This document shows positions 1 through 64,000 of a stretch of 64,000 nt of DNA, in pieces. The DNA is from an uncultured delta proteobacterium (GTDB lineage: Bacteria; Desulfobacterota; BSN033; UBA1163). The notes beneath the pieces were generated by a model that was given only the letters and a program-made list of their open reading frames with translations, was not told where the DNA came from and searched no databases. A program made the translations under genes and the position numbers. Each line of letters starts with the position of its first letter. Position 1 is the stretch's first letter. Where the stretch lies: contig CAWHBU010000006.1 in the NCBI GenBank assembly GCA_963827685.1, forward strand, positions 480,001 to 544,000. Direction: 5' to 3'.

Positions 1-563
1 CCGTACCCATTCGCACCGGCATAAGACACTCCATATTCCACGACGGATCTCCATCAAAGAGCGTCCCCTGGAGGTCCAAACCCGGATCCAACCCGGCCAT
101 TGGGAAGCTGATACGTTAATCTCCCGAACAAGTAAGGCCGCTTTAGCGGTAGCCCTTGAGAGAACCAGTAGACACCTGCACTTGGCCAAATTGCCTGCCA
201 AGACCTCACAGAACTTGCGATGTGCCCTCACTCGCAGACTCAGCCGTTACCCCCAACCCCTTCTCCGCTCTATCACCTATGATAATGGTTGCGAAAACGT
301 GGAGCATGAGTATACTAACAAGGTGTTGGGAACCCAATCCTACTTCTGTGAACCCTTCCATAGTTGGGAAAAGGCTTCTATCGAAAATGCCATCGGGCTG
401 ATCCGACGCTTCTTCCCCAAGAAGACGGATTTTAATCTGGTTCCCAAAGAACAAGTCAAACGCGTCGAAACTTTACTTAATACGAGGCCACGAAAATGCC
501 TCAATTATCGAACGCCCAATGAAGTTTTGGGCTCATGTGTTGCACTTCACTGTTGAATGCAGC
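1..563 (+). mobile_element. IS30-family insertion sequence, right part (transposase C-terminus, CDS <2..556)
   Basis: Frame 2 is open from the window edge: ...ISIKERP...PGHWEADT...SITYDNGCE...PFHSWEKASIENAIGLIRRFFPK...LNTRPRKCLNYRTP. It ends VALHC-stop inside a typical IS30 right end (TGTTGCACTTCACTGTTGAATGC). Confidence 0.9.
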
Positions 564-623
564 TTTTGGACTTTGACATTCATTTGACATTTCGACTTTG
601 ACATTTGGAATTGAAGGAAGCCA

Positions 624-848
624 CTAATCCAAGTGCGATAATAGAGGTTCGATGGGAATTTCCTCTCGCAGTCCTTCGATCACTCCATCGACATCCTTTT
701 CCCATCCCGGGGCCACCATCAACTCCACGATCGCTTCCTGAGGATCTTTCGTCCTCACCACAGCCATTCCTTCATAGGATTCAATAATGAATTTAAAATA
801 GGCGATATCTTTCCTGCGCACCCTGAAATATCTGGATTGAGTGTCCAT
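624..848 (-). CDS. DUF4911-like small protein
   Basis: 74 aa, with the DIAYFKFIIESYEGMAVVRT.DP pattern typical of this family. Confidence 0.75.
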   Translation of the reverse strand: MDTQSRYFRVRRKDIAYFKFIIESYEGMAVVRTKDPQEAIVELMVAPGWEKDVDGVIEGLREEIPIEPLLSHLD

Positions 849-861
849 GTTTTTACTACGC

Positions 862-946
862 AGTTCGGAGTATTGAGCTCGGAGTTAGGAGCTGGAACAA
901 AGTATCATAATCTCTTATGAAAAATTATTAACTCTGAACTCCGAAC
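862..946. repeat. Inverted 7-mer repeat arms, family A: (AGTTCGG)n...(AACTCCG)n
   Basis: Same pattern at about 1804-1940, 19759-19817 and 54074-54135. Confidence 0.8.
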
Positions 947-1800
947 TATGAACTCCGTGTATTTTTGACCAGGGTTCCCTTGACATCCCCAAAGAGCATG
1001 ACATCTTTGATCGTCCCCTCTGTGGGGTAAAGTTCTTTCGATAACCATCCTTCGATAAGACCTTCTTTGGAATGCGTCACCTCTGGATCCAGAAAAAGTT
1101 TAACGAGATACTCTTTTCCATCTTTAAGTTTCTCAGATTTTTTTCTCTTCTCCTCCTCCTCTTTTGAAGCCACTCTCACTTCATAGCTGGAAGGGCCCTT
1201 CTTGGGAAAGGTGGCCACTGTATATTTTCTACCTTTCTCGATCTCCCCATAAACACCGTAACGAAAATTATAAGAGGCCGTGATGAAATCATCATAGACC
1301 ATTCCTGGAGGAATCTCCTCCTCTGTCCTCACCTTGGTACCGTCTTTCCGTTGCCTCACCTTAATCCATTTTCGCTTTTGATAATCGAAGAAATGGGTTC
1401 GCCGCCGCAACGTGTTTCCAATCTTCACATCTTCTTCGAATGATATGGATCGGAGGCGTCTCCCCCCGTCTATTTCTTCCATGATAGAGCGATAGGTGTC
1501 CGTTCGATAACGAGCCACCCATCCCAGGATACCCAAGGTCTCCCCCTGAAGGGTGGACAAATAACGACCCTTTTTCCCCATTTCCTTGAAACTTATTTTC
1601 CCCAACGCCACTTTCTTAAATAGCCAAACCCCGATGATGTAGTGAAGTTCCTCTCCCTCGAAGAATTCGCCAATGGAGTTCCCTTCTCCTTTCCTTGGAA
1701 GGACGGGAAGATCCGCCCATGTCTCCAGAGCATGGAGAGGAAAAGAAGAGAGGAGGGGAAGTCCCAAAAGATATCTTAAAAAAAGTCGTCGCGTTAACAT
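946..1800 (-). CDS. Exported DUF3108-like protein with possible Tat signal
   Basis: Start moved to ATG 1800 (MLTRRLFLRYLLGLPLL), because the upstream ORF extension is repeat-derived. GEELHY..G.W and D..TA.YNFR motifs. Confidence 0.65.
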   Translation of the reverse strand: MLTRRLFLRYLLGLPLLSSFPLHALETWADLPVLPRKGEGNSIGEFFEGEELHYIIGVWLFKKVALGKISFKEMGKKGRYLSTLQGETLGILGWVARYRTDTYRSIMEEIDGGRRLRSISFEEDVKIGNTLRRRTHFFDYQKRKWIKVRQRKDGTKVRTEEEIPPGMVYDDFITASYNFRYGVYGEIEKGRKYTVATFPKKGPSSYEVRVASKEEEEKRKKSEKLKDGKEYLVKLFLDPEVTHSKEGLIEGWLSKELYPTEGTIKDVMLFGDVKGTLVKNTRSS

Positions 1801-1958
1801 ACCAGTTCGTAGCTCGGAGTCAGGAGTTCGGCGCAATTCTTTAAAGCAAAAAGCATTTGAAAACTTATTAAAAGCCTTCAAACGAATCATTCTGAACTCC
1901 TAATTTCTTTTCTTAACTCCGAACTCACTACTCCGAACTTAATCCCCCATCGGGGGGA

Positions 1959-2927
1959 TTAAATATGCAGTTCGATCACATCCCCTTCGCTGACGAGATA
2001 ATCCCGTTTGACCATTTGTCCATCGAATTTTCCAGAACCCCAGATCTTGGCATATCGAAGTTTGGCAACGAAGTCTTTATGGATAGCGGTGCTTCCCTTC
2101 TTAAGAATAACAGGCTCCGTCAGATCTGGTTCCTTCCCAGGAATTTTCGTATAGACCCGGACGATGTCGAGGATTTGATAAATCTCTTTCTTCAATTCAT
2201 CAAAATTCATTTTTTCTTTGGCAGAGATGGGCAGGATGGGGAAGGAGTCCCGGAAATGGCTCTCCAATCTCTGGTAGGCCCCCATTGCATTTTTAACATC
2301 GCATTTATTCCCAACAAGGAGTGCCCGCAGAGAAACCCATCCCGTCTCCGATGGAGGGATGGGTGCTTTCCGGAGCACCTTTATTCTCATTTCATTCAAC
2401 TGTCCAAGGATAATCTCCATCTGGAAGATGGGGTCTTCCGTCAGATCCACCAAGAGAAGAAGGGCGTCCGCATTTCGAATCAGGTTTGGGAATCCAGGTT
2501 CGATATGATCCAATTGAACCGGTGGAGTATCCACCAATTGAATCTGAAGATTTTCAAACTTCGTCATCCCGGGAATGGGCTTTTGGGTTGTGAAAGAGTA
2601 GTCACCCACCTCGGAAGAGGCATGGGTGATCTGGGAGAGAAGACTTGATTTGCCAGAATTGGGAGGGCCTAAAAGAACGACTTGAGCAGCTCCCTCTCTC
2701 TTAATATTATAGGCCTGCTCTGCCCTCCCGACGGTAGGTCTCCTCTGGAGTTCCTCCTTTAATTTGGCCATTCGGCTTTTGAGCTGTCCCCGAAGTCTCT
2801 CGGTCCCTTTATGTTTTGGGATGACCGCCATCATCACTTCGAGAGCTTTTATCTTCTCTGGCGTGGTCTTGGCCTGCTTAAACTTAAGCTCTGCCTCTAA
2901 ATATTGGGGAGTGAGATTGGCTGGCAT
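1959..2927 (-). CDS. DRG/OBG-family GTPase with C-terminal TGS domain
   Basis: MPANL..., PKHKGTE, G1 GPPNSGKSS, YSFTT, DTPP, NKCD, SAK, and TGS end YAKIWGSGKFDGQMV. Confidence 0.9.
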   Translation of the reverse strand: MPANLTPQYLEAELKFKQAKTTPEKIKALEVMMAVIPKHKGTERLRGQLKSRMAKLKEELQRRPTVGRAEQAYNIKREGAAQVVLLGPPNSGKSSLLSQITHASSEVGDYSFTTQKPIPGMTKFENLQIQLVDTPPVQLDHIEPGFPNLIRNADALLLLVDLTEDPIFQMEIILGQLNEMRIKVLRKAPIPPSETGWVSLRALLVGNKCDVKNAMGAYQRLESHFRDSFPILPISAKEKMNFDELKKEIYQILDIVRVYTKIPGKEPDLTEPVILKKGSTAIHKDFVAKLRYAKIWGSGKFDGQMVKRDYLVSEGDVIELHI

Positions 2928-2935
2928 CTCTCTGG

Positions 2936-3991
2936 TTACGATTCATAAATTTTTTCTTGCAGAAAAATCTCCAAAAATCCTGGGTCAAATTGTTTCCCCT
3001 TGTTTCTTTCCATTTCCAAAAGGATCTCTTCGAGGGCCATGGCCATCCGATGGGGTCTTAGGCTCGCCATCGCATCGAAAGCATCGGGCACAGCAATAAT
3101 CCTTGCCTCAATAGGAATGGCTTCTCCCGCCAAACCGTCTGGATATCCTCTCCCATCGAAGCGCTCGTGATGACTACGAATCATGGGGATCTTATCCTCA
3201 AAAAACTCGATCCCCTCCACAATCTTGACACCGATCAAAGGATGCTCCTGAACGATCTGATATTCTTCCGGACTTAGAGGTCCTCGTTTGCCGAGAATTT
3301 CATCTTTAATACCAATCTTACCAATATCGTGGAGGAGTGCTCCATATTCCAAAATCTCTATTTTCTCTTCTGTAAATCCTGATGAAACGGCAATCTGCAA
3401 ACTCATCCGTTTCACACGATCGGAGTGGCCCCGTGTGTAGGGGTCCTTGGCATCGATCGCTTCTGCCAGAACCTTGACCGAATCCAAATTCGCTTTCTTC
3501 AACGTACGACAAGCCTGCCGAAGGTTTTCCGTCCTCATTTCCACCAATTTCTCCAAATTTCTGTGATAAGACTCGAGCTCCTCCTCCATCTTCTTCCGCT
3601 CAAGGGCTCTCTTCACACTGAAGACCACAAGTTCCAGATCGAACGGCTTGATGAGGAAGTCCGTTGCACCCAGGTGGATCGCCTCTACCGCTATTTGGAT
3701 CTCTGGATAGCCAGTCATGATGATGAACAACATGTTTGGTTGCGCAGTCTTCACATGCTTCAGGAGTTCTAAACCATCCATTTCAGGCATCCTGATATCT
3801 GAGATAATCAGCGAAACATCCTCCTTGTAAAAATGTTTGAGGGCTTCCTTCCCGTTATAGGCTGCGATACATGGATAGCCTTCTTGAGTCAGCCTTTGAC
3901 ATATCATATTGCAGATGATCACTTCATCGTCCACAATCAAAATCCGGTCTTCCACGAATGCCCCCCTTTCTCTTTTTCTATGGATCTCCAA
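2936..3991 (-). CDS. Response regulator with HD-GYP phosphodiesterase domain
   Basis: REC domain (ILIVDDE, SDIRMP, KPF) followed by DPYTRGHS, LHDIGKIG, HHERFDGRGYPDG. Start codon uncertain. Confidence 0.93.
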   Translation of the reverse strand: MEIHRKRERGAFVEDRILIVDDEVIICNMICQRLTQEGYPCIAAYNGKEALKHFYKEDVSLIISDIRMPEMDGLELLKHVKTAQPNMLFIIMTGYPEIQIAVEAIHLGATDFLIKPFDLELVVFSVKRALERKKMEEELESYHRNLEKLVEMRTENLRQACRTLKKANLDSVKVLAEAIDAKDPYTRGHSDRVKRMSLQIAVSSGFTEEKIEILEYGALLHDIGKIGIKDEILGKRGPLSPEEYQIVQEHPLIGVKIVEGIEFFEDKIPMIRSHHERFDGRGYPDGLAGEAIPIEARIIAVPDAFDAMASLRPHRMAMALEEILLEMERNKGKQFDPGFLEIFLQEKIYES

Positions 3992-4131
3992 CTATATTCT
4001 ATAAGAAATTGATAAACAGTCAACTGTATTGAGACTTTGGTGAAAATTTGGAATGAAGATTTCTGGAAAAAATGATTTCCATTGATTTAAAAACCAATTT
4101 TTGGTAAGAATACTGCTGAAAGGAGTCCGAT

Positions 4132-5487
4132 GTGGAGTCCATGAAGATATTGGTCGTCGATGATGAAGCCCTCGTTCGGGACATTATCAGAAAGGGTCTT
4201 TCTCAGATAGGAGGATTTAGTGTAGAGGTCGCCCAAAGCGGACCTGAAGCCCTTGAAAAGATTGAAAAAGATGTCTTCGATTTAGTATTGACCGATCTAA
4301 AGATGCCGGGGATGGATGGTCTCGAGCTCCTGAAAAACATCAAGGGAACCAGGCCGGAGGTGATGGTCATTTTGATGACGGCTTACGGATCGATCGAGAC
4401 AGCTGTGGAGGCAATGAGAATAGGAGCGAACGACTATATCACCAAACCCGTTGATTTGAACGAACTCCACATCCACATCTCCAAAGCCCAAAAGGAAAGT
4501 CTCCTCCTGAGAGAGAATCGGCTTCTGAGGATGGAGGTAGCGAAAAAATTTGAGTTCAACAATATTATTGGAAAAAGCAAGAAGATGCAGGAGATTTTTT
4601 CCCTGATCGAAAAGGTTGCCCTTGGGAGTAGCACAGTGATGATCTATGGAGGAAGCGGAACGGGCAAAGAACTGGTGGCGAAGGCCATCCATTTTAACAG
4701 CCCAAGGGCGGACCGACCTTTCATCCCTTTCAATTGCGGGGCGATCCCTGAGACATTGGTGGAAAGCGAACTTTTTGGACATACCAAGGGGGCCTTCACC
4801 GGAGCGATCCAGGCGAAGAAGGGTTTGTTCGAAGAGGCCGATGGAGGGACGCTCTTCTTGGACGAGATCTCCACGATCCTCCCCTCTGTGCAGGTAAAAC
4901 TTCTAAGAGTCCTTCAGGAGAAAGAGTTGATGAAGGTAGGGAGTACAGAGAGGATAAAGATTGATGTCCGAATGATTGCAGCCACCAATGAGAACTTGGA
5001 AGAGAATGTGAAGAAGGGGAAATTCCGGGAAGACCTCTTCTATCGTCTTCATGTCTTTCCTATTTTTCTCCCCGATCTCAAAGACAGAAAAGAAGATATC
5101 CCTTTACTCGCTTACCATTTTCTTGATCTCTATTCCAAAGAAGCTAAAAAGGAGGTTAAGGGAATCTCAAAAGAGGCGACGAAACTTCTCTTAGAATACC
5201 ATTGGCCGGGGAACGTCAGAGAATTAGAAAATGCCATTGAAAGGGCTGTGATCATGACCGATCAGGATTTCCTGGTGCCCAATGACTTACCCAAAGATCT
5301 GACGGAAGGATTTTCAGAAATGATCAAAAGGGGAGTGAAGGATCGCAAATCTCTGGATGATATCAAGTCCGAATATATAAGAGAAATACTCAAAGAAGTC
5401 AGCGGAAACAAAAGAATCGCCTCAGAAATTCTTAAGGTCAATCCGAGAACGCTTTACCGTTTTGAGAAAAAAGGGCCAGCCGAATAA
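4132..5487 (+). CDS. Sigma-54-dependent NtrC-family response regulator
   Basis: REC, AAA+ (GGSGTGKE, ESELFGH, GAFTGA, LFLDEI, WPGNVREL) and Fis-type HTH. Confidence 0.95.
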   Translation: MESMKILVVDDEALVRDIIRKGLSQIGGFSVEVAQSGPEALEKIEKDVFDLVLTDLKMPGMDGLELLKNIKGTRPEVMVILMTAYGSIETAVEAMRIGANDYITKPVDLNELHIHISKAQKESLLLRENRLLRMEVAKKFEFNNIIGKSKKMQEIFSLIEKVALGSSTVMIYGGSGTGKELVAKAIHFNSPRADRPFIPFNCGAIPETLVESELFGHTKGAFTGAIQAKKGLFEEADGGTLFLDEISTILPSVQVKLLRVLQEKELMKVGSTERIKIDVRMIAATNENLEENVKKGKFREDLFYRLHVFPIFLPDLKDRKEDIPLLAYHFLDLYSKEAKKEVKGISKEATKLLLEYHWPGNVRELENAIERAVIMTDQDFLVPNDLPKDLTEGFSEMIKRGVKDRKSLDDIKSEYIREILKEVSGNKRIASEILKVNPRTLYRFEKKGPAE

Positions 5488-5852
5488 TTATTCTTAGGCT
5501 CCTTCCTTGGGCACCTCCAGTGATTACTGCCCAAAAATTCCCCTTTTGAACAACCTGTCACTTGTCATCTTTGTTTACCTCCTTCTCTGATTCTGGATTT
5601 TATGTCTTTTTGTCAATTCCAAATGAGCAAAGACTATACCAAGTGGTAAAAATTGGTCAAAAAAGAATGGGGGAAAATTTGAAATAAGATTAGCATATTA
5701 CAATTCCTTGTCTCCGATTAACATTATAAATTGAAACCCTATGACTTTTTGCCAGAAAAGGCAATTTTGGGCCATAAAAATGAAAAAAACGTTAATTGGA
5801 TCTTTTTTCTTTATCATGCAGAAGGTTATAATACTTCCCTGGAGGTTTTATC

Positions 5853-6578
5853 ATGAAGAGAATATTAATCACAGCCATCCTGTTTTCTTTTCCGGTCCTC
5901 CTCCTTTTTGGGGAATCCCTTGCCCTCACAAACGAGGAAGCTTCCTTTATTTTAAAGGATTTGATTAAGACAGAATTCAAAATCCTGGAGATCAAGGAGG
6001 CCCCCTTGGAGGGCTTTTGGGAGGTTACCTGTGGGATAGGTCAAGATAGGATGATTATTTATGTCCATAAAAACTTAAGATTCATTATTCACGGCCATGT
6101 ATTGGATCGCCAAACCAAAAGAGATCTTACTCTTGATAGATTAAAAGACTTGCGGAGAGCGGACCCCTCCACTCTTCACCTCGAAAATGCCATTCGAATG
6201 GGAGAAGGAAAAAGAAAACTCTACGTATTGACTGACCCTCAATGCCATTTTTGTTTCCAACTCCATGAAGAACTGAAACAGATTAAAGATCTCCAGACCT
6301 TCTTCTTTTTATACCCTTTATCTCCTGCTTCCTTTGAGAAAGCAAAGTCCGTATGGTGTTCACAAGACAAGGTGAGGGCCTTGGAAGAAACTTATCAAGG
6401 GAAAGAATTAAAACTCTCTTCTTGTGATACCACACCCATCAATAAGAATATGGAATTGGGAAGGCGTCTGCTGGTCGATTCCACCCCAACTCTCATTTTT
6501 CAAAATGGAAAAATCATGGAGGGTTATTCTTCTCCGGACACCTTGGAAAATCTCTTGAAATTGAATGCCGGTCTTTGA
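5853..6578 (+). CDS. dsbC: DsbC-family thiol:disulfide isomerase
   Basis: Signal peptide, N-terminal dimerisation region, TDPQCHFC active site, STPT cis-Pro loop. GGAGG RBS. Confidence 0.8.
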   Translation: MKRILITAILFSFPVLLLFGESLALTNEEASFILKDLIKTEFKILEIKEAPLEGFWEVTCGIGQDRMIIYVHKNLRFIIHGHVLDRQTKRDLTLDRLKDLRRADPSTLHLENAIRMGEGKRKLYVLTDPQCHFCFQLHEELKQIKDLQTFFFLYPLSPASFEKAKSVWCSQDKVRALEETYQGKELKLSSCDTTPINKNMELGRRLLVDSTPTLIFQNGKIMEGYSSPDTLENLLKLNAGL

Positions 6579-8371
6579 CTTTGTATTCCAAGTCTGTTAT
6601 TTTTGAGAAAATGAAGCTATTTTTAATGAAAGCCTTCGTTATTTCATTGTCTCTATTCTTTCTGGAGGCTTGTGCAGGAAGACCTGTATTTCAAGAACTA
6701 GAAAAAGGCCCACCTTCCGTTCAGCCCAATCCGACGAAACTCCAAAAAACTCAAAAGAAGACCCCTCCTTCAAACCCCCTTGCTTATTACTACTTTCTCC
6801 TCTCTCAGCTTAAATTACGGGAGGGAAAAGTGGATGAGGCGATTGAGGATCTTAAAGAAGCGATCGCCCGAGATGCCAAAGAACCTTCCCTGCATGTTGA
6901 ATTGGCTACCCTCTACATCCATAAAGGCCTATTAAACGAGGCGATCGAAGAGTGTAAAACCGCTCTCCTTGATGACCCCGATGATCTCTCTGCCCATTTG
7001 CTCCTGGGTGGATTATATTCCATCCTTAAGAAGTATCCCTTAGCCATCGCCTCTTACAAGAAAGTATTGGAGATCGACCCACAACACCGGGAAAGTTACC
7101 TTTTCCTTAGTTCCCTCTACGAAGACACCCAGAATTATGACCAAGCGATCCAAGTCCTTAAACAATTTCTCAAGATCGAACCGAACTCCGTGATGGGCCT
7201 CTATGCTTTGGGGAGGATTTATATCAGGACAAAATCTTATGAATCGGCCAAGCAATATTTTCTAAAGGCGTTAGCCATCGAGCCCAATCTGGTCTCTGTC
7301 CTGACGGATTTGGGGATGACTTATGAGATCCAGAATGAACCTGAAAAAGCAGCGGAGATCTACCAAAAAATCCTTAACCTCGATCCGGACAATAAAAAGG
7401 TGAGAAGCCGACTGGGGCAGATCTTCATCAAAAAGAAGAAGTTCGACGAGGCGTTGAATCAATTTCGGGAGATGCAAAAATCCGATTCAGAAGATCTCAA
7501 TATCCGAACGAAGATGGGCTTGATCTATTTGGAACAGGGCAAATTGGACCAGGCGATTTTGGAATTCAATTTCATCCTCGCGGCCAATCCCAAAGATGAT
7601 CGGGTCCGATATTATTTAGGGGCCGCCTATGTCGAAAAAGATGCCTTCGACCAAGCCATCTCAGAATTCAAGAAGATCCCTCCTGAATCAGCTCTCTTTG
7701 CTGATTCGAGAAGAAACATTGTCCTGATTCTGAAGAAACAGAACAAGATGGAGGAAGCGATCCGAATCTTAGAGGAATCGATTCAGGCTAAACCGAATGA
7801 GGGAGATCTTTACCTATTCCTCGCTGCTGTTTTTGAAAATGAGAACCAATTGGAAAAGGCGTTGGCCACCCTGAAGAGGGGACTCGAGAAAAATCAGAAT
7901 GATGAAGAAATTCATTTCCAAATCGGTGCACTCTGCGATAAGATGGGAAATTTCGACAAAATGGTCGCTGAAATGAAGGAGGTTCTCCGGCTCAACCCCA
8001 ACCATGCCGATGCCCTCAACTACTTGGGCTATTCCTATTCCGAGAAGGGCATCCAATTGGAAGAGGCCCTCAAACTCATCCAGAAGGCCATGGAATTGAA
8101 ACCCAATATGAGCTACATCACCGATAGTCTGGGTTGGGTCTATTATAAACTTGGGAACTACGGGAAAGCGGTGACCGAGCTTGAAAAAGCAAACCAACTG
8201 ACTCCAGATGATTCCACGATTACCGAACACGTGGCAGATGTTTATGTTAAACTGGACCGAATCGAAAAAGCCATCGAGTTTTACGAAAGGGCGTTGAAAT
8301 TGGATCCAAAACCAGATCAAAAGGAAAGGCTACAAAAGAAGATTAAGGAACTCAAAGAAAAAAAGAAGTAG
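6575..8371 (+). CDS. Multi-TPR lipoprotein
   Basis: Lipobox LEAC, many TPR repeats, ALNYLGYS and DSLGWVYY motifs. The true start may be ATG 6611. Confidence 0.9.
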   Translation: MTLYSKSVIFEKMKLFLMKAFVISLSLFFLEACAGRPVFQELEKGPPSVQPNPTKLQKTQKKTPPSNPLAYYYFLLSQLKLREGKVDEAIEDLKEAIARDAKEPSLHVELATLYIHKGLLNEAIEECKTALLDDPDDLSAHLLLGGLYSILKKYPLAIASYKKVLEIDPQHRESYLFLSSLYEDTQNYDQAIQVLKQFLKIEPNSVMGLYALGRIYIRTKSYESAKQYFLKALAIEPNLVSVLTDLGMTYEIQNEPEKAAEIYQKILNLDPDNKKVRSRLGQIFIKKKKFDEALNQFREMQKSDSEDLNIRTKMGLIYLEQGKLDQAILEFNFILAANPKDDRVRYYLGAAYVEKDAFDQAISEFKKIPPESALFADSRRNIVLILKKQNKMEEAIRILEESIQAKPNEGDLYLFLAAVFENENQLEKALATLKRGLEKNQNDEEIHFQIGALCDKMGNFDKMVAEMKEVLRLNPNHADALNYLGYSYSEKGIQLEEALKLIQKAMELKPNMSYITDSLGWVYYKLGNYGKAVTELEKANQLTPDDSTITEHVADVYVKLDRIEKAIEFYERALKLDPKPDQKERLQKKIKELKEKKK

Positions 8372-8383
8372 AGTCAACTCCGG

Positions 8384-8515
8384 AAATTAAATTCCAATCA
8401 CCAATTACAAAATTCCAAACGATATAAATCATAAATAATAATTCAAATAACCTCTCCAAGTTTTGGTTATTGGAAATTGGGATTTGTTTGGTTATTGGAT
8501 TTTGGAATTTGGATA
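8384..8515. repeat. Inverted 7-mer repeat arms, family B: (AAATTCC/AAATCCC)n...(TTTGGAA/TTGGGAT)n
   Basis: Same pattern at about 16648-16845, 34224-34470, 52047-52158, 54855-55000 and 58999-59120. A related single arm lies at 565-613. Confidence 0.8.
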
Positions 8516-8526
8516 TTACGGTTTTA

Positions 8527-8766
8527 TCAACCTCCTGCGACAGGAGGGAAGATACTCAGGACATCGCCATCCTTTAATATCTGTTCCTTCTTTCCATGGA
8601 CGCCATTGATCAAAATGATCTTAGGTATCTCTTCGGGTATTTTGAGCCGGGACAAAATATCCTGGGCTCGGGTAGAACCATCGACCTCCATCTTACAGGA
8701 AAACCGACTGCTTCCCTTCGGGAGATAATCTCGAAGTGTTGCAAATAATTTTACCTCAATCTCCAT
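8527..8766 (-). CDS. MoaD/ThiS-family sulfur-carrier protein
   Basis: 79 aa, VKLFATLR N-terminus, C-terminal FPPVAGG. Confidence 0.9.
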   Translation of the reverse strand: MEIEVKLFATLRDYLPKGSSRFSCKMEVDGSTRAQDILSRLKIPEEIPKIILINGVHGKKEQILKDGDVLSIFPPVAGG

Positions 8767-8900
8767 GGGTTTTAGTCTTTCAATTTCTTACTTTGACCTA
8801 TTCGACCTTTTTGGGCCAACTCCATAGACCAAAAAGACGTTTTATTATTATGTAACCGAAATTTTCCCCTCGCCGCAAGAGGGATTTGAGGAAAGAAGGA

Positions 8901-9941
8901 TCAGAGAATTCGAATTCTTCCGCGAGGCTCTTCCACCACTTCCCCTACGATGTTGGAATGAATGAGCCCTTCTTTCTTTAGGGTCACCACCAGTTTGTCT
9001 GCCTTGTTGGAGGGCAAAGAAATTAAGAGCCCGCCAGAGGTTTGGGGATCATAAAAAATATTGACCAATAGATCGGGTACGTCGGGTTGAACTTCCACAC
9101 GGCAGGAGAAAAAATCTCGATTTGAATAAGCCCCCCCAGGGATTAATCCCAATTTCGCATATTCTACGGCTTCAGGGAAGATTGGAACAGCTTTTGATTG
9201 AATGACCATTCCCACCTGGCTTGCGACCGCCATTTCTAATGCATGGCCGATGAAACTGAAGCCTGTGATATCCGTACAGGCATGGGCCCCAAATTTTATC
9301 ATCCATTCCGACGTTGTTCGATTAAGGGTCACCATGCTCTCCACGATCTTCCGGACAGCCTCCTCCGAAGCCATTTCACCCTTAAGGGCTGTGGCAATAA
9401 TCCCTGTGCCAAGAGGTTTCGTCAAAACCAACTTGTCCCCTACCTTCGCTTTCGCATTGGTCAGGATTTTTTTGGGATGCACCACCCCTGTTACAGCCAG
9501 GCCATATTTAATCTCCGGGTCCTCGATCGAATGCCCTCCCACCAGAGCCACACCAGCCTCCTCCATCTTCGAAAGCCCTCCGAGAAGGATTTCTTTCAAA
9601 ATAGAAGAAGAGAGGTCTTTGATGGGAAAGGCCACTAAATTCATGCCTGTGAGGGGAGTCCCTCCCATGGCATAGACGTCACTCAGAGCATTGGCCACAG
9701 CGATCTGGCCAAAAGTAAAAGGATCGTCCACGATCGGGGTGAAGAAGTCTACCGTCTGAACCAGGGCGACCTCGTCACTTAATTGATAGACCCCTGCATC
9801 ATCCGATGTCTCCAGTCCAACCAGAACCTTCGGATTTTTTGGAAGCGGCAATCCTTTAAGAATTTGATCCAGATCCTCTGGACCCACTTTAGAGGCTCAA
9901 CCCGCTTTTTTGACTTTCGAAGTCAGACGCACTTTCTCCAT
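8901..9941 (-). CDS. selD: Selenide,water dikinase (selenophosphate synthetase), selenocysteine-containing
   Basis: ATG 9941 gives MEKVRLTSKVKKAG-TGA(9897-9899)-ASKVGPEDL, in frame with the tracked ORF. This is the G-[C/U]-x-x-K active-site motif. DDAGVY, TVDFFTP, ANALSDVYAMGG and DPQTSGGLL follow. Confidence 0.96.
9866..9884 (-). promoter_or_regulatory. Bacterial SECIS hairpin of selD
   Basis: GGUCCAGA-GGA-UCUGGAUC: 8-bp stem with one GU pair and a G-led loop, starting 12 nt after the UGA. Confidence 0.8.
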
Positions 9942-9962
9942 TTCTCTCTCCGTCCTTTGAAA

Positions 9963-10220
9963 TTAGGTCAGAATTTCCTTCTTTTTCTCAAACCTTCCCC
10001 TTGAATCCTTTGTATAACATTCGGTCATCGATATCTTATTCTCCCTGAGGATAAGCAACGCTTTTTCTTCTGATTCTCCTGAGAGTTCGACCGCTACTCC
10101 GCAATCGGAACTAATATCCCTCGGCACTGGGATGAGGTCAACTTCTATTCCTTTTTCCTTAAGAAGTTTTTCAGTCCTCATCACCTGATGGACGGACGAA
10201 AAGAGGAGTACGCATTTCAT
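9963..10220 (-). CDS. DUF3343 protein (putative Se/S carrier)
   Basis: F.SVH....EK.LK..G....LIPVPR.ISSDCG motif. Overlaps the yedF stop (ATGA). Confidence 0.85.
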   Translation of the reverse strand: MKCVLLFSSVHQVMRTEKLLKEKGIEVDLIPVPRDISSDCGVAVELSGESEEKALLILRENKISMTECYTKDSRGRFEKKKEILT

Positions 10221-10813
10221 GGACGGATCAGATGATCTGCTTCCAAAAGAGACTGAGCAATATCATACATATTGGAAACAGTTCCTACTCTCAATTTCTC
10301 CTTTAATCCATAGAAATCGAGGCATGTTCCGCAGGCCAGGATCTCTACCCCCTCTTCGGATAATTTCTTGAGAGTCTCCAAGACCTCAGAACCCTCCGAA
10401 GCCAATCGAACTCCTGAATTAATCAAAATCAATCGAGAGGGTTTTTTCTCTAGATCCATTAGGGTCTTCAAAAAAGACCTCATCAGGATCGCTCCCAATG
10501 ACTCATCCCCAACACCCAGGAGATGGGAATTAATATAAACGACAACCTTTTTGATTTTCTCGTTAGGCTGGGTCACTTTCTCTCTATCCTCACTACTGGT
10601 CTTTCGAATGCGAAGATAAAAATCCTGCCCTTCCTGCTTAATTTCCACCGGACATCCTTGACTCTGAACGAACCGTTCCACATTATTACAGGAGGAAGCA
10701 TTGTCCACAATGACGATCATCTCTCCTTCCTTCAGCTGATCTAATGCCTGTTTTGTTGTCACGACAGGTTGGGGACAGGCAAGACCTCGACAGTCAATCA
10801 CCGGCATTTCCAT
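10217..10813 (-). CDS. yedF: Selenium-metabolism sulfurtransferase-like protein YedF (TusA plus DsrE domains)
   Basis: IDCRGLACPQPVV, then LG..LMRSFL, NSGVRL, ACGTCLDFY and GTVSNMY. Confidence 0.88.
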   Translation of the reverse strand: MEMPVIDCRGLACPQPVVTTKQALDQLKEGEMIVIVDNASSCNNVERFVQSQGCPVEIKQEGQDFYLRIRKTSSEDREKVTQPNEKIKKVVVYINSHLLGVGDESLGAILMRSFLKTLMDLEKKPSRLILINSGVRLASEGSEVLETLKKLSEEGVEILACGTCLDFYGLKEKLRVGTVSNMYDIAQSLLEADHLIRP

Positions 10814-10960
10814 TTCCTCCGATTCATTTTAAGGGATTGAGAAAGAACTACGGATATTATTCTACCACATATTTCCTTTTCTTTTCATAGATATTCCAGG
10901 CAGCTCTCAAAACTCAAAAGACTACCCGACACTTGTTCAAGACCAAGAAAGAAGAGCGCA

Positions 10961-12115
10961 TCACCTTTCCTGTTTGGAAATCTGGGAGACGGTTCGGATC
11001 GCGGCCTCGATGTCTGCTTCGTTGTTGAAAGCACTCAAGCCAAATCGGACTGTTCCCTCTGGGAATGTCCCGATGGTGCGATGGGCTGCGGGCGCACAGT
11101 GAAGTCCTGAACGGCAGAGGACACCGAATTCCTTTTCTAAGCGGTGGGCCACATCTGAAGGAGAAAGTTGTTCAATATTGAAAGAAAGAGTGGCAATTTG
11201 ATTTTTCTGGATTTGTGGCCCATAGCGTTTCACCCGAGAAATCTTTTTCAACCCCTCGATGAGCTTTTCAGTTAGAGTGATTTCATTTTGCCGGATCTGT
11301 TCCACTCCTTTTTCCAGGACAAATCGAATCCCGGCGAGAAGCCCGGCAATGCCAACGCCATTTGGGGTTCCGCTTTCAAAGCGGTCCGGCAAGAAGTCCG
11401 GCTGTTCCTCAAATTCTGATCGACTTCCTGTCCCACCTTGTTTTAACGGAATCATTTCCTTTTCATCTATCCGTTCACCAATAACAAGCCCCCCAGTCCC
11501 CTGGGGCCCATAAAGGCTCTTATGTCCAGTAAAAGCTAAGAGATCAATCCCATCTCTTTCAACATCAATCGGATAAGCTCCGGCCGTCTGCGCAGCATCG
11601 ACCAAAAAGAGAAGATTGTGTGCCCTTGCGATCTCCCCAACTGCGATGATTGGAAGAAGTGTTCCTGTGACATTCGAGGCATGATTGAGAACTACCATTT
11701 TTGTATTCGATTGAATCCTTCTTTCCACTTCTCCTGCGTCCAGCATACCTTCTTTGGAACAGGGAATGACGCTCAATTCGATTCCCTTCTTCTCCAGATC
11801 CCTGAGAGGCCTCATCACCGAATTGTGTTCCATGCTGCTCGTAATGACATGGTCTTTAGGTTTTAATAAACCATTTAGGGCTAAATTGATGGATTCGGTA
11901 GCATTGAGTGTGAAGACGATTCTTGATGAATCTTTGACATGGAACAGAACCGAAAGAGCCTCTCTGGTCTCATAGATAATCCTTGCGGCTTCAATCGAGA
12001 GGAAGTGTCCAGATCGGCCTGGGTTGGCCCCGACCTCCTCCATAAATTTGTTCATCGCCTCTTTCACTTGAGGAGGCTTCGGCCATGAAGTGGCTGGATT
12101 ATCGAGGTAGATCAT
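10961..12115 (-). CDS. Class V aminotransferase, cysteine desulfurase / selenocysteine lyase family
   Basis: IYLDNPATSWPKP, MEHNSV, DAAQTAG, TGHKSLYGPQG (PLP Lys), RSGLHCAP. Confidence 0.92.
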   Translation of the reverse strand: MIYLDNPATSWPKPPQVKEAMNKFMEEVGANPGRSGHFLSIEAARIIYETREALSVLFHVKDSSRIVFTLNATESINLALNGLLKPKDHVITSSMEHNSVMRPLRDLEKKGIELSVIPCSKEGMLDAGEVERRIQSNTKMVVLNHASNVTGTLLPIIAVGEIARAHNLLFLVDAAQTAGAYPIDVERDGIDLLAFTGHKSLYGPQGTGGLVIGERIDEKEMIPLKQGGTGSRSEFEEQPDFLPDRFESGTPNGVGIAGLLAGIRFVLEKGVEQIRQNEITLTEKLIEGLKKISRVKRYGPQIQKNQIATLSFNIEQLSPSDVAHRLEKEFGVLCRSGLHCAPAAHRTIGTFPEGTVRFGLSAFNNEADIEAAIRTVSQISKQER

Positions 12116-12119
12116 TTCT

Positions 12120-12335
12120 TCAATCCTTTTTTAAAACAAGACGGTAACCTTCTTGAACCCTCTCAATTTCCACACTCCACCCTGATTGTTGAGCTAAGCG
12201 AGAAACATTCTCTTTGGAAGTGTCCGTATCTACGAGGATGATAATTTCTCCCTTGTTGATCTTTTTTGTCTCACTCAGAGCCAGCATCACAGGTTGAGGG
12301 CACGAAAGCCCACGGGCATCAACGATCTTACTCAT
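12120..12335 (-). CDS. TusA/SirA-family sulfur carrier
   Basis: VDARGLSCPQPV motif, about 71 aa. Start is 12335 or 12341. Confidence 0.88.
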   Translation of the reverse strand: MSKIVDARGLSCPQPVMLALSETKKINKGEIIILVDTDTSKENVSRLAQQSGWSVEIERVQEGYRLVLKKD

Positions 12336-12350
12336 CTTCATCCCTCCTTT

Positions 12351-13445
12351 TTAAGCGACTTCTTTTCGCATTGTGAAGCCGATAAACAGACATGTGAGAA
12401 GTCCAATGATCACAGCGGCGACGCCATAGGATCCAACTCCGTCTGGAGAACTGGCCAGGCCAAAGTTATGTGCAAAACCGGCTCCGACGATCATCCCCAG
12501 GACAAAAACCGCTGCATCCCCATCGCCCTCCCCGGCAAGGAAGAGCTGTCTTCCCGGACAACCCCCGGCCAGGGCAAAGGCTAACCCTGCCAAGACCATG
12601 CCGCCGAAGTTCCAAAGGCTCATTGTGTGAGCCACGGGTTGCTTGACAAAACCGGGATGAAACTGTCCCAGAATCAAGTTCACAATAAAAGCAACAACCA
12701 CGAGAGCCATCGCTCCTGAGAGGAGATGGTTCTGTCTAAAAAGGACGAAATCCCGGATGGCCCCCATGGTGCAGAACCGACTTCTCTGCGCCAGAAATCC
12801 GATGCAGAGGCCAATCACCAGCGACACAAAAAGCGGTGCGTGCATGGACCCGGGGCCTTTCAGGCTGTAGAACAAGACTCCGCTTTTATCCTGGGCCTCA
12901 ACCTGGGGAAAGATGAACATCAGAACAAGAAACCCAAGCATGACTAAAGGCAATAACCATCCAACCGAGGTATGAGTGGTTTGAGAACGCCCCAGGTTGT
13001 AACCGCCTTTCAAAAAGAGTGTGCCAACCCATATTCCTCCGATGAGTCCGAGCAACCCGAAAATGGCATTCCCATCACCACCGGCCAAACGGAGCATAGC
13101 TCGCCAGGGGCACCCCAAAAACACCAGGGCTCCGATCATAGCAAAAGCCCCAAGGACAAATCGAACAATGGGAGCAGAGCCAGCCCGTGACCGGAATTCC
13201 TTGAACACATAGGCGGCAATCAGTGAGCCAAGGACAAAGCCGATGATTTCGGGCCGAATATATTGAACAACAGCGGCCCGATGAAGCCCCAGGGCGCCCG
13301 CAATGTCCCTCTCGAAACAGGCCACGCAGATGCCCATGTTCGCCGGGTTTCCCCACTTCTGCAAAAGCGGGGCAAAGACCCCGATAAAAGCCCCTACTGA
13401 AATGATTCCCCAACGAGTCGCAAAAATGTTCTTAATGGTGGTCAT
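12351..13445 (-). CDS. yedE: YedE-family putative selenium transporter
   Basis: GNPANMGICVACFERDIAG, FLGCPWR, RSRFCTMG and GGCPGRQ motifs in a polytopic membrane protein. ATG 13445 follows GAAAGGAGGG. Confidence 0.9.
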   Translation of the reverse strand: MTTIKNIFATRWGIISVGAFIGVFAPLLQKWGNPANMGICVACFERDIAGALGLHRAAVVQYIRPEIIGFVLGSLIAAYVFKEFRSRAGSAPIVRFVLGAFAMIGALVFLGCPWRAMLRLAGGDGNAIFGLLGLIGGIWVGTLFLKGGYNLGRSQTTHTSVGWLLPLVMLGFLVLMFIFPQVEAQDKSGVLFYSLKGPGSMHAPLFVSLVIGLCIGFLAQRSRFCTMGAIRDFVLFRQNHLLSGAMALVVVAFIVNLILGQFHPGFVKQPVAHTMSLWNFGGMVLAGLAFALAGGCPGRQLFLAGEGDGDAAVFVLGMIVGAGFAHNFGLASSPDGVGSYGVAAVIIGLLTCLFIGFTMRKEVA

Positions 13446-13450
13446 AGTTA

Positions 13451-13690
13451 CCCTCCTTTCCAAAAAATTGGTTTTGGATCATAGCCAACTCTTAATAGAT
13501 AATGGTCAGGAGGGAGGGAAAAGGTGTGAAGAACTCAGGGCACAAGAGGATAGAAATAAGTTAGGAGCATCCCTTTTCTCTCTCTCCTTCTATTGAACCG
13601 GAGACCTAACCTAGGTCTCTTTAGGCCAGATACGGCCCCTCATCTGAGAGAAAAGGGCGTTTGGGATTTTCCCACGTTGAGGCCTCCTAC
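13451..13690 (-). promoter_or_regulatory. Structured 5' leader / candidate translational attenuator
   Basis: Segment 1 (13646-13657) pairs 12/12 with segment 2 (13571-13582). Extended segment 2 (13572-13588) pairs 15/17 with segment 3 (13508-13524). Segment 3 contains CCCUCCU, complementary to the yedE SD AGGAGGG (13451-13457). Confidence 0.65.
13535..13675 (-). CDS. Putative selenocysteine-containing leader peptide (uORF) of the yedE-selD operon
   Basis: AGGAGG, 7 nt, GTG(13675): MGKSQTPFSLR-TGA(13640-13642)-GAVSGLKRPRLGLRFNRRRERKGMLLTYFYPLVP-TGA(13535-13537). A perfect 8-bp hairpin starts 20 nt after the first TGA. Confidence 0.55.
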
Positions 13691-13715
13691 CGCTTCTTGA
13701 GAAAATTATTAAAAA

Positions 13716-13776
13716 CAGTTAACTGGAAAATTGAGATATGTCAAATCGGAATTTTCGATAATGAGAATGATAATTA
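13716..13776 (-). promoter_or_regulatory. Candidate sigma70 promoter of the Se operon with adjacent operator-like motifs
   Basis: TTGACA on the minus strand at 13739-13744, with a weak -10 (TTAACT/TAACTG) 16-17 nt downstream. Directly upstream are ATCG-N7-CGAT (13745-13759) and GATAATGAGAATGATAATT (13757-13775). Confidence 0.45.
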
Positions 13777-13957
13777 TTGGAAATTCCAATTAAAAACTTC
13801 ACAACCCTTCTTCACCTTTCTATTTTCTTTTTGGTTGCTTTGCCAGGACAAAATTGATATAAATTTGAATACCGGGATAATGGAATGTTGGAATGCTGGA
13901 CACCGTTTATTCCATTCTTCCACCATTCCAATAATAATCTTTTGAGGGAGGTGGGGT

Positions 13958-14395
13958 ATGTACAAAAAAATCTTAGTCCCGTTGGATGGATCAGAATTGG
14001 CAAAAATGGCCTTGGACGAGGCTGAAAAAATGGCTAAGGCCTTTGATGCTGAAATCATTCTTTTCCAAGTGGTCCCCTTTATGCCCATATATGGTTCACC
14101 AGAGCTGGTTACCCCTCTGATCGTCGACGAAAAACAGAAGGAAGCCGCCGAGAAATATCTTGCGAACCTCTGCGAGGAATTGAGAAAGAGAGGTCTTGGG
14201 GCAGCGGCGATGGTGAGGACCGGGCAGCAGGTGGCCGTCGAGATCATTGACTTTGCCAAAGAGGCCGGGGCGGATCTAATCATCATGTGTACTCATGGCC
14301 GGTCCGGAATTTCGAGGTGGGTGATGGGGAGTGTCGCCCTTAAAGTCGTAACCCGGGCTGAAACGCCCATCCTTCTCATCCGGTCAAAAAGATAA
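13958..14395 (+). CDS. Universal stress protein (UspA family)
   Basis: YKKILVPLDGS, ADLIIMCTHGRSG, MGSVA..V. Confidence 0.93.
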   Translation: MYKKILVPLDGSELAKMALDEAEKMAKAFDAEIILFQVVPFMPIYGSPELVTPLIVDEKQKEAAEKYLANLCEELRKRGLGAAAMVRTGQQVAVEIIDFAKEAGADLIIMCTHGRSGISRWVMGSVALKVVTRAETPILLIRSKR

Positions 14396-14418
14396 AGGCT
14401 TCGATATCGGGGTAAAAA

Positions 14419-15474
14419 ATGAAACGAGAACATATCTTTCTCATCTTCATCCTTTTCCTCACCTTCTTTTCCATCTATCTGCTCTACCAAATCCTTTCCC
14501 CTTTTCTTTCTTCCATCGTATGGGCCGTCCTCCTGGCCATCGTTTTTTATCCCCTCTTCCAGAAACTTCAACGCTTATTAAAAAAAAGGGAGGTCCTCTC
14601 CGCCCTCCTCATGACCTTGTTGGTGCTTATCGTCATCGTATTGCCCTTCACTCTTCTGATGGCCTCTTTGGCCAGCGATGCAATCGACATCTATCATCAA
14701 TTGGAGGAAATGATCAAAACCGGCCAACTTCAGGCTTATTTTGATAGAATCAAAGAGATCCCCATTCTCAAATGGATCTTGGCGGGGTTAGGTCAACATA
14801 TCGATCTCTCACAGACCAATCCTCTGCCTCTATTACTAAACAACCTCAACCGGATCAGTACTTTCATCTTCACTCAGACCACCATCCTTTTAAAAGGATT
14901 CTCCACATTTATTGCTGGATTCTTCTTCACCCTCCTCTCCCTCTACTATCTTTTCAAAGATGGAAGTCACCTTTTCGGGAGATTGAAAGAGGTCATTCCC
15001 CTCCCCTCCAGGGAGAGGGACCTTCTCATTCAACGGTTCAAGGACATGATCTATGCCACCATCTACGGAGGGATTCTGATCGCCCTGATTCAGGGGGTCT
15101 TAGGTGGGTTATCTTTTTGGATCCTTGGACTCCCTTCGCCTATCTTCTGGGGAACAGCGATGGGTCTGCTTTCCTTTATCCCCATTGGTGGAACAGCTTT
15201 CATCTGGGTTCCAGCGGCTATCATCTTATTGATCGGAGGGGCTGTTGCAAAAGGACTCATCCTGCTCGGCCTGGGAGTATTGGTGATCAGTATGGTGGAT
15301 AATCTCCTCAGGCCATTTTTTATCAGCACCCGAACCAATATCCATCCTTTGCTCCTCTTCTTTGCTGTGTTAGGAGGGGTCCAGGCTTTTGGATTAATCG
15401 GTCTGGTCGCGGGCCCCTTGATTGCCACGCTCTTTCTTACCCTGACCGAAATTTATATTCAAGGGATCCAATGA
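14419..15474 (+). CDS. AI-2E (UPF0118) family transporter
   Basis: Polytopic membrane protein with LSFIP..GT...WVP, DNLLRP and GG...FG..GLV.GP motifs. Confidence 0.9.
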   Translation: MKREHIFLIFILFLTFFSIYLLYQILSPFLSSIVWAVLLAIVFYPLFQKLQRLLKKREVLSALLMTLLVLIVIVLPFTLLMASLASDAIDIYHQLEEMIKTGQLQAYFDRIKEIPILKWILAGLGQHIDLSQTNPLPLLLNNLNRISTFIFTQTTILLKGFSTFIAGFFFTLLSLYYLFKDGSHLFGRLKEVIPLPSRERDLLIQRFKDMIYATIYGGILIALIQGVLGGLSFWILGLPSPIFWGTAMGLLSFIPIGGTAFIWVPAAIILLIGGAVAKGLILLGLGVLVISMVDNLLRPFFISTRTNIHPLLLFFAVLGGVQAFGLIGLVAGPLIATLFLTLTEIYIQGIQ

Positions 15475-15477
15475 TTG

Positions 15478-15537
15478 TAGAATGCAGAATGTGGATTGCG
15501 GATTTAGATTCGCATTCCGAAATCCGCTTTCCGCAAT
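15478..15537. repeat. Inverted 7-mer repeat arms, family C: (AATGCGG)n...(AATCCGC)n
   Basis: Same pattern at about 56297-56362. Related arms at 47560-47628 and 39565-39775. Confidence 0.75.
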
Positions 15538-16509
15538 CTAAAGGTTGGGGGCTTCTAAGATCTCGTATTTGAAATCTTTGGCTTGGCTGGGAAGGTCTTT
15601 GAAAATCACCATAAAAGGAGTGGCCTTGCCCGGAGGCGTAATCATCTCTTCTTTCGTTTGAGGTTTAACCACCATCTCCCCTCTAAAAAATTCCACAGGC
15701 TGTTGCTTCAACTCTCCACGACCGATAGTCTGACCGCAGATCGCCTCCTTCTCAGCCACTTTGAGTTTGTCTTGATCAAAAATGACAATTCTTATTTTGA
15801 TATACTTTTTGGTAAGCTTGGATTGATTCTTCACCTTTCCTTCGATGACAAAGAACGAAACATCTCCTATCTTCTCGTCATATCCGCTCAGATCTCCAAC
15901 GACCAGATCTTCTCCCTCTATTCCCCAAATCTGGTTCCAAACCTCAGTGATCTTTTTAACCGAATAGTCTACATAAGGGGAGAGTCTGCCACCGGAACTT
16001 AATTCCGACCATAAATAGAAGATACCGAAGATCAGGAGCATTAAAACAATGAGAAGGGCAAGAAAGCGAAAGGGGCCTCTCCTCTCAACACGCATCATAC
16101 TCTGCGGTCTGGAGGGTTTGCCCTCCCTCCTCTCTTCCCTGACAGGTTCCTCGGCGAGTAGGTTCTCCACTTTTTGAAGAGGAACTGATTTCTCCACTTT
16201 CTCTGTTGGAGCCTTTTCAGTAAAGAGGAATGTTTCTTCTTCCTCCTCTTCCCTCTCCGGCGCTTCCTCTTCTTCCTTCACTTTCGCCCCTGGAGAAACC
16301 TCCATTTTTTTCTCACTCGGTTCCATCAAATCTTCATGATATTTGGCAAAGGATTCCAAATTCTCGATAATTTCCTCTTTGGTCTCAGGAGGAGGGACAA
16401 CGTAGAATACATGCTTGCATCGCGAACAACGGACCTTAACTCCTTCGGCCGAAATTCGAGAATCGTCTAAATTAAACTTGGTCAAACAAGAGGCACAGGT
16501 GATAATCAT
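15538..16509 (-). CDS. MJ0042-type zinc-ribbon plus DUF3426 membrane protein
   Basis: MIITCASC...VRCSRC..VF, acidic linker, single TM helix, C-terminal domain with PFMVIF. Confidence 0.85.
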   Translation of the reverse strand: MIITCASCLTKFNLDDSRISAEGVKVRCSRCKHVFYVVPPPETKEEIIENLESFAKYHEDLMEPSEKKMEVSPGAKVKEEEEAPEREEEEEETFLFTEKAPTEKVEKSVPLQKVENLLAEEPVREERREGKPSRPQSMMRVERRGPFRFLALLIVLMLLIFGIFYLWSELSSGGRLSPYVDYSVKKITEVWNQIWGIEGEDLVVGDLSGYDEKIGDVSFFVIEGKVKNQSKLTKKYIKIRIVIFDQDKLKVAEKEAICGQTIGRGELKQQPVEFFRGEMVVKPQTKEEMITPPGKATPFMVIFKDLPSQAKDFKYEILEAPNL

Positions 16510-16857
16510 AGACAACCTCTTTTGAAGATCTTTTCGACATTATGATGAAAGGAATAGAAAAAATCAAGGATAAATTTTTGGCCCGACAATTGGCTAGAGG
16601 GGAGAAATATGCCTCATCGTCTCTAACATAGAAATGTAGACTTTTAAAAATTCCAAATCCCAAATTGCAAATCACAAATAAATTCCAAACTCGAAATCCA
16701 AGTGACCGAAAGGATTTTGTTTAGAATTGGCAATTTTGATCATTCGAATTTGTTTGTTATTTGGCCTGCCTGCGCGAAGCCGCTCCGGCGGAGGCAGGTG
16801 CTTGCCCTGCACCATATTTAGGTACAGGGCTTAGGATTTGGTGCTTGCCCGAAGGGC

Positions 16858-18063
16858 TTATCTTCCCAAGCGTTTTTTAAACTCTTGGGTCAGCATGGGA
16901 ACAACAGTAAAGAGGTCACCCACAATTCCATAGGTAGCGATCTTAAAAATGGGTGCTTCAGAATCTTTGTTGATGGCGACAATAATATCGGATGTCTTCA
17001 TGCCAGCCTGGTGCTGAATGGAACCGGAGATACCACAGGCAATGTAGATTTTTGGCCGAACGGTTCGGCCGGTCTGGCCCACCTGGTGTTCATAAGGAAT
17101 CCAACCCGAATCGACGGCTGCGCGAGAGGCGCCCACGGCAGCCTGTAAAACCTCTGCCAGCTCACGGATGGCTTTAAAATTCTCCGGCCCCCCTACACCT
17201 CTTCCCCCTGAGACGATGATCTCCGCGTCAGCCAGATTGACTGTCTCCGCCCCTTTGATAAATTCCAAAATCTTTGTCCTGACCTGATCTTCGGTCATCT
17301 GGAGCGTCTCCCGAATGATCTCTCCCTTTCTCGAATCATCCCTCGAAGGCATGGGGAACACCTTGGGTCGGACCGTAGACATCTGGGGCCGGTAGTTGGG
17401 ATAGTCAAGAATCGTCGCCATGATGTTTCCACCAAAAGCCGGTCGAGTCTGTTTGAGATATTTCGTCTCCGGATCGATTTCCAAACCTGTACAGTCTGCG
17501 GTTAATCCTGCCTCGATGGTGGTCGCTACCGTTCCTGCAAAATCTCGTCCTTGCGTGGTGGCTCCGAAAAGGACAATTTCAGGTTTATATTTCCGAATGA
17601 GATCTACGGCAGCCTTAGCATGAGAATCGGTACAATATTGTTTGAGCAGAGGGCTTTCCATGACGTAGACCTTCTCCGCTCCATAGGCGATGGCATCCTT
17701 GGCAAATCGATCCACGGCCTCCTTGTCCCCGAAAAGCATTCCGCAGAGTTTGCATCCTATGGCATCGGCCAACTTCCTCCCCTCCCCCAAGAGCTCGAAG
17801 GAGACACTTCCCACCTTGCCGTGCTCATGTTCTATGAATATCCAGACATCTTTACAAGCACTGATGTCTATCGTTACGGCCTTCTCTTCCTTTTCTAAGG
17901 TAATCGCACTCACCGGACAGACATCCACACAAGCGCCGCAGAAGGTGCACTTCTCATCGACAACCGCAATCCCTTCCTTCATGCTCAGTGCGCCAAAGGG
18001 ACAGGCGGAAATACAAGATTCGCATCCGGTGCAGGTATCCTTGTCAATCAATAATCTAGCCAT
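16858..18063 (-). CDS. etfA: Electron transfer flavoprotein alpha subunit with N-terminal 2x[4Fe-4S] ferredoxin domain
   Basis: CTGCESCISACP and CTFCGACVDVCP, then GLTADCT, RPAFGG, VSGGRG, QVGQTG, GISGSIQH. Confidence 0.94.
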   Translation of the reverse strand: MARLLIDKDTCTGCESCISACPFGALSMKEGIAVVDEKCTFCGACVDVCPVSAITLEKEEKAVTIDISACKDVWIFIEHEHGKVGSVSFELLGEGRKLADAIGCKLCGMLFGDKEAVDRFAKDAIAYGAEKVYVMESPLLKQYCTDSHAKAAVDLIRKYKPEIVLFGATTQGRDFAGTVATTIEAGLTADCTGLEIDPETKYLKQTRPAFGGNIMATILDYPNYRPQMSTVRPKVFPMPSRDDSRKGEIIRETLQMTEDQVRTKILEFIKGAETVNLADAEIIVSGGRGVGGPENFKAIRELAEVLQAAVGASRAAVDSGWIPYEHQVGQTGRTVRPKIYIACGISGSIQHQAGMKTSDIIVAINKDSEAPIFKIATYGIVGDLFTVVPMLTQEFKKRLGR

Positions 18064-18151
18064 TCGCTTCTCCTCCTATATTCAATAAGGAATTAAGGAA
18101 TTTAGGGATTATTTTCCCAAGTTCGCAATTCCTCAATCCGCAATTCCTCAA

Positions 18152-18952
18152 TTACTTTATGAACTTGGTATCCATCAATTTGTTGACCAGCAGAGGAACC
18201 ACTTCTGGTAATTCCCCCTGCAAAATCTCGCCGCCGCCCCCCCTGGCCTCGGGAGAAAAAACTTTCGTCACCCAGGTGGGGGACCCCTTCAATCCAATAC
18301 GATTCTCATCCGCGCCGATATCGTTTGCAGTCAAAGTGGGAATCTGTGCCTTGGCTGCCTTCTTGATCCCTATCAGAGAAGGGAGTCTCGGTTCATTGAT
18401 GTCCTTCATAACTGTCAACAGAACGGGAAGCGAAGATTCCACGATCTCTCTCCCGTCCTCCAGCAACCGTTCCACCACGATCCTCTTCTTGGCGGGATCA
18501 ATCTCCTTGACCTTTGAAACATAAGTCAATTGCGGAATTCCCAGGCGGGTGGCAATGCCCGGTCCCACTTGAGCTGTATCCCCATCAATGGCTTGCTTTC
18601 CGCAAATGACCAAGTCCACTTCCCCTACGATCGCCTGAATCGTCTTCGCCACGGTATAAGCCGTAGCCAGGGTGTCTGCTCCTGCAAAGGCTCTGTCTGA
18701 GACCAGATAGACCTTATCCGCACCCACGGCCAGTGCGTTTTTCAATACCTCGCTGGCCTGTGGGGGGCCCATACTGATCACGTGGATTTCTCCGCCATGC
18801 TTCTCTTTGATGAGAAGCGCTTCTTCTATCGCGTACTCATCGAAGGGATTGGTAATGCTTGCCACACCCTCCCGGACCAGTGTGTTGGTCTTCGGGTCAA
18901 TCTTCACATCCGTCGTGTCCGGAACCTGTTTAATACATACGGCGATCTTCAC
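18152..18952 (-). CDS. etfB: Electron transfer flavoprotein beta subunit
   Basis: GTG 18952 after GAGGAGG. VCIKQVPDT, NPFD..AIE, GADTLAT, GKQAIDGDTAQVGP. Confidence 0.95.
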   Translation of the reverse strand: MKIAVCIKQVPDTTDVKIDPKTNTLVREGVASITNPFDEYAIEEALLIKEKHGGEIHVISMGPPQASEVLKNALAVGADKVYLVSDRAFAGADTLATAYTVAKTIQAIVGEVDLVICGKQAIDGDTAQVGPGIATRLGIPQLTYVSKVKEIDPAKKRIVVERLLEDGREIVESSLPVLLTVMKDINEPRLPSLIGIKKAAKAQIPTLTANDIGADENRIGLKGSPTWVTKVFSPEARGGGGEILQGELPEVVPLLVNKLMDTKFIK

Positions 18953-18962
18953 TTTTTCCTCC

Positions 18963-19757
18963 TCATTTTCCTTTGAAATTCGGTTTCCTCTTTTCAATAA
19001 ATGCCGTCATTCCCTCCTTCTGATCCTCGCTGGCAAAACCAAGACCGAAGGCATAGGATTCTAAAGAACATGCCTCTGCCAAATCCATATTGAAACCAGC
19101 ATCCACCGCCATCTTAGCCAATTTCACCCCGATGGCTCCGTTGGCCGCGATCTGCAGGGCCACTTTCTTGGTCTCCTCCATCAGAGAAGCATGGGGAAAG
19201 ACTCGATTGACAATCCCCATCTGATAGGCTTCCTGAGCAGTAACCATACTTCCTGTCAAGAGCAGTTCTTTCGCTTTCCCTTTCCCGATCAGACGAGGAA
19301 GTCTCTGTGTTCCTCCGAAACCTGGGAAGATGCCGAGGGTGACCTCCGGAAAGCCGAACCTTGCATTCTCAGAGGCATAGATGAAATCACAGGCAATGGC
19401 GATTTCCGTTCCTCCTCCAAGCGCGTAGCCATTGACGGCAGCGATGACCGGCCGATCAAGATCCTGGATCATTTTTAAGGTGAGATGGCCCAGCTTCGAA
19501 AAGTTCAGGGCCTCGAAGGAGTTCATCCCCTTCATCTCCCCGATATCGGCCCCAGCGACAAATGCTTTCTCTCCACTCCCCGTGATGATGAGAACCTTCA
19601 GCTCTGAATGGTCCTTCACTTCCTGGATCCCTGCCTGGATATCTTTGAGCGTCTCAATGTTTAAGGCATTGAGCGCCTTGGGTCGGTTAATCGCCAGGAT
19701 CCCGATTTCCCCTTCAAAAGACACCAAAATATTTTTATAATCCATCTTACTCTCCAT
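18963..19757 (-). CDS. crt: Enoyl-CoA hydratase (crotonase)
   Basis: NRPKALNAL, AFVAGADI, GYALGGG.E, PEVTLGIFPGFGGTQRLPR. Confidence 0.9.
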   Translation of the reverse strand: MESKMDYKNILVSFEGEIGILAINRPKALNALNIETLKDIQAGIQEVKDHSELKVLIITGSGEKAFVAGADIGEMKGMNSFEALNFSKLGHLTLKMIQDLDRPVIAAVNGYALGGGTEIAIACDFIYASENARFGFPEVTLGIFPGFGGTQRLPRLIGKGKAKELLLTGSMVTAQEAYQMGIVNRVFPHASLMEETKKVALQIAANGAIGVKLAKMAVDAGFNMDLAEACSLESYAFGLGFASEDQKEGMTAFIEKRKPNFKGK

Positions 19758-19811
19758 TAGTTCGGAGTTTCTAAATCTTATTTCTTACTCCGAACACCGA
19801 ACTCTTAACTC

Positions 19812-21095
19812 CTAACTTCTTTCAACAATCATGGCCATGCCTTGACCACCCCCAATACAGAGGGTGGCAAGACCGAGATTGACTTTCCGGCGTCTCATTT
19901 CATGAAGAAGCGTCACGATCAACCTTGCGCCCGAGCATCCAATCGGATGCCCCAGAGAGATTCCGCTCCCATTGACATTCGTCTTTTCCATGTCGAATTG
20001 CAGCTCCCGAATGCACGCAATCGCCTGAGAAGCAAAGGCCTCGTTCAGCTCAATCAATCCAATGTCGTGAAGCGTGACTCCGGCCTTTCTCAAGGCCTTC
20101 CTCACAGCAGGAATAGGACCTAAGCCCATATAGGCTGGGTCAACGCCTCCGGCGGCATAGGACCGAATCGTTCCCATGGGTTCTAAATTCAACGTCTTCG
20201 CCATTTCTTTAGACATCAACAGGACAGCGGCAGCCGCATCATTGATCCCGGAGGCATTTCCTGCGGTAACGGTTCCTCCTGGTTTAAAGGCGGTCGGGAG
20301 TTTTGCCATCTTCTCCAATGAAGTATCCATAGGCCTCTCATCGGTATCGAAGAGGATGGGTTCACCCTTCTTTTGGGGAATCACCACTGGAACGACCTCT
20401 TCCTTAAAAATTCCGTTTTTGATAGCCGCTCTCGCCCTCTGATGGCTCAGCAATCCCAGTTCATCCTGTTCCTTTCTCGAAATGCCATACTTCTCGGCGA
20501 TGTTTTCAGCAGTGAGTCCCATGTGGTATCCATAAAAGATTTCAAAGAGACCATCAAAGACCATCAAATCCACCATCTCTTGGTTGAACATCCTGGCACC
20601 CCATCGACCTTGTGGAAACGCATAGGGAACCTGACTCATGTTCTCCATTCCCCCTGCCACCACCACCTCTGCCTCCCCTGTCAGGATCGATTGAGCACCT
20701 AAGGCAATGGCCTTAAGACCCGAAGCACAGACCTTGTTAATGGTAAAGGCATTGGTCTCCTTCGGAACCCCGGCATGAATCGTCGCCTGACGCGCTGGAT
20801 TCTGTCCCTGTCCAGCCTGGATGACATTGCCCATGATCACCTCATCGACTTGAATTCCCTTCATGGACTCATCCCATTGGTAATGGGATTTCTCCAGTTC
20901 TGTCATTCCTGTCCCTTTAAAGACATCAGGGGCAACCTCAAGAAGCTCCTTCTTGACGATCGGCTTAAGACCCACTTTCTTAAGAGCTTCTCTGATGACA
21001 AGGGCCCCTAATTTAATGGCCGAAACCTCCTTCAGGGAGGCCCCGAATGTACCGATGGCCGTTCTAACTCCACTCACAATGACAACCTCTCTCAT
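19812..21095 (-). CDS. Acetyl-CoA C-acetyltransferase (thiolase)
   Basis: NKVCASG, NEAFA, GHPIGCSG, CIGGGQG. Confidence 0.95.
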   Translation of the reverse strand: MREVVIVSGVRTAIGTFGASLKEVSAIKLGALVIREALKKVGLKPIVKKELLEVAPDVFKGTGMTELEKSHYQWDESMKGIQVDEVIMGNVIQAGQGQNPARQATIHAGVPKETNAFTINKVCASGLKAIALGAQSILTGEAEVVVAGGMENMSQVPYAFPQGRWGARMFNQEMVDLMVFDGLFEIFYGYHMGLTAENIAEKYGISRKEQDELGLLSHQRARAAIKNGIFKEEVVPVVIPQKKGEPILFDTDERPMDTSLEKMAKLPTAFKPGGTVTAGNASGINDAAAAVLLMSKEMAKTLNLEPMGTIRSYAAGGVDPAYMGLGPIPAVRKALRKAGVTLHDIGLIELNEAFASQAIACIRELQFDMEKTNVNGSGISLGHPIGCSGARLIVTLLHEMRRRKVNLGLATLCIGGGQGMAMIVERS

Positions 21096-21338
21096 TTGAT
21101 TCTCCTTTTTATTACCCCCCTCATGACAAATTTGAGATGAAATATAAAAATAGGCTGCTCGTTAATTCAAAAGAAAATTTTCACGGGTATGTTTTTTAGC
21201 CCAAAACACCCCTTTTGTCAACTTATTTCTTCCCCTCCCCTCTTCCCTTGGAGGGAGAGGGATAGGGTGAGGGTGAATTACTATTCTCTTAAGAGCATTC
21301 GTCACGGAATTGGGGATGCTTTCTCTTGGGTTGGAATA

Positions 21339-22343
21339 TTAATGACTTAATTTCAATTTCGAAAGGTCAGCAGCAGTGGAGATAGCTTTGATAAGATTGG
21401 TTGGATCGGCCACTCCTTTTCCGGCAATGTCATAGGCTGTCCCATGATCGACCGATGTCCGGATGAAAGGTAGTCCCAAGGTGAAATTGACGGCTTCCTT
21501 AAAATCGAGCATCTTAATCGGGATGAGGCCTTGGTCGTGATACATGGAAATGACGGCATCAAAGTCGTAACGGCCTGAAAGGTTGAAAAAGGAGTCAGCG
21601 GGAAAAGGCCCTTCAACATCCATTCCAAGGGATTTCGCTTCTGCAATGGCCGGAAGGATCTCCCTTTTCTCTTCTTCTCCCAAGAGTCCATCTTCTCCGC
21701 AATGGGGATTGAGGCCGAGGACGGCAATTCTGGGGTGGGCAGTCCCGAAATATTTTTTCATCCCATCAGCCGTCAAACGAATGGTAGAAAGGATACGATT
21801 CGAAGTGATCCATTTTGAAATATCCTTCAAGGGAAGATGGGTCGTCACCAGAACGATTTTCCATTTTGATCCCAAAAACATCATGGCGACAGGGGAAGTT
21901 TGAGCCAAATGGGCCAAAAGCTCAGTATGGCCCGGGAATGAGTAACCGGCTGAATTCATCGCCTGCTTATTGATCGGACAGGTAGTAATCGCATCCAACT
22001 CTCCTCTCCTCACCCGCTTGACCGCCTCTTCAATATATTTCACCATTGCCTCTCCGCACGCTCTGTCCGGTTTTCCGAAACGGAGAGAAGGTACCTCTAA
22101 TTGGCTTAACGGAAGGAGGAATATTTTCTGGGGAAGGTATCCGTCTTCGGGAATTTTCTCGATGACCTCAATGGTGACAGAAAGCTTTTGAATTTGGATG
22201 GCTCTTGAAAGCACCTCCCGGTCACCGAAGACGATCGGCCGGCAGGCTTGAAACGGCTCTCCCATGGAGAGAGCCTTCACGATAATTTCCGGTCCGATGC
22301 CGGTCGGATCCCCCATCGTGATCCCGATGATAGGAAGTGTCAT
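21339..22343 (-). CDS. pdxA: 4-hydroxythreonine-4-phosphate dehydrogenase
   Basis: ITMGDP.GIGPE, GHTE, LNPH.GE, MYHDQG, RTSVDHGTAYDIAG. Confidence 0.95.
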   Translation of the reverse strand: MTLPIIGITMGDPTGIGPEIIVKALSMGEPFQACRPIVFGDREVLSRAIQIQKLSVTIEVIEKIPEDGYLPQKIFLLPLSQLEVPSLRFGKPDRACGEAMVKYIEEAVKRVRRGELDAITTCPINKQAMNSAGYSFPGHTELLAHLAQTSPVAMMFLGSKWKIVLVTTHLPLKDISKWITSNRILSTIRLTADGMKKYFGTAHPRIAVLGLNPHCGEDGLLGEEEKREILPAIAEAKSLGMDVEGPFPADSFFNLSGRYDFDAVISMYHDQGLIPIKMLDFKEAVNFTLGLPFIRTSVDHGTAYDIAGKGVADPTNLIKAISTAADLSKLKLSH

Positions 22344-22370
22344 ACAATTAACCTCTATCAGAAATCATCC

Positions 22371-23492
22371 TAGTATCTAATTATATAAATAAGCGTACTT
22401 ATTTTTAGGGTGAACTGATTTGACATAACGCTTGGTCCATTCAAACGGGGCTGCCTTTTCGTTATGGACGGAAATAAACTCATCGATCGCCTGGCGCAAC
22501 TGTCGGACGCTTGTAAAGGAGGCGCCCCTCAAGGCATAGCGGCTCAGAAGACTGAACCAGATTTCGATCTGGTTCAGCCAGGAAGCATGTGTGGGCGTAA
22601 AATGAAAATGAACCTTCGGATGGCGTTTAATCCAATGATCCCTCTTCGGTCGATGAGTCTTCAAATTGTCCATAATCACATGGATTTCCTCGTCCGGATG
22701 TTCGGCAACGATCTCGTTCATAAAATCCAGAAACTCCCGGCGACAACGGCGGCCGTAATGGCCCGCCTTCACTTGTCCCGTGGCCACATTCAAGGCTGCA
22801 AAGAGGGTACTCGTTCCATGCCGTCTATACTCATGGTTGGCTCCCGTCAGCGCCTTGCCATTGGGCAGTTTAAGCCACCCCTGAGCCCGTTCCAACGCCT
22901 GAATGGCTGGCTTCTCATCCATGCATACCACCATGGCGTTCTCAGGAGGATCCAGGTAAAGCCCAACAATATCAGCGGACTTCCGTGCAAATTCAGGGTC
23001 CGTCGAAATACACCAACTGCGCCGTCTCTGAAGGCTAATCCCATACTTGCGCAACACCGCCCACACTTCATAATCCGGGATGCTCGTCCTCTCCCCCAGA
23101 AGCCTTCCGTTCCACTGGGCATATCCCTTCGGAGGAGCTTCATCGATCTTGCGCAGAATTGTGTGTTCGGTCTCTGCGGTGTACTTACGTGGCTGCCCGG
23201 GGCGCGGTTCATCAAGCAAACCTGCCAACCCTTCTCTGACGAAACGGCTACGCCATTTGCAAACGCGTGCAACACGAGTCCTCAGCCTTTTGGCAATCTC
23301 CGTGTTACTCTGCCCTTCAGCACCCCAGAGAATAATTTGCGCCCTCTCCGCCATACGCTTGGGAGTGGTATGGGTTCGAACCAATCGATCCAACTCAGCC
23401 CGTTGCTCGGGCTCCAACGTGATTTCTTTTGCTTTCCTGCTCATAATACAGGAAAGTTAGCATATTACGCTTATTATGTCAAGTAGATACTA
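22371..23492 (-). mobile_element. IS630-family element, single-ORF transposase (CDS 22377..23444)
   Basis: HTH plus DDE (MDEKP, MDNL..H, SWLNQIE.WF). Imperfect TIRs TAGTATCTA...AATAAGCGTA at both ends, each within CTAG. Confidence 0.93.
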
Positions 23493-23635
23493 GTGCAGTG
23501 AATCTAACGCTTCTTTACATTAATTTCCTAGGCCGTCATTCCCGCGAAGGCGGGAATCCAGCCCAAAAACAATGGATTCCGGGTCAAGCCCGCAATGACA
23601 AATAAAGGAAAGAGATTTCTGAATCACTACACTAG
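23490..23635. mobile_element. MITE-like element carrying a REP-like double hairpin
   Basis: Ends CTAGTGCAGTGA / TCACTACACTAG (11/12 inverted). Inside: GTCATTCCCGCGAAGGCGGGAATCCA...TGGATTCCGGGTCAAGCCCGCAATGAC. Confidence 0.6.
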
Positions 23636-23771
23636 CATTTTATACACATTATACACTACTGCAAGGTGAAAATCTTATCAACTGCTTGGGTGCCTCGCCT
23701 GCGGCGTGGAGGTATGGAAAAAAGCAGGTTATCCTGTCAATCATTTCACGTCGGTTGAATAACGTTTTTTT

Positions 23772-23861
23772 TCACAAACCATCCAATGGACTTCTAATTT
23801 CGGAAGGTTTCTTCCGTATCACATGGGTGTAAATCATCGTCGTATTCACATGCTTGTGACC
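23772..23861 (-). pseudogene. intI: 3' remnant of an integron integrase
   Basis: Translates GHKHVNTTMIYTHVIRKKPSEIRSPLDGL-stop: tyrosine-recombinase box II with the catalytic Tyr and the IntI-type SPLD tail. No recognisable upstream coding part. Confidence 0.8.
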
Positions 23862-24025
23862 GTGAAAGAAACATCTCAAAATCTCTGAGTTCACCCAGTT
23901 CTCTGTCCATCAATTGACCGAATAATAATTTTGATAGTTTAATGATACGCAACATAACATTAATTTTGCAATAAATTATTCATTCCCCAAGGAATGTTTA
24001 TGCCGTTATTAAGACTCTAAATAAT

Positions 24026-25134
24026 TAATACAAACGTCCTAAATAAAGTGACATAACAGTTTATTTATGTTAATATGTGGGCATGAAAAATCCCACATTA
24101 ATCTTAGAGCATAAAGAGGCCAATAAAGAGCGTTTATTAGCATTAGCCGAACAAATATCAGGGGCTTGGATAGGCATAAAGATAGCCGCCTTACTCCTGG
24201 TGCTTGAAGGGCAACGTCCGGGATGGATAACCGAGGTGTTAGGGTTGACCCGGATGAGTTTAAGCCGATGGATTCACGGGGTGAACAAAGACGGCTTAGA
24301 GTTCTTAAAATCCAAGCCAAGATCGGGAAGGCCTCCACGGTTAGAGACAAAGATTCAAAGGGTGCTGGAGGGACACTTAGAGAAGTCTCCGCGGGAATTT
24401 GGTTTAAACCGGACTCAATGGGATGGGCCAACGGTTGCGATTCATCTGAAACGGTCTTTCGGGATAAACCTGAAGGTGCGGCAAGCCCAACGCTGGATGC
24501 ATCATTTGGGTTATCGGTTAAAGAGAGCGAGTTATTCTTATCTTCAAGCACAAAGCCAAGAAGCCCGAAAGTTCCAGCGGGCTTTAAAAAAAACTTGAGT
24601 CCCTGGGGCCAAAAGAGACAATTGTATTCCAGGATGAGACAGGCTTTACGATGCACCCCAGGCTTAGCCGGGGCTGGGCGAAAAAAGGAAAGCGTCTTAA
24701 GATTCCCACGACCAGCCAGCATCGTATCCGTTTGAATATCTCTGGGTGGGTCAATCCTTTGCTTGGACGCTATGGCATGATTCAGACAAAACGGGGGGAT
24801 AGAGAAGGGTTTCTCAAACTTTTGCGCCACCTCTATGGAAGGTTTAAAGAATATACCATTTGGCTTTATGTCGACAGGGCCCGCTGGCACAGAGGCGATC
24901 CCATCGAACAATTTCTTAAAAAACATCCGAGGCTCCATATCGAATATTTACCCCCGTATCAACCGGGATTAAACGTGCAAGAACGGATTTGGCGCAGTGT
25001 TCGCTATGAATCCACCACCAACCGTTGGTTTGAAAACCTTGATAATCTTTGGTCTGTCGTTTGTAAAACAACTCGCTCATGGTCTTGTCAAAAGATTCGT
25101 AGGCTATGTAACATTACTTAATGCGTTTGTATTA
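24026..25134 (+). mobile_element. IS630-family element with split transposase (orfA 24083..24598, DDE frame ~24594..25121)
   Basis: TIRs TAATACAAACG.../...CGTTTGTATTA. orfA is a winged HTH ending LKKT. FQDETGF, VDRARWH and PYQPGLNVQERIW lie in the +1 frame after an A8 run (24586-24593). Confidence 0.92.
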
Positions 25135-25152
25135 GGATCATTTAGATTTTAA

Positions 25153-26665
25153 TGTTTAAGCGAAGTCAATATGTCCCCTTAACTGCAACGTGAAAATGTC
25201 CCCTCCAAGGGTTTTGATCTTGACCCTTGAGTGAGTGGATGAACTTCAATTTGAGTTTCTTTTTTTTAAGTGAGCTCTCATAAGAGATCCCTATTAATGG
25301 GCAACAAGCGAAATGTGAATCGCCAGGTTGCGCTACAATCAACGATGTTCGATGAGCAGGGGGTAAGGGTCACCTTCCCTGGAGGGTGCTGAAGCGAGAT
25401 AGACCCAGTGGTAATCTTTAACTCCTTTTGCATGGTGTTTCTTTCGGGGAAGAGCTCTCACCGGTTCCCGGAGGGAAGTAGGAGGATGTTTCGCAATCAA
25501 CTGATCTTGAGCGTAGATTCTCCAAGATCCGTTGAGAAGCTGCCGAGCTTCCACCTTGAGCTTCGCATAGGATCTTCTTTGAGGGCCAGGGGGAATATCG
25601 AGAACCAATCCTCCCAGCCGAGCCGTATTATCGTTGCCGACCGTAGCCGTATAGCGAAAGCTGATGATTCGATCCAGGTCCAGATGGTTTGGGACTTCTC
25701 TCCAGGCTTTTTGGGATTCTCTGGGTCTGACGGCAAAGCGACGGTTAAAGTCTTTTAAAAAGGTTGATTGTAAAAAGCGATTGGCCTCTTCCATCGTTAC
25801 AATTTCTTTTAAACGGAGTTCTGCTCCCAGACGATCCTGCAGGGTGGCAAAGAGTTTTCTATCCTTCCTTTGGCCTGAGGAGAAAGAGCCGAGATCGGCT
25901 CAATCCCCAAGGCTTCGAGAGCTAATCCGACTTGAGTCGGTTCCTGTCGGCCAGCGAGTTGCTCTTCCAAGCTCCAGTGAGGGTCATTCCGATGCAACGA
26001 CCCGTGGCGATCCTGATAGATCATCATTGGGATTCCATATTTTTTAATCATCTCTTTAAGAAGCCAGAAATAGCCTGCGGAACCTTCAAAGGGAAAGAAA
26101 CGGGCGGCCAGCAGTTTCCCGGTCGCATCATCGATGGCAGCCATCAGACAGCAAGGTGGAAGGTCTCGGCCAAACCAGGGGTGGGGACTCCCATCCCAGA
26201 GGACCATCCATCCTTCTTGAGCCATTCGCTCCCGTCGCTTTCGATGCTTAGGTCCCCGACGCCTGCGCTTGGGTGCCATCCCCGCCTCCCGCCGTAACTT
26301 CCTCACCGTCTCTCGATTCAAATCGATCCCTTCGCACTCCCGAAGTTTCTCCGTAAAATGGGTATCGTTAAAGTCCCAGTAAACCTCTTCCGACAGCTTT
26401 AATACCCTTTCTCGTAAGGACTCCTTGAGCCGGTGGTTCGAAGGTCGTCCCCTGTTACCATGCACCAAGGCTTTGATCCCTCTCTCCCGGATCGCTTGCC
26501 CAATCCGCTTCGCCTGACGGTAGGACACACCTATCCTCTCTCCAGCCTCCCTCAAGGTGATCTTCCCTACCTTTACGATCTCCATCAGATGCCACCTCTT
26601 TAACTCCCTCTGCCCCATGAGTATCTTCTCCTGTTCCATGGGGACATTTCTACTTTGCTAACACA
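25153..26665 (-). mobile_element. IS1202-family (formerly ISNCY) element with frameshifted transposase (25339..26639)
   Basis: TGT-ended 26-bp imperfect TIRs containing ATGTCCCC. A 16-bp direct repeat ATCATTTAGATTTTAA lies at 25137-25152 and 26666-26681. WDGSPH.W, IDDAT, Y.DRH and SPQAKGRIE motifs, with a 1-nt loss near 25856-25859. Confidence 0.88.
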
Positions 26666-26681
26666 ATCATTTAGATTTTAA

Positions 26682-26710
26682 TTGACAAAACATATTTATG
26701 AACGTATCGT
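26682..26710 (+). promoter_or_regulatory. Candidate sigma70 promoter facing the cassette (Pc-like)
   Basis: TTGACA, 17 nt, TATCGT. Confidence 0.5.
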
Positions 26711-26775
26711 CTTATCAAAATATAACTTGCAGTTCAATAATCGTTCGGCGGTGACAAAACCAAAATGCTGTCCCC

Positions 26776-26881
26776 GCCGAACGTGCGGCGTTGTGCTTCG
26801 CTCATCGCACCTGGCCCGGCGGCTGACGGTAGAAATCAATAACAAAATAAACCAAACGGCATCTGGCGCCGAGCGTTCGGT
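26776..26881 (+). repeat. attC-like recombination site
   Basis: 106-bp imperfect palindrome GCCGAACGTGCGGCGTT...GGCGCCGAGCGTTCGGT, bounded by AAC / GTT cores. Confidence 0.6.
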
Positions 26882-26893
26882 GCATAGGAATTT

Positions 26894-27271
26894 ATGTCAT
26901 TAACAATTGCTTTAGCCATTGTTGGGTTCGTAGGAATTGTCGTGGGTGTTTATTGTCTTAGTCAAAATTTAAAGTTGACCCACTCACCAGCTCAAGGAAT
27001 TCATTCCCGCAAAAGCGTGGTAATTCTTTTAATCATCGGTGCGATCTTAGGAATATCTACGTGGCCAGCAACTTTCTTCATGGGTTACACTGTTAAACTT
27101 GAGGAGGGCATAGGTCGAATGGTTAGTCTTCCATTCTTCGTAGCTTGCTTCGATGCACATGGTGCGGATTTTGTGGGACCTCTGACAATGCCTGAAGTAA
27201 TAGGCAACGTTATCTTTTGGTTTTTAATACCACAAATAATCTTGTTGTTAGTTTGGAAAAGGAGCCGATAA
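26894..27271 (+). CDS. Small membrane protein (about 3 TM), putative integron gene cassette
   Basis: 125 aa, AT-rich. Starts 11 nt after GTTCGGTGC and is followed 5 nt after its stop by the near-complementary GCATCGAAC-AAATCAATGAACCAGAC (start of a truncated attC). Confidence 0.7.
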   Translation: MSLTIALAIVGFVGIVVGVYCLSQNLKLTHSPAQGIHSRKSVVILLIIGAILGISTWPATFFMGYTVKLEEGIGRMVSLPFFVACFDAHGADFVGPLTMPEVIGNVIFWFLIPQIILLLVWKRSR

Positions 27272-27736
27272 TTGGGCATCGAACAAATCAATGAACCAGA
27301 CGTTACCCAGGGCGGAATGCATTTATAAACAATTTATGAATCAAAAAATTAACACGCATTATTTAAAAATGATAAAGACAAAGGGACAGATCTGGGGGAC
27401 GTTGCTCAATTCTTTCACTTTTCGTCTCACCTTCTCGAAAAATTCACATGAACTATGTAGCTCTCAGATCTTCCGGAGATGCAATTGTCCGTATATTTGG
27501 GAAGAGGGGTTAGTCCATGAGTCCATGAAATTCCTTCTAATCATTTTTCAATCTCATAAGGGCGATATTCTCAAAATCTCGGACTGACCCCATCTTCTGC
27601 TCGGCAAGGTTATTGATCTGGCAGAGGAGGGAGGCATAAATTGGAATGTTTCACAAGATTGAGAGATATTCGAGATGAGTGGAGGCCGAGTCAGAGTGGG
27701 GGAAAAACACGCATATCGCAAACTGGGGTTTCAAAT

Positions 27737-28699
27737 CTAAAGCTTGATTTCGATGGCGGCTTTTTCTTTCAAGGTGCTGAGATATTGTTTAAGGGCCTTC
27801 GCCATTTCACCTTCATAATAATCCGCCCGAACTTTCTCCTTAACTTCCTCAAAAGGAAGAGGTTCCAATCCTTTTCGATCGAGGAGTTTGATAATATGGA
27901 AACCAAATTCCGTTCGGACGATCTCACTTACCTCTCCGACCTTGAGACGCAGCGCCTCTCTTTCAAAGGCAGGGAGGAGTTCTCCCTTCTTAAAATAACT
28001 TAAATCTCCCCGATTCTTACTCGATGCATCTCCTGAATAGAGAAGAGCCATCTCCCCAAAATCCTCTCCCCTTTTAATTTTTTGTAAGACTCCCTGAGCC
28101 TTCTTCCTAATATTACGAATCTCCTCCGGTGTTGCCCCTTTTGGAACGACGAATAAGATGTGGCTGGGTCGATAGGTTTCATTGGTTCGATAGCGACCGA
28201 CATTCTTTTGATAAAATTCCATTAACTCTTTTTCTCCAGGTTTCGCTTCGACCTTCACCGACCAATTGATTAATTTCTGGCGCTGGAGGCCTTTTTCGAT
28301 CTGTTTCTTATAAGTCTCTAACGTCAGACCTTCGACGGCTAATGCCTTTTCCAAATCCTCTTGAGTGGCAGCGTTTCGCCGCTTCACTTCCTCCAGAGTG
28401 GTTTCTATCTCTTTACTGGAAATTTTGATTCCAGATTTCTTCACTTCCTGGTCAATCAATTTCTCCTCAATCAGCTTCTCCAACACCTGTCGACAGAGCG
28501 CCTCCATTCGTTCCCGCTTCTCCAAACGATCCTCGGTCACGATCTCTTGTTTGAGAGGGTTAATCCACTTTTCGACTTCGGAGAGGGTGATAATTTCTTG
28601 ATTGACCACAGCCACCACACGATCAACGACTGCTTCACTTAATGAAATCGGTCCGCATAAAAAGAGAAGGACCACAAATAGTAAAAGGAACTCTTTCAT
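27737..28699 (-). CDS. surA: SurA-like chaperone / parvulin PPIase
   Basis: Signal peptide, VDRVVAVVNQEIITLSE, SHIL, GDLSYFKKGE, RTEFGFHIIK. Start moved to ATG 28699. Confidence 0.8.
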   Translation of the reverse strand: MKEFLLLFVVLLFLCGPISLSEAVVDRVVAVVNQEIITLSEVEKWINPLKQEIVTEDRLEKRERMEALCRQVLEKLIEEKLIDQEVKKSGIKISSKEIETTLEEVKRRNAATQEDLEKALAVEGLTLETYKKQIEKGLQRQKLINWSVKVEAKPGEKELMEFYQKNVGRYRTNETYRPSHILFVVPKGATPEEIRNIRKKAQGVLQKIKRGEDFGEMALLYSGDASSKNRGDLSYFKKGELLPAFEREALRLKVGEVSEIVRTEFGFHIIKLLDRKGLEPLPFEEVKEKVRADYYEGEMAKALKQYLSTLKEKAAIEIKL

Positions 28700-28716
28700 C
28701 TTCTCGCTTCTCCCTC

Positions 28717-29649
28717 TTATGATCTGAGCCATTTCTTGTTGATCTTCACTCTTGCCTTCCGTTTGAGGCCCTTCAACCACTTCTGATAATTCTCCTCCCC
28801 CTTCTTTTGCTCAAGCTCCTGCAGAATCCCCAACCTGGCTTCTTCAAAAGAAATCTGCCGGGGTTCGGTTTTTTCTTCCAATTTGAAAATATGATACCCA
28901 TACGGGCTTTTGATCACCTCACTGATCGCTCCAACCTCCATGTTAAAAACACAGTCGAACTCGCTTGGCTTCTCTCCTTGGCTGAAATAGCCCAAATCTC
29001 CACCCTGAACCTTTTCAGGCCCCAGAGATTTCTCCATCGCCACCTTCTCAAAGCGCTCTCCTTTTTTTAGCCGTTTCAGGATCTGTATCGCTTCCTCCCC
29101 ATCTGCCACAACGATCTGACGTACCCTCACCTTCTGGCCAATCTGAAATGAGGACCGATGGTCTTCATAATAGCGAAGGGCTTCCTTTTCATCGACTTTC
29201 TCTCGGGAATGCAAGACACCCCGGATGACTTTCTCGGCTAATAATTTTTCTTCCAGCCGGACTTTCCATTCTTCCAGGGTCATCCCCTTGAGATCCAATG
29301 TCTCTCCAAATCCTCCCCCAGAATAATCCATTTTTATTTCAGAAATGGCCTGATTCAACTCTTCCGGAGAGATCTTGACTCCCAAGCGTCGGGCCTCCTG
29401 GACGAGAATCTTGCGTTCGATCACCTGATCGAGATAAGCCTGCCTCAGGTTTCCAAGATCTGCTCCTTTCGCCTCCCTACCTGGTTCTAATATCAACTCC
29501 TTCAACTCACGGTCAAATTCTTCAACCGAGATCTGTTCCTCATTGACTTGAGCGATAATATGCTCAGGGAGTCCCGTTTCCCACAGGTCACATCCGCACG
29601 GGAAAAATAATAGGAGGGTTAAGATAAGGAGGGCGGAAAATTTCTTCAT
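28717..29649 (-). CDS. Parvulin-type PPIase lipoprotein
   Basis: Lipobox, SurA-N-like region, RQIVV, GGDLGYF, SPYGYHIFK. Confidence 0.9.
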   Translation of the reverse strand: MKKFSALLILTLLLFFPCGCDLWETGLPEHIIAQVNEEQISVEEFDRELKELILEPGREAKGADLGNLRQAYLDQVIERKILVQEARRLGVKISPEELNQAISEIKMDYSGGGFGETLDLKGMTLEEWKVRLEEKLLAEKVIRGVLHSREKVDEKEALRYYEDHRSSFQIGQKVRVRQIVVADGEEAIQILKRLKKGERFEKVAMEKSLGPEKVQGGDLGYFSQGEKPSEFDCVFNMEVGAISEVIKSPYGYHIFKLEEKTEPRQISFEEARLGILQELEQKKGEENYQKWLKGLKRKARVKINKKWLRS

Positions 29650-30557
29650 TTCTTCCCTTCTTTTGGTTTCACCTCCTTTTTCTCCTCTTCAGTCCACAGC
29701 TTCTCATTGACGAGCACCTTGGCTTTCGATTTTGCTTCCTTCACATATTCAAGATAGGCGTCCTGCCTTTTCTTCGGCTGGAGAAAAAAGTGGATCCTTT
29801 CTTTGACTTGATTCAGGGGCCTCAAGGTGCTCCCCCGCATATCTTCCAATCGGATGATATGGTATCCATAGGGCGTGCTGATCACCTCACTGATCTCCCC
29901 TCTCTTTCTGAGGGAAAAGGCCGCTTCTTCAAACTGAGCAAAGGGAGGGGCCAACTGCCCTCGGCGAATATAGCCAAGATTTCCCCCATCCTCCTTGAAT
30001 TTACCGATATTGTAGGTAGAGGCTAACTTCTCAAAACTTTCACCCTGCGAAAGTTTCGTCACCACTTCCTTCAGAGCAGGCTCCGTATTGACAACAATGT
30101 GACGAATCTTTATCTCCTGCGGTTCCGTAAAAAGGGCTTGGTTCTCTTTATAGTACCGTTGAATCTCCTCATCTGAGACTTCCCCTCTTCCTCTCAATCC
30201 CTCTTCGAGAAGGGCTTCGATGAGGATCGCCCTTCTCGCATCTTCGATCTTAGCCTGAGTTTCTTTATTCTTATCCAGGCCTCTCTTCTTGGCTTCCTGG
30301 TAGAGCACCTCTCGGGGGATCACATAATTTTCGAGAAAATCTCTTGTCCCCTTCTCGCTCAACAACCTCATCTTTCCTTCCAAGGGTTGCTTTTCCAACA
30401 TCTGCTGAAATTCTTCCAGAGAGATGGAGACATTGTTGATCCTGACCAGTTCCTTCTCCCCTAACGCCTTCTCCCCTGATTTCTGACAGCCCGAAATCAA
30501 GAAAGAAAGGGAGAGCAAAATTCCTAAAAAAATCAGTCTCTTCATCATCGCCCTCAC
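29646..30557 (-). CDS. Parvulin-type PPIase lipoprotein
   Basis: ISGC lipobox, RHIVV, GGNLGY, TPYGYHIIRL. Confidence 0.9.
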   Translation of the reverse strand: MRAMMKRLIFLGILLSLSFLISGCQKSGEKALGEKELVRINNVSISLEEFQQMLEKQPLEGKMRLLSEKGTRDFLENYVIPREVLYQEAKKRGLDKNKETQAKIEDARRAILIEALLEEGLRGRGEVSDEEIQRYYKENQALFTEPQEIKIRHIVVNTEPALKEVVTKLSQGESFEKLASTYNIGKFKEDGGNLGYIRRGQLAPPFAQFEEAAFSLRKRGEISEVISTPYGYHIIRLEDMRGSTLRPLNQVKERIHFFLQPKKRQDAYLEYVKEAKSKAKVLVNEKLWTEEEKKEVKPKEGKK

Positions 30558-30762
30558 CTTGTGAATCTATCAATAAGCTTATTTCCCCTTCTTTATGGAG
30601 CCCGAAGTCCCCCGTCTAAGGTCGGGACAGGCCGGCCAAAAGCCGTGCCTGCACGCCGAAGTGCCTGCTTTCGCCGTAATGCCTTCTGCAGGTAGGCGTT
30701 ACGGCACGCAGGCGTAGCCTCCCCTGCCGGGGCCAAAAAGGGGCACGATGATATTTACCATA

Positions 30763-33700
30763 TCAAGCCAATGCTTGCAATAGCTTTTTAGCCGCCCCGA
30801 AAGGATCTCGCCTTGCATCAGGCCACCCTTCAATAACCAATTTAGAGTCCGGGGTGAATCGATGCTTACCCTCCCCTTGCTGTACAAGATCCACTACCCT
30901 TTGTGGAGAAACCCGGGTGCTCTCGTCAAAGGTGAGCACAAACTGAGAAGGAGTCTGTTCAAACTTTTTGATCGACATTCTCGTCAGGAGGATTTTCACC
31001 TTGATCACCTCCAGGAGATGATCCACCTCTTTGGGAATCTTCCCAAATCGGTCGATCAGTTCCTCTCGAGTCATCTCCACCTCTTCCTCGGAACGAGAAA
31101 GAGAAAGCCTTCGATAGAGACTCAGTCGCTCTCCCGGATCCTCCACATAGGCCTCCGGAATGAAGGCGGGAAGATGGAAGTGAATCTCCGGAGTAATCTC
31201 TTCGACAACTTCCTCCCCTTTTAATTCCCTGACTGCCTTCTCCATTAATTGGGTGTAGAGTTCAAATCCCACGGCAGTGATGTGCCCGGATTGCGATGGC
31301 CCCAGAAGGTTTCCCGCTCCCCGAATCTCCAAATCTTGAATGGCCAGTTTGAATCCGGAACCCAGCTCACTCAATTCTTGAATCGCCCGGAGCCTTCTCA
31401 TGGCATCGTTGGAAAGGATGAGATCTCCTGGAGTGATAAGATAAGCATAGGCTTGGTGGCTCCCCCGTCCCACCCGGCCACGAATTTGATAGAGGTCTGC
31501 CAGACCAAAACGCTCCGCGTGATTGATCAAGATGGTGTTGGCGGTCGGGATATCCAAACCGGATTCGATGATACTGGTACAGACGAGAAGATTCACTTCC
31601 TTCCTGACGAATTGGAGCATCACCTTCTCCAATTCCCTTTCCCTCATCTGACCATGAGCAATGGCCAGAGAGGCCTCTGGAACAAGCTGTTTCAAATGGT
31701 GAGCGATCGTATGGATGTTTTGAACGCGATGATGGACGAAGAAGACTTGCCCCCCTCGATCGAACTCCCTCTGGATGGCATCTCGGATGACTTCGTCATC
31801 ATAACGGGTCACGAAAGTCCGAATCGACAGGCGATTTTCAGGGGGGGTCTGGATGAGACTGAGATCCCGAATTCCGGAGACAGCCATCTGAAGCGTCCTC
31901 GGAATAGGGGTTGCCGTGAGCGTGATCACATCCACCAATTTTCTCATCTGCTTCAATTTCTCCTTATGGGAGACGCCGAATCGATGCTCCTCATCAATCA
32001 CCACCAGCCCCAGATCCCGGAAGGACACATCTTTCTGCAAAAGTCGGTGGGTCCCGATCACAATATCCACCTTCCCTTCTCTCAGCCGTTGAAGGATCTC
32101 CTTCTGCTCCCGGGGACTTTTAAACCGGCTCAATACCTCGATCACCACCGGATAAAGCTTGAAGCGTTCGCGAAAGGTCTGGTGGTGCTGTTGGGCCAGA
32201 ACCGTGGTAGGGACTAAAATAGCGACCTGTTTTCCGCTCATCACGGCACGATAGGCCGCCCGGAGTGCCACCTCTGTCTTACCATATCCCACATCTCCAC
32301 AGATCAAGCGATCCATCGGCTTGGGGCTGCTCATATCTTTCGTCACCGTATCAATCGCTTCCATCTGATCCGGGGTCTCCTCATATTCAAACGCGGCTTC
32401 AAACTCTTTATAAAACTGGTCTAAGGGAGGAAATTTGAAACCCTCGAAAACCTGTCTGGCTGCATAGAGGTCCAGGAGTTCTTTCACCATCTCTGAAACA
32501 GCAGCCTTCGCCTTCTTCTTCGCCCTCTGCCACGAATGGCTTCCCAGTTTATCCAGTCCGGGGGGTTTTCCGTCTCCTCCAATATAGCGTTGAATTAAAT
32601 TGAGCCGGTCCACGGGAAGATAGAGTTTATCTCCATCCTGATATTCTAAGAGCAGGTAGTCGTTCGAGACCCCTCCAATCTTCAAATGCCTCAGTCCTCT
32701 ATAATGACCGATCCCGTAGTCGATATGGACGATGAAATCATCTTCTCGAAGTTCACGGTATGCAGAGAGGGTCGGGCTCCCTCTCTGCCATGAAGCAGAA
32801 GCCATGGAAGTCCGAATCCTCCCTTCGGGAAGCCTCCTTCTCTCGCCAAAGATTTCCTCTTCGGTCAGAATCACCCACCCCTCCCAAAGGTTTCGAAACC
32901 CTGAGGAGAGGGAGCCGACAAGAAGAACAAGACTTCCTCCGGATGGATCGAGGGCCTCTCCGAACCTCTTCGCTTTTTCCAGGCGTGGTTCCACTCCATA
33001 CTCGGAGAAAAGTTCTCTCAATCGCTCAGCCTGACCCGGGGTATGGGAAACGACAAAGACCCCCATTCCTTTTGCCTGCCAGTCATGAAGGTTCTTCAGG
33101 AGGATTGAAAAAGGAGAAGTTTCCGGGAAACCGGCTTTTGAAGCGAGGACGGTTTTCATCTCCCTCTGGAGATTCTCATTGCTCTCCATCTCAAAAGAAA
33201 AAACTTGTTGACACGGGGAAGGCGCGAGGGGCCCTCCTTGAAGATAGACCGTTTGAAATTTTTCTAAACGAAGGGAGACCTCTTCATCGCGAAGATAAAC
33301 GGTTTCTGGCGGGAGCACAGATTTCTTTTTTAACAAGGCCTTCTCATAATGTTCTTCAATCAGACGAGAAAAGGCCTCGACCTCTTTCTCCACTTCGTCA
33401 CCTTCTTCAATAAAGACGATTTCATTCCCTTTCAGGTAGTCCAAAAGTGTCTTCAAAGGTTGAACGGCGGCATCTCTTGAAATATCCCTTGTCGGGAGAA
33501 GGATGGCATTTCCCATCACCCCCTGCGGAAGAGAACGCTGAGTCTCTATCTCGAATAAGCGAATGGACTCTAATCGGTCTCCATCAAATTCCAATCGAAG
33601 GGGTTCTTCATAAAATGGAGTAGAAAGGTCGATGATGGCCCCCCGGACGCTAAAATCTCCCCTCTCTTCCACAATCTTTGCCGGGAGATATCCTCCTTCA

Positions 33701-34173
33701 TGAAGAAAATGGATCACTCGGTCACGATCCACCTCTTCGCCCACCGAGAGAGAAAAAACAGATTCTTTTAAATCGACTGGAGCCAGAACCTTCTGCATCA
33801 AAGCCTTGATGGAAGAGACGATCACTGCTTCCTCCCCTTTGAGAAGGGAAAAAAGGACTCTCACCCGCTCCCTGGTGATTTCGGGATGAGGAGGGATTTC
33901 ATCGTAAGGGAGGGTTTCCCATTGAGGGAAGAGAAAAGATGGAACCTCCGAATCTTTCATAAAAAATCGGAGATCTTCGAGGAGGACCTCCGCATTCCTC
34001 AGGTGGGGGACGATGACCAACAAAGGCCCCCTCACCTTATCTCTCCAACGAGACAAAAGATAGGCCTTGGAAGAACCCGCAAGACCGGTCAATCCAATAC
34101 GCTTCCATTCTCTCCAGGGTTCTGAGCCGAACCACGAATCAATGGAAAGGTTTCTCTGTGACCATTCATCCAT
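30763..34173 (-). CDS. mfd: Transcription-repair coupling factor
   Basis: UvrB-like N-terminus, VHIDYGIG (RID), CGDVGYGKTE, DEEHRFG, TATPIPRT, QIRGRVGR, TRCF C-terminus. Confidence 0.97.
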   Translation of the reverse strand: MDEWSQRNLSIDSWFGSEPWREWKRIGLTGLAGSSKAYLLSRWRDKVRGPLLVIVPHLRNAEVLLEDLRFFMKDSEVPSFLFPQWETLPYDEIPPHPEITRERVRVLFSLLKGEEAVIVSSIKALMQKVLAPVDLKESVFSLSVGEEVDRDRVIHFLHEGGYLPAKIVEERGDFSVRGAIIDLSTPFYEEPLRLEFDGDRLESIRLFEIETQRSLPQGVMGNAILLPTRDISRDAAVQPLKTLLDYLKGNEIVFIEEGDEVEKEVEAFSRLIEEHYEKALLKKKSVLPPETVYLRDEEVSLRLEKFQTVYLQGGPLAPSPCQQVFSFEMESNENLQREMKTVLASKAGFPETSPFSILLKNLHDWQAKGMGVFVVSHTPGQAERLRELFSEYGVEPRLEKAKRFGEALDPSGGSLVLLVGSLSSGFRNLWEGWVILTEEEIFGERRRLPEGRIRTSMASASWQRGSPTLSAYRELREDDFIVHIDYGIGHYRGLRHLKIGGVSNDYLLLEYQDGDKLYLPVDRLNLIQRYIGGDGKPPGLDKLGSHSWQRAKKKAKAAVSEMVKELLDLYAARQVFEGFKFPPLDQFYKEFEAAFEYEETPDQMEAIDTVTKDMSSPKPMDRLICGDVGYGKTEVALRAAYRAVMSGKQVAILVPTTVLAQQHHQTFRERFKLYPVVIEVLSRFKSPREQKEILQRLREGKVDIVIGTHRLLQKDVSFRDLGLVVIDEEHRFGVSHKEKLKQMRKLVDVITLTATPIPRTLQMAVSGIRDLSLIQTPPENRLSIRTFVTRYDDEVIRDAIQREFDRGGQVFFVHHRVQNIHTIAHHLKQLVPEASLAIAHGQMRERELEKVMLQFVRKEVNLLVCTSIIESGLDIPTANTILINHAERFGLADLYQIRGRVGRGSHQAYAYLITPGDLILSNDAMRRLRAIQELSELGSGFKLAIQDLEIRGAGNLLGPSQSGHITAVGFELYTQLMEKAVRELKGEEVVEEITPEIHFHLPAFIPEAYVEDPGERLSLYRRLSLSRSEEEVEMTREELIDRFGKIPKEVDHLLEVIKVKILLTRMSIKKFEQTPSQFVLTFDESTRVSPQRVVDLVQQGEGKHRFTPDSKLVIEGWPDARRDPFGAAKKLLQALA

Positions 34174-34351
34174 ATTTATCTATTTTCCATTTAAAGTGGC
34201 AAATGTGTCAAGTTAGGATAAGCACCAAATCCCAAGCACCTGCCTGCGCGAAGCCGCTCTCGCCTGCCAAAGAACTTGTCCGGCGAGTAGTTCGGCGAAG
34301 GCAGGCCAAATAACAAATAATGACCAAAGCTCCAATGACCGAAATTTAAAT

Positions 34352-34400
34352 CCCCTCACCCCGTCCCTCTCCCCTCAGGGGAGAGGGGAAGGGTGAGGGG
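34352..34400. repeat. CCCCTCACCC...GGGTGAGGGG REP-like hairpin
   Basis: Related copies at about 21231-21276 and 60457-60548. Confidence 0.75.
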
Positions 34401-34499
34401 CGGGTTGGGTTATTTGGACATTGGGAGTTTGAAATTTATTTGGAATTTGTGACTTGGAAATTGGGATTTCAAGAAATCGTTTGGGGATGATTGCCCCCG

Positions 34500-34985
34500 T
34501 CATCTCCCTCTGCGTGATCGATAGAACCGAATCCATTTTAAGGAGAGAGGATAGGCAACGAAACTGAGGAGGGTGCAGAGAATTAATGAACCGATCCCAA
34601 AAGAGAGGAGGAGACCCGATTGAGATGTGATACGACTCCAAAAATTTGAACTTATAAATTCATGATCCATTCCAAATTGAAAAATCCCCTTGAGTGTCGC
34701 CCAATCAATCCAAAACCCTGTCACCCGCATTCCTACCCATGTAGCAATCACATAATATGGGACGATCCACCAAGGATTGTTTGTCCAGACTCCTAAAAGA
34801 ATGGCCACCCGGTTCAAACCGAATAGAAAAGCAATCGCCAAACCAACAAGGGTGTGAAGACCCAAAAATGGCGAAAAACCCAAGAAGATGCCGATGGCAT
34901 AGGCCAAGGCCGTTCTTTCAGGGGTATCTTCGATATGGAGAAGTTTTTTAATCAAGTCTTTGAAACCAGTCATCCGACGATCCAT
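34500..34985 (-). CDS. DUF2062 membrane protein
   Basis: DTPERTALAYAIGIFLGFSPFLGLHT and W.NNP motifs. Confidence 0.85.
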   Translation of the reverse strand: MDRRMTGFKDLIKKLLHIEDTPERTALAYAIGIFLGFSPFLGLHTLVGLAIAFLFGLNRVAILLGVWTNNPWWIVPYYVIATWVGMRVTGFWIDWATLKGIFQFGMDHEFISSNFWSRITSQSGLLLSFGIGSLILCTLLSFVAYPLSLKWIRFYRSRRGR

Positions 34986-34995
34986 AAGGATTGCT

Positions 34996-35064
34996 GTCTT
35001 TCCTGCGAAAGCAGGAATCCATTATCCTCATTGGTCCTGGATTCCCGTTTTCACGGGAATGACA
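34996..35064. repeat. GTC(A/T)TTCC...GGAATCCA / TGGATTCC...GGAATGAC REP-like doublet
   Basis: Second copy at about 23535-23599. Confidence 0.75.
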
Positions 35065-35077
35065 CTTCCGCTCTATT

Positions 35078-35776
35078 TCAATCCGGGTGCGCGGAAAACC
35101 AGAGACATTCAATGCTCAGAAGACACTTATTACACTCAGGCTTCCTTACCTTACAAATAGATCTTCCAAATCGGATGAGGTTGAGGTGAAGTGACAAGGA
35201 CTTTTCCTTCGGGATGAGGGAAATCATCCATAAATGAGCCTTTTCTGCATCCATCCGTTCCGGAATGAAACCGAGACGCTTCCCAATCCGAAGGATATGA
35301 GTATCAACTGGAAAGGCCTCCCTTTCAAGACCAAAGAGTAGGAGGCAGTGAAGCGTCTTAGGACCGATCCCTTTCAGGGCGCCAATCATTTTCTTAATCT
35401 CCCCAGAATCCATCTTTTTTAAGAACGAAAGACTCAATCTCCCCTCACGTTTTTTGATCCAATGAAGGATTTCACGGATACGCCTTGCCTTTTGTTCAGC
35501 CAATCCACCCGGTCGAATAGCTGAAACGATACTTTTTGTTTTCGCCTCCAGGACATCCTCCCAGCGGGGAAAGCGTTTTTTCAACCTCTGATAAGCTTTG
35601 TCTCGATTTTGATCGTTGGTATTCTGCGAAAGAATGGTTTCGATGAGAATATTAAGAGGGTTCTCGAGACCCTTTCTCCGGGGGATGCCGTATTGCTTTT
35701 CCAGAAGGAGGGTAATTTTTCTTACCTTTGCTTTTAGATCCTCACATCCTTGCCATCGCTTCTTTGATCTTCTCAC
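35078..35776 (-). CDS. Endonuclease III-like HhH-GPD DNA glycosylase
   Basis: TILSQNT.D, LKGIGPKT, FPVDTHI.R, C-x6-C-x2-C-x5-C cluster. Start uncertain. Confidence 0.9.
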   Translation of the reverse strand: MRRSKKRWQGCEDLKAKVRKITLLLEKQYGIPRRKGLENPLNILIETILSQNTNDQNRDKAYQRLKKRFPRWEDVLEAKTKSIVSAIRPGGLAEQKARRIREILHWIKKREGRLSLSFLKKMDSGEIKKMIGALKGIGPKTLHCLLLFGLEREAFPVDTHILRIGKRLGFIPERMDAEKAHLWMISLIPKEKSLSLHLNLIRFGRSICKVRKPECNKCLLSIECLWFSAHPD

Positions 35777-36944
35777 TCAGTTGTCCTTTGAGAAAGTCCT
35801 TGATCCTTGTCTTGACCTTCCTCACAAACCCCTGATAAGTTTCTCTCCCCGCCAATGTCTGAAGATAGAACTCCCCCATTTCAGGATAGCGTTTCAGAGT
35901 TCGATAGGCTAATTTCGTAAAACGAAAAACGAAATGAGATAGAATGAGCGCCCATTTCAGGTTTCCATAGATATCATCATGAACTGCTCTTTGATAAAAA
36001 TCAGAAGGAGCCATCTCCCCCTTTTTCCATTCCATGATCGCCTCACCAGCCAGCATCCCGCTTCGAACGGCATAGTAAATCCCCTCTCCTTGCAGGGGAT
36101 CCATCAGATGGGCCGCATCGCCGACAAGAAGAATTCTTCCCTGCGAGACCTTCTGTTTTTCATCATAAAAAGAAGGGAGGGGATGACCCGTGATCTTTCC
36201 TGTCTTCCCTTCCGGGATATAGTCCAACCCTTTGAGGAAGGATTTGAAGTATTGGCGAGGATTCATCTTCTTCGTTTCTCTAAACATTCCGCCGATGCCG
36301 ATGGAGAGCCATTCCTTTTTTGGAAAGACCCAACCATACCCATTGGGAATTCCCCCAAAATCCAAATGGACGAGCTGGAGTTCCTTTGCGGGGAACGGGA
36401 TGGAGGAATCAAAAGGGATCTCACTTTCGATGGCTATCCCACTTCCATCGCTTTTCTGGGGCCTTAACGATAAAGACCTCGCCACAATACTCTCTGCTCC
36501 GTCCGCGCCGATGAGATATCGACAATGAAGCCTCTCCCCGTCTCCCAACGCCACCTCAACCCCATTCGCCTTTTCCTCTACTCTCGTCACTTTCTCCCCT
36601 TCCAGGACGGCCGCTCCCTCCTCTAACGCTTTGTTGACCAAAAGCTGATCGAAGCGGTCTCTCATCACCAAATATGCAATCGGATCTTTGGATTCGATGA
36701 AAAAAGGATCTTTGGAGCAATAAGTGAATTTTGCTCCGTAGATGGTGTTCTCAACGACTGGACTGAGATCAAAGCCAAGCAGATGGACCGTTTTAGTGGA
36801 AAGACAACCCCCGCAGGGTTTGTATCTGGGCAATCGTTCCTTCTCAATGAGAAGAATCTTTAACCCCGCCTTGGCACAGAACCTCGCCGCCGTCGATCCT
36901 CCCGGCCCTCCGCCCACCACAATCACATCGTAGTCCCAATGCAT
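35742..36944 (-). CDS. Geranylgeranyl-reductase-family flavoprotein
   Basis: GGGPGG, RYKPCGG, R..FD..L, GADG, GYGWVFPK, GDAA...DPL.GEGIYYA. Confidence 0.9.
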   Translation of the reverse strand: MHWDYDVIVVGGGPGGSTAARFCAKAGLKILLIEKERLPRYKPCGGCLSTKTVHLLGFDLSPVVENTIYGAKFTYCSKDPFFIESKDPIAYLVMRDRFDQLLVNKALEEGAAVLEGEKVTRVEEKANGVEVALGDGERLHCRYLIGADGAESIVARSLSLRPQKSDGSGIAIESEIPFDSSIPFPAKELQLVHLDFGGIPNGYGWVFPKKEWLSIGIGGMFRETKKMNPRQYFKSFLKGLDYIPEGKTGKITGHPLPSFYDEKQKVSQGRILLVGDAAHLMDPLQGEGIYYAVRSGMLAGEAIMEWKKGEMAPSDFYQRAVHDDIYGNLKWALILSHFVFRFTKLAYRTLKRYPEMGEFYLQTLAGRETYQGFVRKVKTRIKDFLKGQLSEKIKEAMARM

Positions 36945-37024
36945 GGCAGTTATCCTACAATCACTTTATCAAAATTACCACGAAACCAAGATTTGTCAAC
37001 AGATAAGAAAGAATTGGCAAGTTT

Positions 37025-38074
37025 CTATTTTATGATCTTCGCCACATATTCAGCGATGGCAGGGGCCGCCGTCAACCCTGGAGATTCAATCCCCAGGAGA
37101 TGGACCCTTCCCTTTTCTTGCTTCTGGATCACAAAATCTGCTTGCAACTCACCATGGCAGTAAACTTTGGGGCGGTTGCCAGAATAGCCCGGATAGATTC
37201 TCTGAATATTGAAGTCAGGAACAATGGCAAGGGCCCCTTTCGCAAATTCCTCACGAGGTGTCTGAATTTCATAATCCTCTCTATCGGATACTTCGACAGC
37301 CGAAGGGCCGATCAGGGTTTCTTCTCCAAGCGTCCGGGTCAGATGGATCCCCAGGCTGTGGGGGGAATCTGGAACAGGGTAGACTAATCCTCTAATCACC
37401 TCTTCGGTCGTATTATAGTAATCACCCTTGTGCGGAACGATTTCGTATCCCTCAAGGCCACACATCTCTGCAATGCTGTCGCTATAAAGTCCTGCGGCAT
37501 TGATGATCATCTCAGCCTCCATTTCGCCTCGGGTAGTTGTCAGACTATTATGGTCGTCAATGGATAGGACCTTGCATTGCCTCACGATCGTTACTCCCAG
37601 TCCTTTCAGCGTCCTTTCTATGATCCTCATATAGGCGGCCATGTCGAGAATCCCCGTTTCAGGAGAGTGGAGGGCTGCCAAGCACCTCACTCGGGGCTCG
37701 ATCTTCTGAACCTCAGCCTCATTTAACAGCCTCAGGTTTTCCACGCCGTTTTCGTCACCTCGTTTTCTTAGGTCTTCCAGTGCCTCCAATTCCGAAGAGA
37801 CGAGGGCTACAATGATCTTCCCGCATTTCCAATGGGGGATATTGTGGTTTTGCAGAAATTCATAGGTCAAATGGCGACCTCGAACGCAAAGTCTGGCCTT
37901 GAGGGAACCTTGGGGATAATAGATTCCTCCATGAATCACACCACTGTTTCGTGTGCTCGTGTGCTCCCCTAAGGCCTTCTCCTTCTCCAAGAGAAAAACC
38001 TCTTTCCCCTCTTTCGCCAAACGATAAGCCATATGACATCCCACAATGCCTCCGCCGACAACGGCCACTTCCAT
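37025..38074 (-). CDS. L-2-hydroxyglutarate oxidase-like FAD-dependent oxidoreductase
   Basis: GGGIVG, TSTRNSGVIHGGIYY, NAAGLYSD, GIESPGLTAAPAI. Confidence 0.88.
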   Translation of the reverse strand: MEVAVVGGGIVGCHMAYRLAKEGKEVFLLEKEKALGEHTSTRNSGVIHGGIYYPQGSLKARLCVRGRHLTYEFLQNHNIPHWKCGKIIVALVSSELEALEDLRKRGDENGVENLRLLNEAEVQKIEPRVRCLAALHSPETGILDMAAYMRIIERTLKGLGVTIVRQCKVLSIDDHNSLTTTRGEMEAEMIINAAGLYSDSIAEMCGLEGYEIVPHKGDYYNTTEEVIRGLVYPVPDSPHSLGIHLTRTLGEETLIGPSAVEVSDREDYEIQTPREEFAKGALAIVPDFNIQRIYPGYSGNRPKVYCHGELQADFVIQKQEKGRVHLLGIESPGLTAAPAIAEYVAKIIK

Positions 38075-38227
38075 GGATGATCCCTTTCCAGAAATGAATT
38101 TATTAGGAAATCTATATCATAATCATCTACTTCATTTAAACCAATTTTTTCTCTTTGTTTAATGCTGAGAGGAATTCCTCCGTCTCGCATTGGAAAACAG
38201 CCATCTCTTAGGTATAATGGGGGCGGG

Positions 38228-39562
38228 ATGAAAGAAACAGTTTGCCTTGTCAGTCTGGGATGTCCCAAGAACTTGGTCGATTCCGAAGTGATCCTCGGCC
38301 TTCTTTCAAAAGAGGGCTATCTTCTGACGACCGATCCTTTAAGGGCTGAAGTTCTCATCGTCAACACCTGCTCCTTTATTGAGAAGGCAACGAAGGAGGC
38401 CATCGAAACCATTCTTCAACTCTCCCGTTTTAAGAAAGAAGGGCGCTGCCGTCTCCTCATCGTTTCTGGATGCCTCCCCCAGCGATATGGAGAAGTTTTG
38501 GAAAAGGAATTACCAGAGGTGGACCTCTTCGTCGGCACCGGAGCGTTTCAAAACCTTCCCAAGTTGCTCTCTCAGAAACCGAAGCGAAAGAGTTTCCTTC
38601 CCAAATCCACTTTTCTTTATGATGAAAAGACACCTCGAATTCTCTCCACCCCTCCTTTCATCGCTTACCTGAAGATTGCAGAGGGTTGTTCCAATGCCTG
38701 CACCTTTTGCACGGTTCCGAAGATCAGGGGTCGTTACCGAAGCAGAAAGCTTCGATCCGTCCTGGAAGAAGCCCAGAGGCTTGCAGATCAAGGGGTTCAG
38801 GAACTTATTCTGATCGCTCAAGACACCACGGCTTATGGAAGAGACCTCCGGGATGGAACCCATTTAGAAAAGCTCCTGAAAAATCTGGTCAAAATAGAAG
38901 GGCTTCGTTGGATCCGGATCCTCTATTCCTACCCCAAAACAGACAATTTCACCGATGGGCTTCTCGAACTGATGGCTCAAGAAGAAAAGACCTGCCCCTA
39001 TCTCGATCTCCCCATCCAACATATCGATGATGAAATCCTCAAACGAATGGGGCGAAGGTCGAAAGGAGCAGAAATTCGGAGTCTCTTAAAAAAGATCAGA
39101 GCCTTTCTCCCGGAAGTCAGCTTGCGTTCTTCCTTGATTGTTGGTTTCCCCGGGGAGAAAGAAAGCCAATTCAAAGCACTCCTGGATTTTGTGGAGGAGG
39201 TTCAGTTCGATCACCTCGGTGCCTTTAAATACTCTCCAGAAGAAGGAACGCCTGCCTTCCGACTCCCTCATCCCATCCCGGAGAGCGTCAAGGGCGAACG
39301 TCTTAGAACTCTGATGGAGATTCAGAAAAAGATCTCTCTGAAAAAATACCAGGAAATCGTGGGCCAGAGGAGGGTGGTTCTCGTCGAAGGCCCACAACAT
39401 GAACGAGGCGTTTTACAGGGGAGGCTTCAAACACAAGCCCCTGAGATCGACGGCTCTGTCTTCTTGTATGGAAAAGCTCAACCTGGCGATCGGGTAGAAG
39501 CCCGAATCGCTGAAGCCCTTCCCTACGATCTTGTCGCCAAGATTGAAAGGGTACTCCCTTAG
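38228..39562 (+). CDS. rimO: Ribosomal protein S12 methylthiotransferase
   Basis: SLGCPKNLVDSE, NTCSFI, AYLKIAEGCSNACTFC, APEIDG TRAM end. Start moved to ATG 38228. Confidence 0.95.
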   Translation: MKETVCLVSLGCPKNLVDSEVILGLLSKEGYLLTTDPLRAEVLIVNTCSFIEKATKEAIETILQLSRFKKEGRCRLLIVSGCLPQRYGEVLEKELPEVDLFVGTGAFQNLPKLLSQKPKRKSFLPKSTFLYDEKTPRILSTPPFIAYLKIAEGCSNACTFCTVPKIRGRYRSRKLRSVLEEAQRLADQGVQELILIAQDTTAYGRDLRDGTHLEKLLKNLVKIEGLRWIRILYSYPKTDNFTDGLLELMAQEEKTCPYLDLPIQHIDDEILKRMGRRSKGAEIRSLLKKIRAFLPEVSLRSSLIVGFPGEKESQFKALLDFVEEVQFDHLGAFKYSPEEGTPAFRLPHPIPESVKGERLRTLMEIQKKISLKKYQEIVGQRRVVLVEGPQHERGVLQGRLQTQAPEIDGSVFLYGKAQPGDRVEARIAEALPYDLVAKIERVLP

Positions 39563-39909
39563 GGTTTGGATTTTAGATCTCAAATTTCAGATCGAAGACT
39601 TCTCATGGCTGCCCTGTACCAGTTCGGTTCAGGGCCTGCCAGCTCGCCGATACGCGCCAAGAAAATTACCTCTGTCCCACTCATTGGATTCCCAAGGCCC
39701 GCTCTTACGGAGTAGACAGGGGGTAATATAATCAGTTTCAAACCAATATCCAATCTTAAATCTGCAATCTCAAATATGAAATAGCCCCTCAAACTGCCTT
39801 TTCGCTTGACGGATATGTGAAAATGGGTTAGTTTGGTACGTCTTAAAACTTTCCTAAATCTCAATGAGATTAATACCATAGGAAAGATCTTCACTCACAA
39901 GCAGAAGAA

Positions 39910-41391
39910 ATGGATGAAACGAGCGAGCTGATCCAACAGAGGATCAAGAAACTGGAGGTCTTGAGAAAGGAAGGAGTCGATCCTTATCCGAACGATTTCA
40001 GGGTGACCCATACCTCCGGAGATCTTCATGAGACCTTCGACTCCCTTTCTGATGAGGAATTGAAATCGGTTGGAGAGACCTTCTGCCTGGCGGGTCGGAT
40101 CATGGCGATCCGTGACTTCGGAAAAGCCAGTTTTATCCAGATTCAAGATCGGAGGGGAAGAATCCAGGCTTACCTTCAAAAGGATATTGTCGGCGAGGCT
40201 GCCTTTCAGCTCTTCAAAACATTCGATATCGGAGACTTCATCGGATTGGAGGGTAAAATTTTTCGAACCAGGACCCGTGAACTTACTCTCCAGGTTCAGA
40301 GCTTTCGACTTCTTGTGAAGTCTCTTCGACCCCTTCCGGAGAAGTGGCATGGTCTCACTGACATCGAAGCCCGCTATCGACAGCGATACTTGGATCTCAT
40401 CGCGAATTCCAAGGTCAAAGAGATTTTCCTCACACGAACTAAGGCAATTCAAAAGATACGGGATTTCTTTACCCAACGGGATTTCATGGAGGTGGAGACC
40501 CCTATGCTTCACCCTATCCCCGGGGGTGCGACAGCCAGGCCTTTCAAGACCCATCACAACGCCCTTGACATGGAGCTCTATATGAGGGTGGCCCCTGAAC
40601 TCTTTCTCAAACGATTGGTGATCGGAGGACTTGAAAGAGTCTTTGAGATCAATCGCTGTTTTCGAAATGAAGGGATCTCTACGCAACACAATCCCGAATT
40701 CACCATGCTCGAGTTTTATCAGAGCTATGCCAGTTATGAAGATATGATGAAGATGACCGAGGATCTTCTCTGCTCCATGGTCAAAGAAATTCACGGTGGA
40801 CTCCGCCTGACCTATCAGGGGAAGGAAATCGATTTTACTCCTCCCTGGAGGAGAATCCCCTTCAAAGAATCTCTTTTGGAGTACGGAAAGCTCGACCCAG
40901 TTGCCCTGAAAGAACCATCCAAAGCGATCGAGGTGGCCAAGGGGCTCGGCCTCGAACTGAAAAGGGGAACCTCCCATGGAAGAGTTTTGGCCGATCTCTT
41001 TAAAGAGAGGGTCGAGCCCCATCTTCGTCAACCTACCTTTGTGATTCATTATCCTACAGAGGTCTCTCCTCTCTCTCGCCGGAACGGGAAGGACCCTGAG
41101 GTGGTAGACCGATTTGAGCTCTTCATTGCAGGCCGGGAGATTGCCAATGGTTTCTCCGAACTGAATGATCCCGTCGATCAACGGGAACGTTTTGTCGAAC
41201 AGTTGAAAGAGAGAGAGGAGGAAGCCGGTATGGTTCTCACCCTCGATGAGGATTTTCTTCGGGCTCTTGAATTCGGAATGCCTCCCACGGCTGGCGAAGG
41301 AATTGGGATCGATCGTTGGATCATGCTCCTCACGGACGCGCCTTCGATCCGGGATGTCATCTTCTTCCCTTTACTCCGGATGGAGAAATGA
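39910..41391 (+). CDS. lysS: Lysine--tRNA ligase (class II)
   Basis: PLPEKWHGL, RYRQRYLDL, GGATARPF.THHN, FRNEG, HNPEFT, GMPPTAGEGIGIDR. Confidence 0.98.
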   Translation: MDETSELIQQRIKKLEVLRKEGVDPYPNDFRVTHTSGDLHETFDSLSDEELKSVGETFCLAGRIMAIRDFGKASFIQIQDRRGRIQAYLQKDIVGEAAFQLFKTFDIGDFIGLEGKIFRTRTRELTLQVQSFRLLVKSLRPLPEKWHGLTDIEARYRQRYLDLIANSKVKEIFLTRTKAIQKIRDFFTQRDFMEVETPMLHPIPGGATARPFKTHHNALDMELYMRVAPELFLKRLVIGGLERVFEINRCFRNEGISTQHNPEFTMLEFYQSYASYEDMMKMTEDLLCSMVKEIHGGLRLTYQGKEIDFTPPWRRIPFKESLLEYGKLDPVALKEPSKAIEVAKGLGLELKRGTSHGRVLADLFKERVEPHLRQPTFVIHYPTEVSPLSRRNGKDPEVVDRFELFIAGREIANGFSELNDPVDQRERFVEQLKEREEEAGMVLTLDEDFLRALEFGMPPTAGEGIGIDRWIMLLTDAPSIRDVIFFPLLRMEK

Positions 41392-41501
41392 TAAAGGGAT
41401 TGATAAACTGGGGAATTTAAGAATTCGTGTAATTTAAAAACCCAAGAAATTGAGGAATGATATAATTCGAAATTCCTCTATCCCCAAATTCGAGAATAAT
41501 T

Positions 41502-42752
41502 ATGAAATATGAATGGTTTATCGGTCTGAGATATCTCAAAGCTAAACGAAAACAGACCTTCATCTCGATCATCACGATCATTTCCATTGTCGGGGTCGCG
41601 GTGGGAGTGATGACCTTAATCGTTGTCTTGGCCGTGATGAATGGTTTTGAAAAGAATCTGAAGGAGAAGTTTTTAGGTACTCAGGCGCACCTCCATCTCA
41701 TTAAGGCTACTCAAGAAGGAATTGACCATTATGAGGAAGTGATCAAGCAGGTTGAAGAGGTGAAAGGTGTGGCCGCGGCAGCCCCCTTCATTTTCAACCA
41801 GGTGATGCTCTCTTCCGAATCGAATGTTTTTGGTGTCGTCCTCAACGGGATCGATCCGGACCGAGTTGGAAAAGTGACTGACTTGGCCCGCAATATGAAG
41901 GCCGGGCGCCTCCAGGATCTAAAGGGGGAAACTGATTCTCCAGGCATCATCCTCGGAGTTGAATTAGCCAAGCATCTCGGTGTGACACTCAACGATGCGA
42001 TCCAGGTGATCTCTCCTCTTGGCACCATAACGCCCATGGGAATGATGCCCAAGATGAAGCGTTTTCGTGTCGTAGGAATCTTTTACTCGGGTATGTATGA
42101 GTTCGACAATACACTCGCCTATATCTCGATTGAAAGCGCACAAAAGTTTTTCGGCATGGGAGCCCGCGTCACAGACATTGAGATCAAAACCAACGATATC
42201 TATAAAGTGAAAGAAATTGGCAAGGAGATCCGGCAAAAGCTGGGATTCCCCTTCTGGACGAAGGACTGGATGGAGATGAACAGAAATCTCTTCTCTGCCA
42301 TGAAGCTGGAGAAGATCGCCATGTTTATCATTCTTGTACTGACTGTACTGGTCGCTGCTTTGAATATCATTTCTACACTCATTATGGTCGTGATGGAGAA
42401 GAATAAAGACATTGCCATACTAAAATCGATGGGGACGCCGTCGAAGGGTATTTTGAGAATTTTTATCATCGAGGGAGGCATCATCGGAATGGTCGGAACG
42501 GCTCTTGGAACAATCCTTGGTTTGGGTATCGCATTCAATTTAGATAAGATCGTTGCATTTTTAGAAAACCGTTTTGGTTTCAAAATTTTTTCGCCAGACG
42601 TATATTATATTGAAAAATTTCCTTCTCAGGTCAATCCGATGGATGTTGGGCTAATCATCATGACCGCAATCCTCATCAGTCTCCTGGCTACTCTTTATCC
42701 TTCTTGGAGGGCATCGAGACTTGACCCCGCTGAGGCATTGCGATATGAGTAG
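41502..42752 (+). CDS. lolC: Lipoprotein-releasing ABC transporter permease (LolC/E)
   Basis: IGLRYLKAKRK, AVMNGFE, EKNKDIAILKSMG, YPSWRASRLDPAEALRYE. Confidence 0.93.
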   Translation: MKYEWFIGLRYLKAKRKQTFISIITIISIVGVAVGVMTLIVVLAVMNGFEKNLKEKFLGTQAHLHLIKATQEGIDHYEEVIKQVEEVKGVAAAAPFIFNQVMLSSESNVFGVVLNGIDPDRVGKVTDLARNMKAGRLQDLKGETDSPGIILGVELAKHLGVTLNDAIQVISPLGTITPMGMMPKMKRFRVVGIFYSGMYEFDNTLAYISIESAQKFFGMGARVTDIEIKTNDIYKVKEIGKEIRQKLGFPFWTKDWMEMNRNLFSAMKLEKIAMFIILVLTVLVAALNIISTLIMVVMEKNKDIAILKSMGTPSKGILRIFIIEGGIIGMVGTALGTILGLGIAFNLDKIVAFLENRFGFKIFSPDVYYIEKFPSQVNPMDVGLIIMTAILISLLATLYPSWRASRLDPAEALRYE

Positions 42753-42759
42753 GGATAGG

Positions 42760-43926
42760 ATGTCCTTTAAAGAAAAGGCTCAGAAGGCTCTCTCCCGTGG
42801 GGAATGGAAGAAGGCACTTGAATGCTTTCGAAATCATTGCGCCTCAGAACCAGAGGATCTTCGATCCCAGCTGAAGGTGGCCGAAGTGCTGGAGCGCTTA
42901 GGTCAAAAGGAAGAGGCCGTCCAAATGTATCGAAAGGTGGCCGAAGTGTATGCCCTGGATGGCTTTCTGCTTCAAGCCATTTCGATCAATAAAATGATCT
43001 TAAGGGTTGATCCAACCTCTCAGGATGTCAATCATCGGTTGGCACAACTCTATGCAGAAAAAACGAGAGAGATGAAACCCCTGCGTCCATTCCCGCACAT
43101 CCCTCTCTTCTCTGAGCTCAATGAACAGGAGCTTCAATCCCTGCTCTCCCACCTCGAAAGCAAAACCTTTCCGAAGGGAGCCTTGATCTGCCGGGAGGGA
43201 GAAGGGGGGGATTCCCTCTTTGTCATCAGTCGGGGAGAGGTGTCTATTACCAAGCAGATGCCAGAGAGGAGGGAGGTGCGTGTCCGCAACCTCAGGGATG
43301 GGGATTTCTTTGGAGAGTTTGGTTTCTTTATAGATCAAAAAAGACATGCCACGGTCCGGGCCATCACAGAATGTGAGATTCTGGAAATCTCCAGAAATGC
43401 GCTGAACAAGATGATCGAGATCCATCCCAGACTGAACGAGGTGCTCCAGAACCTCTTCAAGGAAAGAATTTTGGATAACTTCTTCGCTCTTTCCCCCATC
43501 TTCTCATCCCTCGCCTCCAGCGAGCGAGGAGAGTTCATGAAACGATTTCATCTTCGTGAAATCCCCGAAGGAACGACGCTCTTCAAAGGAGGGGATCCTC
43601 CCACCTCCCTCTATATGGTGAGAAGCGGCGAAGTGGAGATATTTACTCAAAACCGTCATGGGAAAAAAGTGTTATTAGCACTTTTGGAAAGTGGAAATTT
43701 TTTTGGTGAGATCGGGCCTCTCTTCGATAAACCCCGCACAGCGAATGCGAGGACTACCCGTCCTACCGAATTAATGGAAATGACAAAGGAAGACTTCAAC
43801 GCCTGCCTCCTTCGATTCCCGAACCTTCAGACGAAACTCAAAGAGATTTCTCTGAAGCGCCTCTCGCAGACAAAAGAACTTCTCTCCCAAGAGGCCATTC
43901 AAAAAGCTAAGGAGGCAATGGTTTGA
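42760..43926 (+). CDS. TPR plus tandem cyclic-nucleotide-binding domain protein
   Basis: N-terminal TPR-like helices, then two CNB domains (GDFFGEFG...RHATV and GNFFGEIG...PRTANA). No HTH. Confidence 0.88.
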   Translation: MSFKEKAQKALSRGEWKKALECFRNHCASEPEDLRSQLKVAEVLERLGQKEEAVQMYRKVAEVYALDGFLLQAISINKMILRVDPTSQDVNHRLAQLYAEKTREMKPLRPFPHIPLFSELNEQELQSLLSHLESKTFPKGALICREGEGGDSLFVISRGEVSITKQMPERREVRVRNLRDGDFFGEFGFFIDQKRHATVRAITECEILEISRNALNKMIEIHPRLNEVLQNLFKERILDNFFALSPIFSSLASSERGEFMKRFHLREIPEGTTLFKGGDPPTSLYMVRSGEVEIFTQNRHGKKVLLALLESGNFFGEIGPLFDKPRTANARTTRPTELMEMTKEDFNACLLRFPNLQTKLKEISLKRLSQTKELLSQEAIQKAKEAMV

Positions 43927-44597
43927 AAGAATTCATTCAAGTCCAACAGCTTTTCAAGGCTTATGGAAATGGAGCCAAACGGGTCGAGGTCCTCAAGGGA
44001 GCAGATCTCACTTTTTCCCGAGCGGAGAAGGCTGCCATTGTTGGCGCCTCGGGTGTAGGGAAAACCACTCTCCTCCACATCTTAGGTACGCTTGATCGGC
44101 CCACCGCAGGAAAGGTTCTCTATGAAGGAAAAGACATCTATACCTTGAATGAAAAGGATCTTGCCCTCTTCCGAAATCGTGAGATCGGATTTGTCTTTCA
44201 ATTCCATCATCTGCTTCCCGAATTCAATGCCTTGGAGAATACGATGATGCCTTGTCTGATCCAGGGAATCCCGAAACGGGAGTCAGCCTCTCGGGCGGAA
44301 GCGATTCTCACGTTGGTGGGACTTAAGGAGCGCCTTGCTCATAAACCAGGGGAGCTTTCCGGCGGAGAACAACAACGCGTGGCAGTAGCCAGAGCTTTGG
44401 TTTTGGAACCGAAAGTCTTGCTGGCCGATGAACCCACCGGAAACTTGGATACCAAGACAGGAGAGTCTGTCTTTGACCTTCTCCGGGAAATGAACCAGAT
44501 CAAAGGGATCACCCTCATCGTCGTCACGCACAACATAAAATTGGCTGAAAAATTGTCCCGCCAGATCCAGCTCATCGATGGAAAGGCGTTGGGATAG
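43923..44597 (+). CDS. lolD: Lipoprotein-releasing ABC transporter ATPase
   Basis: GASGVGKTT, GFVFQFHHLL, LSGGEQQRVA, ADEPTGNLD. Confidence 0.95.
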   Translation: MKEFIQVQQLFKAYGNGAKRVEVLKGADLTFSRAEKAAIVGASGVGKTTLLHILGTLDRPTAGKVLYEGKDIYTLNEKDLALFRNREIGFVFQFHHLLPEFNALENTMMPCLIQGIPKRESASRAEAILTLVGLKERLAHKPGELSGGEQQRVAVARALVLEPKVLLADEPTGNLDTKTGESVFDLLREMNQIKGITLIVVTHNIKLAEKLSRQIQLIDGKALG

Positions 44598-44727
44598 ACA
44601 ATGTCCCCTTTACAAAAAAATAAAGATTTGATATGAAGATGAAAATTTTTTCATCCCATCCGCTCCCCTGTAAAAATTGGGGCAGAGGGGCTGTATCAGA
44701 TTTCAAAGAATGGGAAGGAACCTGAAC

Positions 44728-46989
44728 ATGATTATGAGACAAATTGGGCTTGTGCTCCTTGCCTCCTCTCTTCTCATAGGAATAAGCGTTGGAATAGGCG
44801 CTGGAGCGGAGGAAAACATTTACAAGGTCATGATCCTTGGAAATGTAAAGGTTGAAGAAGGGGTCATTCGAGGAGCGATCAAGAGCCGGGAGGGAGGTCC
44901 CTTTTCTGTCGAGAAGGTCCGTGAGGATCTACGATCTATTTTTGATTTGGGTTCCTTCACCGATGTTCAAGTGGACATCAAATCGACCCCTCAGGGCAAA
45001 GAAGTGATCTTCATTGTCGCGGAAAAGCCTTCGATCAAAGAGATCTTGATCAAGGGAAATGACAAGGTGAAGCTGGACGATATCAAAGAGAAGATGACCC
45101 TCAAGACACGCTCGATCCTCAACCTCGAAAAGGTGAAAGAGGATTCGGAACAGATCCGGAAACTTTATTTCTCGAAAGGTTATTATGGGGTCAAGGTGGA
45201 ATATAAGGTCGACTATCTGGAAACCAATGAAGCCATAGTCACTTTTACAGTCTCGGAAGGCCCTAAGGGACATATCCAAAAAATAGTCTTCAAGGGGAAC
45301 AAGCATATTAAAACCTCCGAATTGAAGAAGGGGATGACGACCAAACGGAGGAATATTTTTTCCATCATCACCAAGACCGGGACCTTAGATGAAGATGTTC
45401 TTAAAAATGACCTTCAACTCCTGACCGCCTACTATTATGATCATGGGTATCTCGAAGCGAAGATCTCTGAACCCAAGGTCGATCTCTCCAACCCGAAAAA
45501 GATCCGGATCGAGATTGGGATTGTGGAAGGACCTCAATATCATCTCGGGAATATCGACTTCAAAGGGGATCTCCTCACCACCAAAGAAGCCCTCTTCAAA
45601 GTTCTCAAAATAAAGCGGGGAGACGTCTTTAGCAACACGGCCATTCGAAAGGAGGTCAATGCCCTCACGGAAAAGTTTGCCAATCAAGGCTATGCTTATG
45701 TAGAGGTCAACCCTGAAACCTCCGTGGACAATAAGAATCTCTTAGTCCACCTCACCTTTGAAATTGAAAAGAAGAAAAGCGTCTATTATGAAAAGATTCA
45801 GGTCGTTGGGAATACGAAGACCCGTGACAAGGTGATCCGCAGGGAGCTCCGGGTGGCCGAAGGAGACCTTTACAACGCTACCGATATGAATTATAGTCGC
45901 GACCGACTGAAAAGGACAGGGTTCTTTAAAGAGGTGGACTTTACCACCAGCCGTGGGAGCACCGAAGAAAAAATCAACCTTGATATCAAAGTCGAGGAGG
46001 CTCCGACAGGTGCCCTCAGTTTCGGAATTGGGTATAGTACCATCGAGAGCGTCGTGGGCTCTGCCTCGATCTCCGACCGCAATCTCTTCGGTTTGGGCTA
46101 TTTTGGAATGTTGAAGTTCAGCCTGGGATTTGAAACCCAAAGTGCTCGGTTGAGCCTTACAGACCCCTATTTTTTGGGATATCCTTATGCGGCAGGTTTT
46201 GACCTCTATCACGAAAGGGTGGAGATCTTCACAACTTATTCCTGGAAAATTACAGGAGGGGATATCCGTTTCGGAAAGGAATTGACCGATAAGATTCGCA
46301 TTGATGCGATGTATAAATTGGAGAACGTCGATGTCTATAATGTGGCAAGTGATGCCTCGATCTATATCATAGACCAGCAAGGGAAGAGGACGACCAGCTC
46401 CATTGCTTTAACCCCTTCCATTGACACCCGTGACGACTTCTTCAATCCTCGTCGGGGAGGTCGACACAGCTTTTCCATTCAAGACGCAGGAGGGTTTTTA
46501 GGGGGGGATAACTATTTCGTCAAGGTATTGGGACAGACCAGTTGGTTTTTCCCGTTACCTTTAAGAACAACCCTCAATCTTCGTGGCCAGGCCGGGTTCA
46601 TTGCTCCTTATAGTGGAAAGGCTTTACCGATCTATGAAAAATTCTTCGTCGGAGGTATCAACACTGTCCGAGGTTTCGAATACGGAAAGGCGGGACCGAT
46701 CGATACACCAACCGGAGATCCCCTTGGTGCGAAAAAGATGGTGGTCTTCAATCTGGACTGGATCTTCCCTTTGTCCCGTGAGATTGGCTTGCAAGGAGCT
46801 TTGTTCTTCGATATAGGGAAGGGATTTGATAAGTTTAGCGATATCACCCCGTTGAGATTCGGGGCGGGGCCTGGAATTCGTTGGTTCTCTCCGTTTGGCC
46901 CCATCCATATCGATCTGGGGTTTAACCTCAACCGCAAAAAAGGGGAGAAAGGACAAGTGATTGAATTTACTGGTGGATCCGTTTATTAA
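44728..46989 (+). CDS. bamA: Outer-membrane protein assembly factor
   Basis: POTRA repeats (GN.KTRDKVIRRE), VRGF loop, WFSPFGP. Start approximate. Confidence 0.95.
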   Translation: MIMRQIGLVLLASSLLIGISVGIGAGAEENIYKVMILGNVKVEEGVIRGAIKSREGGPFSVEKVREDLRSIFDLGSFTDVQVDIKSTPQGKEVIFIVAEKPSIKEILIKGNDKVKLDDIKEKMTLKTRSILNLEKVKEDSEQIRKLYFSKGYYGVKVEYKVDYLETNEAIVTFTVSEGPKGHIQKIVFKGNKHIKTSELKKGMTTKRRNIFSIITKTGTLDEDVLKNDLQLLTAYYYDHGYLEAKISEPKVDLSNPKKIRIEIGIVEGPQYHLGNIDFKGDLLTTKEALFKVLKIKRGDVFSNTAIRKEVNALTEKFANQGYAYVEVNPETSVDNKNLLVHLTFEIEKKKSVYYEKIQVVGNTKTRDKVIRRELRVAEGDLYNATDMNYSRDRLKRTGFFKEVDFTTSRGSTEEKINLDIKVEEAPTGALSFGIGYSTIESVVGSASISDRNLFGLGYFGMLKFSLGFETQSARLSLTDPYFLGYPYAAGFDLYHERVEIFTTYSWKITGGDIRFGKELTDKIRIDAMYKLENVDVYNVASDASIYIIDQQGKRTTSSIALTPSIDTRDDFFNPRRGGRHSFSIQDAGGFLGGDNYFVKVLGQTSWFFPLPLRTTLNLRGQAGFIAPYSGKALPIYEKFFVGGINTVRGFEYGKAGPIDTPTGDPLGAKKMVVFNLDWIFPLSREIGLQGALFFDIGKGFDKFSDITPLRFGAGPGIRWFSPFGPIHIDLGFNLNRKKGEKGQVIEFTGGSVY

Positions 46990-47032
46990 AAAATTTGTAT
47001 CGGTGTTAAACTTAATTTAAGAGAGAGGAGCA

Positions 47033-47554
47033 ATGAAGATGCATGGAAAAAAGTTAGGTGTTGTGGTAGGAATGGTCCTGTTGGGATGGTTTGGGTCTGT
47101 TTGGGCTGCGGATTTAAAGGTGGCTTACGTCGATATCCAGAAGGCGATGAATGAATGCAATTCAGGAAAAGAGGCTAAAAAAGCGATTCAAAAGGAAATG
47201 GACAAACTTCAACACCAATTCCAAGAGAAACAAAAAGAGCTCCAAACGATGAAAGAGACGTTAGATAAACAAACCTCCATGCTCACCCCGGATGCCAGGG
47301 CAAATAAGGAAAAGGAATTCCAGACGAAAGTCCGGGATTATCAGAGATGGTTGGATGACAATCAGAAGGAGATCCAACAAAAGGGGATCGAGATGGAACG
47401 AAACATCACTAGCGGCCTCCAGAAGGTGATTCAAAAAGTGGGTGCAGACGAGGGTTACACACTTATCCTGGAAGGGGGCATTTTGCTCTATGGCTCCAAG
47501 ACCCTTGATATTACCGATCGGGTGATCAAAGCGTACGATGCCCAGAAAAAATAA
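47033..47554 (+). CDS. skp: Periplasmic chaperone OmpH/Skp
   Basis: Signal peptide, KVAYVD, coiled coil, DITDRVI. Confidence 0.92.
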   Translation: MKMHGKKLGVVVGMVLLGWFGSVWAADLKVAYVDIQKAMNECNSGKEAKKAIQKEMDKLQHQFQEKQKELQTMKETLDKQTSMLTPDARANKEKEFQTKVRDYQRWLDDNQKEIQQKGIEMERNITSGLQKVIQKVGADEGYTLILEGGILLYGSKTLDITDRVIKAYDAQKK

Positions 47555-47650
47555 CCTTTCAGATTGCAGATCCTAGATTGCAAATTGGAAAAATCTTAAA
47601 TCTACCATCTGAAACTTACAATCCGAATCGACTGAGATTAGGCAACGAGG

Positions 47651-48697
47651 ATGAAAAAGAAGCTCAAAGAATTGGCCCAATGGGTGGGTGGAACAGTGGT
47701 TGGAGATGGAGAGATAGAAATCTCTGGAGTGGCAGCTATTGAAGAGGCCCGAATTGGAGAGATCACTTTCATCGCCAGCCCGAAATACCTCCCGAACCTC
47801 AGGGAAACCAATGCCTCGGCGATCATCGTATCGAAAGAGGTGACCCAGGCGAACAGACCTCTCCTTTGCGTGGCCAATCCCCATTTAGCCTTTACCAAGA
47901 TTCTCACCCTCTTTTCCGAAAAACCTTACCAACCCAAAGGGATCGATTCCCACACCTGGATCAGCCCTACAGCAAAATTAGGAAAAGATCTGACCCTCTA
48001 TCCGTTCGTCTATATTGGTGACCGCTGCTCGATTGGAGATCGGGTCACCCTTTATCCTGGGGTCTATGTGGGCGAGGACTCCGCCATCGGAGAGGACTCG
48101 ATCCTTTACTCCCATGTCTCCATCTATTCCGGGACACTCATTGGAAAACGGGTGATTCTTCACAGCGGGGTGGTGGTCGGAAGTGATGGATTCGCATATG
48201 TGAAGGAAGGAAAGAAGAATGTGAAAATCCCCCAGGTGGGAAGAGCGGAAATTGAGGACGATGTCGAAATCGGCGCCAATACCACGATCGATCGAGCCGC
48301 ATTGGGCAGGACGATCATCCGGAGAGGGGTGAAGATCGATAACCTTGTTCAGGTTGCCCATACTGTCGTGATCGGTGAGGACTCGATCCTCTGCGCCCAG
48401 GTGGGAATTTCAGGCTCCACAAAGATCGGAAGCAATGTCACCTTGGCTGGGCAGGTGGGAGTGGTGGATCACGTTGAAATTGGAGACGATGTCATGGTGG
48501 GCGCTCAATCCGGAGTGATGAACGATCTGCCTTCCAACCAAGCCTACATCGGAAGTCCTGCATTGCCTCATCGTGAGTTTCTCCGGGCGGCCGCTCTCTT
48601 TCCGAAATTGCCGGAGATGAGAAAGACCCTCATCGAAATCGAGAAGCGCCTAAAAAAGATTGAAGAGACGCTCTCTTCGAGAGGGAAGGAGAAGTAG
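47651..48697 (+). CDS. lpxD: UDP-3-O-acylglucosamine N-acyltransferase
   Basis: Hexapeptide repeats, GSDGF.Y, EIGANTTIDR, KIDNLVQVAH. Confidence 0.96.
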   Translation: MKKKLKELAQWVGGTVVGDGEIEISGVAAIEEARIGEITFIASPKYLPNLRETNASAIIVSKEVTQANRPLLCVANPHLAFTKILTLFSEKPYQPKGIDSHTWISPTAKLGKDLTLYPFVYIGDRCSIGDRVTLYPGVYVGEDSAIGEDSILYSHVSIYSGTLIGKRVILHSGVVVGSDGFAYVKEGKKNVKIPQVGRAEIEDDVEIGANTTIDRAALGRTIIRRGVKIDNLVQVAHTVVIGEDSILCAQVGISGSTKIGSNVTLAGQVGVVDHVEIGDDVMVGAQSGVMNDLPSNQAYIGSPALPHREFLRAAALFPKLPEMRKTLIEIEKRLKKIEETLSSRGKEK

Positions 48698-49135
48698 ATG
48701 ATTGAGATTAAAGAGATCATGAACATCCTCCCCCATGCTTATCCTTTTCTATTGGTGGATCGGATTGTGGAAGTGGAGCCCGGAAAGCGGATCGTTGGGA
48801 TTAAGAACGTCACTTACAACGAACCCTTTTTCCCGGGTCATTTTCCAGGTCGCCCCATTATGCCGGGTGTGCTGATTGTGGAGGCCATGGCCCAGACGGC
48901 TGGGATGCTCGTTTTCAAATCGACGCCTGAGGAAAGCCACAAGAAGCCGGTCTTCTTTTTGGGCATGGACAATGTCAAGTTTAGAAAACCGGTCATCCCA
49001 GGAGATCAACTTCGTCTCGAGATCGAGATCACCAAGCATCGTCAATCGATCTGGGGATTTAAAGGAAAGGCATTGGTCGATGGAAAATTAGTGGCTGAAG
49101 CAGAACTCTTAGCCATGTTAGGAGAAGAAGAATGA
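48698..49135 (+). CDS. fabZ: 3-hydroxyacyl-ACP dehydratase
   Basis: LPHAYPFLLVDR, GHFP..PIMPGVLIVEAMAQ. Confidence 0.97.
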   Translation: MIEIKEIMNILPHAYPFLLVDRIVEVEPGKRIVGIKNVTYNEPFFPGHFPGRPIMPGVLIVEAMAQTAGMLVFKSTPEESHKKPVFFLGMDNVKFRKPVIPGDQLRLEIEITKHRQSIWGFKGKALVDGKLVAEAELLAMLGEEE

Positions 49136-49905
49136 TTCATCCCACTGCCATCATCGACCCAAATGCTGAAATCGGTGAGGAAGTTGAGATCGGTCCTTAC
49201 TCGGTGATTGAAAAGGGTGTTTTCATTGGCGAGGGGACGAAGATCGGGCCCCATGTCGTCATCCGGGGAGGGACTCACATCGGGAAACGATGTCAGATCT
49301 TTCAGTTTGCCTCCATTGGAGAAGCCCCTCAGTCCTTCGGATACAAGGGAGAAAAGACCTTTCTTCAGATTGGCGATCAAAATATCGTCCGAGAGTGTGT
49401 CACGCTCCATCGAGGTACTCCTCATGGGGGCGGGAAGACCGTTATTGGGGATAACAACTACTTCATGGCCTACTGCCATGTGGCTCATGATTGTCAAATT
49501 GGAAATGATGTCGTCATTTCTAATGCAGTAGCCCTGGCCGGACACATTGTGATCGAAGATCGGGCCATCATCGGAGGGATCGTCGCTATCCACCAGTTCT
49601 GTCGAGTCGGTACCCACGCTTTTATCGGCGGTGTCTCCGGTGTCACTTTAGACATCCCTCCCTATATGTTGGCTTCCGGAAGCCACGTTAAACTCTTTGG
49701 GCTCAACAACGTCGGTCTCAAAAGGGCGAACTTTTCAGAGGAGACCATGAAGGCCCTGAAGAAGGCCTACCGCATTATTTTTCGTTCCGGTCTGACATTG
49801 GAGAAAGCGATGAAGAAGGTGGGGGAAGATGAAATCTCTCACGTCCCAGAGGTCCAACATCTCCTCCATTTCATTCAGCATTCGAAGAGAGGGATTGCCC
49901 GTTAA
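49132..49905 (+). CDS. lpxA: UDP-GlcNAc acyltransferase
   Basis: IHPTAII, RE.VTLHRGT, HVAHDC, HQFCRVG. Confidence 0.97.
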   Translation: MIHPTAIIDPNAEIGEEVEIGPYSVIEKGVFIGEGTKIGPHVVIRGGTHIGKRCQIFQFASIGEAPQSFGYKGEKTFLQIGDQNIVRECVTLHRGTPHGGGKTVIGDNNYFMAYCHVAHDCQIGNDVVISNAVALAGHIVIEDRAIIGGIVAIHQFCRVGTHAFIGGVSGVTLDIPPYMLASGSHVKLFGLNNVGLKRANFSEETMKALKKAYRIIFRSGLTLEKAMKKVGEDEISHVPEVQHLLHFIQHSKRGIAR

Positions 49906-50859
49906 GTGAATAAACTCAAGGTCGGCGTTGTCGGTGTCGGATACTTTGGCCAATTCCATGCCGAGAAATATGCTAAGATAAAAGAAGTGGAATTGGTGGG
50001 TGTGGTGGACGTCGATACCTCTCGTGCCAGGGAAATCGCTAAACGTTATCGAACCCAACCCTTCGAGCATCACATTGACCTTTTCAAGAGAGTTCAGGCT
50101 GTCAGCATCGCCGTTCCCACTCCTTTTCATTTTTCGGTGACGAAAGATTTTTTTCTGCAAGGAATCGATGTTCTTTTGGAAAAGCCTATCTCGAGCACAA
50201 TCGAAGAGGCTGATGAATTGATCGGATTGGCTGAATCAAAGGGTTTGATCTTTCAGCTTGGCCATCTGGAACGATTCAATGGAGCTTTGTCCGGCTTGGA
50301 GGGAAGGGTCCAACATCCATGGTTCATTGAATCCTATCGGTTAGGTCCTTTCTCAGGGAGGGGGGCAGAGGTCGATGTCGTGTTAGATCTGATGGTTCAT
50401 GATATCGATATTATTCTGAACCTGGTGAACTCAAAGGTGAAAGAGTTTCAGGCCGTCGGCATTCCCATTCTCACCCATTCCCCGGACATTGCCAACGTCC
50501 GCGTTGAATTCGAAAATGGATGTACAGCGAGTTTGACCGCAAGCCGAGTTTCTGAGGAGAAAACTCGGAAAACCCGAATCTTCCAGCCGGATGGAATCCT
50601 TTCCATCGATTACCTTTCTCAAAAACTCTTCCTCTCTAAAAAGGGGGTTCGCCTCGGGGAGGAAAAGATTCCTGAAATGAAAACCGAGGAGATTCCGGTC
50701 AAGAAGATCGATCTTCTGGAGGCTGAGATTCGTTCATTTCTCCAGAGCGTGAGGAATCGAAAAAATGCTCGGGTCTCTGGGTTGGATGGGAAGCGGGCAT
50801 TGGAGTTGGCACTCCAGATCATCCAGAAGATTGATGACCTCAACAAAAAAAAGAAATAG
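49906..50859 (+). CDS. Gfo/Idh/MocA oxidoreductase (GnnA-like)
   Basis: GVGYFG, EKPI, GHLERFN, DVVLDLMVHDID, LTASRVS. Located between lpxA and lpxB. Confidence 0.85.
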   Translation: MNKLKVGVVGVGYFGQFHAEKYAKIKEVELVGVVDVDTSRAREIAKRYRTQPFEHHIDLFKRVQAVSIAVPTPFHFSVTKDFFLQGIDVLLEKPISSTIEEADELIGLAESKGLIFQLGHLERFNGALSGLEGRVQHPWFIESYRLGPFSGRGAEVDVVLDLMVHDIDIILNLVNSKVKEFQAVGIPILTHSPDIANVRVEFENGCTASLTASRVSEEKTRKTRIFQPDGILSIDYLSQKLFLSKKGVRLGEEKIPEMKTEEIPVKKIDLLEAEIRSFLQSVRNRKNARVSGLDGKRALELALQIIQKIDDLNKKKK

Positions 50860-50875
50860 TGGGGCGACTGAACAG

Positions 50876-52024
50876 ATGAAATCGAAGAAGATCCTGTTGG
50901 TCGCTGGAGAAGTTTCAGGAGATCTTCATGGCTCCCACCTCATCGAGGCCGTTCAACGCATCGATCCGGAAATCCAGTTTTTCGGGGTCGGCGGAGAGGG
51001 GTTGGAAAGAGCGGGGATGAAACTCCTCTATCATTCTCAATCTCTTTCCGTTGTGGGGATTACAGAGGTTCTCTTGAAATTAAGACCCATCCTGAAAGCG
51101 CTTCGGGGATTGAAGGAATCTCTTGACCGGGAAAAACCAGGCCTCGTCATCTTGATCGACTTTCCTGATTTCAATCTTCGGCTGGCTAAAATTGCCCACC
51201 GAAGAGGAATCCCGATTCTCTATTATATCAGTCCGCAGGTATGGGCTTGGAGACCCAAAAGGATTAAGTTGATCGCTCGGCTGGTGAAGAAAATGATTGT
51301 CCTCTTCCCTTTCGAGGTCCCTTTCTATGAGGCAGCAGGTGTCGATGTCGAGTGGATAGGCCATCCGCTTCTCGACATCGTGAAGCCGACACTTTCCCAG
51401 GAAAAGGCCTTCCAACAATTTGGTCTGGATCCCAAACGAAGAACCGTCGCCTTACTCCCCGGAAGCCGAATGCATGAGGTAGAAAGACTTCTCCCTCCCC
51501 TTCTGGCCTCCGCTTGTCTCCTCCAAAAAGAGATCCCGGATCTCCAGTTCGTCATCCCTCTCGCCTCTGGCATTCCTAAAACGATCTTGTCATCCTGGAT
51601 GGAAAATATTTCAGTGCCTGTGAAAGTGGTGGAGGGTTTTACTTACGATGTGATGAACCTCTCTGAACTTCTGATCGCTGCCTCCGGGACGGCCACGTTG
51701 GAAGGAGCGATTCTTGGAAAACCCATGATCATTATTTACAAAGTTTCTTTCCCCTCCTATTGGGTCGGCAGGGCATTGATTCGGGTGGATCACATCGGCC
51801 TCGTCAATTTGGTGGCAGAAAAGGAAATTGCTCCAGAATTAATTCAGAAGGAGGTCAATCCCCGCAGGATTGCTGACGAAGCCTTTCGTATCTTAAGAGA
51901 TCCCATCCTGAGTCGAAAAATGGCCGAATCCATGAGTGAGGTGCGTCAGAAACTCGGGGAACCCGGAGCGGCACAAAGAGCTGCCCACATAGTTCTTTCC
52001 TTGATGAAAGAGGCGGGAGCTTGA
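50876..52024 (+). CDS. lpxB: Lipid-A-disaccharide synthase
   Basis: AGEVSGDLHG, IDFPDFN, SPQVWAWR, LLPGSR, SGTATLE. Start moved to ATG 50876. Confidence 0.96.
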   Translation: MKSKKILLVAGEVSGDLHGSHLIEAVQRIDPEIQFFGVGGEGLERAGMKLLYHSQSLSVVGITEVLLKLRPILKALRGLKESLDREKPGLVILIDFPDFNLRLAKIAHRRGIPILYYISPQVWAWRPKRIKLIARLVKKMIVLFPFEVPFYEAAGVDVEWIGHPLLDIVKPTLSQEKAFQQFGLDPKRRTVALLPGSRMHEVERLLPPLLASACLLQKEIPDLQFVIPLASGIPKTILSSWMENISVPVKVVEGFTYDVMNLSELLIAASGTATLEGAILGKPMIIIYKVSFPSYWVGRALIRVDHIGLVNLVAEKEIAPELIQKEVNPRRIADEAFRILRDPILSRKMAESMSEVRQKLGEPGAAQRAAHIVLSLMKEAGA

Positions 52025-52221
52025 TATCAATAAGATGATCGATAAGCAAATTCCAAGGACAAATATTCAAATTCTTTTGAATCATCGATTATTATTTGGA
52101 GATTGGAATTTGATCATTGGTAATTATTTGGAATTTGGAATTTGCTTATTGGAATTTAGCGTATTAGGTAAATTCCATACAGTGATATAAATAGAAGGAA
52201 GGGATTGGGGTAATAATAAGT

Positions 52222-54069
52222 ATGTCTCTCTACCGAAGACTCCTTGAATTTGTAAAACCCTACTGGTTCAAATTAATTCTTGCCGTAATCTGTATGGTCG
52301 CCGTCTCTCTTCTGACCGCGGCGACAGCATGGCTTTTCAAACCTGTTGTGGACGGTGTTTTTTTCAAGAAAGAAGGGATGCCTTCAATTACAATTCCACC
52401 ATTCGTAAATAATATCATTGTTCATCTTCATCTCGAAGACCTCTTACTCAAAAGGGGTATGGAGATGCTCCGCTTACTCCCTATTATTCTTGTCCTCCTG
52501 TATCTGCTAAAAGGTATCTTCAATTATGGTCAGGCGTACTTCATGAATTTTGTGGGTCTGAGAATTATCGCGGATGTTAGGGAGAAACTCTACAATCATC
52601 TCCAAACTCTTTCTCTCTCTTTTTTTACAAAAACACCCACCGGCATTATCATCTCCCGGATCACAAATGATGTGACGTTGATTCAAGGAGCGGTCTCCAG
52701 TACCACGGCAGGTGTTTTCAAAGATATCTTTACCTTCTTCGGCCTGGTGGCTGTGGCCTTTCTTCAAAGCTGGAAATTGGCGATCATTGCTTATATTATC
52801 TTTCCTTTGGCCATCATTCCTATTAGAGGATTTGGAAAGAAGATGCGGAAATTCGCCCGGAAGGGGCAGCAACGACTAGGCCTTCTTACAACCTTTCTTC
52901 ATGAAACGATTACCGGAAACCGGATTGTCAAGGCATTTAATATGGAAGAGTATGAGAACCGGCGTTTCACTGAAGAGAATGACCGATTATTCAAAACATT
53001 CCTCAAAAGGATCAAGGTTCGTGCGCTTAATACCCCCCTGATGGAATTCCTGGGAGGAATCGCAGCAGCAATCATCATCTGGGTAGGGGGTCACATGGTC
53101 ATGCGAGGGGAATTAACCCCGGGCACCTTTGGGTCATTTCTGTTAGCCGTTTTTATGTGCTATGGTCCGATCCGTGATTTAAGCAAGGTCAACCTTGAAA
53201 TTCAAGAAGGTCTGGCAGGGGCAGCACGTATCTTTGAGCTTCTCGATACCACCACTGATATTAAAGATGCAGAGGATGCAGCTTTACTCCCCCCGATCGC
53301 CCAAGGAATAGATTTTCAAAAGATCAATTTTAAATATGAAGATGAGGTTGTGCTCAAAGACATATCCCTTAAGGTGAGGGTGGGAGAAGTGATCGCTTTG
53401 GTGGGAATGAGCGGTGCAGGAAAAACTTCTTTAGTAAACCTTCTGCCCCGTTTTTATGATGTGGGACAGGGAGAAATTCTTATTGATGGTTATGATATTC
53501 GAAAAGTCACTTTGAAATCCCTCAGGGGTCAGATCGGTTTGGTTACGCAACAAACCATCCTCTTTAACGATACGGCTCGGAATAATATTGCCTATGGAAA
53601 TCTAAAATCTTCCGATCAAGAGATCATCGAGGCAGCCAAGGCAGCCAATGCCCATGACTTCATCCAGAGATTGCCCAAAGGGTACGATACGAACATCGGT
53701 GAGCAGGGTGTCAAGCTATCCGGAGGGGAACGTCAACGCATCTCCATCGCGAGAGCCCTCTTGAAGAATGCTCCCATTCTGATTTTAGACGAAGCCACCT
53801 CTTCTCTGGATTCCGATTCTGAAACAGAAGTCCAAAAGGCATTGGAAGAGTTGATGAAAGACAGAACGGTCTTCGTCATCGCCCATCGGCTCTCGACCAT
53901 CCGAAACGCCCACCGGATCGTCGTCCTTTCCGAAGGCCAGATTGTGGAACAAGGAACGCATGAGGAATTGATGGCCTCCGATGGTGAATATCGCCGCCTC
54001 TATAGTCTTCAGTTCAAAGATGATGGAACGAGAATTCGGACAGCGTTCAAAACACAGAAGGTCTATTGA
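52222..54069 (+). CDS. msbA: Lipid A flippase ABC transporter
   Basis: TMD plus NBD (GMSGAGKT, LSGGERQR, LDEATS), in lipid A cluster context. Confidence 0.9.
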   Translation: MSLYRRLLEFVKPYWFKLILAVICMVAVSLLTAATAWLFKPVVDGVFFKKEGMPSITIPPFVNNIIVHLHLEDLLLKRGMEMLRLLPIILVLLYLLKGIFNYGQAYFMNFVGLRIIADVREKLYNHLQTLSLSFFTKTPTGIIISRITNDVTLIQGAVSSTTAGVFKDIFTFFGLVAVAFLQSWKLAIIAYIIFPLAIIPIRGFGKKMRKFARKGQQRLGLLTTFLHETITGNRIVKAFNMEEYENRRFTEENDRLFKTFLKRIKVRALNTPLMEFLGGIAAAIIIWVGGHMVMRGELTPGTFGSFLLAVFMCYGPIRDLSKVNLEIQEGLAGAARIFELLDTTTDIKDAEDAALLPPIAQGIDFQKINFKYEDEVVLKDISLKVRVGEVIALVGMSGAGKTSLVNLLPRFYDVGQGEILIDGYDIRKVTLKSLRGQIGLVTQQTILFNDTARNNIAYGNLKSSDQEIIEAAKAANAHDFIQRLPKGYDTNIGEQGVKLSGGERQRISIARALLKNAPILILDEATSSLDSDSETEVQKALEELMKDRTVFVIAHRLSTIRNAHRIVVLSEGQIVEQGTHEELMASDGEYRRLYSLQFKDDGTRIRTAFKTQKVY

Positions 54070-54151
54070 ATTTAAGCTCGGAGTTTGGAGTTCATAGTTC
54101 GGAGTCAAAAAATTTAATACTCCGAACTCCGAACTATTTTAAAGTCCACGC

Positions 54152-54811
54152 ATGTCTCTTAAACCCTTAAAGAAGAAATTGGTCTCCTGGTGGGGATCGT
54201 GGTGCGCCTACTGGATCATCAAGATTTTGGCTTGGACGATGCGGTTTGAAGAGATCAATCCAGAGATTCCGAGACGGTTTTGGGAGAAAGGGATTCCTGC
54301 CATTGGGGCCTTCTGGCATGGTAGGTTATTCTTGATGCCTATTGTCTATAAAGGGAAAAAATTGAGTTTTCTCGTTTCTCCCCATCGGGATGGCCAGGTG
54401 GTGGGAAAGGCCCTAAGACGGTTTGGTTTCCACGCCATCTTGGGTTCAACCAGGCGAAAAGGGTTTTCCGGTTTCAAACAGATGGTCAAGGCTCACGGGT
54501 CCGATATCGCCATTGTCCCGGACGGACCGAGGGGACCTCGTCACCAGGTACAAATTGGTGTGATCGAGTTGGCCAGACTGACAGGGAGGGCTGTAGTCCC
54601 ATTAACCTTCAGTGCCTCGAAAAGGAAGATCTTCAACACCTGGGATCAGTTTCTCCTCCCCTATCCTTTCTCAAAAGGTGTATTCATCTGGGGAGAACCG
54701 ATTGAGGTTGATCAAAATGGGGACCGGGCCCATCTCGAGGAGAAAAGAATCCTTTTGGAGAATCGTCTCAATCAGTTGACCGAGAGGGCAGACCACTATT
54801 TTGATTCTTAA
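54152..54811 (+). CDS. DUF374 / lysophospholipid acyltransferase family (LpxJ-like)
   Basis: FWHGR, S.HRDG, PDGPRGP, WD.FLLP.PF. Confidence 0.85.
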   Translation: MSLKPLKKKLVSWWGSWCAYWIIKILAWTMRFEEINPEIPRRFWEKGIPAIGAFWHGRLFLMPIVYKGKKLSFLVSPHRDGQVVGKALRRFGFHAILGSTRRKGFSGFKQMVKAHGSDIAIVPDGPRGPRHQVQIGVIELARLTGRAVVPLTFSASKRKIFNTWDQFLLPYPFSKGVFIWGEPIEVDQNGDRAHLEEKRILLENRLNQLTERADHYFDS

Positions 54812-55011
54812 CGAAACGCATACAATACCATATTATTTTTCAGGCTATGGCAAGAAATCCAAAATGCAAAATCCCAAATTCCAAACAATTTCAAAGCATC
54901 AAATTCAAAACTCTTAATGGCTCCATCTTTTTGGAAATTGGGATTTAGGATTTATTTGGGGTTTGCCTGCCGGTAGGCAAGGAAACTGAGATTTGCGATT
55001 TACAAAATCAT

Positions 55012-56310
55012 ATGGCCTACTATCTCTATAATATCCTTATTACAATTTTCCTCCTCCTTTCTGCTCCCTACTTTCTTTTGCGGAGTCTCATCTCCAAGCG
55101 GTTTCGAAAGGCATTGCCTCAACGAATGGGATTTTTTAAGAGCCCATCCTTCAAAAGACCGATTTGGGTTCACGCGGCATCGGTCGGAGAGGTATTCTGT
55201 TCAATCCCTCTTTTGAAGAAGATCAAAAGGGAGTTCCCTCATTCCAAGATTGTTTTAACCACGATGACCTCTACTGGGAATGAAACCGCCAAACTCCACC
55301 TCCCTGATGCAGATCAAATCCTTTTTGTACCGATCGACCATCCCCTCATCGTCCGGAGAACCATCAAAAGAATCCGACCCGGCCTTCTTCTCATTGCGGA
55401 GACAGAACTCTGGCCTAACTTGCTCCGTTCCTGTGGAAAAAAGGGAATTCCCATCATCCTCTTCAATGGAAGGATCTCCGAGAAGTCATTTCGGCGTTAC
55501 CTCCTCTTCAAATTCTTTTTCAAAGAATGTCTGAGATACATCTCCCTCTTCTTAATGCAGACGGAAGAAGATCGAACTCGAATGGTTGAGATCGGAGGGG
55601 AGTCTCAAAAGACAAAGGCAGTGGGAAATTCTAAATTCGACCAGACCTTCCCTTCCTACACCCAAGAAGCATTGGTGGATATGTCCAAAGCGCTCCGCCT
55701 TCAAGGAAAAGAGAAGATTCTCATCGCAGGCTCCACTCATTCCGGAGAAGAAGAAATCCTCGCTGGCCTTTACAAAGAATTGAAAAAAATGGACCCTTAC
55801 CTTGTCCTCATTCTTGCCCCGCGACACCTCGAAAGGTTGGAGGAAGTGGAGCGGATCTTAAGAAAAGAGTCTATCTCATGGTTAAGAAAAACTTCTCTCC
55901 CAATGGATACAGGCCGGTCTGCTCAAGGACACCCCGAAGTGATTCTCCTCGATACGATGGGGGAGTTGATGGGGATTTACAGTCTCGGGACACTGGTCTT
56001 CGTAGGCGGAAGTCTTGTCCCAATAGGAGGTCATAACCCACTCGAACCTTTGTTTTTCAGAAAGTGTGTCTTCTTCGGTCCTTATATGTTTAATTTCTTG
56101 GAAATCTCTAGCCGTCTGATTAAGACAGGAGGAGCAATCCAGGTGTCTGGAAAAGAAGAACTCTTTTCTCAATTGAAACGCCTCCTTTTTGACGAAGTGG
56201 CACGCAAAGAGATAGGGGAGAAAGGCTATCAATTTCTTCAGAAACATCAGGGTGCAACAGAAAGAATGTTGGAGGAGATCCGACCGTTCCTGATCCAATG
56301 CGGAATGTAG
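55012..56310 (+). CDS. waaA: Kdo transferase
   Basis: WVHAASVGE, ETELWPN, AGSTH, APRH.ER, GGHNPLEP. Confidence 0.96.
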   Translation: MAYYLYNILITIFLLLSAPYFLLRSLISKRFRKALPQRMGFFKSPSFKRPIWVHAASVGEVFCSIPLLKKIKREFPHSKIVLTTMTSTGNETAKLHLPDADQILFVPIDHPLIVRRTIKRIRPGLLLIAETELWPNLLRSCGKKGIPIILFNGRISEKSFRRYLLFKFFFKECLRYISLFLMQTEEDRTRMVEIGGESQKTKAVGNSKFDQTFPSYTQEALVDMSKALRLQGKEKILIAGSTHSGEEEILAGLYKELKKMDPYLVLILAPRHLERLEEVERILRKESISWLRKTSLPMDTGRSAQGHPEVILLDTMGELMGIYSLGTLVFVGGSLVPIGGHNPLEPLFFRKCVFFGPYMFNFLEISSRLIKTGGAIQVSGKEELFSQLKRLLFDEVARKEIGEKGYQFLQKHQGATERMLEEIRPFLIQCGM

Positions 56311-56364
56311 AATGCGGAATGCGGAATTTATTTAGAAATCCGCAATCCGAAATCCGAATTTGAA

Positions 56365-57435
56365 ATGTGGCGTATCGACCAATTCCTATATCAACAAGAG
56401 AAATCCTTCTGGAAACGAGGGCTTCTTTTTCCTCTTTATCTCCTCTCTTTACCTTATGGAGGGGCTGTTCGAACAAGATCTTTTTTCTATTCGCTTCAAT
56501 TATTGAAAACAAAAACTCTTCCCTGCCCTGTCATCAGCGTCGGGAACATCACGGTGGGCGGAACAGGCAAGACCCCTTTAGTCATGGCCTTAGCAAAAGG
56601 GTTGATGGCCAAGGGAATCCCTGTAGCCATTCTCAGCAGAGGGTATAAGAGAACGAAGACCTCAGAACCGGTAGCAAGCGACGGCAAGACGATTTTTCTC
56701 TCGCCCGAGGAATCAGGAGATGAGCCTTTCCTGATGGCCAAGGCTTGCAAAGGCATCCCTGTCCTGGTTGGGAAAGATCGATTCGTAAACGGTCTGATCG
56801 CTCTTCAACGGTTTGGTGTGAAGGGACTGATACTGGACGATGGCTATCAGCATCTTCCCCTCTACCGAGATATCAATATCCTGCTCATCGACTCACACAT
56901 TGGTTTTGAAGACCGTCACCTTCTGCCGAGAGGGATTTTAAGGGAACCTTTATCTCACCTTCGTCGGGCCGATCTCTTCTTGCTCACCAAAGCGGAGGAC
57001 CCAGAGACCTGTCAGCCTTTGGAGAAAGAAATTTCTGAAATCCATCCTGGCACACAGGTGTTTCACAGCCATTACGAACCGGTGAGTTTCGTGGGGCCTA
57101 ACGAGGAACAAGAAGAGCTTAATGCTTTAAAGGGAAAGAAGATCCTCGCCCTTTCCGGGATCGCTCATCCCGACACTTTCTCTTCCATTCTAAGAAAATG
57201 TGAAATGAAGATTGTCAGGGAAGCAATCTTCCCGGATCACCATCTTTACACCACCAAAGATTTGTCGTACATAGAAGAGAAAAGTAAAGGAGTCGATGGC
57301 ATTGTCACAACGGAGAAAGATATGGTAAAATTGAAAAAATTGAATATTGATCATCTTCCCATCCGAGCCCTTCGCATCGAAATGAAAATCTGGGAAGAGG
57401 AAGCATTCTTTAAGAGGATTATCTCACTATTTTGA
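56365..57435 (+). CDS. lpxK: Tetraacyldisaccharide 4'-kinase
   Basis: SVGNITVGGTGKTP, SRGY, GDEP, LDDGYQH, FPDHH, TTEKD. Confidence 0.96.
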   Translation: MWRIDQFLYQQEKSFWKRGLLFPLYLLSLPYGGAVRTRSFFYSLQLLKTKTLPCPVISVGNITVGGTGKTPLVMALAKGLMAKGIPVAILSRGYKRTKTSEPVASDGKTIFLSPEESGDEPFLMAKACKGIPVLVGKDRFVNGLIALQRFGVKGLILDDGYQHLPLYRDINILLIDSHIGFEDRHLLPRGILREPLSHLRRADLFLLTKAEDPETCQPLEKEISEIHPGTQVFHSHYEPVSFVGPNEEQEELNALKGKKILALSGIAHPDTFSSILRKCEMKIVREAIFPDHHLYTTKDLSYIEEKSKGVDGIVTTEKDMVKLKKLNIDHLPIRALRIEMKIWEEEAFFKRIISLF

Positions 57436-57450
57436 GAAGGAGAGGAGAAA

Positions 57451-58977
57451 TTGAAAGCACAGGTCAAGATATTCGATACGACTTTACGCGATGGGGAACA
57501 ATCCCCCGGGGCGACCATGAATGTAGCGGAAAAGGTGAGGATCGCCCAACAATTGGAGAAATTGGGAGTTGACATCATCGAGGCGGGTTTTCCCATTTCA
57601 TCACAAGGAGACTTCGATGCGGTCAAGGCGATTTCCAGAGCGATCACGCGTTCGGAGGTAGCGGCACTGGCCAGGGCGAATCCTCAGGATATTGATCGGG
57701 CTTGGGGGGCGGTCAAGGGGGCTAAATTTCCCCTCCTTCATACATTTATCTCCACCTCTGACATCCATCTCAAGCACCAGTTGAAGATGACCAAGGATGA
57801 GGTTATCCAGATTGCTGCCCAATCAGTGGCGAGGGCAAAGCGGTTTACCCCGAATGTTGAATTCTCGGCCATGGATGCCACCCGAAGTGATGTTAAGTTT
57901 CTTGCTGCGGTGATCGAAGCTGCCATCCGATCCGGGGCCACCACAATCAATATTCCCGATACAGTGGGCTATGCGATTCCCTCTGAGTTTGGAGAACTGA
58001 TCCGAACTCTTCGGCAAACGGTAAAAGGAATAGAAAAGATCACTCTGAGCGTCCACTGCCACAATGATCTTGGCCTGGCCGTTGCCAATTCCCTCGCTGC
58101 GATCCAGAACGGCGTAAGACAGGTGGAGTGCACGATCAATGGGATCGGGGAGAGGGCAGGAAATACCTCCCTCGAAGAAGTGGTCATGGCCATCCGTACA
58201 CGGAAGGATCTGTTCCCGTTCTATACCCAGATTGCTCCCAAGCATATCTTTACCACCAGCCGTTTGGTTTCAAAGATCACCGGGATGGTCGTCCAACCCA
58301 ACAAGGCCGTTGTCGGTTCGAATGCCTTTGCCCATGAATCTGGGATTCATCAGGATGGTGTCCTCAAGAAGAAACAGACTTATGAGATCATGACACCCGA
58401 ATCCGTGGGAATCCCTAAATCCTCTCTCGTCCTGGGGAAACTCTCCGGACGTCACGCTTTCAAAGATAGGCTGAAGGATTTAGGGGTTCGGCTTTCAGAG
58501 AAGGATTTTCAATTGGCCTTCACCCGATTCAAAGAGTTGGCAGACAAGAAGCGTGAGATTTATGATGAGGATCTCGAGTCGATCGTGGTGGAAGAGATCC
58601 TCCGGATGCCCCATCGTTTCAAGCTCATTTATCTCAATGTCATCGCTGGAAACGTCACCGTTCCGACTGCCACGGTCAAGATGGAAGTAGATGGAAAAGT
58701 CATTCAGGAGGCGGGATTTGGCGATGGGCCGGTGGACGCCACTTTTAAGACGATCAAGAAGATCACCCGTACGAGATCGAAGCTCCTTCAGTTTAACATC
58801 AACGCCATCACCGGTGGAACAGAGGCCCAGGGAGAGGTGACCGTGAGGCTGGAAGAGAAAGGCCAAGCAGTGATTGGCCAGGGTGCGGATACGGACGTGA
58901 TCGTAGCCAGTGCCAAGGCCTATATCAATGCCCTGAACAAAATTGAATTCAAAAAAAAGAAGTTGGTGGTGATGTAG
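57451..58977 (+). CDS. leuA: 2-isopropylmalate synthase
   Basis: FDTTLRDGEQSPG, HCHNDLG, GERAGN, HESGIHQDG, GDGPVDA. Confidence 0.96.
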   Translation: MKAQVKIFDTTLRDGEQSPGATMNVAEKVRIAQQLEKLGVDIIEAGFPISSQGDFDAVKAISRAITRSEVAALARANPQDIDRAWGAVKGAKFPLLHTFISTSDIHLKHQLKMTKDEVIQIAAQSVARAKRFTPNVEFSAMDATRSDVKFLAAVIEAAIRSGATTINIPDTVGYAIPSEFGELIRTLRQTVKGIEKITLSVHCHNDLGLAVANSLAAIQNGVRQVECTINGIGERAGNTSLEEVVMAIRTRKDLFPFYTQIAPKHIFTTSRLVSKITGMVVQPNKAVVGSNAFAHESGIHQDGVLKKKQTYEIMTPESVGIPKSSLVLGKLSGRHAFKDRLKDLGVRLSEKDFQLAFTRFKELADKKREIYDEDLESIVVEEILRMPHRFKLIYLNVIAGNVTVPTATVKMEVDGKVIQEAGFGDGPVDATFKTIKKITRTRSKLLQFNINAITGGTEAQGEVTVRLEEKGQAVIGQGADTDVIVASAKAYINALNKIEFKKKKLVVM

Positions 58978-59163
58978 CTGGCAAAGCGCATAGTGGGCAA
59001 AATCCCAAATTACAAATTCCAAATAAGCTCAAAATTCCAATTTCAAATGACCAAACAGATTTTGTTTCGAATTTAGGTGATTGGGATTTATTTGAGATTT
59101 GGTGCTTGGGATTTGGTGCTTTTCTTGACGCTATGCGCCATGCTTCATCTCAGACAGAGGAAT

Positions 59164-60444
59164 ATGAAAACGAAACAACCGATGACGATTACAGAAAAGA
59201 TACTGGCCTCCCATGCCGGGAAGAAAGAAGTTTCTCCTGGCGATCTGATCGATGCTCGGGTCGATCTGGCCCTCGGCAATGATATCACCGCGCCCCTTGC
59301 CATCCAGGCCTTTGAGGAGATGGGGGCGAAAAAGGTATTTAATCGTGAGCGTGTTGTGTTGGTCCCTGATCACTTTACGCCTGCCAAGGACATTCTCTCT
59401 GCCCAACAATGTAAAGTCCTCAGAAACTTTGCAAAGGCCCATCGCCTCACCCATTATTTTGAGATCGGCGAGGTGGGGATCGAACATGCCCTTCTCCCTG
59501 AGAAAGGGTTGGTCCTGCCAGGGGATGTAGTCATCGGGGCTGATAGTCACACCTGTACCTATGGTGCACTCGGGGCCTTTTCAACCGGGGTGGGCAGCAC
59601 AGACCTTGCGGCTGTGATGGCTACTGGAAGGCTCTGGTTTAAAGTCCCAGAGAGTGTCAAGTTCATCTTTTATGGAAAGCTGAATCCGTGGGTTTCTGGA
59701 AAGGATCTTATTCTCTTCACGATCGGGCAAATCGGCGTTGACGGAGCCCTCTACCAGGCAATGGAATTTACCGGAGATGCAATCACAACACTACCCATGG
59801 AGGGCCGATTCACAATGGCTAATATGGCAATTGAAGCCGGAGGAAAGAGCGGCATTTTTGATCCGGATCGGATTACCCTTCAGTACATCAAGAAGAGGGC
59901 GATGAGACCTTATAAACTCTACCATAGTGACCCTGACGCCAAATACAGAGAGGTGCATGAATACGATGTCTCGAAGATCAACCCACAGGTCTCACTTCCT
60001 CATATTCCTTCCAACGCCAAAGATGTAAGGGAGGTTGGAAAGATCGAGATCGATCAGGTGGTCATCGGCTCCTGCACCAATGGCCGTCTTGAAGACCTCC
60101 GCGTGGCAGCAAAGATTTTGAAAGGGAAAAAGATCGCGCCTTCGTTGAGACTGATCGTTATTCCCGCCACTCAGGAAATCTACCGGCAGGCATTGAAGGA
60201 AGGCCTGTTTGAGATATTTCTTTCGGCCGGTGCAGTGATCAGCCCGCCCACGTGCGGCCCTTGTCTTGGGGGTTATATGGGTGTTTTAGCAGAAGGAGAG
60301 AGGTCATTGGCCACGACGAATCGCAATTTTCGCGGAAGGATGGGCCATGCCCAGAGTGAGGTTTATCTCGCAAGCCCAGCCGTGGCGGCCGCCAGCGCAG
60401 TTAAAGGAAGAATCTGTCACCCTGAAGAAGTGTTAAGAAAATAA
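59164..60444 (+). CDS. leuC: 3-isopropylmalate dehydratase large subunit
   Basis: [37 protein letters not shown]. Start moved past the repeat region. Confidence 0.94.
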
Positions 60445-60569
60445 ATGCCGCTGATTCCCCTCCCCCTTGACGGGGGAGGGTTAGGGTGGGGGTAAAAGGT
60501 AGGCTTAGTCCCCCTCCCCTTCATCCCCTCCCGCCAAGGGAGGGGAGAGTATTGTGTTAGGAAAATACC

Positions 60570-61070
60570 ATGAAACTTGAAGGAAGAGTTTGGAAATTCG
60601 GATCGGACGTGGATACAGATGCGATCATTCCTGCCCGCTACCTCAATCAGACGGATGCGGGAGAATTAGCCAAGCATGCGATGGAGGATGAGCGGCCTGA
60701 GTTTAAGAAAGAGGTCAAACAAGGCGACGTCCTGGTAGCCGAAAGGAATTTTGGTTGCGGATCATCCCGGGAACATGCTCCTCTTGCCTTGAAGGCAGTG
60801 GGAATCTCGTGCATCATCGCAGAGAGTTTCGCTCGCATCTTCTACCGAAATGGATTTAACCAGGGGCTCCCTCTCCTCGAATCTTCGGAGGCGTCGAAGG
60901 AGATACAAGATGGCGATCAAGTTCAAATCGATCTGACGACCGGAGAGATTTTTGATCTGACACAGCAGAAGAAATTCTTTGCAAAACCCATCCCACCCTT
61001 TATGCAGGAATTGATCGAGGATGGCGGATTGATCCCGCATCTCCGGAAAAAGGAAACCAGGAAGAGATGA
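60570..61070 (+). CDS. leuD: 3-isopropylmalate dehydratase small subunit
   Basis: DVDTDAIIPARYL, NFGCGSSREHA, SFARIFYRN. Confidence 0.95.
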   Translation: MKLEGRVWKFGSDVDTDAIIPARYLNQTDAGELAKHAMEDERPEFKKEVKQGDVLVAERNFGCGSSREHAPLALKAVGISCIIAESFARIFYRNGFNQGLPLLESSEASKEIQDGDQVQIDLTTGEIFDLTQQKKFFAKPIPPFMQELIEDGGLIPHLRKKETRKR

Positions 61071-61242
61071 CCCTGAAGGATACATGAATATATACAAATT
61101 TCTTGGCGGCTGAATGAAATCCTAAATGCATATAAGCAAGTCCGGCCCCATTTCCTCCCCCTTATCCCGGAATCCAACGACAGCATCACTTTGACAGCCT
61201 GTGCGTACGTGCTTATATTTATATAATCAAGAAGGTAATCCA

Positions 61243-61416
61243 ATGAACCGAAAGCTATTAAAATGGTTTATGATTGTATTGTTCTTGATATCAGCCCTGA
61301 CCGGGTGTTTTATACGTCATGACCGGGATTACTACTGGGATCGCGATGATCGGCACTATCATGATCGGTATGATTGGCAACATCACGATCGGGACGATAT
61401 GCACCATAGGTACTAA
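61243..61416 (+). CDS. Small His/Asp/Arg-rich lipoprotein
   Basis: GAAGG RBS, signal with lipobox MNRKLLKWFMIVLFLISALTG-C, mature part FIRHDRDYYWDRDDRHYHDRYDWQHHDRDDMHHRY. Confidence 0.7.
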   Translation: MNRKLLKWFMIVLFLISALTGCFIRHDRDYYWDRDDRHYHDRYDWQHHDRDDMHHRY

Positions 61417-61845
61417 CGAATTTTCCTCCCTCTGACTCTGAAAAGAGTCGGAGGCAACGGACCCGTCCTCCTCATCATCGAATGCAAAAATGGTCGACCC
61501 TGTCTCTGGATGTGACGAGTGGGAAAAATTTTCAATCCATACAAGATTCGCTAATCCCTTAAAGCAGGCCCTTGGTCGTGCATCTCAGCAAGAAGTGAAA
61601 TTGGGAAGTCTGGCTCTGATAATCCTTTTGGAACGAGAACATGGGAATTGGAAAAAGATCTCCCTTTACCGATCGGGGATAAAAAAAGGAATGGATACTT
61701 TCAAAAATCTAAAGAGGCTGATTAGATTGGGATGAGTTCACTAAAACTTTTTTCTATAAATAGAAACGCCCTCTTTCCTCCGCAAAAAACAAGATCATTT
61801 ATGCTGACTTAAGCAAGTTGTTTTAGAACCAACGTCCCCTTATTC

Positions 61846-62906
61846 TGCATCTCGGAGATGGATAGCCACTATGGGCGATCGGAGACGGAAGGTTTATCGA
61901 TTGTGAGGTGGTGCTTTCCTGCCTCTCAAATAACTGAAATAGACGTTGATCCTTTTATCCAGCGGGTGACGTCACGACGGATCCGTATGGAGAAGAGGCG
62001 GCGATTAGAGGAGGTCTGGGAGAAAGCGGGAGAGTCGATTGGCTGTGAGACAGTGCCTGGAGTGGAGCATGAGGCAAAGGTAATGGTGGAGGGGCTGAGG
62101 CAGATACGAGAGACGATCAAGGAGACGGAAGACAAAATTCAGGAACTATGCGAACAATTCTCGGAATATCGGCCCCTGTTGAGCATTCCTGGCTTTGGTC
62201 CTGATGTATCGGCCAAAGTCTTAGGAGCGATAGGAGATCCGGATCGATTTCAGAATGGAAAACAAGTGCTGAAGCAGTCCGGGTTAGACCTCAGTGCGAA
62301 TCGGAGTGGAAAGAATTCGGACAAGGCGATTCCAGAGATTTCCAAGAGAGGCAAGGCCGATCTTCGCTATGCACTATATCAGGCGGCCCTGATTGCCTCG
62401 ACGAGGAATCAGGATTTTATGCGCTACTATACGAGGAAGCTTCGTGGCCGGGAGAGAGAAAAAGGGGTTCATATGAAGCTGCGAGTGAAGCTATCGGCCA
62501 AAATGCTTCTGATCGCATGGACCTTAATGAAGAAAAAGGAGGCGTTTAATCCGGCTTATCTAAACGCCGAATGAAACCATTTGTCATTTTCGACGAGAGA
62601 GCCGAGAACCAACGTGGAGGCTCATTGGAGACCTCGTGCGGGACAATGCTGGGCCTCTCGCTGAACTTTGGAATCTGGATAAAGGATGATAGGCGGTCCC
62701 GCTTTGGCGGGACACACCGGATAATGATAACGCTGAGATTCAGAGTTCGTTATGGGCGAGAGATTCGTCGAAACCAAAACAACAGACTCTCTGAAGTGAT
62801 TTGACGGGAGAAGTGTTCTCAGCAACAAGCGATCATTTAGAATCTGTTGTTTTTAAAGGTTTTATTTTTTCTTACTTTTTCTCTTGACAGAAGCAATATA
62901 GGATGT
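61846..62906 (+). mobile_element. 5'-truncated IS110-family element (IS1111-like layout, long 3' non-coding end)
   Basis: ORF 61858..62574 has only the C-terminal Tnp domain (LLSIPGFG, GD..RF, SGK, ISKRG...LRYALYQAA). The RuvC-like DEDD domain is absent. The right end has TTGACA ending 15 nt before the GT junction. The left boundary is approximate. Confidence 0.85.
62588..62773 (+). ncRNA. Candidate bridge/seek RNA of the IS110-family element
   Basis: Two stem-loops with large internal loops. The loop strands match the nearby target AGAACCAACGTCCC and the element end ATAGGATGT. Confidence 0.65.
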
Positions 62907-63247
62907 CCCCTTTATAGGACAGAACGTGATGTTACGACATTAAGTTCAGCAGCGAAGCGGTTACAGATAAGGTCTAAGACGGGCTTGGATTTATCGGAGA
63001 GAAAGTTATGAGAAGCCGCTCCCTAAATTTCAATATTGCAACCCCGACCCGAGACCCCCCCTCATAAATTTAAGAAGTCTCATCAAGGTTACTTAAATAA
63101 CTTAAGAACGTCCCCATGGTTCCTCCTGCTCTTGTAAGACCTCCATCCGTCCCTCCCCTTCTGCCCTTTGCTGGGTACACCAGAAAGTAACCTTGGGCTC
63201 GTTCCGATTGTCCGAGGGTATGCCGTTATCTTTACCACAGTCAGAGA

Positions 63248-63273
63248 ATACTATAGTCTGTAGATTTTTAGTC
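63248..63273 (+). promoter_or_regulatory. C-box operator of a restriction-modification controller
   Basis: ATACTATAGTC-TGTA-GATTTTTAGTC, resembling the GACT-N3-AGTC-TGTA-GACT-N3-AGTC layout of PvuII/BamHI-type C-boxes. Confidence 0.7.
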
Positions 63274-63317
63274 TACACTGATAGAACATATATTTTGTTC
63301 TAACTCGCAAAGGAGAG

Positions 63318-63590
63318 ATGATTATGACCCCGGAAGAGGCTTTTGGTAAAGTTCTCAAAGAAATCCGGCATGAGCGTTCTCTTTCACAGGAAGAACTTGG
63401 CTTCGAGAGTGGCTACCACCGAACGTATATCAGCCTCCTTGAACGGGGGAGAAAGAGTCCTTCTCTAAATACGATATTTCAGTTGGTTGCTGCCTTAGGA
63501 GTCTCACCTTCTGAGATTCTCCGCCGAACTGAAGCTCGAATTAGTAAACTCAGCAGAAGAGGTAGCGGAGAAAGGAGAAAGACGAGATGA
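63318..63590 (+). CDS. XRE-family HTH protein, R-M controller (C protein)
   Basis: FG..LKEIR....LSQEELG..SG.HRTYIS.LERG.KSPSL. Preceded by a C-box and overlapping the REase start. Confidence 0.85.
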   Translation: MIMTPEEAFGKVLKEIRHERSLSQEELGFESGYHRTYISLLERGRKSPSLNTIFQLVAALGVSPSEILRRTEARISKLSRRGSGERRKTR

Positions 63591-64000
63591 AAATAATTAG
63601 AGTTGAGCGCTTGATCGATGCCGGGGAATTTTCTGGCACTGAAACATGGAAGACGATAGAGAAGCATATCATGGACGCTATCAAAGCTATAGAATGGCCA
63701 CCTGGCTCAGGTTCCTTCACACTTTACGACCAACCAGGTAAGGCCAGAGGCGAAGGGAGTGGTGTGAAACCAATCAAAGATGCTTGTATGGCCTATTTGA
63801 AGTCTCTTGGCTGGACCCTCGAAGCATCAGTTGATATTGCTACTTTGAAACACCCGGGTCCCATGGATGCTACCTACCCAGTCGGGGACCGCCTTTTTTG
63901 TGCAGAGTGGGAGACAGGAAATATATCTTCAAGTCACCGTGCAGTTAATAAGATGGCCTTAGGGATTCTTAAGAAGGTCCTGATAGGTGGTATATTGATT
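63587..64000 (+). CDS. BamHI-family type II restriction endonuclease (partial, runs off window)
   Basis: Not in the ORF track. MKIIRVERL...WPPGSGSFTL...GVKPIK...GPMD...EWETGNISSSHRAVNKMALG parallels BamHI WP..S.TFT, GVVPIK, GPID and EFETGNISSAHRSMNKLLLG. Confidence 0.88.
   Translation, partial: MKIIRVERLIDAGEFSGTETWKTIEKHIMDAIKAIEWPPGSGSFTLYDQPGKARGEGSGVKPIKDACMAYLKSLGWTLEASVDIATLKHPGPMDATYPVGDRLFCAEWETGNISSSHRAVNKMALGILKKVLIGGILI

What the first reader, a model, noticed from the sequence alone, without database searches (positions are those of the whole stretch)
13445..13690. Candidate selenocysteine-sensing leader-peptide attenuator controlling a selenium uptake/utilisation operon
Seen (minus strand): a perfect SD AGGAGG, 7 nt, then GTG opens MGKSQTPFSLR-UGA(13640-13642), which if read through runs 34 more codons to a UGA at 13535-13537. 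Twenty nt after the first UGA is a perfect hairpin GAGACCUA-GGU-UAGGUCUC (13601-13619). Its apex (A-GG-N-U) resembles the selD SECIS of the same operon (CCAGA-GGA-UCUGG). Four segments give mutually exclusive pairings. Segment 1, CCCUUUUCUCUC (uORF codons 7-10), pairs 12/12 with segment 2. Segment 2, AGGAGAGAGAGAAAAGG, pairs 15/17 with segment 3, CCUUUUCCCUCCCUCCU. Segment 3 holds CCCUCCU, the exact complement of the yedE SD AGGAGGG. Established: this 1:2 / 2:3 / 3:4 logic is that of amino-acid leader-peptide attenuators such as trp and his. Inference: a ribosome dwelling at the UGA when Sec-tRNA is scarce masks segment 1, so 2:3 forms, the SD is free and the operon is ON. Sec read-through strips segment 2, so 3:SD forms and the operon is OFF. 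I know of no described Sec-codon leader attenuator but cannot check the literature. Caveats: purine/pyrimidine tracts pair easily by chance, the hairpin is 8 nt further from the UGA than in selD, and UGA may simply terminate.
Basis: partly seen in the sequence, partly recalled or inferred. Interest (0 to 1): 0.92.

Follow-up and report, generated by a model that had tools for sequence, protein, structure and literature searches.

The report
Selenocysteine-codon leader controlling selenium operons
Upstream of a selenium-uptake operon lies a conserved mini-gene ending in the selenocysteine/stop codon UGA, followed by a selenocysteine-insertion-like hairpin and competing RNA pairings, which looks like a natural sensor of the cell's selenium status.

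Summary
It is not chance: the leader is conserved in two families of Desulfobacterota ("Syntrophaceae"-labelled MAGs). I found 69 distinct copies by pattern scans and 33 by a covariance model.

Conserved parts:
- a Shine-Dalgarno site and start codon, then a 10-12-codon uORF with a variable N-terminus;
- an invariant UGA;
- two covarying hairpins, the second with a GGN triloop always 28 nt after the UGA, resembling this genome's own SECIS elements;
- a purine tract (seg2) that pairs either with uORF codons 7-10 (compensatory changes between families) or with a downstream CCCUCC tract (seg3; co-evolution signal).

The read-through frame stays open past seg2 in all 78 complete copies.

The leader precedes yedE/yedF/csd/selD operons. 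It also precedes rhodanese-DedA-like genes and, tellingly, the Cys versions of Sec-containing HdrA-MvhD. This points to "ON when Sec is scarce".

Not supported: equilibrium folding shows no consistent Shine-Dalgarno switch, there is no intrinsic terminator, and seg3:SD shows no covariation. Sec insertion itself is untested.

Six accepted literature searches found no described Sec-codon leader. My reading is a new variant of leader-peptide attenuation; the output mechanism is unresolved.

The parts
13716..13744 (-). Probable promoter: -35 TTGACA (13744-13739), 17-nt spacer, -10 TAACTG (13721-13716). The inferred transcript start is near 13709, which gives a leader of about 264 nt.
   Evidence: TTGACA-N17-TAnnnn is kept in the orthologous upstream regions printed. 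The consensus scan did not list it because the -10 hexamer lacks the final T. The assignment is an inference from conservation.
13683..13688 (-). Shine-Dalgarno site AGGAGG of the leader ORF, 7 nt before the start codon.
   Evidence: An SD-like site is present in 65 of 67 pattern-set copies. It reads AGGAGGUGA-like in most copies of the second family.
13640..13675 (-). Leader ORF (uORF): GTG plus 10 codons (MGKSQTPFSLR), then UGA at 13642-13640.
   Evidence: A start codon lies exactly 11 codons before the UGA in 65 of 67 copies. No copy of 67 has an in-frame stop in the variable codons 2-6, against 9 and 16 copies in the other two frames. In the second family 14 of 15 copies have an 11-codon uORF ending in UGA.
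13646..13657 (-). seg1 (CCCUUUUCUCUC, uORF codons 7-10): the 5' strand of helix P0.
   Evidence: 12 of 12 complementary to seg2. P0 has 5 of 12 pairs with changes on both sides in the 33-copy model alignment: column pair 25:126 is CG 20 / UA 7, and 26:125 is UA 19 / CG 13.
13623..13638 (-). Hairpin P1 (GGGCC-GUAUCU-GGCCU), starting 1-2 nt after the UGA.
   Evidence: Covaries in 3 of 5 pairs and 4 of 5 pairs, with 95-97% of cells paired. G.U pairs fit RNA on this strand.
13601..13619 (-). Hairpin P2, SECIS-like: an 8-bp stem with triloop GGU (13611-13609). The loop lies 28 nt after the UGA.
   Evidence: Covaries in 4 of 8 pairs and 5 of 8 pairs, with 99% of cells paired. The loop offset is 28 nt in all 14 intact copies of the second family. 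Loop variants GGU, GGA, GGG and GGC mirror the genuine SECIS triloops of this genome: GGC, GGG, GGA and GUU, 19-27 nt after their UGAs.
13571..13588 (-). seg2, purine tract AGGAGAGAGAGAAAAGGG. It is the 3' strand of P0 and the alternative partner of seg3.
   Evidence: Partner permutation of seg2 against seg3 gives own pairs -23.3 kcal/mol against -21.5 kcal/mol for swapped partners, with 0 of 2000 permutations as low. Within family f1 alone the result is also 0 of 2000.
13535..13639 (-). Read-through extension of the leader ORF: 34 codons, then UGA at 13537-13535. It crosses P1, P2 and seg2 and ends 10 nt before seg3.
   Evidence: The frame is open for 27-50 codons in all 65 complete pattern-set copies, with a mode of 34 codons in 38 of 65. 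It is open for 26-39 codons in 14 second-family copies, one of them cut at its contig end. The UGA-to-CCUGA distance is 105, 102, 99 or 126 nt in 41 of 42 scored copies and 104 nt in one.
13508..13524 (-). seg3, pyrimidine tract CCUUUUCCCUCCCUCCU with an anti-SD core CCCUCC.
   Evidence: Pairs 15 of 17 with seg2 and 7 of 7 with the yedE SD. A CCCUCC-like core is kept in both families. The tract lies in a C-rich, G-poor stretch: C 31%, G 13%.
13443..13457 (-). yedE Shine-Dalgarno site AGGAGGG (13457-13451) and start codon ATG (13445-13443).
   Evidence: Orthologues start with MTTIKN. The consensus fold pairs seg3 CCCUCCU with this SD.
8901..13445 (-). The regulated operon, in order:
- yedE, 13445-12351
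- yedF/TusA, 12341-12120
- class-V aminotransferase (Csd-like), 12115-10961
- TusA-DsrE fusion, 10813-10217
- Se/S-carrier protein, 10220-9963
- selD, 9941-8901, with Sec codon UGA at 9899-9897 and a SECIS hairpin at about 9884-9865
   Evidence: Pfam matches. Translation of selD with TGA read as U. Sequence and fold.

Best explanation
This is a ribosome-dependent regulatory leader. It ties expression of selenium-acquisition operons, and in other genomes Cys-type back-up operons, to the cell's capacity to decode UGA as selenocysteine.

The transcript starts near 13709. A strongly initiated 11-codon uORF ends in UGA. Its last codons (seg1) form one strand of helix P0 with the purine tract seg2. 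P0 closes a three-way junction that holds hairpins P1 and P2. P2 is a SECIS-like hairpin that I infer binds SelB.

Proposed states, all inferred:
1. No uORF translation. P0 forms, seg3 (anti-SD, C-rich) is free, and it masks the downstream SD or exposes a Rho loading site. The operon is OFF.
2. Sec-tRNA(Sec)/SelB scarce. Ribosomes stop at the UGA and keep seg1 covered. seg2 pairs with seg3 and the SD is free. The operon is ON.
3. Sec-tRNA(Sec)/SelB plentiful. Ribosomes insert Sec, run through P1, P2 and seg2 to a second stop just before seg3, and strip seg2 from seg3. The operon is OFF.

What is shown: conservation of all parts, covariation of P0, P1 and P2, co-evolution of seg2 with seg3, an open read-through frame, the Sec machinery in the genome, and the content of the regulon.

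What is inferred: Sec insertion at this UGA, SelB binding to P2, the polarity, and the output step.
For: Anatomy. It is verified.

Conservation.
- 9 of 9 leader-bearing yedE loci keep SD, start, 11 codons and UGA although the N-terminal codons differ.
- There are 69 distinct copies from the pattern scans.
- Covariance-model hits occur in 18 of 55 genomes of family f1 and in 13 of 17 genomes of family f39 (15 copies). All 33 carry the UGA letters at the aligned place, and 31 of 33 have it in frame with an SD-preceded start.

Translation signal.
- 0 of 67 copies have an in-frame stop in the variable codons 2-6, against 9 and 16 copies in the other frames; 65 of 67 have an SD-like site.

Structure.
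- P1 and P2 covary.
- P0 shows C-G/U-A swaps between families.
- Against own partners, seg2:seg3 pairs better than every one of 2000 permutations; for seg1:seg2, 1 of 2000 permutations was as low.
- Median duplex energies are balanced: seg1:seg2 -18.7, seg2:seg3 -19.6, seg3:SD -14.1 kcal/mol.

SECIS-likeness.
- P2 has a GGN triloop on an 8-bp stem, at an invariant 28 nt from the UGA.
- This genome's real SECIS elements have GGC, GGG, GGA or GUU triloops 19-27 nt from their UGAs.

Read-through.
- The frame is open at least 13 codons beyond P2 in 78 of 78 copies, against 78% and 54% of copies reaching 12 codons in the other frames.
- 10 of 11 length variants keep the CCUGA stop in frame.

Sec trait. 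The genome has tRNA-Sec, SelB and a Sec-containing SelD.

Regulon and polarity.
- The first downstream gene is YedE in 56 copies, YedF in 3, Csd in 3, TusA-DsrE in 3 and SelD in 1.
- Other copies precede rhodanese plus a Fer4-CCG-VTT (DedA-like) protein, or HdrA plus MvhD.
- The HdrA and MvhD under the leader (L043, L095) carry Cys exactly where G000's 78%- and 53%-identical homologues carry an in-frame TGA. The L043 genome also holds Sec-type MvhD copies.
- In Methanococcus, yedE mRNA rises 5.3 log2 on selenium starvation and Cys isoforms replace Sec isoforms (PMC11097638, passages and abstract).
Against: - Ensemble folding with ribosome-footprint constraints gives no consistent switch. Median P(unpaired SD) is 0.11 free, 0.17 with a ribosome at the UGA, 0.19 with a ribosome at stop 2, and 0.06 with seg2 covered (57 leaders).
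- In the window's own leader, seg3:SD persists in every condition tested.
- The unconstrained ensemble rarely predicts P0: median 0.3 bp.
- The consensus fold of the 3' half lets seg2:seg3 (5' part) and seg3:SD (3' part) coexist.
- seg3:SD shows no partner specificity: 894 of 2000 permutations are as low.
- The open read-through frame is only moderately distinctive, because seg2 has no U. The second stop varies between 26 and 50 codons.
- P2's loop lies 1 nt beyond the range of this genome's own SECIS elements, and hairpin P1 intervenes.
- Exceptions exist. G041 lost the UGA and seg3 while keeping SelB. L169 is frame-shifted and has a UGU loop. L035 has its start out of frame.
- The pattern-scan sets were forced to contain UGA, GGUU and GGAGAGA, so only the yedE-anchored and model-based sets test those letters.
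- There are no expression data for the leader.
Confidence: 0.5

Rival explanations
1. SelB- or protein-operated RNA switch without Sec insertion. The UGA is only the uORF's stop codon. uORF translation merely opens P0. P2 is an operator bound by SelB.GTP.Sec-tRNA (as in the E. coli selAB 5' UTR) or by another protein, and that binding stabilises the three-way junction so that seg3 stays free and the operon is OFF when Sec-tRNA is plentiful.
For: - P2 is far more conserved in sequence than its structure requires.
- The E. coli selAB precedent exists (passage in bioRxiv 10.64898/2026.03.03.709296).
- The UGA letters persist even in the two copies where the frame is broken, L169 and L035. This could mean an RNA-motif constraint rather than decoding.
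- The read-through frame statistic is modest.
Against: - The stop is UGA, never UAA or UAG, in 33 of 33 model-found copies, while the codon before it varies freely.
- P2 sits at a fixed SECIS-like distance from the UGA.
- Indels keep the second stop in frame in 10 of 11 variants.
- The frame clears seg2 in 78 of 78 copies.
- P2 lies about 150 nt from the regulated SD, unlike selAB, where the gap is 3 nt.
Confidence: 0.25
2. Positive, Rho-type coupling. Sec read-through lets ribosomes cover the C-rich, G-poor RNA after seg2 and so blocks Rho. Without Sec the naked leader is terminated. The operon is ON only when selenium is available, as shown for fdhF(Sec) in Treponema primitia.
For: - The 90 nt after seg2 are C 31%, G 13%.
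- There is no intrinsic terminator.
- MITE-like insertions between seg3 and the SD are tolerated.
- The T. primitia precedent exists (PMC3892789, passages).
Against: - It does not explain the conserved, covarying P0 and the seg2:seg3 alternatives.
- The polarity clashes with the leader driving Cys-type HdrA/MvhD back-ups and uptake genes.
Confidence: 0.08
3. Arrest-peptide sensor. The conserved peptide end, P-[FL]-S-[LI]-x followed by UGA, stalls the ribosome at the RF2-read stop in response to a small molecule, as TnaC does. The stalled ribosome sets the RNA fold.
For: - The peptide motif xxxxxP[FL]S[LI]x is kept in both families, and MGK.QTP is shared between them.
- The stop is always UGA.
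Against: - seg1 is conserved at wobble positions, and the F>L change is compensated in seg2. The constraint is therefore on RNA pairing.
- It does not explain a SECIS-like hairpin at a fixed distance or the open read-through frame.
Confidence: 0.07
4. A genuine small selenoprotein gene of about 46 aa whose product has its own function; the RNA complementarities are incidental.
For: In-frame UGA with a SECIS-like hairpin and an open frame.
Against: - The C-terminal part is unconserved in sequence and in length (26-50 codons).
- The N-terminus is variable.
- The conserved stretches coincide with RNA helices.
Confidence: 0.03

Closest known systems
Leader-peptide transcription attenuators of amino-acid operons (trp, his, leu, thr, pheA of enterobacteria)
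   Same: A short SD-led leader ORF. The position of the leader ribosome chooses between mutually exclusive pairings (1:2 versus 2:3). The sensed quantity is the supply of one charged tRNA. The regulated genes make or acquire the sensed compound.
   Different: - The sensing codon is a single UGA that needs SelB and a SECIS, so the choice is termination versus read-through, not stalling at tandem sense codons.
- There is no 3:4 intrinsic terminator (0 found).
- The output is probably SD masking or Rho.
- The leader also fronts back-up isoenzyme operons.
SECIS-like element in the 5' UTR of E. coli selAB (SelB-mediated translational repression). Seen only as a passage in bioRxiv 10.64898/2026.03.03.709296; the original paper is recalled, not read.
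   Same: A SECIS-type hairpin in the leader of a selenium-metabolism operon. It gives negative feedback by Sec-tRNA-charged SelB.
   Different: In E. coli the hairpin lies 3 nt from the regulated SD and has no upstream uORF or in-frame UGA. Here it lies 28 nt after a uORF's UGA, about 150 nt from the SD, inside a three-way junction with alternative pairings.
Selenium-dependent transcription of fdhF(Sec) in Treponema primitia by translational coupling (PMC3892789, passages read)
   Same: Selenium status is read by the ribosome at a UGA/SECIS and passed on to downstream expression.
   Different: There the UGA lies inside the enzyme's own gene and selenium turns expression ON. Here it lies in a dedicated leader and the regulon content suggests OFF with selenium. 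That paper states that a rare-amino-acid attenuator had been engineered but not reported in nature.
tnaC leader of the tryptophanase operon (recalled; abstract of bioRxiv 10.1101/2021.03.31.437805 seen in a search listing)
   Same: Leader peptide ending in UGA. The fate of the ribosome at that stop decides downstream expression. There is a C-rich region downstream.
   Different: TnaC senses free tryptophan through the nascent peptide and blocks RF2. It has no SECIS and no alternative helices.
Selenium-responsive Sec/Cys isoenzyme switch of Methanococcus (HrsM/LysR_Se; PMC11097638 and PMC9312934, passages)
   Same: The physiological logic is the same: Cys isoforms and yedE go up when selenium is scarce.
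   Different: It is archaeal and uses a protein transcription factor, not a cis-acting translated RNA leader.

Membership tests
Bacterial SECIS element | Hairpin directly 3' of an in-frame UGA in a translated frame. | tested here: met
   The UGA ends an SD-led uORF, and P2 follows it in 31 of 33 model-found copies with the frame intact.
Bacterial SECIS element | Small apical loop with conserved G (GG or GU) on a stable stem. | tested here: met
   The triloop is GGU, with variants GGA, GGG and GGC, on an 8-bp covarying stem. The genome's own SECIS elements have GGC, GGG, GGA or GUU triloops.
Bacterial SECIS element | Loop at the distance from the UGA that the organism's SelB uses. | tested here: inconclusive
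   The loop lies 28 nt after the UGA, invariant across copies. Six predicted genuine SECIS elements of G000 lie at 19-27 nt. The published 16-37 nt range is recalled, not checked.
Bacterial SECIS element | Binds SelB and directs Sec insertion. | not testable with these tools
   Needs a gel shift, 75Se labelling or mass spectrometry.
trp-type leader-peptide transcription attenuator | Short translated leader ORF carrying codon(s) for the sensed amino acid. | tested here: met
   SD, start codon and 10-12 codons are conserved and end in the Sec codon UGA. Translation is inferred from conservation.
trp-type leader-peptide transcription attenuator | Mutually exclusive helices 1:2 and 2:3. | tested here: met
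   P0 (seg1:seg2) shows compensatory changes. seg2:seg3 shows own-partner specificity, 0 of 2000 permutations. Both helices use seg2.
trp-type leader-peptide transcription attenuator | 3:4 helix is an intrinsic terminator (G+C-rich stem followed by a U run). | tested here: not met
   0 terminator-like sites in 13300-14100. seg3 is followed by GACCAUUAUC.
trp-type leader-peptide transcription attenuator | Ribosome position changes the predicted fold of the output element. | tested here: inconclusive
   Footprint-constrained ensembles give no consistent change in SD pairing.
E. coli selAB-type SECIS-like translational operator | SECIS-like hairpin immediately adjacent to the regulated SD. | tested here: not met
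   P2 ends at 13601 and the yedE SD is at 13457-13451, about 145 nt away.
Any Rfam family | Match to a curated covariance model. | tested here: not met
   An E-value scan of 8000-16000 gave only chance miRNA/snoRNA-type hits, the best at 26.9 bits against a gathering score of 95.5.

The most novel reading that the evidence does not exclude
A natural 'selenocysteine attenuator'. A translated leader's single UGA/SECIS measures the supply of Sec-tRNA(Sec)-SelB, and termination versus read-through flips an RNA switch. The element defines a selenium-starvation regulon in Desulfobacterota, with these members:
- yedE/yedF/csd/selD uptake and trafficking genes
- rhodanese plus DedA-like genes
- Cys-type HdrA-MvhD back-ups
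- an FdhA-like gene
- a BCR/HGD-like dehydratase with its activator
- a corrinoid methyltransferase pair

It would be the natural counterpart of the engineered unnatural-amino-acid attenuators.
Probability: 0.5. Interest if true: 0.9.

Novelty: new variant of a known kind. Interest (0 to 1): 0.82.

Why it matters
How bacteria sense selenium is largely unknown. No dedicated selenium transporter regulation or bacterial selenium sensor RNA is established, and Rfam holds nothing for this region.

If confirmed, this element would be the first leader peptide that senses a recoded stop codon. It would link the recoding machinery (SelB, SECIS, RF2 competition) directly to gene control.

It would also give a sequence tag for finding selenium-responsive genes in uncultured anaerobes. 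That includes which Cys isoenzymes act as back-ups for selenoproteins in syntrophic metabolism. The element is compact, about 190 nt, and readily testable with reporters.

Tried and rejected
- Rfam scan: nothing relevant.
- Single-sequence fold: z = -0.97, uninformative.
- Promoter and terminator scan: no minus-strand promoter and no terminator called.
- The 'order' search returned the same 55 genomes as 'family' and added nothing.
- Class search: five weak hits in family f2 (27-36 bits) lie inside a conserved coding region and were discarded as false. G041 (26.5 bits) is a degenerate leader without UGA or seg3.
- I tested whether G041's loss of the UGA goes with loss of the Sec trait. It does not: SelB is present.
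- Rows dropped as chance hits: 3 of 17 genome pattern hits (L032, L033, L036) and 6 of 71 metagenome hits (L063, L068, L084, L100, L106, L109). They lack the uORF and hairpins.
- Expression: the one RNA run (X20, metatranscriptome contigs) covers only about 13294-13444 of relatives' yedE and nothing of the leader, and contigs cannot show ends. No conclusion.
- Equilibrium switch modelling gave no consistent result.
- The consensus fold of the 3' half gave weak, non-exclusive helices.
- Literature: of seven searches sent, six were accepted. None found a description of a Sec-codon leader peptide or of a yedE/selD leader RNA.
- Supplements were closed and not consulted. The supplementary tables of the selenoproteome surveys could list the read-through ORF as a predicted small selenoprotein.
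- Complex prediction, structure tools and large protein searches were not used, because no protein question was open.
Full report
1. THE OBSERVATION

- AGGAGG at 13688-13683, 7 nt, then GTG at 13675-13673.
- The uORF MGKSQTPFSLR, ending in UGA at 13642-13640.
- An in-frame continuation of 34 codons to UGA at 13537-13535.
- A perfect 8-bp hairpin with loop GGU at 13619-13601, starting 20 nt after the first UGA.
- seg1 (13657-13646), 12 of 12 complementary to seg2 (13588-13571).
- seg2, 15 of 17 complementary to seg3 (13524-13508).
- seg3's CCCUCCU, complementary to the yedE SD AGGAGGG (13457-13451).

Downstream lie, in order: yedE, yedF/TusA, a class-V aminotransferase, a TusA-DsrE fusion, a Se/S-carrier protein and selD (Pfam). 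selD has Sec at codon 15: UGA at 9899-9897, followed by UCCAGA-GGA-UCUGGA. The genome has tRNA-Sec and SelB.

Rfam has no match. The single-sequence folding energy is unremarkable, z = -0.97. No intrinsic terminator is predicted.

2. CONSERVATION

I fetched 13 yedE loci from relatives.
- Nine carry the leader.
- Two (L006, L019) have yedE behind another gene.
- Two, with 67%-identical YedE (L009, L010), have other leaders.

In all nine leader-bearing loci a start codon sits exactly 11 codons before a UGA. This holds although codons 2-6 differ (MGKSQT, MKNTAT, MVELQK, MIEKGI, MGRYEA and others). The frame stays open for 29-50 further codons.

A pattern scan of GTDB genomes gave 14 true copies among 17 hits, all in MAGs labelled Syntrophaceae or Deltaproteobacteria. 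A metagenome scan gave 65 true copies among 71 hits. After removing duplicates, 69 distinct copies remain. Because the pattern forces UGA, GGUU and GGAGAGA, these sets cannot test those letters. They do test everything else:
- The start codon is 11 codons upstream in 65 of 67 copies. The exceptions are L035, a frame-shifted start in a MAG whose record name suggests, from recall, a long-read assembly, and L043, with 10 codons.
- Start codons are ATG in 43 copies and GTG in 22.
- An SD-like site is present in 65 of 67 copies.
- No copy of 67 has an in-frame stop in codons 2-6, against 9 and 16 copies in the other frames.

A covariance model (R1, 110 positions) provides unbiased sets.
- One copy in 18 of 55 genomes of the family.
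- Nothing real in the two other families of the class.
- 3 hits in a 151-genome sample of the phylum, all in one other family, f39.
- In f39, 13 of 17 genomes carry it, 15 copies in all.

All 33 copies have UGA at the aligned place. In 31 of 33 it closes a 10-12-codon, SD-led ORF.

There are three exceptions:
- L169: 1 nt shorter, stops at a UAG inside P2, and has a UGU loop.
- L035: start out of frame.
- G041: a degenerate 26-bit copy with no UGA and no seg3, although that genome keeps SelB.

3. RNA STRUCTURE

P1 and P2 covary.
- In the 63-copy alignment, 3 of 5 and 4 of 8 pairs change on both sides, with 97% and 99% of cells paired.
- In the 33-copy model alignment, 4 of 5 and 5 of 8 pairs do so (this alignment is fitted to the model).
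- Frequent G.U pairs fit RNA of this strand and not a DNA palindrome.

Helix P0 (seg1:seg2) is nearly invariant within family f1 but changes in a compensatory way in f39. CCCUUUU/AAAAGGG becomes CCUCUUU/AAUGAGG. Column pair 25:126 is CG 20 / UA 7, and 26:125 is UA 19 / CG 13. Five of 12 pairs change on both sides, and 0 of 500 shuffles reach the observed scores. The leader therefore forms a three-way junction, P0-P1-P2. The uORF's last codons form the 5' strand of P0, and the UGA sits in the junction.

For the alternative helix I swapped partners between leaders.
- seg2 windows pair better with their own seg3 windows: -23.3 against -21.5 kcal/mol, 0 of 2000 permutations as low. Within f1 alone the result is also 0 of 2000.
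- seg1:seg2 gives 1 of 2000 overall.
- seg3:SD gives 894 of 2000.
- Two control pairings show nothing.

These permutations ignore phylogeny.

Median duplex energies are balanced: seg1:seg2 -18.7, seg2:seg3 -19.6, seg3:SD -14.1 kcal/mol.

4. IS THE UGA READ AS SEC?

For:
- P2 resembles the genome's own SECIS elements. Six of those, predicted after the in-frame UGAs of three MvhD genes, two FdhA genes and selD, are 6-9-bp stems with triloops GGC, GGC, GUU, GGG, GGC and GGA, lying 19-27 nt after the UGA.
- P2 is an 8-bp stem with triloop GGU. Its variants in other copies are GGA, GGG and GGC.
- P2's loop is always 28 nt after the UGA, including all 14 intact f39 copies.
- The read-through frame is open at least 13 codons past P2, and so beyond seg2, in 78 of 78 complete copies. 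The other frames reach 12 codons in 78% and 54% of copies.
- In f1 the modal length is 34 codons, in 38 of 65 complete copies.
- Where the distance to the conserved CCUGA stop differs from 105 nt, it is 99, 102 or 126 nt in 10 of 11 copies. Some of these copies are close relatives.

Against:
- seg2 contains no U, so openness there is cheap.
- The second stop wanders between 26 and 50 codons.
- P1 intervenes between the UGA and P2.
- P2's loop is 1 nt beyond the local SECIS range.

Sec insertion is therefore plausible but unproven.

5. WHAT THE LEADER CONTROLS, AND POLARITY

Of 84 copies, 66 are followed first by a homologue of one of the window's operon proteins: YedE 56, YedF 3, Csd 3, TusA-DsrE 3, SelD 1. 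Ten have too little downstream sequence. Eight have other genes.

Pfam on those eight and on a second copy in one genome gives:
- a secreted rhodanese with a Fer4-CCG-VTT (DedA-like) protein (L052, L098, L094; also L031);
- a DsrE-like protein plus Fer4-CCG-VTT (L092, L067);
- an FdhA-like N-terminus (L045, cut by the contig end);
- HGD-D plus a BcrAD-type ATPase (L089);
- a corrinoid protein plus a URO-D-type methyltransferase (L177);
- HdrA-like plus MvhD (L043, L095).

The last pair is informative.
- L043's HdrA is 78% identical to a G000 gene that has an in-frame stop, TNDCSI*ILAPKL, exactly where L043 and L095 read TNDCSMCIESPKF.
- Its MvhD reads CNWCCYGGAD where the G000 homologue reads CHW*AYGAGD.
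- The L043 genome also has two MvhD genes with one TGA each.

So the leader fronts the Cys back-ups of selenoproteins together with selenium uptake and trafficking genes. That set makes sense if it is induced when Sec is scarce.

This matches Methanococcus, where yedE mRNA rises 5.3 log2 on selenium starvation and Cys isoforms replace Sec isoforms (PMC11097638, passages and start of the abstract). It is an inference from gene content, not a measurement.

6. MECHANISM

- Ribosomes ending at the UGA cover seg1, which lies 4-15 nt upstream of the stop, and so free seg2 for seg3.
- Ribosomes that insert Sec run over seg2 and stop 10 nt before seg3, leaving seg3 single-stranded.
- Free seg3 (anti-SD CCCUCC, inside a tract with C 31% and G 13%) could mask the SD. 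The consensus fold pairs CCCUCCU with AGGAGGG.
- Alternatively it could load Rho.

MITE-like insertions of about 110-190 nt between seg3 and the SD in five of the loci read are compatible with either output.

Equilibrium modelling does not confirm the switch. With footprints at the UGA, at stop 2 or over seg2, the median probability that the SD is unpaired is 0.17, 0.19 and 0.06, against 0.11 when free. The window's own leader keeps seg3:SD in all conditions tested. Kinetic, co-transcriptional effects were not modelled.

7. COMPARISON WITH WHAT IS KNOWN, AND NOVELTY

The element works like a leader-peptide attenuator but fails the terminator criterion. It contains a SECIS-like element but is not the selAB-type operator, because it is not adjacent to the SD. 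It resembles the T. primitia fdhF coupling only in sensing selenium at a UGA.

Six accepted full-text searches found no description of such a leader. Supplements and subscription-only papers could not be checked.

I rate it a new variant of a known kind. Confidence that the element is real is high. Confidence that it senses Sec decoding is moderate, about 0.5. The output mechanism is unresolved.

Noticed in passing
window ~13751-13784 (minus strand), just upstream of the -35 box: A conserved palindrome, TTTTCAATAAT-N9-ATTATTGAAAA-like. In the window it reads TTTCCAATAATTATCATTCTCATTATCGAAAA. It abuts the TTGACA box in the f1 yedE promoters read. It is also present in L009, L149 and L155, whose leaders differ or are degenerate. 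It is probably a transcription-factor operator, a second layer of control. No regulator gene was identified.
   Followed up: partly
L005, L008, L011, L037, L039 (between seg3 and the yedE SD); also upstream of the L007 promoter: Insertions of about 110-190 nt with similar, highly structured sequence (…CGTAAAACGGTCA[CT]GGTAACGATGCCCGTATCG…-like). They look like a MITE/REP-type mobile repeat that repeatedly landed in this leader without removing it.
   Followed up: no
L177 (second leader copy in the genome of L043); L089; L045: The same leader also precedes three other gene sets: a corrinoid protein with a URO-D-type methyltransferase, an HGD-D/BcrAD (class-I benzoyl-CoA-reductase-like or dehydratase) pair, and an FdhA-like gene. 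These may be selenium-independent substitutes for selenoenzyme pathways. The link is untested.
   Followed up: partly
G000 contigs C3 and C4 (outside the window): C4:127410, C3:83614, C3:19940, C3:1131497, C4:8524, C3:23626-20552, C4:2518-2910: The genome encodes several selenoproteins with in-frame TGA: three MvhD/FlpD, two FdhA-like and two HdrA-like. Their SECIS triloops are mostly GGN.
   Followed up: partly
window 13774-14286 (minus strand): A 170-aa ORF with no Pfam match overlaps the Usp gene on the opposite strand. It is probably not a gene.
   Followed up: no
L155 (G041) upstream of yedE: A shortened leader variant. Its uORF has no UGA, runs 31 codons through a P2-like hairpin and stops at UAA 5 nt before the yedE SD. 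seg3 is absent. This may be a derived, selenium-blind form, or a form coupled in another way.
   Followed up: partly

Follow-up and report, generated by a model that had tools for sequence, protein, structure and literature searches.

A truncated IS110-family element of an uncultured delta proteobacterium with a probable bridge RNA gene behind its transposase remnant

Towards the right end of a 64,000-nt stretch of DNA from an uncultured delta proteobacterium (the window, G000:C6:480001-544000) lies a transposase gene that has lost its beginning and is followed by a non-coding end. The locus raises the question of what kind of element it once was, and whether the guides of an RNA-directed recombinase can still be read from a single decayed copy. 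In our reading, positions 61853-62906 are very probably a 5'-truncated IS110-family element with a bridge/seekRNA gene behind the transposase remnant. Originally about 1.75 kb long, the insertion sequence would be represented here by its 3' 1,054 bp. RNAs of this kind were described in 2024, 3'-encoded ones included (PMC11208160, PMC11187229). All positions below are those of the window, and the features of the element and its target lie on the + strand.

The transposase remnant (61853-62574) comprises the C-terminal part of the protein only and is devoid of the DEDD catalytic domain. Its open reading frame (61858-62574) encodes 238 aa, in which Pfam recognizes Transposase_20 (PF02371; E 1.6e-19, 70.5 bits). 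The DEDD/RuvC-like domain PF01548 was not found in the window copy, which is truncated at 61853 and is to be taken as the remnant of a family member and not as a complete member. The remnant is 83% identical to residues ~175-411 of the frame in genome G010, and in an alignment to six relatives the homology to intact genes starts at 61853 and is lost left of ~61852.

A second copy of the gene was not found in genome G000, where the nearest homologues are 26% identical. Neither was an intact family member detected in this 94.5%-complete assembly of 14 contigs, and a search for the N-terminal half elsewhere in the genome returned only a decayed fragment of ~130 bp at C2:462.5k. Four other right-end remnants are present, three of them with the junction GT-CCC(C) (C6:33666-33870, C2:1087250-1087314 and C8:61319-61347) and one with GT-CTCC (C2:343104-343339), along with two or three left-part remnants. 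The resulting tally of five right-part versus two or three left-part remnants stems from a search biased to the right part, and no polarity is claimed. With neither a catalytic domain nor a left end nor a -10 box, the window copy is to all appearances a dead fossil that cannot move. A different IS110-family transposase, 26% identical to that of the window, is present in at least two copies (identical matches at G000:C1:68367-68795 and C3:911899-912327).

Relatives of the element provide the material from which the missing parts can be reconstructed. Copies with 49-84% identity occur in seven genomes of the same class. An intact frame of 428 aa was found in one of the six same-class copies examined (L010, genome G021), the other five having stops or frameshifts. 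The L010 protein contains PF01548 (84 bits) as well as PF02371, reaches 164.7 bits with the NCBIfam model NF033542 (cut-off 140) and has a distant match in the IS621 transposase of the PDB (E 1.1e-12). When one genome per species was scanned, 76 further loci emerged, 48-100% identical and including the query's own record, in MAGs labelled Desulfobacterota, Nitrospirota and others. The protein family, for which 'IS110 family transposase' is the only name given, numbers 5,488 proteins at E <= 1e-20 among 8,000 scored candidates. With 62585-62765 as a single-sequence nhmmer query, the RNA region was located behind the gene in 63 of the 76 public loci and in all six further same-class loci, and several of the 13 misses are loci that are cut by a contig end or have a partial gene. 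The 5' non-coding part measures ~140 nt in relatives, and the RNA model matches the 3' side only. Within the 5' untranslated part of intact relatives, a conserved AAACCTCCTGTTAAGAG (L062 290-430; same part of L028-L032) is the complement of the ribosome-binding region immediately upstream of the ATG, and by eye it might form a translation-blocking hairpin.

The bridge RNA core (62589-62772, 184 nt) contains two stem-loops, of which the first is the target-binding loop (62596-62658) and the second the donor-binding loop (62663-62748, helices 4 and 5 of the comparative structure). In the minimum-free-energy fold of 62575-62910, stem-loop 1 is present together with a long third hairpin and, of stem-loop 2, the inner hairpin; the z-score of the fold, -2.49, was equalled by 0/100 shuffles. 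The outer stem of stem-loop 2 (62663-62678 with 62733-62748) is absent from this fold and rests on comparative analysis. For the latter, an alignment (A1) of 62 distinct sequences, namely the window copy and 61 relatives, was evaluated with RNAalifold and a hand-made structure string. The resulting structure consists of stem-loop 1 with its inner hairpin, a short closing stem, and the outer stem and inner hairpin of stem-loop 2. Over both stem-loops, 88.6% of the cells in the 62 sequences are paired, compared to 30-48% with slid partners, and 23 of 38 pairs have changed on both sides, among them 8/13 in helix 4 and 7/9 in helix 5 of stem-loop 2. The observed pairing was reached by 0/500 shuffles on four of five measures. 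The closing stem P0 (62589-62596 with 62765-62772) is paired in 82.9% of the cells of the 62 sequences versus 26-36% when slid, with AT/GC swaps. As this conserved stem encloses both stem-loops, the core was delimited accordingly.

A covariance model of the RNA (R1) assigns 176 bits to the window copy, which is near the best copies and has to be read with the copy being one of the training sequences of the model. Matches to R1 were obtained in 10 of 41 genomes searched, this genome included, where one full copy (that of the window) and one partial copy were detected. One C is missing after 62601 in the stem of stem-loop 1. It is kept in the other 61 aligned sequences and also in metagenome contigs of four runs (one each in X1 and X8, two each in X2 and X4). 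An earlier note on this DNA, made from its letters alone, is borne out by the PF02371 frame and the conserved two-loop RNA in that it placed a bridge RNA in the 3' non-coding end of an IS110-family element without its left part. Its suggestion that the third stem-loop is an extra domain had to be abandoned. This hairpin and the T-run behind it (62776-62853, from the single-sequence fold) are present in the window copy, their sequence and pairing are not common to the 55 relatives compared, and the whole stretch from the RNA core to the -35 box varies in sequence and pairing among relatives, as a variable spacer does. An Rfam match at E <= 1 was not obtained over 61000-64000. A scan of 61700-63100 returned two weak promoter-like sites, which is within the shuffle expectation, and no terminator-like site, and upstream of the RNA in the integrated copy no promoter-like site was found. 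The full-length copy of G010 is broken as well: codon 17 is a stop, and the donor-binding loop is interrupted by ~1.25 kb of inserted DNA that contains two long ORFs and is IS3-type-like by eye (L009 ~2370-3625, G010:C1).

Four putative guides can be read from the two internal loops. In loop 1, the left target guide AGAACCAAC plus GT occupies the 5' strand (AGAACCAACGT, 62605-62615) and the right target guide GGGAC the 3' strand (62640-62644). In loop 2, the left donor guide ATAAAGGATG (62679-62688) matches the right end plus G at nine of ten positions, and the right donor guide ATAAC (~62727-62731, from ATGATAAC at 62724-62731) is the complement of GT-TAT, that is, of the core plus 2-3 nt. 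These strings, as well as AGAACCAACGTCCC at 61825-61838, TTGACA at 62884-62889 and ATATAGGATGT at 62896-62906 with CCCC behind it, are all found where they had been reported.

Both target guides covary with the DNA that flanks the element. On the left, the 9 nt before GT in loop 1 were compared with the 9 nt before GT-TATATA in the left flank. At least seven of nine positions agree in 20 of 46 loci, and the mean agreement in these 46 loci is 6.09 versus 4.15 for permuted pairings (0/10,000 permutations). On the right, guide and flank agree on average at 3.63 of five positions versus 2.67 (57 loci, 0/10,000 permutations). These permutation tests ignore relatedness, which overstates their significance, and it is the independent variants that carry the argument. 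In locus L030 the guide is altogether different, TTTATGGAC, and recurs unchanged in the flank (9/9); in L010 the identical 3 nt are absent from both guide and flank. Right-guide variants matching their flanks occur in L119 (GAATGAC/GTCATTC), in L079, L080 and L082 (GGAGAAC/GTTCTCC), in L112 (GAGATAC/GTATCT), in L101 (GAAGAC/GTCTTC) and also in L099. The agreement is poor on the left in L029 (4/9) and L072 (3/9) and on the right in L107 (0/5) and L133 (1/5).

The same variants speak against a different explanation, which takes the 3' structure for a part of the transposase mRNA that binds a protein or ends transcription and according to which the matches between loops and flanks merely mirror shared descent. 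Close relatives indeed have guide and target in common, which makes the permutation signal partly phylogenetic, and the guide role is a prediction from sequence that presupposes pairing between RNA and DNA. However, independent guide variants fit the flanks of their own loci with both strands and left as well as right of the core, the 3-nt deletion of L010 recurs in guide and flank, and the layout of the loops equals that of the bridge RNA as published (PMC11208160). We regard an mRNA element of this sort as highly improbable and retain the bridge RNA reading. The anatomy of the element, the conserved structure of its RNA and the covariation between guides and flanks are direct observations. 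The earlier note had derived the target guides in loop 1 and the GT core from this one copy and had named loop-flank covariation among homologues beforehand as the point on which they hinged; relatives with other loop-1 sequences have correspondingly different flanks, and both target strands follow them.

The donor side offers less variation. The third-from-last base of the right end is changed in four loci, and the left donor guide follows this change in three (L070, L117 and L120) and not in L124, which agrees with the proposed match between this guide and the right end. Because the donor ends hardly vary, the right donor guide is beyond the reach of covariation and can be read only as ATAAC.

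The element ends with ATATAGGAT (62896-62904), behind which come GT (62905-62906) as the core and CCCC (62907-62910) as the right target half. This right junction, nTATAGGAT-GT-CCC(C), is common to relatives and other remnants in the genome. The left end reads GT-TATATA in 54 of 56 aligned relatives according to a manual count, and the copy in G010 displays a complete left junction, ...GTTGTTTTAGAACCAAC-GT-TATATATATC. The dinucleotide GT is therefore the core at both junctions (GGAT-GT on the right, GT-TATATA on the left). For the left end that is missing from the window, GT-TATCAT had been predicted, and GT-TAT was right and CAT wrong. A subterminal inverted repeat of ~5-7 bp, TATAT(TG), was recognized by eye, and long terminal inverted repeats are absent.

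An outward-facing -35 hexamer, TTGACA (62884-62889), precedes the right end and is found in 32 of 34 distinct right ends. Its distance to the left end would be 17 nt in most of these 34 (26 of them), 18 nt in six others and 16 nt in the remaining two. TTGACA-17 nt-TATATA is a candidate circle-junction promoter that fits those reported for the IS110 family. The hexamer and the 17-nt spacing had been correctly foreseen, and the -10 box has to be changed from TATCAT to TATATA.

From these parts, a mode of action may be outlined in which RNA-guided recombination, the circle and the promoter activity are taken over from published systems by analogy. Intact members would encode a 428-aa DEDD recombinase and, behind it, a bridge RNA of ~184 nt with two stem-loops, each with an internal loop, inside a closing stem. 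The 5' strand of loop 1 (9 nt plus GT) corresponds to the target's top strand and would pair with the bottom strand left of the core, while the 3' strand, GGGAC, would pair with GT plus CCC on the top strand. In loop 2, the 5' strand would match the right end of the element and the 3' strand would pair with GT plus TA(T) of the left end. The excised circle is expected to join right end, GT and left end, and from the promoter created at this join, both the recombinase gene and the RNA that follows would be expressed. The element would finally enter a REP-like repeat by recombination at GT.

The nature of this repeat emerged from its distribution. An intact, REP-like target repeat, ...AAGTTGTTTTAGAACCAAC-GT-CCCC, is located at 61814-61839 and includes 61825-61838. 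The exact 14-mer at the latter positions occurs twice in the 5.23-Mb genome, compared to 0.04 expected occurrences at uniform composition; one lies 13 nt from the element remnant, and a broken RAYT-like gene has the other as its right repeat. The 23-mer motif GTTGTTTTAGAACC[A/T]ACGTCCCC has 29 matches in this genome at up to five mismatches, a few of which are chance matches such as a tRNA-like site on C3, and some copies are inverted pairs 63-182 bp apart. In genome G002, a 26-bp inverted repeat with 100% complementarity surrounds 1,020 nt (L139), and a second one with 92% complementarity (L138) encloses an ORF of 332 aa. This ORF contains Y1_Tnp (PF01797; 46.7 bits, cut-off 23), and its best NCBIfam model is REP_Tyr_transpos (REP-associated tyrosine transposase) with 63.5 bits, below the cut-off of 80. 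As inverted motif copies flank the Y1 gene in G002, we assign the target, on sequence grounds, to the REP-type repeats that accompany a RAYT-like (Y1, HUH) transposase gene. Fragments that adjoin motif copies are all that was found of the Y1 gene in G000. The target of IS621 is a REP-type repeat as well, and REP-targeting IS110-family elements were reportedly treated by Tobes and Pareja in 2006.

Three other assignments of the repeat were dropped. A terminal repeat of the Tn3 family was rejected with PF01526 being absent from G000, G014, G002, G010 and G004 and control genomes being positive. The end of a DDE-transposon MITE was a working idea that was displaced by REP/RAYT after the Y1_Tnp find in G002. 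For an integron attC site, the copies, as seen by eye, are spread over seven contigs and not gathered in one array. In an ORF list read by eye, no shared transposase was found upstream of 15 motif copies. In genome G014 the REP motif is far commoner, with 35 matches to the window stretch that includes it, many of them identical and arranged in 228-bp inverted doublets. This genome is a case of an abundant target with no element, in that neither a transposase match at E <= 1e-10 nor a match to the RNA model was obtained. Repeat units 'a' and 'c', which are 75-85% alike between copies, were observed at 61641-61776 and 62917-63122 and also at G000:C4:17819-25717, G000:C6:545865-546096, L059 (G010) 10777-11223 and L061 (G004) 2582-2805. 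They recur in a variable stretch downstream of conserved genes and on contig C4, and unit 'c' ends in a degenerate REP motif (...AACGTCCCC).

How did the copy lose its left part right beside an intact target? Between the two lies a 13-nt stretch of no traced origin (61840-61852), delimited by the alignment with six relatives and by metagenome contigs. Contigs from runs X1 and X2 are identical to the window from 61853 on and have the letters of an intact transposase before this position. Since they run into intact transposase, untruncated and nearly identical copies exist somewhere, though outside this assembly. In the best run, the metagenome contigs leave 61442-61796 unbridged, so that the junction 61839-61853 is read from the assembly.

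One conceivable answer is that the intact target marks the scar left when an RNA-guided reaction was aborted, be it an excision that failed or a one-ended transfer of the top strand that was then repaired. With no more than 29 motif matches in 5.2 Mb, chance would hardly place a correctly oriented copy 13 nt away, and relatives with one motif between repeats 'a' and 'c' are known. Top-strand-only and direct-transfer pathways have been proposed in a preprint (10.1101/2025.10.25.684509), and, if true, such scars would record which end reacts first in vivo. The octamer GTCCCCTT is present at both 61834-61841 and 62905-62912, but the consensus of the motif itself continues CCCC-YTT, so that the shared 8 nt need not be a duplication. 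Moreover, the remnants at C2:343k and C6:33.7k are without an intact target at their breaks, left-part remnants exist too and leave no clear polarity, and the repeat belongs to a mobile RAYT system that is itself able to cause rearrangement. On balance, we consider a scar unlikely. An unrelated deletion after a rearrangement involving the mobile REP system is a candidate alternative.

It might also be asked whether the remnant is truly inert. Its bridge RNA could still be made and act in trans with the recombinase of full-length copies, or it could spread independently in the manner of ssr9 of ISPpu9, for which solo sRNA modules and circles have been reported (PMC12288879). The nearly intact core, with the R1 score of a training sequence given above, and the X1 and X2 contigs that pass from window sequence into intact transposase would suit such a role. 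The 94.5%-complete assembly, however, is without an intact family member that could supply the enzyme, its other IS110 homologues being 26% identical, and an upstream promoter-like site was not found. The 1-nt deletion affects the stem of loop 1, and from a right end without a left end no donor circle can form. An active RNA is accordingly a doubtful prospect, and the copy is better viewed as a fossil.

Comparison with known systems reveals features of more than one group. Like IS621 and the IS110 group (Durrant et al. 2024, PMC11208160), the clade has a recombinase with DEDD and Transposase_20 domains and an RNA of ~180 nt in which the target-binding loop precedes the donor-binding loop. In IS621, as laid out in that work, the 5' strands pair with the bottom strand over 8-9 nt and the 3' strands with the top strand over 4-7 nt, with the core in both; here the corresponding stretches are 9 nt and 5-7 nt, again with a dinucleotide core in both. 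Whereas IS621 carries its RNA in the left end, that of the present clade follows the gene and belongs to the right end; in addition, its two loops are enclosed by an extra closing stem and the core is GT. With 428 aa, the recombinase is longer than the IS621 chain (328 aa), and the 3' position of the RNA sets the clade apart from the IS110 group proper, with its guide RNA in the left end, 5' of the gene.

Guide RNAs 3' of the gene have been described for the IS1111 group and some IS110-type elements (PMC11208160, PMC11187229), and Siddiquee et al. mention exceptions in the IS110 group with a 3' non-coding region (PMC11187229). With the IS1111 group (ISEc11, ISPa11 and ISKpn4; Siddiquee et al. 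2024, PMC11187229), the clade has in common a long non-coding region with a guide RNA downstream of the transposase, site-specific insertion into repeats and a circle-junction promoter, which is predicted here. In IS1111 seekRNAs, as characterized there, the top-strand match is 5' of the bottom-strand match, whereas the order is reversed here and is that of the IS110 type. The proteins of that group have 330-350 aa compared to 428 aa, and its subterminal inverted repeats span 7-17 bp compared to ~5-7 bp judged by eye (PMC11187229). ISPpu9 resembles the present element in its insertion into repetitive extragenic palindromes, in its RNA gene downstream of the transposase and in solo 3' modules elsewhere in the genome, here C2:343104-343339 (PMC12288879). 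Its circles are reportedly without a hybrid promoter, whereas the -35/-10 arrangement at the junction is conserved here, and Ssr9 is reported to be dispensable for transposition of ISPpu9 (PMC12288879).

The clade mixes groups by uniting an IS110-type guide order and a 428-aa enzyme with an IS1111-type RNA at the 3' end. On the boldest reading, which we consider unlikely, this mixture would reflect a bridge RNA that moved independently from one element end to the other. Bridge/seekRNAs, their 3' location, REP targeting and junction promoters are all already published. The interest of the locus is that a single decayed copy sufficed for target and donor guides to be decoded, with a result that held when ~60 relatives were examined. 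With its many natural guide variants on a compact, stem-closed RNA, the clade provides raw material for the engineering of bridge recombinases. In G000, the REP family, the RAYT gene and the REP-targeting insertion sequence have all decayed together, and for this genome the result is an ordinary one.

The neighbourhood of the element contains further genes. The stretch 63318-64000 encodes an HTH_3 protein of 90 aa (Pfam, 54.5 bits), the gene of which shares 4 nt with the beginning of the next one, a restriction endonuclease gene of the BamHI family (PF02923, 146.9 bits) that continues beyond the end of the window. Together they look like the controller-protein/endonuclease pair of a type II restriction system. 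On the other side, a small ORF at 61243-61416 has a lipoprotein-like start (...LISALTGC), a tail rich in His, Asp, Arg and Tyr and no Pfam match, and the region 61186-61655 is 79% conserved in genome G009.
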